Source: Candidatus Micrarchaeia archaeon
GTDB lineage: Archaea > Micrarchaeota > Micrarchaeia > Burarchaeales > JACRGF01
DNA: 26,761 nucleotides
Direction of reading: 5' to 3'
Assembly (NCBI GenBank): GCA_038870455.1
Contig: JAWCPB010000015.1
Coordinates: 1 to 26,761, forward strand
Part shown: one piece after another, positions 1-26,761 of the stretch
How the letters are laid out: the number at the start of each line of letters is the position of its first letter
Position numbering within the stretch: position 1 is the stretch's first letter
The notes under the pieces: generated by a model
The model's input: only the letters and a program-made list of their open reading frames with translations
Databases searched by the model: none
What the model was told of the DNA's origin: nothing
Position numbers and translations under genes: made by a program

Positions 1-278
1 GAAATGCGTTGAAGCCCCTTCTCGGCCCGCGGCTGCCCGGCCGGCTTGAAGGCGACCGGCTTTCCCTTTTCGAGAAGCGTTACCTTTGCCCCCGCGAAGG
101 CGATGCCGACGTTATACCCATTATCGAGCTTGAGCACGAGCACGCTGGCATCGCCCGCTCCTGTTCTGGGAAGCAGCATGCCCTCGAAAGCCTCGCCTTC
201 CTTCTCCACCCTCACCCTGTCGCCGACAGCGCAGCCGGCTTTTTTCAGCGCGCTCTCGACTTCCCTCGCATAGCTCAA
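1..278 (-). CDS. gatD: Glutamyl-tRNA(Gln) amidotransferase subunit D, 5' part (runs off the window's left edge)
   Basis: Not in the ORF track. Manual translation from TTG at 278: MSYAREVESALKKAGCAVGDRVRVEKEGEAFEGMLLPRTGAGDASVLVLKLDNGYNVGI. The 'GD.V.V...EG.L.....VLKLDNGYNVG' pattern is the GatD N-terminal domain. A GAGGGG RBS-like sequence lies upstream. Confidence 0.9.
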   Translation of the reverse strand, partial: MSYAREVESALKKAGCAVGDRVRVEKEGEAFEGMLLPRTGAGDASVLVLKLDNGYNVGIAFAGAKVTLLEKGKPVAFKPAGQPRAEKGLQRI

Positions 279-287
279 GCCATCCCC

Positions 288-1856
288 TCAGATTTCCTTC
301 GAGACATATGGCCCGTCGCGCTTAAAACCCCTTTCAAAATAGTACTCGCGCACGCCCACCCCGGACATCACGGCCATCTTCCGCACGCCCCACGCGCTCG
401 AAATTCTTTCCGCCTCCTCCAAAAGCCGGCTGCCGAAGCCAGCGTGCTGCGCCTCCCCCTCTTCCCTTTTCCCAAGCCCGAGCGCCTTTCCATAAACATG
501 CAGTTCCCGGACCACTGACGCGCCACGCAGTTCTTTCCTGTGCGGCTCTGCCGGAAGCCTCAGCCTCAGGAAAGCGTACAGGACGTCGCTCTCCTCGTCC
601 TCGAAGGAAAGAAAGGCTTCCTCTCCCCCACTCGCGGCGTACTCGATGCGCTTCAGCTTAGCCTTTTCCAGCTTCAGATCGACTCCCTGCTTGAGCCTCC
701 TCAAGCCCGCCTCCCTGCATCGGATGCACCTGCAGGCAAAGCCCTTGGCGCGCATCCTCTCCTCAACGAGCTGCCTGAGGTTGTTTTTCTTCACCCCAGC
801 GACAATCAGGCGCTCGGGAATGTCCCTGGTGATGCGCATCACCCTGCACCAAGGGGGAACGAATCGCATGGCTTCTGAAATCACTTCAACCGCCTCCTCA
901 GTGTCGTAAGGCTTGAACTCCCCCCTCCTCCATTCCTCGTAAAGCCGCGTTCCCTCGAGCACCAGACAAGGGTATATCTTGAGCATGTCAGGCTTGAACC
1001 TCTCGTCTTCAAACAGCCTCCTGAAGTCCTCAACATCCTCGGCCGCTCCCTGCCACAGGCCGGGCATCATGTGATACAGCACCTTGAGGCCAGAGTCCTT
1101 GAGCGCCCTCGTGGCATCGACAACAGCCTTCACCGAGTGCCCGCGGTTCACTTTCCTGTAAATGGCGTCGCTCAGCACCTGCACGCCCAGCTCCACTCTC
1201 GTTGTTCCCCAGGCCAGAAACTCGTCAATGTGCTGCCTTCTGCACCAGTCGGGCCTCGTCTCGATGGTGAGGCCCACGCAGCGATGCCGCGCCCTCTCGT
1301 TTTTTTCCTGCGCCGCCTCAACGCTGTCCGCACCCTCCTCGTCTTCATTCAGCGCGTCAAAGCATCTCTTGATGAAAGCACGCTTGTATTCTTCCGCCAT
1401 CCACGGGAAAGTCCCTCCCTGTATGATGAGCTCTATCTTGTCCGTGGCGTGCCCGATTGCCTCAAGCTGGGCGATCCTCGCCCTCGCCTGCGCGAACGCG
1501 TCAAACCCGTACTGCCGTCCCCTCATGGTCGCGGGCTCAAAGCCCGTGTAGGCATTCGGCGCGCCCTCTCCCCTCGGGCAGTAAGAGCATCTTCCATGCG
1601 GGCAGTCGCTGAGGCTCATCACCGCGACCGGCGCAACGCCGCTGATCGTCCTCACAGGCCTTTTTTTCAAAAGCGCGAGCAGCCTCTTCGTTTTCTTCCA
1701 CTCAGGCAGCGCGGCGAGTATCTCGCTGTTCCGCAGCGCGCCCGCGAGCGACCATTTTTTGGACAGCTCAGCCTTCAGCCTCCGCAGCCTGTCCTCATCC
1801 GCGGCCTCGCCGAGCAGGCCTGCGGCCTCGAGCGCCGCCTCTTCCCTGAAACTCAT
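288..1856 (-). CDS. elp3: Elp3, tRNA uridine(34) 5-carboxymethyl modification enzyme (radical SAM + KAT domain)
   Basis: RTISGVAPVAVM, CPHGRCSYC (CX4CX2C), GGTF, IETRPD, VELGVQ, KIYP, VRELHVYG, QHAGFGSRLL and SGVGVREY motifs. Confidence 0.97.
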   Translation of the reverse strand: MSFREEAALEAAGLLGEAADEDRLRRLKAELSKKWSLAGALRNSEILAALPEWKKTKRLLALLKKRPVRTISGVAPVAVMSLSDCPHGRCSYCPRGEGAPNAYTGFEPATMRGRQYGFDAFAQARARIAQLEAIGHATDKIELIIQGGTFPWMAEEYKRAFIKRCFDALNEDEEGADSVEAAQEKNERARHRCVGLTIETRPDWCRRQHIDEFLAWGTTRVELGVQVLSDAIYRKVNRGHSVKAVVDATRALKDSGLKVLYHMMPGLWQGAAEDVEDFRRLFEDERFKPDMLKIYPCLVLEGTRLYEEWRRGEFKPYDTEEAVEVISEAMRFVPPWCRVMRITRDIPERLIVAGVKKNNLRQLVEERMRAKGFACRCIRCREAGLRRLKQGVDLKLEKAKLKRIEYAASGGEEAFLSFEDEESDVLYAFLRLRLPAEPHRKELRGASVVRELHVYGKALGLGKREEGEAQHAGFGSRLLEEAERISSAWGVRKMAVMSGVGVREYYFERGFKRDGPYVSKEI

Positions 1857-1892
1857 GCCTGGAAATATGCTTCCAATTCTTAAATGGCTTCC

Positions 1893-2711
1893 TCAGAGAA
1901 GGTTTGCGAGAAACCCCACCAGCCCGTAGATGGGACCTTCGGCAAGCGGGAAAAGCAGGTTTCCGTGGCCCGTCGCGCGCCAGTCCCCAATGAGGTCCGT
2001 CCTCACATACAGCTTCGCGCCCTTTTCCTCAAAAATGAGCGGCGAGGAAAGCGAGCGCGTCCTCAGCAGAATGCTGAGCTCCTTCTCCTCCTCGCTCACC
2101 ACCTCGTACACCACTGTCCTCTCTCCCCCGGCAGGCACGAAAACCTCTCTTCTGAACTCCCACAGCGGCACGCCCGAGCTCGTTACCTCGAAAACGTCGT
2201 TTGCGGTGCCGTTGTTCCGCACGGTCACGTAATACCCGGCCGGCTGCCCTGCGCCCGCTATCACAGCGAGCGGCGCCACATCCATGCCCACCACGTTCCT
2301 CGAAACCCTCACGAGCACATCAAAGCTGACGTTTCCGCCTATCTTCTCCTTGTCGCCGAAATCGACCACAGCAGCACGGATGACATAGAGCCCATCCGAG
2401 GTGCTCGGATCGGCAGTTATCTTTGCCCTGAGCGGCTGCTCGTAGGCGAGCGAGTCGCTCCACGTCCATCCCGGAGGCGCCTCTGTTATCACCAGCTGGT
2501 CCCATCGTCCCCCTTGCCCGAATATGCCTCCTTCCGTGACGAGCGCGTCGGCCGAAAGCGAAACGGTCTGGCCCGGCCCGATGACTCCGAGCGACACGTT
2601 GTCTCCGCTCCTCACAGTCTTGAAAACAGGGTGAAGCACGCTCACCTCGCCCGGCGCGACGCCTAGCGCAAAAGAGGAAACCAAAGCCAGAACCGCCAGC
2701 GCCCGCATCAT
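1893..2711 (-). CDS. Hypothetical secreted/membrane-anchored protein with beta-rich (Ig/NEW3-like) segments
   Basis: The true start is likely MMRALAVLALVSSFALG (signal peptide) at 2711/2708; the ORF-track extension overlaps the upstream gene. Contains 'YYVTVRNNGTANDVFEV' and a hydrophobic C-terminus. Confidence 0.7.
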   Translation of the reverse strand: MMRALAVLALVSSFALGVAPGEVSVLHPVFKTVRSGDNVSLGVIGPGQTVSLSADALVTEGGIFGQGGRWDQLVITEAPPGWTWSDSLAYEQPLRAKITADPSTSDGLYVIRAAVVDFGDKEKIGGNVSFDVLVRVSRNVVGMDVAPLAVIAGAGQPAGYYVTVRNNGTANDVFEVTSSGVPLWEFRREVFVPAGGERTVVYEVVSEEEKELSILLRTRSLSSPLIFEEKGAKLYVRTDLIGDWRATGHGNLLFPLAEGPIYGLVGFLANLL

Positions 2712-2728
2712 TCCAGTCGCCGCATGCG

Positions 2729-3292
2729 CTAGGCCTTCGGGGAATAAAAAACTATTCTTTGAAGGAACTCCCGCACCCTCTTCTTGAATGCCATTTTGCC
2801 TCCAGCGTTCGTTATCCTCGCATCCGCCATTTCCAGCGCCTTTCCCAACCCCCAGCTTTCCTCCATCCTCTCCGCCCAAACGAACTCGCCGAAGCTCCTC
2901 GCATCCTCGAGCCTTCTCCTCCTTCTTATCCTCGCCCACCGGAGTGGCAGTGGAGCAGACACCGCAATCAGCTTGAACTCCCCGAAAGCCTTTCTGAACT
3001 CCCTCACCTCTGCGGGAGAACGGATTCCAACCACCACAGCAACCCCCGTCTTCCCCGCTTTCTTCTTTATCCTCTCGATCGTTCTCCTCGCGACAAAACC
3101 AGCTCCAAATCTTTTTCTCAACCTATCCGCGAACAGCCTGAGCGAGCGGTTGTCAATGATTATTTTCGTCTTCAGCATGCGCTCCACGACAACATCGGAC
3201 ATCTCGAAAACTGGCAGGCCCATACGCTTGGCGACCTCTGCAAAAACGCCTTTGCCACTTCCCCGCCTGCCGACAACACCGACCACGCGCAC
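2729..3292 (-). CDS. P-loop kinase, archaeal CoaE/UPF0200 (COG0237-like) family
   Basis: N-terminal VVGVVGRRGSGKG Walker A, MSDVV, GIRSPAEV, and 'E..WGLGKALEMADARI.N' typical of the family. GTG start. Confidence 0.8.
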   Translation of the reverse strand: MRVVGVVGRRGSGKGVFAEVAKRMGLPVFEMSDVVVERMLKTKIIIDNRSLRLFADRLRKRFGAGFVARRTIERIKKKAGKTGVAVVVGIRSPAEVREFRKAFGEFKLIAVSAPLPLRWARIRRRRRLEDARSFGEFVWAERMEESWGLGKALEMADARITNAGGKMAFKKRVREFLQRIVFYSPKA

Positions 3293-3323
3293 GATTTAAA
3301 ATCCACTCCCCGCTATTTAACCC
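3293..3323. promoter_or_regulatory. Compact divergent promoter region with two opposed TATA boxes
   Basis: TTTAAAA at 3295-3301 lies ~23 nt before the ATG at 3324 (+). TTAAATA on the minus strand at 3320-3314 lies ~22 nt before the GTG at 3292 (-). Confidence 0.6.
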
Positions 3324-3872
3324 ATGCGTTTGTTCATTGCGGTTGAATTATCCGATGAAATTCTCAGCGTGCTCTCTCAAGCCCAGGCATCGCTGCCGCG
3401 CGAGGGGCTCGTTTTCGTGAAGAAGGAAAATCAGCACCTCACGCTGAAGTTTCTGGGCGAGGTCGGCGAGGATAGGCTGCCCACGCTCAAGGCCGCGCTG
3501 GATGGGTGCAGGCGAGCCCCGTTTCAGGTTACTGTCAAGGGGGTCGGCGTCTTCCCCAGCGAGAAGTTCGTGCGCGTTGTGTGGGCCGGCGTGCACAGCA
3601 CAGAGCTGGCAGCGCTGGCGGCATGCATCGACAATGCGCTCGCCCCCCTCGGTTTTCCGAGGGAGGAGCGCCCATTCTCGGGCCACATCACGCTCGCGCG
3701 TGTAAAAGCAAAAACCGATGTGAGCCGCTTTCTCGCGCGCTTCCGCGATTTCGACTTCGGGAGCTGTCGGATTGACCGCTTTGTGCTCAAACGGAGCACG
3801 CTCACGCCAAGGGGCCCGATTTACGATAACATGCACGTGGTGGTGTTGGAGAGCTCTCCGAATAGAGTTTGA
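3324..3872 (+). CDS. thpR: RNA 2',3'-cyclic phosphodiesterase (2H phosphoesterase, LigT family)
   Basis: MRLFIAV start, two HxT motifs (HLTLKFLGE, HITLARVK), and C-terminal S.LTP.GPIY. Confidence 0.95.
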   Translation: MRLFIAVELSDEILSVLSQAQASLPREGLVFVKKENQHLTLKFLGEVGEDRLPTLKAALDGCRRAPFQVTVKGVGVFPSEKFVRVVWAGVHSTELAALAACIDNALAPLGFPREERPFSGHITLARVKAKTDVSRFLARFRDFDFGSCRIDRFVLKRSTLTPRGPIYDNMHVVVLESSPNRV

Positions 3873-3942
3873 AAATTTTAGGCTGGTGCACTACCCAGAG
3901 CCGTCCATTAGCATTTAAAATGCACAACATATCATTGGTTGC

Positions 3943-4026
3943 ATGGACTTGTGGCTCATCAGAATAGAGCGTGTGCGCGGCAACCCGTTCCTCGCCGTTT
4001 TCTGGAGTTGGATTCGGGAGGGATAA
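3943..4026 (+). CDS. Possible 27-aa small ORF (MDLWLIRIERVRGNPFLAVFWSWIREG)
   Basis: ATG at 3943 to TAA at 4024-4026, with TTTAAAA at 3914-3920 at leaderless-promoter spacing. No recognisable homology. Confidence 0.25.
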   Translation: MDLWLIRIERVRGNPFLAVFWSWIREG

Positions 4027-4040
4027 AGTTCAGACCGTGA

Positions 4041-4356
4041 CTACGCTACCTCGGCAGCCCGCTTTCCGATGAGCGGATACATAGGCGCTCTGCCGGTGAA
4101 TGCCGAATAAATTTGGTAGAGCCAAAGCAGACCTACTACTATGACCCACGCTATGCCTAGCAGCGGGCTCAGCATAGAAAGCTCCTTCACCCCAATGGCG
4201 ATTCCCCCCAAACATGATAATCAGCATAATAATAACAATCGGGAAGCTCATCAGGAGAAGCAGCAGAAATTGGGCGGCGTGAAACCTCACAAAGCGATCT
4301 TTGGACAGAAAGAACGCAAGCAACGGGACGACAATACCAATAAGTCCAGTGTGTCT
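4041..4356 (-). pseudogene. DUF4870 (Tic20-like) membrane protein remnant, 5'-truncated and frameshifted
   Basis: Frame 1 reads HTGLIGIVVPLLAFFLSKDRFVRFHAAQFLLLLLMSFPIVIIMLIIMFGG. After the G6 run (C6 on + at 4204-4209) the hydrophobic sequence continues in another frame: IAIGVKELSMLSPLLGIAWVIVVGLLWLYQIYSAFTGRAPMYPLIGKRAAEVA*. An in-frame TAA lies immediately upstream and there is no ATG. Confidence 0.7.
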
Positions 4357-4363
4357 TTAAAAC

Positions 4364-6265
4364 TTATTTCAGTCTGATGGCATCCAGGTTCATGGGCGCG
4401 CGCGTTTCCAGGTGCGTGATGCGGTTGACGCTCCTCGCCAGCTCGTCGCACTTGCTCTCATCGCCGTGCAGCATGAACACTCTCTCGGGCATGGGCCGGA
4501 TGTTGCGGATGAAGTTGATGAGCTGGCTCCTGTCGCTGTGCCCCGAGAAGCCCTCGACGGTCTCCACGCGCATGGCTATCTTGAGCGTCTCGAGCCGCCC
4601 CTCCGCGCCGAGCACGGGAATCTCCTTGGTTCCCCTCTGAATCTTTCTGCCCAGCGAAAGCGCGCTCTGGTAGCCGACGAAGATGAGCGTGTTCTTCGGC
4701 TCGCCCGCCATGAGCCTGAGGTACTCCACGGACGGCCCGCCTGACAGCATGCCGCTGGGGGCCAGAATGACGCACGGGTCCCCCTCGACGATTTCCTGCC
4801 TGTTCTTGGCCGCGTGCTCGAATATCTTGCTTTCGAAAGGCGAGTTGTTGCTGAGAATGCGCCGCTGCACGTTCTGCCGGAGGTACTCGGGGTACGCCGT
4901 GTGAATGGCGGATGCCTCGAGAATCATGCCATCAGTGTAGACTGGGTAATTGAAGTCGGGGTGGGAGTTCGCGTACTCCTCGAGCACGAGCATGATCTCC
5001 TGCGAGCGGCCCACTGAGAAGACGGGAATGAGCACCTTGCCCTTGGCCGCGAGCGTCTCCATAATCACGCTCATCAGCTTCGCCTCGGCCTCATGCCTCT
5101 GGGGCATGATGTCCGCCCTGCCCCCGTAAGTGCTTTCCATGAAGAGCGTCTCGACTCTCGGGAAAGTCGTGTTGGCGGGCTCGAACAACTGCGTGTAGCC
5201 GTACTTCAGGTCTCCGGTGTAGACGAGGTTGTGAAGCCCCTCGCTGATGTGCAGGTGCACCATCGAGGAGCCGAGGATGTGGCCGGCGTTGTGGAAGGTG
5301 AGCTTTATCTCGGGCGTGATGTCAGCGACTTCCTCGTACTCGCGCACGATGCACCTGTTTATCATCTTTCTGACATCCTTGTCGCTGTACGGCGCGCTTC
5401 CGCCTCCCTTGTTAATGACCTCGATGTAGTCGAACTGGAGCAGGGCCATGAGGTCGCGCGTTGGAGCGGTGCAGTACACGGGCCCGTCGTATCCGTACGC
5501 GAACAGGTAGGGGATGAAACCAGAGTGGTCGAGGTGGGCGTGCGTGCAGATGACCGCATCGAGCTCGTCGAGCGCGAGGTTCATGGCGTTCAGGTACGGA
5601 AAGGCCTTGGGCGGGTCTGTCGTTTCGGCGTTCACCCCGCAGTCGATGAGAATCTTGTCGTTGGGCGTCTGCACGAGAATGCACATGCGGCCGACTTCCT
5701 TGAATCCGCCGAGGGCGGTGACCTTCACCCAGTCCGCCTTCGCGGCCGCGGGGCCGGCGATCTTCTTTCCCACAGCGTTCAGGAACTTTTTCCTGTTCTC
5801 CGCCTCCTTGAGCAGGCTCGCGCGCAGCCCCCTTATCGTCTCGCTGGGCATCGTCGGCGTGCGGAGTATCCTGGGCGCCCATCCGGTGGAGAGTATGATG
5901 TTCTTGAGCGTGCTGCCGCCCTTTCCGATGACGAGGCCCGGCTTGAGCGCGTCGATGACGACCTCGCAGAACTCGGGCGAGAAGCTTATCGCGCTCGCGC
6001 CAGCCTCCGGCGGCACGATGGACTTTATCCTCTCGGCCGCCTTGTCGGGAGGAAGCAGCGAGGCAGGGTCGCTTCTGATGAGCACCCTCTTTCTCAGCGT
6101 GCCTGCTATCTTGCGGATGAGGTTCTCGTCAGTGTAGAACGCAGAGATGTTCTTTAGGTAGATGGCGACATCAGGCCCCTCGTACTCTGCTTTCGTGAGC
6201 TCGCATTCGCTGGGCAGCAGTTCCCTTACTTTCTTCTCTACATCGTTTGCGGCCAAACCCAACAC
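4364..6265 (-). CDS. fttA: Beta-CASP ribonuclease aCPSF1 / transcription termination factor FttA (KH-KH-MBL-betaCASP)
   Basis: KH motif VIGKGG, HAHLDH metallo-beta-lactamase motif, AGHILGS, ESTYG, GFSGHSD. Conserved adjacency to psmB. The true start may be a few codons downstream. Confidence 0.97.
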   Translation of the reverse strand: MLGLAANDVEKKVRELLPSECELTKAEYEGPDVAIYLKNISAFYTDENLIRKIAGTLRKRVLIRSDPASLLPPDKAAERIKSIVPPEAGASAISFSPEFCEVVIDALKPGLVIGKGGSTLKNIILSTGWAPRILRTPTMPSETIRGLRASLLKEAENRKKFLNAVGKKIAGPAAAKADWVKVTALGGFKEVGRMCILVQTPNDKILIDCGVNAETTDPPKAFPYLNAMNLALDELDAVICTHAHLDHSGFIPYLFAYGYDGPVYCTAPTRDLMALLQFDYIEVINKGGGSAPYSDKDVRKMINRCIVREYEEVADITPEIKLTFHNAGHILGSSMVHLHISEGLHNLVYTGDLKYGYTQLFEPANTTFPRVETLFMESTYGGRADIMPQRHEAEAKLMSVIMETLAAKGKVLIPVFSVGRSQEIMLVLEEYANSHPDFNYPVYTDGMILEASAIHTAYPEYLRQNVQRRILSNNSPFESKIFEHAAKNRQEIVEGDPCVILAPSGMLSGGPSVEYLRLMAGEPKNTLIFVGYQSALSLGRKIQRGTKEIPVLGAEGRLETLKIAMRVETVEGFSGHSDRSQLINFIRNIRPMPERVFMLHGDESKCDELARSVNRITHLETRAPMNLDAIRLK

Positions 6266-6330
6266 ATCCCGTTGGCTGTTGGAATGTCAAAAGCGCGAGA
6301 ATACTGTGGGTGACAAAGGCATCCGCCGCT

Positions 6331-6960
6331 TCACCGCTCTTTTTCTTCCATGAGCTTCTTTATCTCTTCCTGGCTGTACTGCTTGAAGCCCTGCGTGGCG
6401 TGGACGGCCACGAGGTCGAGGCCGTCCCCGGTCGCGCAGTCTCTTTTGGTCGCCACGCTGATGCACTTCACCGCAAGGCGGAGGTTCTCCTTTATGGGCT
6501 TGTCCTCCCGATACGCTTCCTCGAGAAGCCCGTAGACCATGGGCGAGCCGCTTCCCGTCGCCACGAACTTCTCCTCGGTCACGCCGCCCAGCGGGTCGAG
6601 GTTGAAAATCTTCGGCTTCTCGTCATACCCTCCCATGAGAAGCTGGACGTAGAACGGAAAGAACTTGTACTGGAACAGGATGTTGGCGAGCAGCGTCGTT
6701 GCGGCCTGCACGCTCAGCGGCTTGCCGTTCTGCAGCCTGTACAGGGCCGCCTCCGCCCTCATCACGCGGACGAGCGTCTGGGCGTCCGCCACCATGCCGG
6801 CCACCGTCATGGCCAGGCGCTCGTCAATCTGGAAAATCTTGGGCGTCTCCTTGTTGGCTATGAAGTAGCCCATGCTCGCCCGCCTGTCGGCAGCGAAGAC
6901 AATGCCGTCAGAGCAGATCAGCCCGACAGTCGTCGTTCCCTTCTTTACCTCTTCCTCCAT
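6331..6960 (-). CDS. psmB: 20S proteasome beta subunit
   Basis: Short propeptide MEEEVKKG followed by catalytic TTTVG, AADRRAS, and ATGSGS. Confidence 0.97.
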   Translation of the reverse strand: MEEEVKKGTTTVGLICSDGIVFAADRRASMGYFIANKETPKIFQIDERLAMTVAGMVADAQTLVRVMRAEAALYRLQNGKPLSVQAATTLLANILFQYKFFPFYVQLLMGGYDEKPKIFNLDPLGGVTEEKFVATGSGSPMVYGLLEEAYREDKPIKENLRLAVKCISVATKRDCATGDGLDLVAVHATQGFKQYSQEEIKKLMEEKER

Positions 6961-7029
6961 GCCATCGCCTTATGTTTACAGGTTCAAATAGGATTGGAAA
7001 AAATTGCCTCCTGTTTCTTAACTATGCAT

Positions 7030-7044
7030 AAAAACCTATTTAAA
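7030..7044 (+). promoter_or_regulatory. BRE/TATA promoter of the DJ-1/PfpI gene
   Basis: An A-rich BRE-like stretch followed by TATTTAAA at 7037-7044, ~24 nt before the ATG at 7068. Confidence 0.55.
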
Positions 7045-7067
7045 GGTTCTTTTCCCTCGTTGGAAGC

Positions 7068-7586
7068 ATGGCAAGGGTGCTGATGGTCATCGCGCCCTCA
7101 AGCTTTCGCGATGAAGAGCTTTTCGACACGAGGGCGGAGCTCGAGAGGGCAGGCCACGCGGTGGCCGTTGCGAGCACGGTAAAGGGCGAGGCGACGGGCA
7201 TGCTGGGCGGAAAGGCGAGGGCGGAGGTTGCCGTCAGCGAGGCGCGCGCGGGCGAGTTCGATGCAATCGTTTTTGTCGGCGGAACAGGCGTTGAGGAGAG
7301 CGAGCTTTACGAGAGGGAGGACGTGCTGTCCCTTGCGCGGGACGGCGTGGCCAAGGGAAGGATAGTCGCGGCGATCTGCATCGCCCCGCGCATCCTCGCG
7401 AAGGCGGGCGTGCTGAGGGGAAGGAGAGCAACGTGCTTCCAGGACCCAACCACAGCGCGCTTTCTGGCCGAAGGCGGCGCAAGCAACACGAGGGCAGACG
7501 TAGAGATAGACGGAAGGCTCATCACAGCAAACGGCCCGCGGGCGGCAAAAAAGTTCGGGCAGGCCATCGCGGCAGCGTTAGGCTGA
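7068..7586 (+). CDS. DJ-1/PfpI family protein
   Basis: FRDEE, FDAIVFVGG, nucleophile-elbow AAICIAP, and LITANGP. Confidence 0.93.
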   Translation: MARVLMVIAPSSFRDEELFDTRAELERAGHAVAVASTVKGEATGMLGGKARAEVAVSEARAGEFDAIVFVGGTGVEESELYEREDVLSLARDGVAKGRIVAAICIAPRILAKAGVLRGRRATCFQDPTTARFLAEGGASNTRADVEIDGRLITANGPRAAKKFGQAIAAALG

Positions 7587-8093
7587 CAGCCCCGCCTTTC
7601 GCTCGAGCTCCCTTATTTCCCTCGTGTTGTCGTGCGGGGTGAGCACGCGGCCGCATTTTCCGCACTTGAACAGAAGATCCGCGGCCTGCTCGAAAGTGTA
7701 TTTCTCTCTCCTCTTGCACTTCCCGCAGGAATAGAAATCAACCGTCCTCTCCACGGCGAGCCTAGCGCTCGCCGCCTCGGCTTCCATCGCTCTCCTCTCG
7801 GCGAGCAGCTGGGGAATCTTCTCAAGATTCACCGTCCAAGTGTATGAGTACCAACCGCTCTCCTTGTCCCTCGACCTCTCGTACGAGGCGATGCCCTCGT
7901 AGTGGAGCTTGTTGAGCACCGCGCGCACGTCGCTGACCTTGAGCTTGCACACGCGCGCGAGGTCCTCGTCCGACATGCTTTCTGTCGCCTCGGCCGCCAC
8001 GCTCAGCGCGTTCTCTCCAGCAAGATTGACGAGGAACTCCCTCACAAGCCGGTTGGCGAGCACGCCGTCGTATTTTTTCGGCTTGACCGCCAT
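7578..8093 (-). CDS. tfe: Transcription factor E (TFE alpha)
   Basis: Winged helix 'SDEDLA....KVSDVRAVLNKL...G...Y.RSRDKESGWYSYTW' plus Zn ribbon CGKC...FEQA...FKCGKCG. Confidence 0.93.
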   Translation of the reverse strand: MAVKPKKYDGVLANRLVREFLVNLAGENALSVAAEATESMSDEDLARVCKLKVSDVRAVLNKLHYEGIASYERSRDKESGWYSYTWTVNLEKIPQLLAERRAMEAEAASARLAVERTVDFYSCGKCKRREKYTFEQAADLLFKCGKCGRVLTPHDNTREIRELERKAGLSA

Positions 8094-8156
8094 AGTCGCC
8101 CCGCCCCACTAATGTCTGGGAAGGGTATTTAAGCCTTTCCGATACGTCGGAGAAGC

Positions 8157-8684
8157 TCAGGCTTTCAGGCGCAGCCTCTTGCCGCGCGCGCTCGGGACGA
8201 TGCCGATCTCCGCCCCGGGAAACTCCCTCCCCAGCTCCCTGCCCTCGAAAAACTCGTGCAGGAAGACCGCGAGCGCCGCGACCTCCGAGTGCGGCTGGCT
8301 CGTGACCGAAATGTTGTGGTCGGCGAGCTCGTACGCCTCGCGCGGAACTTTTTCGCCGCCGACAACAACGAGCACGTTCTCTTTTTTTCTGAGCTCAGCA
8401 ATCCTCTCGCTGATTTTCTCTCCGTACATTGTGAGGTGGACAACGCAGTAACCGTTTTTCCTGAAATCCTCTATGGTTTTTTTCCAATTTTTTTCCTGCC
8501 TGATCTCGAAGCTCCCGCCCCATTTTCTCACAAGCCGCGTCACCCCCTCGGCAAGCTCCCTGTCCTCGTCGCCCGCGATGATGCAGGCGTCCGCGCCGAA
8601 GGCGCGCGCGGCGAGCGCCACGTGTGTGGTGAGGCGCGCGTCCCTGCCGATGCGGTGCCCGAGCCTCAGCACAGCCACAGCCAT
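8157..8684 (-). CDS. trm56: tRNA (cytidine(56)-2'-O)-methyltransferase aTrm56 (SPOUT)
   Basis: VLRLGHR..RD.R.TTHVALAARAFGA, VHLTMYG, VGGEKVP, and QPHSEVAALAVFL. Confidence 0.97.
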   Translation of the reverse strand: MAVAVLRLGHRIGRDARLTTHVALAARAFGADACIIAGDEDRELAEGVTRLVRKWGGSFEIRQEKNWKKTIEDFRKNGYCVVHLTMYGEKISERIAELRKKENVLVVVGGEKVPREAYELADHNISVTSQPHSEVAALAVFLHEFFEGRELGREFPGAEIGIVPSARGKRLRLKA

Positions 8685-8743
8685 GAAGTTAAATAAATTG
8701 TTTAAGCATAAAAATAAGACAGGGGGCCCGTAGCTCAGCTCGG

Positions 8744-8792
8744 AACCCTTTTTCGGCGCTCCGAAAAAGCGTTCACGAAAAAGGGTGGGCAG
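8744..8792 (+). other. tRNA intron 1 (49 nt, position 19/20, D-loop)
   Basis: Relaxed BHB: central helix GCUC(8738-41)/GGGC(8787-90), bulges GGA(8742-44) and AGU(8791-93), intron stem ACCCUUUUUCG/CGAAAAAGGGU. Cutting after the second nucleotide of each bulge regenerates a normal D-loop. Confidence 0.9.
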
Positions 8793-8936
8793 TAGAGCGT
8801 CCGGCTCTTAACCGGTAGGTCGAGGGTTCGAACAACCCTTTTTCGGCGCTTCGAAAAAGCGTTGACGGAAAAAGGGAGAGCGCCTGCGGCGCCAACCCTT
8901 TTTCGGCGCTCCGAAAAAGCGTTGACGGAAAAAAGG
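8744..8936 (+). repeat. Three copies of a ~42-43 nt palindromic module AACCCTTTTTCGGCGCTYCGAAAAAGCGTTSAC(G)GAAAAARGG
   Basis: Copies at 8744-8785, 8834-8876 and 8894-8936 differ at only a few positions. All lie inside the two tRNA introns. Confidence 0.95.
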
Positions 8937-8944
8937 TTCAAAAA
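8833..8944 (+). other. tRNA intron 2 (112 nt, position 59/60, T-loop)
   Basis: BHB: outer T-stem, central helix UUCG(8827-30)/CAAA(8939-42) with one C-A mismatch, bulges AAC(8831-33) and AAU(8943-45), intron stem AACC.UUUUUC/GAAAAA.GGUU. Cutting after the second bulge nucleotide gives the canonical UUCGAAU loop. Confidence 0.87.
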
Positions 8945-9381
8945 TCCCTCCGGGCCCGCTTTTCTTTCTCCAAGTAGAATGAAGCCGACAGGACGAACAC
9001 CGCGGTGATGTCGAGCGCCGACAGCGCGCAGAATGGGCACGTCGCCTTTATCACGAAGAGCTGGAGATAGACGAGGTAGAGCGTGAAGGCGAAGCCTCCT
9101 GCCGCGAGAAGCAGGAGGAGGCCGCGCAGGCTCTTTTCCGGGCGCCTGCCGTTTCTCTTCAGCCTGCGAATCACGCCCGCGGTGAGCGCGATGGCCGCAT
9201 AGCCCAGCACCCCAATCACCGCAACAGGAATTCCGTAAATCTCGCTGTGGGTTCCCCTGTTGATCGTGTCGCAACTCTCGATGCCGCACGCGCTGCCGTT
9301 CGCTTGGTAGTGGTCCCAGGTGAGGTAGGCAGAAAGCAGCACGCCGCCCAGCGCGAGCAGCGTGATCGCCTCGAGCTTCAT
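8938..9381 (-). CDS. Vitamin K epoxide reductase (VKOR) family membrane protein
   Basis: Start MKLEAITLLALGGVLLSAYL at 9381. Loop cysteines C(GIES)C, SEIYGIPVAVIGVLGY, LYLVYLQLFVIKATCPFC (CxxC). The 3' end overlaps the tRNA antisense. Confidence 0.93.
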   Translation of the reverse strand: MKLEAITLLALGGVLLSAYLTWDHYQANGSACGIESCDTINRGTHSEIYGIPVAVIGVLGYAAIALTAGVIRRLKRNGRRPEKSLRGLLLLLAAGGFAFTLYLVYLQLFVIKATCPFCALSALDITAVFVLSASFYLEKEKRARRDF

Positions 9382-9402
9382 GCCAATAATTTGCGCGGGA
9401 TG

Positions 9403-9409
9403 TTTTAAA
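9403..9409. promoter_or_regulatory. Single palindromic TATA element centred between divergent VKOR and lysS starts
   Basis: TTTTAAA at 9403-9409 is ~22 nt from the lysS ATG (9431) and ~22 nt from the VKOR ATG (9381). Confidence 0.55.
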
Positions 9410-9430
9410 CAATTTGTGCAAAATACTGGC

Positions 9431-10978
9431 ATGGCCGAAAGGGAACGCGGCCACTGGGCCGAGGAGCTCGCCGGCCGCGTGCTCGCTGAGAAGAAGCCCC
9501 CGTATGTCGTCGGAAGCGGCATTACAACGAGCGGGCCGACTCACCTCGGCACGCTGTGCGAGTTCCTTTTCCCCAGCGCGGTGCACGCCTTCCTCTCCAG
9601 AACGCACCCAGCCGAATTCGTTTTCGTGGCGGACATTCTCGACGCTTTCGACAGCGTGCCGGCGGCCCTCGCGGAGCACGCGGGCGAGCTGGAGGGCGAG
9701 CTGGGCAAGCCCCTCGCGGCCGTGCCCGACCCCCTCGCCTGCCACTCCTCGCTGGGGGAGCACTTCCTGGCCGACGCGCAGGCGGCCATGGACGCTTTCG
9801 GGGTGCGGCCCGAGGTGCTGCGCGCGGACGAGCTTTATGCAAAGGGAAGGTACGACCCGTACGCGATCACTTTCCTCAACCGCCTGGAGGAGACGAAACG
9901 CATTGTCGCAGAAACCTCGCTCAAGGGCGTGCTGCCTGACTGGTGGAGCCCCCTCATGCCCATCTGCAAGGGATGCGGGCGGGTTGCGACAACGCGAGTG
10001 ACGGGCTTCAGCGTGAAGGGCGGTGACGCGGAGTATTCCTACGCGTGCGACAGGCACGATGTGAAGTACGCTCGGGGATGCGGGCGCGCCGGCACCGCGC
10101 GCATAAGCGAGCACGCGTACAAGCTGACCTGGAGGCTCGACTGGCCGGCGCGGCAGGACTTTCTCGGGGTGAGCTGCGAGGGCGCGGGCGTCGACCACAT
10201 GACGAGGGGGGGAAGCTGGGACACCGCCCGCGCCGTGCACGAGAGGATTTTCGGAAAGGCACCGCCGGTCGCCTACAAGTTCGGCTTCATCCTCTTCAAG
10301 GGAAAAAAGTACAGCAAGAGCAAGGGAACGGGCATGGGCGTGGCAGAGCTCCTGTCGCTCGTGCCGCCCGAGCTCGTCAAGTACGCGCTGTACAGGCCCG
10401 ACCTCGAGGAAAACATAGACTTCGACCCCAGCGGGTACAACCTCATGCGGCTGTACGATGAGTTCGCCGCCGCGGCGCGGCTCGTCGGAAGGCAGGGGCT
10501 CTCGAGGGCCGACAGGAAGAGGGCGATTGCTTTCTCCCTCTCCACAGACCGCCTTCGCTGGCGCGCGGGCTTTGCCGACGCGCTCCTCTACTACCAGCTG
10601 TACGGAGACTGGGCGAAGGTCGGCGCCGCGCTCGGGGACGAGCAAGGAGTTAAATACCTCTCAAAATACATTGCCAAGTGGGTTGAGGAGGGATACGCGC
10701 CAGACGAGTACGCGTTTTCCTTTTCCCCCACAAAGCCGGAGAACAGGAAGGCCGCGCTCGCCTTCGCGGCCGCGCTGGCCGATGGCATGAGCGCGCTCGA
10801 CGTCCACAATCTCGTGTTCCGCGTGGCCGCCGAGCTCGGGCTGAAGCCCGATGCGCTTTTCAAAATCCTTTACCGTGCGCTCATAGCCAAAGAGCGCGGG
10901 CCGAGGTTTGGAAAGCTCGTGGAGGCCATCGGTGTGGCGAAAGTCAAGCGAACGCTGCTCGGGCTGTGCGGTGAATGA
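9431..10978 (+). CDS. lysS: Lysyl-tRNA synthetase, class I
   Basis: Start MAERERGHWAEELA. GITTSGPTHLGT (HIGH-like), Zn knuckles CKGCG and CGRAG, KLTWRLDWPAR, EGAGVDH, KYSKSKG (KMSKS-like), RGPRFG. Confidence 0.96.
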   Translation: MAERERGHWAEELAGRVLAEKKPPYVVGSGITTSGPTHLGTLCEFLFPSAVHAFLSRTHPAEFVFVADILDAFDSVPAALAEHAGELEGELGKPLAAVPDPLACHSSLGEHFLADAQAAMDAFGVRPEVLRADELYAKGRYDPYAITFLNRLEETKRIVAETSLKGVLPDWWSPLMPICKGCGRVATTRVTGFSVKGGDAEYSYACDRHDVKYARGCGRAGTARISEHAYKLTWRLDWPARQDFLGVSCEGAGVDHMTRGGSWDTARAVHERIFGKAPPVAYKFGFILFKGKKYSKSKGTGMGVAELLSLVPPELVKYALYRPDLEENIDFDPSGYNLMRLYDEFAAAARLVGRQGLSRADRKRAIAFSLSTDRLRWRAGFADALLYYQLYGDWAKVGAALGDEQGVKYLSKYIAKWVEEGYAPDEYAFSFSPTKPENRKAALAFAAALADGMSALDVHNLVFRVAAELGLKPDALFKILYRALIAKERGPRFGKLVEAIGVAKVKRTLLGLCGE

Positions 10979-10979
10979 A

Positions 10980-11966
10980 ATGGACGTGCTGCATTATCTC
11001 GCGAAAAAAGGCGCGGTCATTGAGCGCGAGATGGTCAGGGCGATTCCTCCGAGGCGCAGGCCGTGGGAAGTGTACGGCCTCATCTGGGATTTCCTGAAGC
11101 GCGGGGGCAAGCGCTTCAGGCCAGAGCTGTGCCTCCTGTCATGCGAGGCGGTGGGCGGAAAGCGCTCCCAAGCCATGCCCGCCGCGGTCGCCATCGAGCT
11201 TTTCCACAACTTTTCTCTAATACACGACGACATCGAGGACGACAGCGCCATGAGGCGCGGCAAGCCCTGCCTGCACAGGATTTACGGCGTGCCGCTCGCC
11301 ATCAACGCGGGCGACGGCCTGTTCGTCATGGTGCTCAAGGCGCTGCAGCGCCTGCCGGAGGACAAGGCGCTCCACGCGCGCGCCATGCTGGAGAACGCCT
11401 TCATCGCAGTGCTCGAGGGACAGGGCATGGAGCTCAACTGGTACAGGAACAACAGGTGGGACGTTGGGGAGCGCGATTACCTGCGCATGGTGGCGGGAAA
11501 GACGGGCTCGCTCATAAGCGCGAGCTGCGAGGTCGGGGCGTTCCTCGGAGGCGGCCGCCCGGCGGAGGTGCGCGCGCTCAAGGAATTCGGCATGGAAATC
11601 GGCATCGCCTTTCAGATACAGGACGACGTGCTCAACCTCATCGGGACGGAGGCCAAGTACAAGAAGGAAATAGGCGGCGACATCACTGAGGGAAAGCGCT
11701 CCATCATCGTCACGAAGGCCATGGAGGTGCTGCCGAAGGAAGAGAAGGCCCGCCTCGTGGCCCTCCTCTCCTCAGGCACGCGCGACAGGAAAAGCATCAA
11801 CGAGGCGATCGAGCTGCTGCGCGGGTGCGGCGCGATAGACTACGCGAGCGCCAAGTCCCTCGCGCTCGTGAGGAGGGCGGAGCGCCGCCTGGCCGTGCTC
11901 AGGCCCTCGCCCGCAAGGGAAAGGCTCAAACAAATCGCGGACTTTTTCGTGAAGAGGGAATTCTAG
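10980..11966 (+). CDS. idsA: Short-chain isoprenyl diphosphate synthase (GGPP synthase family)
   Basis: GGKRFRP, first Asp-rich motif HDDIEDDSAMRRG, EGQGMEL, KTG, FQIQDD, GGDITEGK. GGTGA RBS precedes the ATG at 10980. Confidence 0.93.
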   Translation: MDVLHYLAKKGAVIEREMVRAIPPRRRPWEVYGLIWDFLKRGGKRFRPELCLLSCEAVGGKRSQAMPAAVAIELFHNFSLIHDDIEDDSAMRRGKPCLHRIYGVPLAINAGDGLFVMVLKALQRLPEDKALHARAMLENAFIAVLEGQGMELNWYRNNRWDVGERDYLRMVAGKTGSLISASCEVGAFLGGGRPAEVRALKEFGMEIGIAFQIQDDVLNLIGTEAKYKKEIGGDITEGKRSIIVTKAMEVLPKEEKARLVALLSSGTRDRKSINEAIELLRGCGAIDYASAKSLALVRRAERRLAVLRPSPARERLKQIADFFVKREF

Positions 11967-12847
11967 AACTTTTCTTCGTTGTCGATTCCCGCGAGCTTCG
12001 CCCTCGCTTCCTGCAGCAGAATGCCGAGCCCCCTTCCGAGGATGAAGAGCGGGGAGCGCTCGGCCCTGCTCGGCTCCTCGGCCTGCGGAAGGTGGAGAAG
12101 CCAGTCGAAGAAAGGCCCTCTCGTTGAGGGCGGCAGCTGGACGCAGAACCTCTCGCCGGCCAGGCCGGCCCTGCGGATCGCCTTCTCGGCGATTCTCTGG
12201 AACCTCACGGCCGCTCCCGGAAAGCGCTTTTTGCCCCCGATAAGCCTAACGCTCACCGTCTCAACGCCGGCCGCCGTCTCGACCCTCCTCGGCGCGTGGT
12301 TGGTCTGCGCGTACACGCTGGGAACGAGCGCGACCACTCTCGCGCTCGGCTCGCGTTTTAGGAAGTGCGCGATGACGTCGGCCATGTGCTCCTCCTTCTT
12401 CTCCCTCATCAGCGCGGTCTGGCGCCCGAACTCGCGCAGATACCCCCTCCTGATGTAGTCGGTCACCTCGAGCGCGAGCACGCGTGCCCTGCACGTCTTC
12501 TCGAAGTTCAGTCTCCGCACTTCATCGAGCAGCCTGGCGAGCGCTGCCCTGTGCTCTGGGGGAAAGGCGGCCAGAGGCGCGAGCGCGTCCTCCCTTCCCC
12601 TCCCCCTGAACGCGTACTCATCGAGCGCGCCCTGCGCGTCGCTCGGCCATGCATCGAGCGCCAGGTTAGAGAAACCAAGCCCACACAGCCCGCTCAGGTT
12701 CTCTGTGAGCTCCGCCTTTCCGGCCAGCACGTCGCGGCACTCGCCGATGAAAAGCGCCCTCGCCCGCCCGGCAATCCTCGCCCAGTCTACGGGCGCGCGC
12801 TTTTCGAGCAGAGCGTAAAACCCTTCCACTGAGGCGAAAGGCTCCAC
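11963..12847 (-). CDS. Hypothetical protein, probable degenerate ChaN/EreA/TIKI-like fold
   Basis: Motif order 'LFIGECRD', 'GFSNLALDAW...QGALDEY', 'KEEHMADVI...RVVALVP..Y' mirrors ChaN/EreA-like GExH, LALE, RD..MA and VV..G..H, but the conserved residues are substituted. The fold call is tentative. Confidence 0.55.
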   Translation of the reverse strand: MEPFASVEGFYALLEKRAPVDWARIAGRARALFIGECRDVLAGKAELTENLSGLCGLGFSNLALDAWPSDAQGALDEYAFRGRGREDALAPLAAFPPEHRAALARLLDEVRRLNFEKTCRARVLALEVTDYIRRGYLREFGRQTALMREKKEEHMADVIAHFLKREPSARVVALVPSVYAQTNHAPRRVETAAGVETVSVRLIGGKKRFPGAAVRFQRIAEKAIRRAGLAGERFCVQLPPSTRGPFFDWLLHLPQAEEPSRAERSPLFILGRGLGILLQEARAKLAGIDNEEKF

Positions 12848-12868
12848 GCGCCGATTTCGTGTTCTTGT

Positions 12869-13660
12869 TTAAATTGTTTTTCGAAGCGCCCGCGCCGCCT
12901 GCACGACCTCCTCTTCAGCTAGCTCGAGCACGCGCTTTTCCGAGAACGGCATGGATGCGAAGAGCGCCCTGGCCTCTGCCTTGCCGAGGTTCAGCTGCCT
13001 CCTCGAATCCACCACTGCGTTTATCAGCCTCTTTCTCCTGTGCTGAAAGAGCGCTCCCGCAAACTTCTCGAGCGCGGCGTCGAAAACCCGCCCTCTCGGG
13101 AGGAGCTCGACGACCGCACTCTCGACTTCAGGCATCGGCTTGAACGCAGACCTCGGCACGCGGAAGAGGATTTTCACGTCGAAATAATACTGCGAGGAGA
13201 ATGACAGGCGCGAGCGCTCCCTCTCCCCGGGCCCTGCGACCATCCTCTCCGCGAACTCGCGCTGCAGGCACAGGAGCGCGCGCTCGAACCTCCACAGCGG
13301 AAGGCGGAAGAGGATGGGTGATGAAATCGAATACGGCGTATTGGAAACAATCACATCAACCGGCTCTGGGTTCATCTCCAGGAAATCGGCGCACACGATC
13401 CGCGCGTTCGGATAGCCTGCGAGCGCGCTCTTGAGGAAAGGAAGCAGCCTCCTGTCTTTCTCGACCGCGATCACTTCCCTCGCCCGCTTTGCGAGCGGAA
13501 TGGTGAGCGCGCCCAAGCCCGCGCCTATCTCGAGAACAGCTTTTCCATCGCACGCCGCGGCCTCGGCCTCCCGCGCGGCAATCCTTTCATCAACAAGAAA
13601 ATTCTGCCCCAGGCTCTTCCTCGGCCTTGCGAGAAGCAGCGCGCTGTCGAGCGAAGCCAT
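12869..13660 (-). CDS. rsmA: 16S rRNA adenine dimethyltransferase KsgA/Dim1
   Basis: KSLGQNFL, VLEIGAGLGALT, AVEKD, SNTPYSIS, QREFAER, and F.P.PEVES. Confidence 0.96.
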   Translation of the reverse strand: MASLDSALLLARPRKSLGQNFLVDERIAAREAEAAACDGKAVLEIGAGLGALTIPLAKRAREVIAVEKDRRLLPFLKSALAGYPNARIVCADFLEMNPEPVDVIVSNTPYSISSPILFRLPLWRFERALLCLQREFAERMVAGPGERERSRLSFSSQYYFDVKILFRVPRSAFKPMPEVESAVVELLPRGRVFDAALEKFAGALFQHRRKRLINAVVDSRRQLNLGKAEARALFASMPFSEKRVLELAEEEVVQAARALRKTI

Positions 13661-14221
13661 TCACCACTCCCTTCTCTGCGGCGGGCGCGTGAGGATGTAA
13701 TACTTGCTGTCGCCCCTCAGCTCCTCCTCGATGCGCTGTACGATGAGCGTTGCGGGGTCGGGCAGGAACGGCACGCGCGCGCTGATGTCGGCAAAGTTGG
13801 CGAAAGGCTTCTTCTCCCTCTCGGACATTATGTCGTGCATGTGCTTCTTGCCCACTCCGGGAAGCAGCTCGAGCTGGTGCAGGCGTATCGTCACGGGCCC
13901 GCACTTGTTGAAGAAGTTCGTGTAATCCGCCTCCCTGCCGCGCACTATGCCGAGCAACACTCCCCGCAGCTCGCTTCTGGCCGCGCTCGTGAGCTCGTTG
14001 TACCCGATGCGCGTCTTGATGCGGTCTATCTTCTCGCGCTCGCCCTTTCCAATGTACACCCTCTCTCCAACGCGCAGGCTCGCGCCGGCCTTGGGAATGA
14101 CTTCAAGCAGCGTGAAGAAGTTCTCTCCGACGACCTGGGCGACCGGCTCCCTCCTTGTGTCCGTGGCCTTGCCGTAGGGAAGGAAATCTACCACGACGCC
14201 ATAATCCTCCATTATAGTCAT
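13661..14221 (-). CDS. DUF655 family putative nucleic-acid-binding protein
   Basis: VDFLPYG, GENFFTLLE, ERVYIGKGEREK, FFN, RLHQLELLPGVGKK. Conserved position between rpoF and ksgA. Confidence 0.92.
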   Translation of the reverse strand: MTIMEDYGVVVDFLPYGKATDTRREPVAQVVGENFFTLLEVIPKAGASLRVGERVYIGKGEREKIDRIKTRIGYNELTSAARSELRGVLLGIVRGREADYTNFFNKCGPVTIRLHQLELLPGVGKKHMHDIMSEREKKPFANFADISARVPFLPDPATLIVQRIEEELRGDSKYYILTRPPQRREW

Positions 14222-14241
14222 GCGACCGCCCCATCACATCG

Positions 14242-14577
14242 TCACCGGTACTTCTGCACTATGGACAGCACTTCCTCAATCTCCTTCTCGCCCAGCGCGT
14301 AGCGCTCTTTGGCGAAAACGAGCGCGAGCTCGACCGCATTCTTGGGCAGGAGGTCAGCTATCTTTGCCGCCGCATCGGGCGACACCCTCTCGATTCTCCC
14401 CAGCTCGGCGACGAGCTTGGCGGCCTTGTCGGCCGGCAGCCTGGCGAACTTCTGGGCGTGCTCGAGCGTTGCGGCCTGCTCGAAGCCAAGCTCGCCCTCG
14501 CCCTTTCTCTGCGCGAGGATTTCGGCCACCTCTGCCAGCGTCGCGGCCCTTGCAGCCCTGACTTCTTTTCCTATCAC
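14242..14577 (-). CDS. rpoF: DNA-directed RNA polymerase subunit F (Rpo4)
   Basis: MIGK..., TLAEVAEIL, ELGFEQ...LEHAQKF, KIADLLP...EL..VFAKER. Conserved synteny. Confidence 0.93.
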   Translation of the reverse strand: MIGKEVRAARAATLAEVAEILAQRKGEGELGFEQAATLEHAQKFARLPADKAAKLVAELGRIERVSPDAAAKIADLLPKNAVELALVFAKERYALGEKEIEEVLSIVQKYR

Positions 14578-14588
14578 TCAACTCCCCC

Positions 14589-14876
14589 TTAACTCACTCT
14601 GACGAGATGAACGCCTGGAACAACGAGGCGCTTGGCTGCCCCGCCGTCCTGAATCTCGACTATGTAAGCGCTTCCCTGCATGCCGACCACCCTACCGGTC
14701 CTGCCCCTGTACCTCGGGTGCGGCATGCCGGCGTGGCCTCCCCTGGCCTGTATGGCCACGCGCTCGCCCTGCGCGAACCGCCTGAGCAGGGCGCTCGTTC
14801 CGAGCCTCCGCGCGCTCGCCCTGCGCCTAAGGAGCCTGCTTCTCTTCGATAGCTTGCCCAATGAACGCTTCAACAA
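14589..14876 (-). CDS. rpl21e: 50S ribosomal protein eL21
   Basis: F..GERVAI, GMPHPRYRGRTGRVVG, AYIVEI.DGG..K.L.V...HL. TTG start with a GGAGG RBS. Confidence 0.95.
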   Translation of the reverse strand: MLKRSLGKLSKRSRLLRRRASARRLGTSALLRRFAQGERVAIQARGGHAGMPHPRYRGRTGRVVGMQGSAYIVEIQDGGAAKRLVVPGVHLVRVS

Positions 14877-14988
14877 AACCGCCTCCCAGAAGTTATTTTT
14901 TCAGGGGTTTGCTATTTAAAAGGATATAGTTAAATAGGTTGCGAGGGAAACATTTAAATACCGGCGAATTTTTTCCGGGGTGGTTCGT

Positions 14989-15315
14989 TTGGCTCGCAAG
15001 AAAAAACGCGGGAGAAGGGCTAGGGGAGTGTCTATCCCGAGGCCGAGGTTCAAGATAGAGAACATCGTCGCAAGCGCCAACCTGGGCATCGAGCTCGACC
15101 TGTACGCGATCGCGCAGAAGGTGCGTGACGTGGAGTACGAGCCCGAGCAGTTTCCCGGCGCCATACTCAAGCTCAAACAGCCGCGCGCCTCGCTGCTGCT
15201 GTTCAAGAACGGCAAAGTCATCTGCACGGGCAGCAAGAGCGAGGCCGAGGTCAAGCAGGCGCTCGACCAGGCCGTGCGCATGCTGGCGCTGCACGTGGTG
15301 CGGAAAAAGAAGTAA
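14989..15315 (+). CDS. Single-repeat (half-size) TATA-binding protein homolog with basic N-terminal tail
   Basis: One complete TBP repeat: IENIVASANLGIELDL...EYEPEQFPGAILKLKQPRASLLLFKNGKVICTGSKS, then stop. Probable start is TTG at 14989 (GGGGTGG RBS) or GTG at 14980. TTTAAATA lies at 14953-14960. Confidence 0.92.
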   Translation: MARKKKRGRRARGVSIPRPRFKIENIVASANLGIELDLYAIAQKVRDVEYEPEQFPGAILKLKQPRASLLLFKNGKVICTGSKSEAEVKQALDQAVRMLALHVVRKKK

Positions 15316-15342
15316 TTTAAACTCCGCCTGTGCAATATGTTC

Positions 15343-15458
15343 GGTCAGCGGCCACAGGAGAGGGGTCAGACCCGAACCCATTCCGAACTCGGCAGTGAAT
15401 CCCTCTCACGACGTTGCCTGTACTGCCCTACGGCGGGAAAGCGCGTTGCTGCTGGCCA
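15343..15458 (+). rRNA. rrf: 5S ribosomal RNA (stand-alone)
   Basis: Terminal helix GGTCAGCGGC/GCTGCTGGCC, helix II GAGAGGG/CCCTCTC, conserved CCCATTCCGAAC loop, GTACTG...GGGAAA loop E region. TTTAAA at 15316-15321 lies upstream. Ends are approximate. Confidence 0.9.
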
Positions 15459-15488
15459 CTATCAGAACCAATCGATGACTTCGTCGGC

Positions 15489-16013
15489 TCATTGCGCGTT
15501 AATCTCGACTTTTCCGGCCGCTATGCGTATTTCCTCTGGCGTTATGGTGAAGTGGTGGCGGAAGTACAGCGCGCCGCTGAAGCTCTCGTTGGCCGCGAAC
15601 TGCCTGTTCTCGCCCGCTTCGTTCCTGCACGGCACGGGCGCGAGGTCCGCAGCCCCTCCTTGCGGAATGCTCCTGTTCAGCTTCGTCCATTCAGTTTCCG
15701 GAAGCAGCCGCACGTCGCGCGCCTTGCTCGAGCAGTACAGGCCCGTCACGACGACTTCCCCGGGCAGGGTGTTCTTCACCCTCAGCGCCAGATAGCCGTC
15801 CTTTGAAAGCCTTGCTGAGCATGCGAGGCCTGGCGGCAGCAGGCACTCCCGCGAAGCGTTTTCGTCCGCCAGCGTCGCGTTGGCCCCCGCGCACTCCTCC
15901 AGGCTCTCGGCGAACGAGCCGTTGAGGCATACGAACGCAGCGCCCGCCGGCCCCCCAGCACACCCGAGCAGGGCGACGCCTGCAGCCAAAACAACTATCA
16001 GTCTCTTCATCAT
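15489..16013 (-). CDS. Hypothetical Cys-rich exported protein with lipobox-like signal
   Basis: MMKRLIVVLAAGVALLGC signal/lipobox-like N-terminus, multiple cysteines, beta-rich C-terminal domain. Confidence 0.7.
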   Translation of the reverse strand: MMKRLIVVLAAGVALLGCAGGPAGAAFVCLNGSFAESLEECAGANATLADENASRECLLPPGLACSARLSKDGYLALRVKNTLPGEVVVTGLYCSSKARDVRLLPETEWTKLNRSIPQGGAADLAPVPCRNEAGENRQFAANESFSGALYFRHHFTITPEEIRIAAGKVEINAQ

Positions 16014-16315
16014 TCAACCAGCTCCCCTCTCAGCACGAGGAACATCTCTATCGCTGCTATTATGAGCACTGCTTTGGGAACAACCCACGCGAGCGGAAGC
16101 CCGGCCTGGCGGTTGGCCACCAGCACTCCCTCGACAAAGTTCTCGAACGCGAGCGCGAAGCAGACGAGGATAAGCGCGGCGAGCGAGCGTGCCTCCCTCT
16201 TCCTGGAGAGCGCATCGATGTAGGCGCGCAGCAGCAGCAGGGTGATGACCATCCACAGTACCGCGGAGAGCCACAGCGCGCCCGTAATAATCTCGCTCAC
16301 GCTCACCCTTTGCAA
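16010..16315 (-). CDS. Small hypothetical membrane protein (about 3 TM helices)
   Basis: Three hydrophobic segments and a 4-nt stop/start overlap with the downstream gene. The start codon is uncertain. Confidence 0.65.
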   Translation of the reverse strand: MQRVSVSEIITGALWLSAVLWMVITLLLLRAYIDALSRKREARSLAALILVCFALAFENFVEGVLVANRQAGLPLAWVVPKAVLIIAAIEMFLVLRGELVE

Positions 16316-16352
16316 ACAGGCTTTTTAAAATCTCGCGCCCATCTTCATCCCG

Positions 16353-17615
16353 ATGAAGTCATCCGCCATCCCTGGCTTCTACAAGCTGAGCATCGACGAG
16401 AGAGTCCGGCTGGTGAAGGAGTTCGCCGGCCTGAGCGAGGCCGAGGCCGGCCTGCTGAAGGGATGCGCGCTGCCCGCAGAGACCGCCAACCGCATGATAG
16501 AGAATGTCGTGGGCATTCACGGCCTTCCCCTCGGCATCGCCACCTACTTCACCATAAACGGCAGGGACTGCCTGATTCCAATGGCGCTCGAGGAGCCGAG
16601 CGTGGTCGCCGCGGCCTCGCACGCCGCAAAGCTCGCGAGGGAAGCGGGAGGCTTTCACGCCGAAGCGGGCGAGCCTCTCATGAGCGGGCAGATTCAGCTC
16701 GTGGGGGTTGCAAACGCAGGAAAGGCAGCCGAGGATATTTCGGCGCATGCAGGCGAGCTTCTGGCAAGCCTGCGGGATGTCGATGCGGTTCTTGTGAAAC
16801 ACGGCGGCGGGCCGAGGGAGCTGGGCGCGAGGGTGCTCGAGACGGCGCGTGGGAAGATGGTGGTGGCCGAACTGGTTGTGGATGTGCGCGACGCCATGGG
16901 CGCGAACGCGGTGAACACGATGTGCGAGAAGCTCGCGCCGCGGCTCGAGAAAATAACGGGCGGTCGGGCCAGGCTCCGCATACTCTCAAACCTCGCGGTC
17001 AGGCGGCTTGCGCGGGCGAGCGCCGTGTGGAAAAAAGAGGTCATCGGCGAGGACGCGGTGGAGGGGGTTCTTGATGCCTGGGCGCTCGCCGAGGCCGACT
17101 CTTTCAGGTGCGCCACGCACAACAAGGGCGTGATGAACGGCGTTGACGCGGTGGCGGTTGCCACGGGGAACGACTGGCGCGCGCTCGAGGCGGGCGCGCA
17201 CGCGTACGCGGCGAGAAGCGGGAAATACGCGCCGCTCACCAGGTACGAGAAAGACGGGCAGGGCAATCTCACCGGCTTCATAGAGCTTCCCATCGCGGCC
17301 GGGGTTGTCGGAGGCGCCACGAGAACCCACCCCCTCGCGCAGCTCGCGCTCAAAATCATGGGCGTGGCCACCGCGCGCGAGCTCGCGATGGTGATGGCGT
17401 GCGTCGGCCTTGCGAACAACTTTGCCGCGCTGCGCGCGCTCGTCACCGAAGGCATTCAAAGGGGGCACATGGCGCTGCACGCGCGCAACATCGCGGTCAT
17501 GGCGGGCGCGAAGGGAAGCGAGATCGATGCTGTTGCAGAAGCGCTCGCGGCAGAGGGAAACGTCCGCATCGACAGGGCGAGGGAGGTTCTCGCGCGCTTG
17601 AGGAAGAGGCGGTGA
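16353..17615 (+). CDS. mvaA: Hydroxymethylglutaryl-CoA reductase, class II
   Basis: IPGFYKLS, MIENVVG, PMALEEPSVVAA, DAMGANAVNT, LRILSN, ATHNKG.MNG, ATGNDWRA, EGIQRGHMALHARN. TTTTAAAA promoter at about 16322-16329. Confidence 0.96.
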   Translation: MKSSAIPGFYKLSIDERVRLVKEFAGLSEAEAGLLKGCALPAETANRMIENVVGIHGLPLGIATYFTINGRDCLIPMALEEPSVVAAASHAAKLAREAGGFHAEAGEPLMSGQIQLVGVANAGKAAEDISAHAGELLASLRDVDAVLVKHGGGPRELGARVLETARGKMVVAELVVDVRDAMGANAVNTMCEKLAPRLEKITGGRARLRILSNLAVRRLARASAVWKKEVIGEDAVEGVLDAWALAEADSFRCATHNKGVMNGVDAVAVATGNDWRALEAGAHAYAARSGKYAPLTRYEKDGQGNLTGFIELPIAAGVVGGATRTHPLAQLALKIMGVATARELAMVMACVGLANNFAALRALVTEGIQRGHMALHARNIAVMAGAKGSEIDAVAEALAAEGNVRIDRAREVLARLRKRR

Positions 17616-17617
17616 GC

Positions 17618-19330
17618 GTGGGTCTGCTGGAAAAGCAGGATGTTTTTCTGCTCGCGATAGTCATTGCCTTCGCCTTCGCCATTGTCTTAATTGGTTTCGG
17701 AAAGATTGACGCGCGCACCTACCCCCATCTTCTTCTCATTGAGAGCGGAAGCCGCGCCACGGCCTTTCATGCGACGCTCGCCGCGCTCAAGGAGAGCGCC
17801 GGAGGGGATGGAAAGGCTTTCCTCAAGAGCGCCGCCTCCATGTTGCCCGTTGCGCTCGCTGCCCTATCAACAGCATTCGTTTTTCTCGCGCTCCTGCCAG
17901 CCGGCAGGTTCCACGCTTTTTTCGCGGCCGTGCTGTACGCGTCCTCACCCCTCCTGCTCGCGAGCTCTTCCTCCGGGGTGCTGCTTCCCGAAACGCTCGG
18001 CCTGTTTTTTTCCGCGCTCGCGACCCTCCTGCTTCTCTCCTCGTTCAGGCTGCACGCCGCGCTCGCCCTGCCCGCTGGCTTTTGTGCGCTCGCGGCCGCA
18101 CTCTTCGACCCAGAATTCTTTTACGCCGGCCTCGCGCTGCTTGCCGCGAGCGCGCTCCGGTCCTCCATGGGCGCATCCCGAGGCGAGCCGGTCGTGTCTT
18201 TTCTCCAGCCCCTGTTTTTTCTCCTTCCGCTCGCCTTCGGCGCGCTTGCTCCCCTTCCCCCACTCTCGCTCTTCCGGCTTCCGAGCTCCTGGGCCATCCT
18301 GATGTTTGGTCTCGCAGCATTTCCCACAGCGCGCCTCGGGCGCATTGTTGAAGAGGAGGTTTTCTTCGGCTCGCTCGCGCTCTTCTCCCTCGCGCTGTCA
18401 TCCTATTCCGGCGCGCTCGCGCCCGTGGGCCTCGCGCTCGCGGCGGGATTTGCGGCGGGCTCGACGTTTTCCGCAGAACGCCGGCCGGCCGCCGGGCTGG
18501 TGCTGCTCGCCTTCCTTGTCTTTCTGTCGGTTCTCACCGCCTTTATCGACCCGGCGCGCTCGCTCGCCTTCTCTTTTGTTCTCGCAGCCCTGGTCGCTCT
18601 CGTGGCGTGGATGTACAGGGAGAAGAGGGCGCTGGCAGCCGCGGCTTTCTACGCCGTTTCCCTGGCCGTGCTGCTCGCGCTCTCCCACGGCCTCCTCGCC
18701 GCCCAGTTCTCCAAGCAGGATGTGGGGCCGGACACAAGAGCCGCGATTGCCTGGGCTTCCAACCTGCCTGCCGGTGCCACCGTCGCGCTGTGGGGCGACG
18801 AAGCTGCTTTTGAGTTTGAGAGCGGCCTGCGCGTGCTCGGGGACAAGCCCGCGCTGGCGAGGTACTTGCTGTCGAACGCGAGCGCTGCCGAGCTAGCAGG
18901 AGCGGGCGTCAGCCACATCATCATTCCCTTCAGCGTGTTCGACGACTTCGGCGTGCTGCGCGAGGCGGCAGGCTCGCCCGCGCGCATCGATGCCTTCGCC
19001 CCCACCGGCAGGTACACGCAGGACCTCCTTTATGCTGAGTTCTCTTCTTCAAGTGGTAGAATGTTTTATCCCACAGACCCTGACACGGGCAACCTCATCG
19101 AGGGCGAGGCCATCCTCGAGGCTGGCGGGGGCATTCCGACCGGGCGGCTGCTCCTGCTCAAGGCATCCAACGCGAGCGGGTTCGCCTCTTCCGACAGGTT
19201 CGTCTATCCCCGCTCGGGCCTGGAGGCGAACCTGCTTAAGCTCTTCTTTCCAGAGAACTTCGGCAGGGCTGCCGGCGTGAGGGAGCGCGCCCGGGAAAAC
19301 GGTCTGCTCGTGCTCGAGGTGGCTGGATGA
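17618..19330 (+). CDS. Multi-pass membrane protein with C-terminal soluble domain; degenerate STT3/AglB (GT-C)-like
   Basis: Roughly a dozen hydrophobic segments followed by 'AAIAWASNLPAGATVALWGDEA' and 'GVSHIII', paralleling STT3 'AL.WL..NTP....V.SWWDYG' and 'GV.YV.V'. Start is GTG at 17612 or 17618. The family call is tentative. Confidence 0.6.
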   Translation: MGLLEKQDVFLLAIVIAFAFAIVLIGFGKIDARTYPHLLLIESGSRATAFHATLAALKESAGGDGKAFLKSAASMLPVALAALSTAFVFLALLPAGRFHAFFAAVLYASSPLLLASSSSGVLLPETLGLFFSALATLLLLSSFRLHAALALPAGFCALAAALFDPEFFYAGLALLAASALRSSMGASRGEPVVSFLQPLFFLLPLAFGALAPLPPLSLFRLPSSWAILMFGLAAFPTARLGRIVEEEVFFGSLALFSLALSSYSGALAPVGLALAAGFAAGSTFSAERRPAAGLVLLAFLVFLSVLTAFIDPARSLAFSFVLAALVALVAWMYREKRALAAAAFYAVSLAVLLALSHGLLAAQFSKQDVGPDTRAAIAWASNLPAGATVALWGDEAAFEFESGLRVLGDKPALARYLLSNASAAELAGAGVSHIIIPFSVFDDFGVLREAAGSPARIDAFAPTGRYTQDLLYAEFSSSSGRMFYPTDPDTGNLIEGEAILEAGGGIPTGRLLLLKASNASGFASSDRFVYPRSGLEANLLKLFFPENFGRAAGVRERARENGLLVLEVAG

Positions 19331-20346
19331 AACTCGACTTCGGCGTTTCGCTGCTGGTCGTGTTTGCGCTCGCTTTCGCGAGCGTTTTCCTAGTCACGCC
19401 CGTGCTCGCGCGGAAAATAGCAGCGGCGGGATTTCTCGCGCCGGACCTCAACAAGCGCGGCAGGCCGCGCGTTCCAAAAATAGGGGGCGTTGCGGTCATC
19501 CTGGGCTTCTGCCTCGCCGCGCTGCTCTCGCTGCAGCTGTCCACCCAACTCCTCAACATTCCCATCATGCTCGCGAGCATCGCCACGGTGCTCCTCATTT
19601 CGCTGCTCGGCCTTCTTGACGACATCCTGCGCATCCGCGATGTTTGGCGCGTGGTTCTGCCCGCGTTCGCCGCGCTGCCTCTCATGGTGGTCAAGGCCGG
19701 CACGAGCATGATCACCATCCCCCTCATCGGCCCGGTGCAGACCGACCTCGGTGTTGTCGTGCTGCCGCTGCTCGGGCCGGTCAATCTTAACCTCTACGTC
19801 CTGCTCCTCATCCCGGTCGGCGTCGTCGCCTCCAGCAACCTCATCAACCTGCTGGCGGGCTTCAATGGGCTTGAGGCGGGAAGCGGAGCGATCGTGTCCG
19901 CCTCCCTGCTGGCCACCCTGCTTCTCCTCCCCGCCAACCCGGGCACGGCCGCTGCGGGTTTTCTGCTCGCAGCCCTCCTCGGCGCGTGCCTTGCCTTCCT
20001 GGTCTTCAACTGGTTTCCCGCAAAGGTTTTTCCCGGCAACGCGCTCACCTACGCGATCGGCGCTGTCATCGTGGCCGCGGTTGTCTCTGCAAACTTCGAG
20101 CGCGCGGGCGTCATCGCGCTCACCCCGCAAATCATTGAATTCTTTCTCAAGGCGCGCTCGCGCTTCCAGGCCGAGAACTTCGGCACGCCCGACAGGGCCG
20201 GCAGGCTTCGCTACGGCGGGAAAATCTGCTCACTCACGCACCTCGCCATGAGGCTGCTCAGGCCCACCGAGCCGCAGCTCGTGGCGATTCTCCTGCTGGT
20301 GCAGGCGCTTTTCGGCGCTCTCGCCGTGGCCAGCGTGCTGCTCTAG
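19327..20346 (+). CDS. UDP-GlcNAc:polyprenyl/dolichyl-phosphate GlcNAc-1-phosphotransferase (Glycos_transf_4, AglH/DPAGT1-like)
   Basis: DLNK, PKIGG, LGLLDD, SNLINLLAGFNGLEAG, FNWFPAKVFPGN.LTY.IG, and EFFLKAR. Confidence 0.9.
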   Translation: MKLDFGVSLLVVFALAFASVFLVTPVLARKIAAAGFLAPDLNKRGRPRVPKIGGVAVILGFCLAALLSLQLSTQLLNIPIMLASIATVLLISLLGLLDDILRIRDVWRVVLPAFAALPLMVVKAGTSMITIPLIGPVQTDLGVVVLPLLGPVNLNLYVLLLIPVGVVASSNLINLLAGFNGLEAGSGAIVSASLLATLLLLPANPGTAAAGFLLAALLGACLAFLVFNWFPAKVFPGNALTYAIGAVIVAAVVSANFERAGVIALTPQIIEFFLKARSRFQAENFGTPDRAGRLRYGGKICSLTHLAMRLLRPTEPQLVAILLLVQALFGALAVASVLL

Positions 20347-21059
20347 CCCTCGCGCCCGCGCGTCACCAAATCGATGATGCTTATCATCTGGTTGAGGTAC
20401 TCGTAGTCGTGGATGCGGCCTATATCCATCCAGTACTCGTCGAAAACATAGCCGCACACGCGCCGCTTCGCCGCGAGCATCGCCGGAAAAACGTCTTTGG
20501 CAAAGTCTTTCCCGGGAGCGATGAAGGCAAACACCTCGGGCTCGAGCACGTACACGCCCGCGTTGATGAGGTTCGTCACGATGGGCTTTTCCTCGAACTT
20601 GGTTATGCAGCCTTCCTCGTCTATCTCGGCTATTCCATACTCGAGCGGCGTTCCCTGTCTCTTGAGCCCGAGCGTGGCCACCGCCTTTTTCTCCTTATGC
20701 CATTCAACCATCCTGCGCAGGTTTATGGTGGTCAGATGGTCGCCCATGACCACCACGAACGTCTCCCTTACCTTTCCCCTCGCAGCATACAGTGAGCCCG
20801 CCGTGTTCATGGGCCTCTTCTCCTCAAGGTAAGAGATGCGCACGCCCCACCTGCTGCCATCGCCGAAATGCTCGCGAATGCGCTCGCCGAGATAGCCTAT
20901 GGTGAGCGTGATGTCGGTTATGCCGTTCGCCCGCAGGTTGTCCAACACGAACTCGAGAATGGGCCTCTTGCCGAGCGGCAGCATGGGCTTCGGAATGCTG
21001 TAGGTATAGGGCCGCAGCCGTGTGCCCTCCCCTCCGCACAACACGAAAGCCTTCGTCAT
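20343..21059 (-). CDS. NDP-sugar pyrophosphorylase (nucleotidyltransferase, mannose-1-phosphate guanylyltransferase-like)
   Basis: Start MTKAFVLCGGEGTRLRPYT..PKPMLP, MGD, FEEKP, NAGVY, and YWMDIG. Confidence 0.93.
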   Translation of the reverse strand: MTKAFVLCGGEGTRLRPYTYSIPKPMLPLGKRPILEFVLDNLRANGITDITLTIGYLGERIREHFGDGSRWGVRISYLEEKRPMNTAGSLYAARGKVRETFVVVMGDHLTTINLRRMVEWHKEKKAVATLGLKRQGTPLEYGIAEIDEEGCITKFEEKPIVTNLINAGVYVLEPEVFAFIAPGKDFAKDVFPAMLAAKRRVCGYVFDEYWMDIGRIHDYEYLNQMISIIDLVTRGREG

Positions 21060-21063
21060 TCTC

Positions 21064-21810
21064 TCAAGCCCTCTCTCTGCCGCATCCACCGCCCGTGAAC
21101 ACAAATCCCTGCACGAGGCCTGCCCTCGCAAGATTCGGCAGTACTTCGCGCTCGAGCGAACCGCTCTTGGGCAGAAACTCGAAAATCTTCGGCTCGAGCA
21201 CGTACACGCCGGCGTTCACCAGCCTGCTCGGCTCTTTTCCCGGCGAAGGTTTTTCCACAAAGCCCTTGACGCGCAGTCCCTCAAGCTCAACCGCGCCATA
21301 CCGCGAGGCGTTCTTTACTTCGGTCAGCGCCATCGTGGCCACGGGTTTCTCTCTGGCGTGCTGGGCGAGCATGCTCGCCAGGCTGAAGTTGCACAGCGTG
21401 TCGGCGTACAGCAGGAGGAAAGTGTTTTTCACAAGCCCTCGTGCGAGCGCCAGCGCGCCGGCTGTGCCGAGTGGTTTCTCCTCGAAAAGGAATCTGAGGC
21501 TTGGCACAACATCGCCCGCGCTTTCGGCCAGCGGGCTGTTCCCCACGACAACGACCTCTTGCACGCCGAACCCGCCAAGCCAATTTAGGATGCGTGACAG
21601 CAACGTTCTCTTTCTGCTCGACGCTCTGGCGCTCTTTCCACCCGCCAGCACGACCGCCGTGGTCGGCGTGTCCTCGGCGAGCGCCGTCCTGAGAAGCATC
21701 TCTATGGCGTGCGAGCGCGACTTGACCCTCTCTCCATCCACCATGGCGTCCACGCGCGCCAACAGCTCGGGATGGATGCTGATGGCGACCTTGCCCTTCA
21801 TTTGTTTCAT
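21064..21810 (-). CDS. Ribbon-helix-helix (CopG/NikR-like) domain fused to a degenerate nucleotidyltransferase domain
   Basis: N-terminal KVAISIHPELLARVDAMVDGERVKSRSHAIEMLL, then AVVLAGG, EEKPLGTAGAL, YAD, RYG, FVEKP, VNAGVY. Lacks GxGTR..P.T...PKP and W.D.G. Confidence 0.82.
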   Translation of the reverse strand: MKQMKGKVAISIHPELLARVDAMVDGERVKSRSHAIEMLLRTALAEDTPTTAVVLAGGKSARASSRKRTLLSRILNWLGGFGVQEVVVVGNSPLAESAGDVVPSLRFLFEEKPLGTAGALALARGLVKNTFLLLYADTLCNFSLASMLAQHAREKPVATMALTEVKNASRYGAVELEGLRVKGFVEKPSPGKEPSRLVNAGVYVLEPKIFEFLPKSGSLEREVLPNLARAGLVQGFVFTGGGCGRERA

Positions 21811-21839
21811 ACTATTTCATACTTTTGGAAAGAAGGTTT

Positions 21840-23183
21840 TTAAAGAAGCCTCCTCACTCTTCCCGCCCATTCCTGCATGAGCGCGACAGCCTTCTCCTCG
21901 CTCTTCGCTTCCGCAAACACCCTTATGTAGTTCTCTGTGCCGGACGCGCGCGCGATCACCCACTCGTCCTTCAAATCGAGCCTCGCGCCGTCTATCGTTG
22001 TGAGCCTGCCCAGCCCCCGCATCTCCTCGGAAATGCGCGCGATGATCCCGGCCTTCTTCTCAGGGGGCACCTCGATTTTTGTCTTTGCGTTGTAATACCG
22101 CGGCACCTCAGCGACCAGCGTCGACAGCCTTTTTCCTTCCACAGCCATCCTCTCGACGACTTTCGCCGCGCTGTAGAAGCCGTCTTTTCCCCAGCTGTGC
22201 TCTGGCCATATCACCCCGCCGACCTCCTCGCCGCCGATTTCCGCGCCGATCTCGCGCATTCTCTCGCTTATGTACGGCGCGCCCACCCTGCAGTAGGTGA
22301 CCTTCTGGCCAAATTTTTTCGCAATGTCCTCGACCGCCCTCGTTGTTGAGACTGTCGAGACGACGGGCCCCCTCTTCTTCTCCAGCTTTATGCGCGCGCA
22401 CAGCGCGAAAACCCTGTCTCCGATGACGTAGCCGCCGCGCTCATCGACCATGACGACCCTGTCGCAGTCGCCGTCCCACGCCATGCCGGCATCCGCACCC
22501 ACCTCCCTTACAGACCTAACTAAGTCCTGTACGTTCGCCTCCGTGGGCTCGCTGTTCCTCCCGGGGAAAAACCCGTCCGGATGCGCGTTCAGCGTCTCAA
22601 CCTCACAGCCGAGCGCGCGGAACAGCCTTGGCCCGACCTCACACGCCGTGCCGTTCGCGCAGTCCAGAATGACGCGCAGCCCCGCTCTCGCAATCCTCTT
22701 CGCATCAACACCCGCAGCCACCGCGCCGATGTAATCGCCTTTCGCGCTCGCATCCGCTCTCTCGCCTCCAACCTCCTTCCACTCGACTCGTTTTCTCTTT
22801 CCCTCAAAAATTCTCTCTATCTCCTCCCCCCGCTCTCTCGAGACTGCCATGCCCTGCCCATCCACGAACTTGAGCGCGTTCCACTCGGGCGGGTTGTGCG
22901 AGGCCGTGATGATGACCGCGCCGGCCGTGCCTCCCTGCCTCACCCTCCACTCCACGAGGGGCGATGGCACAACACCGAGCCTCACAACGTCGTTGCCCGC
23001 GCTCAGCACGCCTGCCAGCACGGCATGCTCGAGCACCTCGCCCGTCACTCTCGTGTCCCTCGCAACCAGGAGTGTGCCGTCGCCGGCCCACTCGGCAAAC
23101 GCGTTGCAAAGGCCGGCCACAAAATCGGGCGTCAGCTCGCCATAAAGCCTTCTCACGCCGTTCGTGCCGAAGTATTTTGCCAT
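21840..23183 (-). CDS. Phosphohexomutase (phosphomannomutase/phosphoglucomutase/phosphoglucosamine mutase family)
   Basis: True start MAKYFGTNGVR at 23183. ITASHNP (phosphoserine), WDGDCDR (metal binding), GGEEVGG, RASGTE. Confidence 0.95.
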   Translation of the reverse strand: MAKYFGTNGVRRLYGELTPDFVAGLCNAFAEWAGDGTLLVARDTRVTGEVLEHAVLAGVLSAGNDVVRLGVVPSPLVEWRVRQGGTAGAVIITASHNPPEWNALKFVDGQGMAVSRERGEEIERIFEGKRKRVEWKEVGGERADASAKGDYIGAVAAGVDAKRIARAGLRVILDCANGTACEVGPRLFRALGCEVETLNAHPDGFFPGRNSEPTEANVQDLVRSVREVGADAGMAWDGDCDRVVMVDERGGYVIGDRVFALCARIKLEKKRGPVVSTVSTTRAVEDIAKKFGQKVTYCRVGAPYISERMREIGAEIGGEEVGGVIWPEHSWGKDGFYSAAKVVERMAVEGKRLSTLVAEVPRYYNAKTKIEVPPEKKAGIIARISEEMRGLGRLTTIDGARLDLKDEWVIARASGTENYIRVFAEAKSEEKAVALMQEWAGRVRRLL

Positions 23184-23234
23184 CACTATGCCTATGCAAA
23201 CAACCTTTTTATGCCTGAGCGAGACAATTCCACC

Positions 23235-23582
23235 ATGACCGAGCTGCTCAGGAAAATAAGGAATTTTCTTGCCGAACAGTGGTGGAGGTTCCTCATCGGC
23301 ATCTCCTTCCTCACCCTCATCAACTTTATCCTGCTCGTGCTCACGGCCAGCGACAAGCTCAAGGCGCTTACGGGTGTGCGCTTCACCGCAGAGGTTGTGC
23401 TTCTCCTCGTTCCGCTCGCCATCATCGCGGTGTGGCTGTGGGGGCTCATTCTCGAGAAGTACATCAAATTCCCGCAGCAGCAGGAGAGGGAGGCATGGAA
23501 GCGAAGCCCCATCTGGCAGGAGACTCACCGCAAGCTCGATGAAATACTGGCCAGGCTCGAAAGGCTGGAGAGAAGGCGATGA
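23235..23582 (+). CDS. Small hypothetical membrane protein (2 TM helices plus C-terminal coiled coil)
   Basis: MTELLRKIRNFLAEQWWRFLIGISFLTLINF... with TTTTTATG upstream at about 23206-23213 and an ATGA overlap with the next gene. Confidence 0.75.
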   Translation: MTELLRKIRNFLAEQWWRFLIGISFLTLINFILLVLTASDKLKALTGVRFTAEVVLLLVPLAIIAVWLWGLILEKYIKFPQQQEREAWKRSPIWQETHRKLDEILARLERLERRR

Positions 23583-24499
23583 GAATCCTTGTGACAGGCG
23601 GAGCCGGCTTCATAGGCTCGCACCTGTGCGAATTCCTCTCGAAAAAGCATGAGGTGTGGTGCCTTGACAGCCTGCTCACTGGCAGTAGGAAGAACATTGC
23701 GGGCCTCAACATTCATTTCATCCGTCATGATATCGCGCGGCCCCTTCCCCGCAACATTCCCTCTCCCCAGCTCATCTTCAACCTCGCCTCGCCCGCCAGT
23801 CCGAAGGACTACCAAGAACATCCGATCGAAACACTTCTCGCAAATGCTTTCGGCGTAAAAAACGTTCTCGACTACGCCCTTTCCTGCGGCGCCCGCGTGC
23901 TGCACGCCAGCACGAGCGAGGTGTACGGAGACCCGCTGCAGCATCCGCAGACCGAAAGTTACTGGGGGAACGTGAATCCCATCGGCCCGCGCTCGTGCTA
24001 TGATGAGGGCAAGCGCTTTGCCGAAGCGCTGTGCATGGCCTACCACAGGGAGAAAAGGGCGGACGTGGTCATCGCGCGCATCTTCAACACCTACGGCCCA
24101 CGCATGAGGCCCGGCGACGGCCGTGTGGTGCCGAACTTTATTGTTCAGGCGCTCGCTGGCCAGCCTCTCACAATTTACGGAAGCGGGAGGCAGACGCGCT
24201 CCTTCTGCTATGCGAAGGACATGGCCGAGGGGCTCGCCAAGCTCGCTTTCAGCAAATTTAGCGGGGAAGTTTTCAACATTGGGAATCCAAAAGAGTATTC
24301 CATGCTCGAGCTCGCACGAATAGTTATTGAAGAGACAGGCTCCAAATCGAAAATCATCTATAAGCCGCTTCCGGCAGACGACCCGAGGAGGAGAAAGCCC
24401 GACATCACAAAAATAACGCGCGCGGTGGAATGGAGGCCCACCACATCTTTGAGGGCAGGGCTGCGCGCCACCATAGCGTGGTTCAAAGAGAGGGTGTGA
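23579..24499 (+). CDS. UDP-glucuronic acid decarboxylase (UDP-xylose synthase)-like extended SDR
   Basis: TGGAGFIGSHL, LASPASP, ASTSEVYGDP, YWGNVNPIGPRSCYDEGKR, RIFNTYGPRM, QTRSFCY, DDPRRRKPDI. Confidence 0.93.
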   Translation: MRILVTGGAGFIGSHLCEFLSKKHEVWCLDSLLTGSRKNIAGLNIHFIRHDIARPLPRNIPSPQLIFNLASPASPKDYQEHPIETLLANAFGVKNVLDYALSCGARVLHASTSEVYGDPLQHPQTESYWGNVNPIGPRSCYDEGKRFAEALCMAYHREKRADVVIARIFNTYGPRMRPGDGRVVPNFIVQALAGQPLTIYGSGRQTRSFCYAKDMAEGLAKLAFSKFSGEVFNIGNPKEYSMLELARIVIEETGSKSKIIYKPLPADDPRRRKPDITKITRAVEWRPTTSLRAGLRATIAWFKERV

Positions 24500-24593
24500 T
24501 CGGCTGGCGTGCGGGCATGGTTTGAGGAGAGAGCGTGATTGGCGGGCGTGTGGTCGGCGAGCGTACGGGCATTGTTTGAGGAGAGGGTGTGAT
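24476..24593 (+). repeat. Three imperfect tandem copies of a gene-end/RBS junction (periods 39 and 54 nt, internal 15-nt duplication)
   Basis: gcgtggttcaaagagagggtgtgat (24476), gcatggtttgaggagagagcgtgat (24515), gcattgtttgaggagagggtgtgat (24569). 15-mers gtgattggcgggcgt / gtggtcggcgagcgt at 24535 / 24550. Confidence 0.85.
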
Positions 24594-25521
24594 GGCGAGA
24601 ATATTGATAACTGGCGGGGCGGGCTTCATCGGCAGCAATCTCGCGCACGCGCTGTGCGGGAAACATGACGTTGTTGTCCTTGACGATTTCTCTACCGGAA
24701 GCAGGGAAAACTTGAAGGGCGCGGATGTCGAGCTCATTGAGGGAAGCGTCTGCAATTTTGGCATGGTCAGGCGAGCCTGCAGGGGAGTTGATTTCGTATT
24801 GCACCAGGCCGCGCTCCCTAGCGTCCCTCGCTCTGTCAAGGACCCCGCTGCAACCAACGCCGCGAACGTCACGGGCACTCTCAATGTGCTCATCGCGGCG
24901 CGCGATGCAGGCGTCAAGCGCGTGGTTTACGCCTCCTCCTCAGCCGTTTACGGCGAGCAGAAAGCGAAAAAGAAGAGCGAGCGCCTCCTTCCCAGCCCGC
25001 TCTCTCCTTATGCGGCCAGCAAGCTGGCGGGCGAACTATACTGCAAAGTCTTTTTCGAAACCTACGGTCTTGAGACAGTCTGCCTCCGCTACTTCAACGT
25101 TTTCGGCCCACGTCAGAACCCAGCCGGAGAGTATGCGGCCGTTGTGCCGCGGTTCATCACCGCGCTCCTCAGCGGCGCTCCCCCGCTCATCTATGGCGAT
25201 GGCAAGCAGTCGCGCGACTTCACTTTCGTAGGGAATGTTGTCCAAGCCAACACGCTAGCCATGAGGGCGCGGCGCGCGGCCGGAAAAGCCTTTAACATTG
25301 CATGCGGCAAAAGCTATAGCGTGCTGACCCTCCTCCGCACGCTCGAGAAAATCACCGGAAAAAAATCCACCCCGAAATTTCTCCCTCCTCGAAAGGGCGA
25401 CATCCGCCACTCGCTTGCCGACATTTCACTGGCGAGGCGCGTGCTCGGCTACAGGCCCAAAATTGGTTTTGAGGGGGGCCTTGAGAAAACTGTTGCGTGG
25501 TTTGAGGCGAGGGGTGTCTGA
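24592..25521 (+). CDS. NAD-dependent epimerase, WbpP/TviC-like (UDP-GlcNAc(A) 4-epimerase family)
   Basis: TGGAGFIGSNL, LHQAALPSVPRSVKDP, ASSSAVYG, SPYAASK (YxxxK), LRYFNVFGPRQ, YAAVVP.F, QSRDFTFV, GDIRHSLADI. Confidence 0.92.
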   Translation: MARILITGGAGFIGSNLAHALCGKHDVVVLDDFSTGSRENLKGADVELIEGSVCNFGMVRRACRGVDFVLHQAALPSVPRSVKDPAATNAANVTGTLNVLIAARDAGVKRVVYASSSAVYGEQKAKKKSERLLPSPLSPYAASKLAGELYCKVFFETYGLETVCLRYFNVFGPRQNPAGEYAAVVPRFITALLSGAPPLIYGDGKQSRDFTFVGNVVQANTLAMRARRAAGKAFNIACGKSYSVLTLLRTLEKITGKKSTPKFLPPRKGDIRHSLADISLARRVLGYRPKIGFEGGLEKTVAWFEARGV

Positions 25522-26761
25522 ATGGACTACGTGAGCCTGAGGAAAAAAATTGAGGAAAAGAGCGCGGTCGTGTGCGTTGTTGGGCAGGGCTATGTCGGCA
25601 TCCACCTATCCGCCGCCTTTGCGCGTGCAGGCTTCCGCGTCATAGGCTTCGACATAAGTGAGAAGCGTGTTGCCGAGCTCTCGCGCTGCTCGGACATCGC
25701 TGGCGAAGTAAGCGAGGGCACGCTCCATGAGCTCCAGGTGGGCGGAAAGCTCACCTTCACCACAAACCCAGCCCCCATACGTCAGTGCGATTTTGTGCTG
25801 CTCGCCATTCCCACGCTGCTGACAAAGAAAAATGAGCCGGACCTCTCAGCCATTCGCGCCGCGAGCGAGACTGTCGGAAAGAACCTGAAGCGCGGCACAG
25901 TCGTCGTGCTCGAGTCGAGCGTCTATCCGGGTGTGACCGAGGAGGAGGTTCTTCCGCGCCTAGAAAAGTTCTCTGGAATGAAAGCGGGAGCTGATTTTTC
26001 TGTCGGCTATTCTCCTGAGCGCGTGAATCCCGGCGACCCAGAGCATTCGCTGGAAAAAATTGTGAAAGTGGTTGCCGGCCTGAACGACGAGACGACCGAT
26101 ATTCTCGCCCTCCTATATGGCCACATAACAAAGGCAGGCACATTCAAGGCCAAAAACATCAAGACCGCTGAGGCTGCCAAGATCATCGAGAACATCCAGC
26201 GCGACCTCAATATCGCGCTCATGAACGAGTTCGCCATCATCTTCGAGCGCATGGGCCTTAGCATATGGGATGTGCTTGAGGCTGCAAAGACAAAATGGAA
26301 CTTCATTCCATTCAAGCCTGGCCTCGTGGGCGGTTACTGTGTGCCCGTCAATCCTTATTACCTTGTATATAAGGCGAGAAAGCTCGGCTATCGCCCGCGT
26401 GTCATGCTTGCCGGCAGGAGCACGAATGACTCCATGCCCGGGCACATCGCCAGTTTAACGGAGAAGGCGCTTGCGGAAGCAGGGAAAAAAACAAAGGGCT
26501 CGCGCGTGCTGGTGCTTGGCCTGAGCTTTAAGGAGAATGTACATGAGCCAAGGTTTTCCCCTGTCAAGGAGGTTATTAAGGGCCTAAAGAAAAGAGGCTG
26601 TGCTGTGCTCGCGCATGACCCCCTCCTCTTTAAGTTTGATGTAGAGAAGGAATTTGGAGTAAAAAATCTTGATAATTTGGGGATGGCGAGTGGCGTGGAT
26701 GCAATAATCCTTGCTACAGGTCACAACGAGTTTAGGAAAATACTCCTGAGCGAGCTGAGGC
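25522..26761 (+). CDS. Nucleotide-sugar (UDP-HexNAc) 6-dehydrogenase, WbpO/TviB/WecC-like; runs off the window's right edge
   Basis: Not in the ORF track (no stop in the window). Manual translation MDYVSLRKKIEEKSAVVCVVGQGYVG..., LESSVYPGVTEE, YSPERVNPGD, AEAAKIIENIQRDLNIALMNE, TKWNF..FKPGLVGGYC, LGLSFKEN. Confidence 0.93.
   Translation, partial: MDYVSLRKKIEEKSAVVCVVGQGYVGIHLSAAFARAGFRVIGFDISEKRVAELSRCSDIAGEVSEGTLHELQVGGKLTFTTNPAPIRQCDFVLLAIPTLLTKKNEPDLSAIRAASETVGKNLKRGTVVVLESSVYPGVTEEEVLPRLEKFSGMKAGADFSVGYSPERVNPGDPEHSLEKIVKVVAGLNDETTDILALLYGHITKAGTFKAKNIKTAEAAKIIENIQRDLNIALMNEFAIIFERMGLSIWDVLEAAKTKWNFIPFKPGLVGGYCVPVNPYYLVYKARKLGYRPRVMLAGRSTNDSMPGHIASLTEKALAEAGKKTKGSRVLVLGLSFKENVHEPRFSPVKEVIKGLKKRGCAVLAHDPLLFKFDVEKEFGVKNLDNLGMASGVDAIILATGHNEFRKILLSELR

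Follow-up and report, generated by a model that had tools for sequence, protein, structure and literature searches.

Transposing tRNA introns have been described in the Thermoproteales, where they were gained after speciation and are tolerated only at sites able to form a bulge-helix-bulge (Fujishima et al., 2010, Mol Biol Evol 27:2233, as relayed in PMC3239211 and PMC4090602). In Candidatus Micrarchaeum acidiphilum ARMAN-2, tRNA introns are reported at positions 59/60 and 53/54, their splice motifs being either strict or relaxed, together with an epsilon2 splicing endonuclease (accessible text of PMC3239211). According to the available part of a 2026 preprint, Asgard archaea have experienced many independent tRNA intron gains at sites able to form a splice motif, for which no general arrival route is given; how archaeal tRNA introns reach non-canonical positions is still called open there (bioRxiv 10.64898/2026.10.13.758758). 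Among repeats, the class II intrastrand triplex motifs (TMECO and ITxF) are bacterial, abundant and conserved, with loops of 1-6 nt (Holder et al., 2015, as available in PMC4666352).

The locus considered here lies in a 26,761-nt stretch of DNA, hereafter the window, from Candidatus Micrarchaeia archaeon (contig JAWCPB010000015.1, assembly GCA_038870455.1). A sequence-only reading had proposed that both introns of a tRNA gene in this window are built from one palindromic module of ~42 nt. Three copies are indeed shown by sequence reading and repeat search (Table 1), and direct reading confirms the claimed composition of intron 1 as one module plus a short tail; intron 2, read the same way, holds two modules, a linker with a GCGCC/GGCGC hairpin and a tail, the tandem number being that of a single assembly.

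Table 1. Features of the tRNA-Lys(CTT) gene in the window
Feature	Position	Strand	Length	Remarks
tRNA-Lys(CTT) gene	8724..8958	+		sequence reading; ARAGORN after cutting out both introns
Exons	8724-8743, 8793-8832, 8945-8958	+	74 nt spliced	CCA not encoded
Intron 1	8744..8792	+	49 nt	D-loop, after G19, about 19/20-20/21; one module plus 7-nt tail TGGGCAG
Module copy 1	8744..8785	+		R1 covariance model 60.7 bits; core slightly decayed, two changes
Intron 2	8833..8944	+	112 nt	T-loop 59/60; C, module, linker hairpin, module, 8-nt tail TTCAAAAA
Module copy 2	8834..8876	+		R1 covariance model 66.7 bits
Linker hairpin GCGCC TGC GGCGC	8877..8893	+	17 nt	between the tandem modules
Module copy 3	8894..8936	+		R1 covariance model 68.1 bits, top match over all genomes searched
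Direct repeat copies	8743-8786, 8833-8876, 8893-8936			repeat search; 86%, 100% and 95% identity to the reference copy over 44 nt

In the raw window ARAGORN finds no tRNA gene and Rfam models find nothing but 5S rRNA; with both stretches cut out, tRNA-Lys(CTT) is returned in 803 of the 1225 boundary combinations tried. The intron stretches are insertions in a tRNA gene, as cutting them out restores a cloverleaf tRNA, the exons of which are identical to those of the ortholog in a congener. The variable hairpin of copy 3 is that of copy 1 and occurs nowhere else in the genome. The sequencing run that contains the stretch was also assembled independently, and positions 8500-8845 and 8904-9200 were reproduced without difference, and with them the whole of intron 1 and the two borders of intron 2 with the exons. 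Since no independent contig bridges 8845-8904, the tandem copy number of two in intron 2 is provisional.

Members of the module family measure about 40-60 nt. Each combines an invariant 5' end (AACCCTTTT) and an invariant 3' core (AAAAGCGTTGACGGAAAA) with a hairpin that varies freely in sequence yet pairs perfectly. Neither the 18-nt core nor the 9-nt 5' end changes from one archaeal phylum to another; such an invariant core could mean selection for function, and not only mobility. In the alignment of the hairpins 95.2% of cells are paired, compensatory change is seen in 4 of 11 pairs, and the observed covariation score is reached by none of 500 shuffles. Watson-Crick pairs account for 508 of 526 stem pairs, with only three G-T and only three A-C, and stems so nearly pure suit a palindrome in DNA more than a helix selected as RNA. 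A comparison of wobble pairs between strands, tried as a means of telling RNA from DNA, gave no asymmetry (3 G-T versus 3 A-C), the rarity of both being the informative point. Terminal inverted repeats, claimed by the sequence-only reading as part of the module, are present in the tRNA-intron copies and missing from most intergenic copies and from most copies in other phyla; in tRNA copies they are mainly the outer helix of the splice motif. The module has no Rfam family, a search of 20 module-bearing loci having returned only tRNA and weak chance rows at E values up to 1.

Searching the full genome revealed that the module is by no means confined to tRNA-Lys. The 1.04-Mb genome carries 49-56 copies (49 tabulated; 56 matches to the R1 covariance model), in tRNA genes as well as intergenic DNA and spread over at least 25 contigs, and a fuzzy scan recovered 19 full copies and 41 core halves. 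This repetition is not due to chance, because the 18-nt core with at most one mismatch occurs 45 times in the genome versus 0 times for a reversed control pattern. Among the 49 tabulated copies, 29 reside in 19 tRNA genes or gene parts, all in sense orientation, and the remainder are intergenic, by a partly manual reading in which the host gene of about half of the tRNA-embedded copies was assigned by eye, as were the statements on loop targeting. The occupied tRNA positions comprise the D-loop, the anticodon-loop and the T-arm, with one identical hairpin variant found in the Ala(CGC) D-loop, the Thr(CGT) T-loop and the Val(CAC) and Pro(GGG) anticodon loops. Were the repeat inserted blindly as DNA, a uniform sense orientation of the 29 tRNA-embedded copies would not be expected. 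Antisense copies lie directly 3' of tRNA-Pro(TGG). Tandem copies on seven contigs (C39, C32, C33, C43, C19, C11 and C26) are joined by the same 17-nt linker, with compensating variants. A CRISPR array, considered for the 58-61-nt period of the tandem copies, was ruled out, given that the same 17-nt linker hairpin stands between copies in all arrays.

Beyond this genome, the R1 model matches 17 of 29 genomes of the order, representing 14 of 18 genera, and 23 of 151 genomes in a sample of the phylum, the richest being the present genome with 41 matches. Of the 80 listed records containing the exact core, 49 reach at least 30 bits with R1, and 48 of these are archaeal by title and come from many phyla. 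The tRNAs that host modules differ from lineage to lineage. Near identity of the copies had been taken to imply recent spread; the family is instead old and spread across Archaea, and not a recent local invention. Nor is the setting that of the Thermoproteales, which the sequence-only reading had invoked, the repeat being hosted by a DPANN archaeon that is Micrarchaeota-like and encodes an epsilon2 endonuclease. In other archaea, direct repeats of 14-93 nt flank 9 of 45 copies, versus 3 of 460 random places, and an antisense copy sits inside a tRNA-Glu(CTC) intron of a Methanosarcinales record. Viral carriers were also considered; eight IMG/VR contigs with the exact 18-mer score only 17-25 bits with R1, have no hairpin, and are read as chance matches. 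In the running text of the papers searched, five 14-mers of the core have 0 occurrences, and papers on Micrarchaeota, tRNA introns, repeats and MITEs yielded no description of the module.

A predicted bulge-helix-bulge can be drawn at each of the two introns. In intron 1 the central helix GCTC/GGGC is fully paired (4 of 4, one of them a G-U) and the module ends supply the outer helix, while in intron 2 the central helix TTCG/CAAA forms 3 of 4 pairs and the T-stem acts as exon helix (3 of 3 pairs). For both introns this predicted pairing agrees with the usual definition of the motif, two 3-nt bulges on either side of a 4-bp helix where exon and intron join; the clean motif is not part of the minimum free energy fold of the whole pre-tRNA, which recovers the module hairpins along with the stems of the acceptor and T arms. 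That the tails would be locally complementary to the exon, as the sequence-only reading had it, holds more widely, with four central pairs in 8 of 20 introns and at least three in 15 of 20, compared with four central pairs in 4 of 258 controls in which tails were paired with exons of another position class. The genome encodes an epsilon2-type EndA of 387 aa, a full-length homologue of the PDB 4fz2 enzyme (E = 3e-135), and an RtcB ligase. Mini-derivatives that have no core persist in single-copy tRNA genes, for example the tRNA-Lys of the congener and the tRNA-Arg(TCT) of this genome, and the core would therefore not be needed for splicing. T-loop introns of different tRNAs have similar tails. 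Transfer of whole introns, tail included, is unsupported as a general rule, in that modules with identical hairpins at different positions carry tails unlike each other.

Comparison with relatives separates sites that were filled recently from sites that are older than their content. Orthologous empty sites were found for tRNA-Leu(GAG) and tRNA-Gln(CTG), both uninterrupted in the congener. As 16 of 28 other genomes have the exact uninterrupted Leu(GAG) anticodon arm, which occurs 0 times in this genome, the Leu(GAG) intron is a recent gain polarised by outgroups, and this is the only gene for which polarity is shown. This intron is 49 nt long, like the Lys D-loop intron, and by reading is close to it in sequence, including a rarer variant of the core. 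No target-site duplication accompanies the Leu or Gln insertions, and no duplication of fixed length was found in this genome. tRNA-Thr(CGT) contains three introns here and one in the congener; its uninterrupted T-loop pattern is matched in only 2 of 28 other genomes. Orthologous tRNA-Val introns of the congeners are identical in 106 of 108 columns, versus 77-79% identity for the coding flanks of the tRNA-Lys locus, which could mean a selected function.

The history of the tRNA-Lys gene is a different one. The congener has short introns at both of the sites occupied here: a D-loop intron that is a 24-nt mini-hairpin with the same ends, and a T-loop intron that, like the intron in its Glu(TTC) gene, is module-free and that has nearly the same 3' tail as the one described here. 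In three more distant relatives tRNA-Lys has no D-loop intron, and its T-loop intron measures 14 to about 130 nt; taking four relatives together, the introns at the T-loop site are unrelated and have lengths of 24, 14, about 130 and 37 nt. Because these introns occupy the same site, and the congener's tail is nearly the same, the T-loop adaptor is older than the modules. Both intron sites of tRNA-Lys(CTT) thus appear to predate their present module content, and the suggestion that the element creates introns, which fails for this Lys gene given the congener's introns at the same two sites, is upheld elsewhere, as at Leu(GAG).

The sequence-only reading had seen no mobilising enzyme in the window, and the same can be said of the whole genome, which is 90% complete: profiles for Y1 transposase, RVT_1 (reverse transcriptase) and Phage_integrase have 0 matches, and TnpB reaches 19.9 bits, under the cut-off. 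Matches to the Y1 profile occur in 3 of the 29 genomes of the order and are unrelated to module counts. A second EndA-like protein was rejected as mobiliser: its N-terminal 200 aa are found in module-free genera (six of six g17 genomes, and g8) and were not found in the module-rich family f8, in g12 or in g15. Of the proposal that the module is a mobile non-autonomous element, what stands is that it is multi-copy, non-autonomous and shared by unrelated tRNA positions; a fixed target duplication and an autonomous partner were not found.

Taken together, the module is probably one of a family of short, non-autonomous palindromic DNA repeats that occur across Archaea and are tolerated within tRNA genes as substrates of the epsilon2 endonuclease; movement at the DNA level, the targeting of loops and the order of events in the tRNA-Lys gene are parts of this account that we infer. 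The repeat would land in non-coding places that resemble hairpin loops. Within tRNA genes these include the D-, anticodon- and T-loops as well as introns already in place; elsewhere they include DNA flanking tRNA genes and the loops of a different palindromic repeat and of a C/D-sRNA-like gene. Within a tRNA gene it may survive since the transcript can still be cut: the outer helix would be supplied by the module ends or by the hairpin itself, a tail of 6-8 nt would pair with the last exon bases to form the 4-bp central helix of the bulge-helix-bulge, and the broad-specificity epsilon2 endonuclease together with RtcB ligase would remove the module-bearing intron. In tRNA-Lys, the T-loop intron site would be ancient across the order, its interior having been replaced in this lineage by the module, which then doubled in tandem, and the D-loop intron would date from the ancestor shared by the genus, and here it contains a full copy. 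At other loci of this genome, tRNA-Leu(GAG) being one, the repeat would have made new introns.

Movement may instead have taken place at the level of RNA, an excised intron being reinserted into an RNA loop by the reversed action of endonuclease and ligase, after which reverse transcription or RNA-templated repair would fix it in DNA. Such a route would suit the sense orientation of all 29 tRNA-embedded copies, the ability of their tails to form the splice motif, the resemblance of the gained Leu(GAG) intron to the Lys D-loop intron, the sharing by both introns of one pre-tRNA (Lys) of a hairpin variant found nowhere else, and the similar tails on T-loop introns of different tRNAs. We regard it as unlikely, however, in view of the absence of RVT_1 matches, the antisense copies beside or inside tRNA genes, the copies in intergenic composites, the mere three G-U among 526 stem pairs, the unlike tails of nearest-neighbour modules at different positions, and the flanking duplications of 14-93 nt in other archaea, which are a DNA signature. 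A little less probable again is a structured RNA or DNA module that benefits the host and is kept by selection without being primarily mobile, whether as a platform for a tRNA-maturation protein, a stable circular RNA or a regulatory intrastrand triplex. The invariance of the core and 5' end across phyla and the near identity of the Val introns would be expected of it, and the pyrimidine-purine-purine layout of the tracts matches the class II intrastrand triplex as described in the available text of PMC4666352; in other archaea the last two tracts mirror each other with a mean of 1.73 of 4, compared with 1.27 when shuffled, a value reached by 1 of 2000 shuffles. Yet the same mirror test is negative within this genome (1.23 versus 1.47 shuffled), presence and absence of the module vary between congeners and across the phylum, host tRNAs differ between lineages, the module occurs in both orientations, and the core-less mini-derivatives persist in their single-copy genes.

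The sequence-only reading had itself raised local duplication or an assembly artefact as the finding that would overturn its proposal. The unbridged interval in intron 2 leaves room for this at the tandem copies, which are 97.5% alike, and 13 of the 56 core matches lie within 300 nt of a contig end. For the family such an origin is refuted, and it is very improbable overall: at least 25 contigs carry copies, as do 16 further genomes of the order and 48 archaeal records among those listed, and intron 1 and both borders of intron 2 recur without difference in the independent assembly. Returning to the palindromic DNA repeat, a bolder version, which we hold to be doubtful though less so than the RNA route, would have one selfish hairpin DNA element, possibly triplex-forming, in DPANN and euryarchaeal lineages, moved by a universal host enzyme and not by a transposase of its own, as one of the main sources from which archaea obtain new tRNA introns and, by way of long introns laden with repeats, split tRNA genes. 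If this were true, introns would be scars left by a repeat able to persist only at sites where the host's splicing clears it from the RNA.

Several practical consequences follow. The arriving sequence is recognisable here: its invariant core can serve as a query against any archaeal genome, orthologous sites are available in clean empty and filled form, and the element is present in Methanosarcinales and Methanocellales, some members of which are cultivated. Three points are thereby made testable, namely a protein that binds the core, movement as DNA or as RNA, and the origin of the splice-motif tail. Annotation is also touched, as uninterrupted tRNA genes found in this genome number only 11 by ARAGORN and 15 by the Rfam tRNA model, and modules adjoin 10 of the 102 contig ends; no 16S landmarks were found in the assembly with two primer motifs.

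Set against known systems, the module resembles bacterial MITEs and REP/BIME/REPIN elements in being short, multi-copy, non-autonomous and palindromic, in the compensating changes that keep its structure, in its tandem and mosaic arrangements with other repeats and in its association with assembly breaks. It differs from them in that no parent transposon, RAYT/Y1 transposase or fixed target duplication was found here, and in having copies within essential RNA genes, which RNA splicing by the host would neutralise. With class II triplex motifs, as the available text of PMC4666352 presents them, it shares the order of pyrimidine, purine and second purine tracts on one strand (read from the alignment); a mirror of the purine tracts is seen in copies from other archaea and not in those of this genome. 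Its loop 1, however, is the variable hairpin and its loop 2 an invariant sequence, and plain alternative Watson-Crick pairing fits the sequences of this genome equally well.

Closer parallels are found among archaeal tRNA introns themselves. As in ARMAN-2, a full-length homologue of the epsilon2 endonuclease is encoded; the accessible text of the ARMAN-2 paper has 0 mentions of repeat, sequence similarity or conserved sequence and describes no shared intron modules (PMC3239211). Like the Thermoproteales introns, which by the accounts cited above are more than 70% alike in distinct tRNA genes and positions, an identical hairpin variant and core recur in Ala, Thr, Val and Pro genes at D, T and anticodon sites, and gain after speciation is matched by the empty Leu(GAG) and Gln(CTG) sites of the congener. 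Unlike them, the element described here is a stereotyped module with an invariant core. It is not restricted to tRNA genes, lies in either orientation, forms tandem arrays, nests within other repeats and is found in many archaeal phyla, here in a DPANN host. Finally, whereas the available part of the Asgard study gives no general route of arrival, a recognisable repeat family here marks the arriving sequence: the repeat in the tRNA-Lys introns, scattered through this genome and many archaea, appears to create new tRNA introns, and so may bear on their origin.

The central proposal of the sequence-only reading, that the ~42-nt palindromic module in both introns of the tRNA-Lys(CTT) gene would be a non-autonomous mobile element, residing in tRNA genes as a substrate for splicing and capable of founding new tRNA introns, holds on the sequence comparisons described here. 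The make-up assigned by the same reading to the two introns is in exact agreement with the sequence and with a repeat search. While ARAGORN reports no tRNA in the raw window, tRNA-Lys(ctt) is returned in 803 of 1225 boundary combinations once both stretches are excised by their coordinates. The gene order around tRNA-Lys is kept in the congener G001, and the 3' end of the neighboring VKOR-family gene overlaps that of the tRNA gene by ~20 nt on the opposite strand. Another run of the same study yielded a 19-kb contig whose tRNA-Lys-like gene matches the exons only (window 8721-8829), with four other letters replacing intron 1 and without intron 2; this gene is an uninterrupted version from some other organism of that community.

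Location of features in the window and of further loci in the whole genome (G000; C, contig; L, locus)
Feature	Position	Strand	Description
Trm56 tRNA 2'-O-methyltransferase gene	8157-8684	-	
tRNA-Lys(CTT) gene	8724-8958	+	three pieces (sequence read)
44-nt direct repeat	8743-8786		86% identical to reference copy (repeat search)
Intron 1	8744-8792	+	one module copy, then TGGGCAG
44-nt direct repeat	8833-8876		100% (repeat search)
Intron 2	8833-8944	+	C, copy, 17-nt linker with GCGCC/GGCGC hairpin, copy, TTCAAAAA
44-nt direct repeat	8893-8936		95% (repeat search)
VKOR-family gene	8938-9522	-	
Class I lysyl-tRNA synthetase gene	9362-10978	+	
5S rRNA	15344-15457		only match of the Rfam search of the window
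sRNA-like gene (L026)	C6:23000-23300	-	module between C/D' and C'/D boxes (by eye)
tRNA-Arg(CCG) 5' half (L014)	C11:9330-9560		followed by modules and a T-run
tRNA 3' half	C38:1-150		acceptor strand complementary to the Arg(CCG) 5' half; contig starts inside module
Second EndA-like protein (L068, C2)	L068:1468-2526	-	352 aa; nuclease domain at residues 205-347
RtcB (L100/L101)	C16:7577-10399	-	two matching pieces, profile positions 1-74 and 47-426

The window is one of 51 contigs (C15) of an assembly of 1.04 Mb with 60% G+C and 90% completeness, throughout which the module recurs. A fuzzy scan found 19 full copies and 41 3' halves; the 18-nt core, with at most one mismatch, occurs 45 times (reversed control pattern, 0); a scan linking the core to the 5' end gave 49 full copies; and R1, a covariance model built on 33 copies, gave 56 matches. 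These counts are lower bounds, as the position of copies at contig ends (13 of 56 core hits within 300 nt of one, and 10 of 102 contig ends adjoining a copy) indicates that the module breaks the assembly. The conserved parts are a 5' end, AACCCTTTT, and a 3' core, AAAAGCGTTGACGGAAAA, separated by a hairpin whose sequence is free to vary while pairing is kept. Specifically, the R1 alignment holds an 11-pair hairpin with 95.2% of cells paired and both-sided changes at four pairs, and its covariation score was reached by none of 500 shuffles. Two 16S primer motifs have no match in the assembly and a 23S landmark motif matches C1 and C7; the genes for rRNA may have escaped assembly or contain interruptions.

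Uninterrupted tRNA genes in this genome number 11 by ARAGORN, or 25 with canonical introns allowed, and the Rfam tRNA model gives 15 matches. Excision of module clusters allowed ARAGORN to recover Lys(CTT), Gln(TTG), Gln(CTG), Cys(GCA), Thr(CGT), Val(CAC), Phe(GAA), Leu(GAG), and Ser(GCT). Flanks read by eye add Ala(CGC), Ala(GGC), Pro(GGG), Thr(GGT), Thr(TGT), and Arg(TCT), as well as Pro(CGG) with three module-type introns, Glu(TTC) and a second Thr 5' part, each at a contig end, one tRNA with a copy at 53/54, and the 5' half of Arg(CCG). For the Arg(CCG) halves there are two readings, a split tRNA gene and a long intron, laden with repeats, that the assembly has broken. In a context table of 49 copies, with hosts partly assigned by eye, 29 lie within a total of 19 whole or partial tRNA genes, each in the same orientation as the tRNA; nine lie between genes, in composites where the module occupies the loop of a second inverted-repeat element (two of them antisense, directly behind tRNA-Pro(TGG)), nine in arrays without named context, one directly after an ORF stop, and one in the loop of a C/D-box-sRNA-like gene, a by-eye reading against the C/D box consensus. 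Four genes carry a single hairpin variant, in identical form and at three different positions, namely the D-loop of Ala(CGC), the T-loop of Thr(CGT), and the anticodon loops of Val(CAC) and Pro(GGG).

At least three further repeat modules form mosaics with this one (C32, C11, C26, C5, C31, C2, C18, C4, and C9; also in G001): a G6/C6 hairpin unit, found within canonical introns and 3 nt downstream of the 3' ends of several tRNAs; an inverted-repeat pair (~15 bp) placed around modules and adjoining tRNA 5' or 3' ends; and a ~50-nt unit that is present too in the tRNA-Lys T-loop intron of a distant relative.

In the standard archaeal splice geometry, each strand contributes four central-helix bases and two bulge bases before the cut, followed by the third bulge base and the outer helix. 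When 20 module-bearing introns were scored in this way, own exon and tail formed at least three of four central pairs in 15 and all four in 8, whereas tails set against exons of another position class did so in 68 and 4 of 258 combinations, and tails set against other tRNAs of the same position class in 50 and 9 of 122. The claim that the tails are site-specific is thus borne out. Intron 1 of tRNA-Lys would form a central helix GCTC/GGGC (4/4 pairs, one G-U) with the module ends as outer helix, and intron 2 would form TTCG/CAAA (3/4 pairs) with the T-stem as exon helix; under the simple model, 3 of the 20 introns have no outer helix. The genome encodes RtcB and a 387-aa endonuclease that matches the epsilon2 enzyme of Candidatus Micrarchaeum acidiphilum (ARMAN-2) over its full length (E = 3e-135 to PDB structure 4fz2), a type described in the available passages of its source as cutting strict and relaxed motifs at non-canonical positions (PMC3239211); 20/21, 53/54, and 59/60 are listed as known intron sites in the available text of another (PMC4090602). 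Core-less mini-hairpin introns, in the Lys D-loop of G001 and the D-loop of tRNA-Arg(TCT) in G000, suggest that the core would be dispensable for splicing. Both RtcB pieces lie in one stop-free 1087-aa open frame, which looks like a tRNA ligase RtcB with an intein-sized insertion.

Comparison of the congeners reveals several differences. Leu(GAG) is uninterrupted in G001 and carries a 49-nt module intron at 37/38 in G000; Gln(CTG), also uninterrupted in G001, carries a module intron in the anticodon loop; Glu(TTC) has a 22-nt module-free intron in G001 and a module array in G000; Thr(CGT), with only a D-loop module intron in G001, has two more introns in G000, one a two-module T-loop intron; and the 3' flank of Pro(TGG) lacks the composite in G001 and has antisense composite copies in G000. 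The two-module intron of Val(CAC) is shared and identical in 106 of 108 columns, against a yardstick of 77-79% identity for the coding sequence on either side of tRNA-Lys. Of the order's 28 other genomes, 16, spread over several families, contain the exact uninterrupted anticodon arm of Leu(GAG), which is absent from G000; the Leu(GAG) intron is thus a gain of the G000 lineage; the corresponding pattern for Thr(CGT) matches in only 2 of 28 genomes.

The Lys gene itself appears to have a different history from the one first proposed for it, as both intron sites predate their present module content. The syntenic gene of G001 has identical exons and introns of 24 nt at the same two sites. Its D-loop intron is the mini-hairpin, with both module ends and a similar tail and without inner hairpin and core, while its T-loop intron has an unrelated interior, the same first base and nearly the same tail as in G000. 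Three more distant genomes of the order lack the D-loop intron and carry T-loop introns of 14, ~130, and 37 nt, unrelated in sequence, at the same site. Together these introns suggest that the modules now at the 59/60 site came long after the site itself and its tail, and that the D-loop intron dates back to the common ancestor of the genus. The copy in the D-loop and one of those in the T-loop share a hairpin variant absent elsewhere in the 49-copy table, and the tandem T-loop copies would most simply represent a recent copy of the D-loop module, then doubled in tandem.

Where near identity of the copies had been read as a sign of recent spread, the age and range of the family must be revised, since the module is found across Archaea, and the account of its host likewise needs correcting. 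R1 matches occur in 17 of 29 genomes of the order and 14 of 18 genera (1 to 22 per genome besides the 56 in G000), with none in all six genomes of one well-sampled genus, and in 23 of 151 genomes of a phylum sample, of which G000 is the richest. Some module-free genomes have 32-39 detectable tRNAs and others only 5-17, suggesting disruption by other intron types. Among one genome per prokaryotic species, the exact 18-mer core occurs in at least 116 stretches; 49 of the 80 listed score at least 30 bits with R1, and 48 of these 49 are titled archaeal. The positive records among the matches listed include Micrarchaeia, Iainarchaeum, Woese-, Aenigm-, Parv-, and Nanoarchaeia and Altiarchaeia, all DPANN-type; Methanocellales, Methanosarcinales, Methanophagales/ANME-1, and Syntrophoarchaeum, from methane-cycle and related groups; and Thermoplasmatales and Hydrothermarchaeaceae. 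The remaining records listed, mostly bacterial, score low, as would be expected of chance matches to a bare 18-mer.

In these archaea the module forms a canonical intron, in sense, in Gly(TCC) and Arg(GCG) of Methanocellales, Pro(TGG) of Parvarchaeota, Tyr(GTA) of Iainarchaeum, and Thr(TGT) of Thermoplasmatales, and lies antisense within a tRNA-Glu(CTC) intron of a Methanosarcinales record. A T-loop motif lies within 150 nt of 18 of 53 copies, compared with 5% of places drawn at random from those loci, and direct repeats of 14-93 nt flank 9 of 45 copies, compared with 3 of 460 random places; several of these repeats are copies of a tRNA end or gene start. At seven loci from other archaeal phyla (L129, L168, L157, L176, L177, L119, and L110), the 14-93 nt repeats flanking module copies duplicate either a gene start, ribosome-binding site included, or 14-22 nt from the beginning or end of a tRNA gene.

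The families searched did not reveal a mobilizing enzyme in G000 (90% complete): RVT_1 and Phage_integrase have no match, TnpB reaches 19.9 bits, under its cut-off, and the Y1 transposase, also without a match there, is present in 3 of 29 genomes with no relation to copy number. The second EndA-like protein was considered and rejected as mobilizer, as its presence does not track the module; its ~200-aa N-terminal part has no match among solved structures, and relatives of this part exist in 20 of the order's 28 other genomes. The main text of the papers searched contains no description of the module.

As to whether the module is constrained as RNA or as DNA, a selected RNA helix family with such compensatory change would be expected to contain many G-U pairs. 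Almost all stem pairs of the module are Watson-Crick (508 of 526; three are G-T and three A-C), and a constraint acting on DNA is consequently favored. In module copies from other archaea, a parallel complementarity links the bases that follow the third tract to those that follow the first (mean 1.73 of 4, versus 1.27 shuffled; reached by 1 of 2000 shuffles); in the G000 copies this relation is absent (1.23 versus 1.47), and the third tract serves instead as the outer helix of the splice motif. The module's domains follow the order pyrimidine tract, purine tract, purine tract, the same order that defines the class II intrastrand triplex in the available passages of its description (PMC4666352).

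Follow-up and report, generated by a model that had tools for sequence, protein, structure and literature searches.

A single-repeat TATA-binding protein as the only TBP found in a Micrarchaeota genome and its likely working as a homodimer

The stretch of DNA analysed here (the window, 26,761 nucleotides) belongs to a Candidatus Micrarchaeia archaeon whose genome assembly has a length of 1.04 Mb in 51 contigs, an estimated completeness of 90% and a GC content of 60%. The window harbours a gene for a TATA-binding protein (TBP) with one repeat instead of two. Upstream of this gene, the opposite strand carries rpl21e, rpoF/Rpb4, DUF655 and the KsgA rRNA dimethylase gene. Downstream follows a 5S rRNA gene, which is present at the same place in many loci of the order. 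Coordinates of the features are presented in Table 1.

Table 1. Features at the locus of the one-repeat TBP gene (positions in the window)
Feature	Position	Strand	Basis and remarks
rpl21e, divergent neighbour	14589..14876	-	PF01157 at 69 bits; starts 112 nt from the TTG
TATA box TTTAAATA of the TBP gene	14953..14960	+	Sequence; kept in the genus; fits the genome-wide promoter motif
Shine-Dalgarno-like GGGGTGG (putative role)	14977..14983	+	6-12 nt before the TTG; kept in the genus
Upstream in-frame GTG, probably untranslated	14980..14988	+	Out of frame with the TTG in a same-genus relative
One-repeat TBP coding sequence	14989..15315	+	108 aa, TTG start, TAA stop; PF00352 at 102 bits
Arg/Lys-rich N-terminal tail (ARKKKRGRRARG)	14992..15027	+	Translation; pLDDT 56-65, without secondary structure
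Single TBP repeat, S1-H1-S2-S3-S4-S5-H2	15049..15288	+	PF00352 in six-frame genome search; AlphaFold2; Foldseek
F55 codon (EQFPG), first DNA-kinking phenylalanine	15151..15153	+	Invariant in 48/48; aligns with the FPG phenylalanine of solved TBPs
F72 codon (LLLF), second phenylalanine	15202..15204	+	Invariant in 48/48; aligns with the LLIF/LLF phenylalanine of solved TBPs
ATTTAAAC preceding the 5S rRNA gene	15317-15324
5S rRNA gene	15344..15457	+	RF00001 at 59.7 bits; directly downstream of the TBP gene

The open reading frame (ORF) at 14980..15315 on the forward strand, 111 aa in length when read from a GTG, matches the PF00352 profile with an E-value of 1.3e-29 and 102.3 bits, against a Pfam cut-off of 22.9. 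The match is one single stretch covering residues 24-103 (in the numbering from the GTG) and profile positions 2-83 of 85, and the description of a stand-alone ORF with exactly one TBP repeat in the first-pass annotation therefore stands. A second repeat could not be identified in any frame of positions 12001-18500, and the closeness of the divergent rpl21e gene leaves no upstream space for a first repeat, as had been pointed out. The ORF was correctly recognised earlier, but its GTG start has to be replaced by the TTG nine nucleotides further on. In a relative of the same genus a 1-nt gap lies between the GTG at 14980 and the in-frame TTG at 14989, so that only the TTG frame is conserved; the database gene call for the protein (P0075) has 108 aa, and the N-termini of relatives start with M-A-K/R-K. 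On these grounds the coding sequence was assigned from the TTG onwards. The gene possesses its own TATA box and, probably, its own ribosome-binding site, as previously proposed, both being conserved in the genus; at locus L028 the position equivalent to the Shine-Dalgarno-like element reads GGTGTGG.

Comparison with solved archaeal TBPs gave E-values ranging from 1.8e-41 (M. jannaschii) to 2e-37. Alignment of 48 one-repeat proteins showed complete conservation of 17 columns, among them Y50, E51, P52, E53, Q54, F55, P56, G57, F72, G75, C79 and G81, while N74, K76 and T80 of the NGK.ICTG motif are at least 90% conserved. Retention of both phenylalanines and of the stirrup (YEPEQFPG), read from a single sequence in the first-pass annotation, thus extends to 48 of 48 proteins. 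The AlphaFold2 model of the monomer (mean pLDDT 81.6, core 88-93) is predicted to have the element order S1-H1-S2-S3-S4-S5-H2. In Foldseek this model overlays one half of solved archaeal TBPs, with a best rmsd of 0.8-1.3 Å over 76-79 columns, and the top 44 hits are all TBPs. The protein therefore combines a PF00352 score above threshold with the predicted fold of a TBP repeat and, at the sequence level, with the phenylalanine pair and the stirrup of the family. Two tandem repeats in one polypeptide of ~180-200 aa are absent, as only one stretch matched and its flanks contain no second repeat; in keeping with this, 0 of 10 NCBIfam full-length TBP models (PRK00394) scored above cut-off, the best reaching 95.3 bits against 270. 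Judged by its motifs, the one-repeat protein is a genuine TBP repeat in which none of the motifs contacting DNA and TFB is missing.

Some positions that are fixed in canonical repeats are changed in the one-repeat TBP. A lysine takes the place of an arginine present in 10/10 canonical repeats compared, FPGAI stands for FPGL[VI] and FKNGK for FxSGK. Because these fixed positions are changed, contacts to DNA or to TFB may differ from those of canonical TBPs. Together with LDLY, these residues form a signature which is common to the one-repeat proteins and to both halves of fused two-repeat TBPs of the phylum and which is absent from canonical repeats. Both tails of the protein are basic, and the N-terminal tail varies in length from 0 to ~30 aa among relatives. 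The earlier idea of a basic tail replacing the first repeat is not supported by these comparisons, since similar Lys/Arg-rich N-termini are present on the fused relatives and the 'Iainarchaeum'-type one-repeat proteins are nearly tail-less.

The gene is under strong purifying selection. Values of dN/dS range from 0.000 to 0.195 for all pairs with dS below 2.5 (82 codons, 19 genes of the order), and comparison of the window's gene with its counterpart in the same genus gave a dN of 0.027 and a dS of 0.322, i.e., a ratio of 0.084.

Prediction of a homodimer (residues 14-108, 48-row alignment) resulted in an ipSAE of 0.58 (0.58, 0.58 and 0.56 in separate runs) as compared to 0.00 for the best of three controls; of proteins solved as one-chain pairs, 20 of 30 reach the ipSAE mark, and of those solved as single chains, 1 of 23. 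The separate runs share at least 91% of their contacts, with a partner pLDDT of at least 82. The predicted interface consists of residues 16-34 (strand S1), residues 77-79 and helix H2, and I26 touches I26, which places a two-fold axis in the predicted dimer. Pairing of S1 strands across a two-fold axis is how the two lobes of a normal TBP meet. The score may be the model's memory of solved TBP lobes, and the homodimer prediction, one part of the structure modelling proposed in the first-pass annotation, is accordingly read as likeness to TBP lobes and not as binding.

The genome still uses TATA boxes. Around 847 crudely called ORF starts, TTTAAA is enriched 14.3-fold and TTAAAT 17.5-fold at -55..-15, and 62 of the 135 TTTAAA sites start in the -30..-21 bin, the distance seen in archaeal promoters that are leaderless or have a short leader. 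The TTTAAA core is a palindrome. Its flanks are asymmetric: around 92 TTTAAA sites an A is found at -5 in 50%, and a T and then an A follow the core in 47% and 50%, respectively.

The protein might instead act in a form other than a saddle, as a half-site monomer or a higher oligomer, or might have another nucleic-acid-binding role, with promoters recognised mainly by TFB. Such a reading could draw on the lone TBP-fold domains that function in RNase HIII and in DNA glycosylases, as described in the part available to us of Brindefalk et al. (2013, PMC3597702), and on the fact that lineage-specific changes fall at canonical DNA-side positions. We consider it improbable, since the interface residues (S1, H2) are conserved together with the DNA and TFB motifs and strong enrichment of TATA boxes is seen just where promoters should have them. 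Moreover, the fused relatives carry these signature residues in each of their halves, which indicates that two such lobes work side by side.

A six-frame search of the genome with PF00352 (E up to 10), a check suggested in the first-pass annotation, revealed neither a full-length TBP nor a second half above the cut-off. The one-repeat TBP is the sole match above this cut-off, and the next hits score 15.7 and 15.2 bits. The 15.2-bit hit, on contig C9, has a stop inside the match. The 15.7-bit hit is a TBP-like ORF of 93 aa on a contig other than that of the window (L002:1426-1707), which reaches 16.4 bits when PF00352 is run on it and which hhalign aligns to the TBP profile with a probability of 62% and an E-value of 7.7e-5 over 55 columns. 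Two TFB genes are present in the genome.

This ORF of 93 aa is the candidate for the partner that the protein would need if it were one half of a split, heterodimeric TBP whose other half is a very divergent TBP-fold protein encoded elsewhere. Its weak likeness to TBP would fit such a role, similar weak matches in frames of 99-114 aa occur in three relatives (G003, G011 and G035), and one family of the phylum (f13) has two unlinked one-repeat TBP paralogues. However, the ORF remains below the Pfam cut-off and lacks the NIVAS strand as well as both phenylalanines, with ELATP in place of EQFPG and LALY in place of LLLF, and it overlaps the end of a ThiI-like PP-loop gene as if both formed one operon. 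In size and divergence it resembles a class of monopartite euryarchaeal TBP-domain proteins of 91-96 aa (e.g. P. furiosus NP_578195) which, in the part of the survey available to us, are far from TBP and coexist with a normal TBP (PMC3597702). The one-repeat TBP shares with this class a stand-alone TBP-fold domain of ~90-110 aa, but scores 102 bits, has all the TBP motifs and has no normal TBP beside it. The homodimer model also passes its controls already. The 93-aa ORF is an unlikely partner, and we see only a slim chance for a split TBP, one of the readings put forward in the first-pass annotation.

A TBP match was obtained in 27 of 28 further genomes from the genus, the family and the order, and the one without a match is 73% complete. 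Every match listed for the order lies in an open frame of at most 145 aa, and a two-repeat frame is found in none of these genomes, including two (G008 and G013) with an estimated completeness of 98-100%. Two relatives assembled as single contigs (G069 and G072) have exactly one TBP match each, in frames of 140 and 116 aa. In a wider sample of the phylum, 244 of 251 genomes have a TBP match; this sample includes two unpublished genomes (G216 and G061), on which no claim is based. Among the matches listed, one repeat in a frame of 92-168 aa is found in families f10, f12, f14, f15, f18 and most of f17, two repeats in separate frames of 107-134 aa at different places in f13, and two repeats in one frame of 190-223 aa in f11, f16, f19, f20, f21, f22 and f25; locus L037 bears a tandem pair of half-genes. 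In a second small phylum ('Iainarchaeum'-titled loci) 20 of 20 genomes have a TBP match, many of them in one-repeat frames of 88-124 aa. The whole order, and much of the phylum with it, is thus fixed for the one-repeat state.

The genomic neighbourhood is shared between both types of genes. Among relatives and after removal of duplicates, a divergent rpl21e gene is located at up to 900 nt from the TBP gene in 62 of 72 cases of the one-repeat type and in 30 of 33 cases of the two-repeat type, leaving out 5 one-repeat and 2 two-repeat genes with too little upstream DNA. As rpl21e adjoins both types divergently, the one-repeat gene occupies the same slot as the fused TBP gene. The gene in the window, with its divergent rpl21e-rpoF-DUF655-ksgA neighbours, is accordingly orthologous by position to the two-repeat TBP genes.

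These data bear on the proposal that the protein is an accessory or regulatory half-TBP, a decoy of TFB or TBP as halobacterial TbpA may be, with the real two-repeat TBP residing in the unassembled 10% of the genome. With 51 contigs and only 90% of the genome assembled, this genome taken alone leaves room for a second TBP, and two Micrarchaeota bins (G162 and G059) do bear an extra two-repeat TBP with canonical signature residues. However, those extra genes are located on short contigs of 8.4 kb and 3.7 kb and not at the rpl21e locus, and these contigs may be of foreign origin. The one-repeat gene itself is at the TBP locus, the order is devoid of two-repeat frames even in its most complete genomes named above, the single-contig relatives have a single match each, and the search of the genome revealed no canonical TBP with which a decoy could compete. 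We therefore find a decoy, which the first-pass annotation had also considered, hardly credible. An origin of the gene by misassembly, by a recent deletion or by decay of a normal TBP into a pseudogene, in favour of which nothing but the half length was found, has a negligible chance, since 77 distinct one-repeat ORFs from independent assemblies (duplicates removed) have the same architecture, dN/dS is far below 1, and the frame is intact with its start, TATA box and stop conserved.

Taken together, the sole repeat in the genome, the orthologous locus, the purifying selection and the predicted dimer point to the first of the readings of the first-pass annotation, a homodimeric, symmetric TBP. 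We consider it likely that the gene encodes the organism's sole TBP, that this TBP is a homodimer and that the direction of promoters is left to TFB and the BRE. According to our model, two copies would pair through antiparallel S1 strands (residues 16-34, with the two-fold axis at I26) and helix H2, and would thereby rebuild the ten-stranded saddle that in a normal TBP is made by two fused lobes. The symmetric dimer would bind the TATA box with its palindromic TTTAAA core, each subunit would insert its own phenylalanine pair (F55 and F72) into the DNA, and two identical YEPEQFPG stirrups would be presented to TFB. Since a symmetric dimer cannot distinguish two directions, promoter polarity would have to come from TFB reading the BRE and from the asymmetry of the flanks, with their A at -5 and the TA that follows the core. 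In archaea with a normal TBP, contacts between BRE and TFB are known to set the direction. The variable basic tail would probably add non-specific affinity for DNA. A plain homodimer is not the only workable solution in this lineage, because family f13 keeps two unlinked one-repeat paralogues and other families keep fused genes.

In comparison to canonical archaeal TBPs (M. jannaschii 2Z8U, S. acidocaldarius 1MP9, P. woesei 1AIS/1PCZ), the one-repeat protein has the same repeat fold, with ~42-49% identity to either repeat, the same motifs (NIVAS strand, YEPEQFPG stirrup, phenylalanine pair and GK..TG) and presumably the same job with TFB and TATA boxes. It differs in having one repeat per chain instead of two and no inter-repeat linker, so that a saddle must form between chains, in its own lineage signature (LDLY, FPGAI, Lys for Arg, FKNGK) and in its two basic tails. 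The fused two-repeat TBPs of Micrarchaeota (e.g. L122, L124 and L043) are closer, being located at the same rpl21e locus, carrying the signature in both halves and sharing 60-74% identity; they differ in having two lobes in one chain, with halves that are kept alike by gene conversion. Halobacterial TbpA likewise consists of a single TBP repeat that groups with those of true TBPs; full-length TBPs are present in its species in addition, and TbpA is dispensable, as stated in the part available to us of Brindefalk et al. (2013, PMC3597702). Compared to TbpA as described there, the one-repeat protein is the only TBP, occupies the TBP locus and has become fixed in an entire order; coexistence with a full-length TBP, as for TbpA, was found neither in its own genome (E up to 10) nor in the genomes searched from its order.

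In the literature that we searched (subscription journals and supplements being outside the search), an organism whose only TBP has one repeat was not found described. In the part of PMC3597702 available to us, the single-domain TBP proteins all occur beside full-length TBPs, and Micrarchaeum and ARMAN are not mentioned. A paper on DPANN comparative genomics, in its available part, lists TBP merely as conserved (PMC8407392).

Derivation of the protein from the C-terminal half of a two-repeat TBP, favoured in the first-pass annotation, is not borne out. Scores against the N and C repeats are mixed (69/73 for M. jannaschii, 68/64 for S. acidocaldarius, 58/72 for P. woesei), the N repeat is the best match in eukaryotes, and the best stretches of the NCBIfam models fall on either half of TBP. 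No more than 2 alignment columns distinguish N-type and C-type repeats, and at both of them the one-repeat proteins are divided; segment identities to N and C differ by 0.01 overall. In an AU test restricted to the flanks, grouping of the one-repeat proteins with C-type repeats was not rejected (p 0.57), and the free tree placed them next to N-type repeats. We also considered a chimeric origin by recombination in a homogenised centre, and dropped it as too weak; the first segment of the window's protein has identities of 0.64 to N and 0.59 to C, and the last segment 0.33 to C and 0.24 to N.

In a repeat-level tree (96 repeats, 88 columns), as had been recommended, the 86 repeats of Micrarchaeota type (one-repeat, N and C) group apart from 10 canonical ones with a support of 100/97. 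The canonical repeats in this tree are those of three haloarchaeal plasmid TBPs and of the two canonical-type TBPs on short contigs of Micrarchaeota bins (L133 and L134). In full-repeat trees the N and C repeats of the same protein group together, and an AU test rejects a split of all N from all C repeats (p 0.003, log-likelihood difference 82), with groups that were named after the tree had been seen. Comparison of the halves within 11 fused Micrarchaeota-type genes revealed, for 7 of them, stretches of 95, 98, 93, 65, 60, 47 and 46 nt that are identical between both halves and lie in the central segment; the identical stretches in the remaining 4 genes have lengths of 26, 18, 17 and 11 nt, and those in two canonical genes 13 and 5 nt. 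The central protein segment has 92% identity between the halves of one protein as compared to 85% between the N repeats of different proteins. A scheme of repeated re-duplication, which we had entertained, was withdrawn, as gene conversion between the halves explains the grouping of N with C repeats equally well. After removal of the centre (55 columns, weak support), N-type repeats part from C-type repeats irrespective of the family in f11, f16, f21 and f25, and the 40 one-repeat proteins all cluster together.

Gene conversion blurs the repeat tree with regard to the ancestral or derived nature of the one-lobe state in this phylum. Micrarchaeota branch inside Archaea, and other archaea and eukaryotes share the two-repeat TBP. 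Because Micrarchaeota are nested in this way among Archaea with two repeats, the one-lobe state is most likely secondary relative to the canonical duplication. That the repeats descend from a lineage which never had the canonical N/C duplication seems to us extremely unlikely. Within the phylum, a one-lobe ancestor, in which case the fused two-lobe genes would be secondary re-fusions, is possible but rather doubtful.

TBP serves transcription initiation throughout archaea and eukaryotes, and the pseudo-symmetry of its saddle with two lobes has long been traced back to a homodimeric ancestor whose subunits became fused. A whole order of Micrarchaeota and much of the phylum appear to run on a one-lobe TBP alone. 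Annotation pipelines that use full-length TBP models with high cut-offs under-call this essential factor in these genomes. The natural proteins allow one to ask whether a perfectly symmetric TBP can nucleate a directional pre-initiation complex, and further testable questions are whether TFB and BRE alone set polarity, whether two TFBs can be bound at once and what is gained from fusing and differentiating the lobes; intermediate TBP architectures for such comparisons are offered by the phylum itself. If one lobe were indeed ancestral for the phylum, the birth of the two-lobed TBP from a homodimer would have been replayed in nature, with all of its stages coexisting: a sole homodimer in the order studied here, unlinked halves in family f13, tandem half-genes at L037 and fused genes that undergo gene conversion.

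The two halves of seven of the 11 fused Micrarchaeota-type TBP genes compared share identical runs of 46-98 nucleotides in their central segment, whereas the flanks differ between the halves. This combination points to intragenic gene conversion, which would hold the DNA- and TFB-facing parts of the protein symmetric. The extra two-repeat TBPs present in two Micrarchaeota bins (L133 in G162 and L134 in G059) are located on contigs of only 8.4 and 3.7 kb, respectively, distant from the rpl21e locus, and possibly represent foreign or host DNA in these bins or a transfer.

Genomes of the family f13 contain two unlinked one-repeat TBP paralogues each (L136 and L137 on contig C2 of genome G032; also L138-L141), the first at the rpl21e locus and the second elsewhere in the genome. 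The paralogues form two separate clades, and such a pair may act as a natural heterodimeric TBP.

A remote TBP-like ORF of the window's own genome overlaps the stop codon of a ThiI-like PP-loop gene (L002:809-1429) and is similar to the monopartite TBP-domain proteins of 91-96 aa described for Euryarchaea in PMC3597702. The much longer ORF of genome G272 comprises four TBP-like repeats, with an FPA motif kept in repeats 2 and 4; behind the repeats come a hydrophobic segment and then an extended C-terminal portion. Since it too is directly preceded by a ThiI-like PP-loop gene, there may be a family of TBP-domain proteins linked to ThiI.

Three TATA-like elements are present in the 112-nt divergent intergenic region upstream of the window's TBP gene. 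As compared to L028, the genus carries about 48 extra bases here, within which the TATA box nearest to the TBP gene is located. Across the whole genome, TATA hexamers peak 21-30 nt 5' of the first start codon in a crude set of ORF calls, and therefore most genes would have no leader or a very short one. Downstream of the TBP gene, the hydrophobic N-terminal stretch of the 174-aa ORF ends in LLGCAGG and resembles a lipoprotein signal; this ORF gave no Pfam matches.

Locations of the features described
Feature	Location	Strand	Remarks
TATA-like elements	window 14911-14923, 14925-14939, 14950-14962		divergent intergenic region 14877-14988
ORF, 174 aa	window 15489-16013	-	lipoprotein-like N-terminus
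Fused TBP genes	L122:3034-3609, L116:1162-1758, L108:1486-2031, others		among those compared
Extra two-repeat TBP	L133:2712-3266 (G162)		canonical signature residues FPGL, Arg, FxSGK
Extra two-repeat TBP	L134:2647-3219 (G059)		canonical signature residues FPGL, Arg, FxSGK
Remote TBP-like ORF, 93 aa	L002:1426-1707 = contig C2:20138-20419		own genome; PF00352 16 bits; hhalign probability 62%
Four-repeat TBP-like ORF, 719 aa	L142:1185-3344 (G272, contig C8)		ENILATA strands
Tandem one-repeat TBP genes	L037:2486-2815 and L037:3764-4090		spacing 1.2 kb

The tandem one-repeat genes of L037 are nearly identical (dN 0 and dS 0.036 over the 82-codon core compared), and their layout is the sort of arrangement able to give rise to a fused TBP gene.
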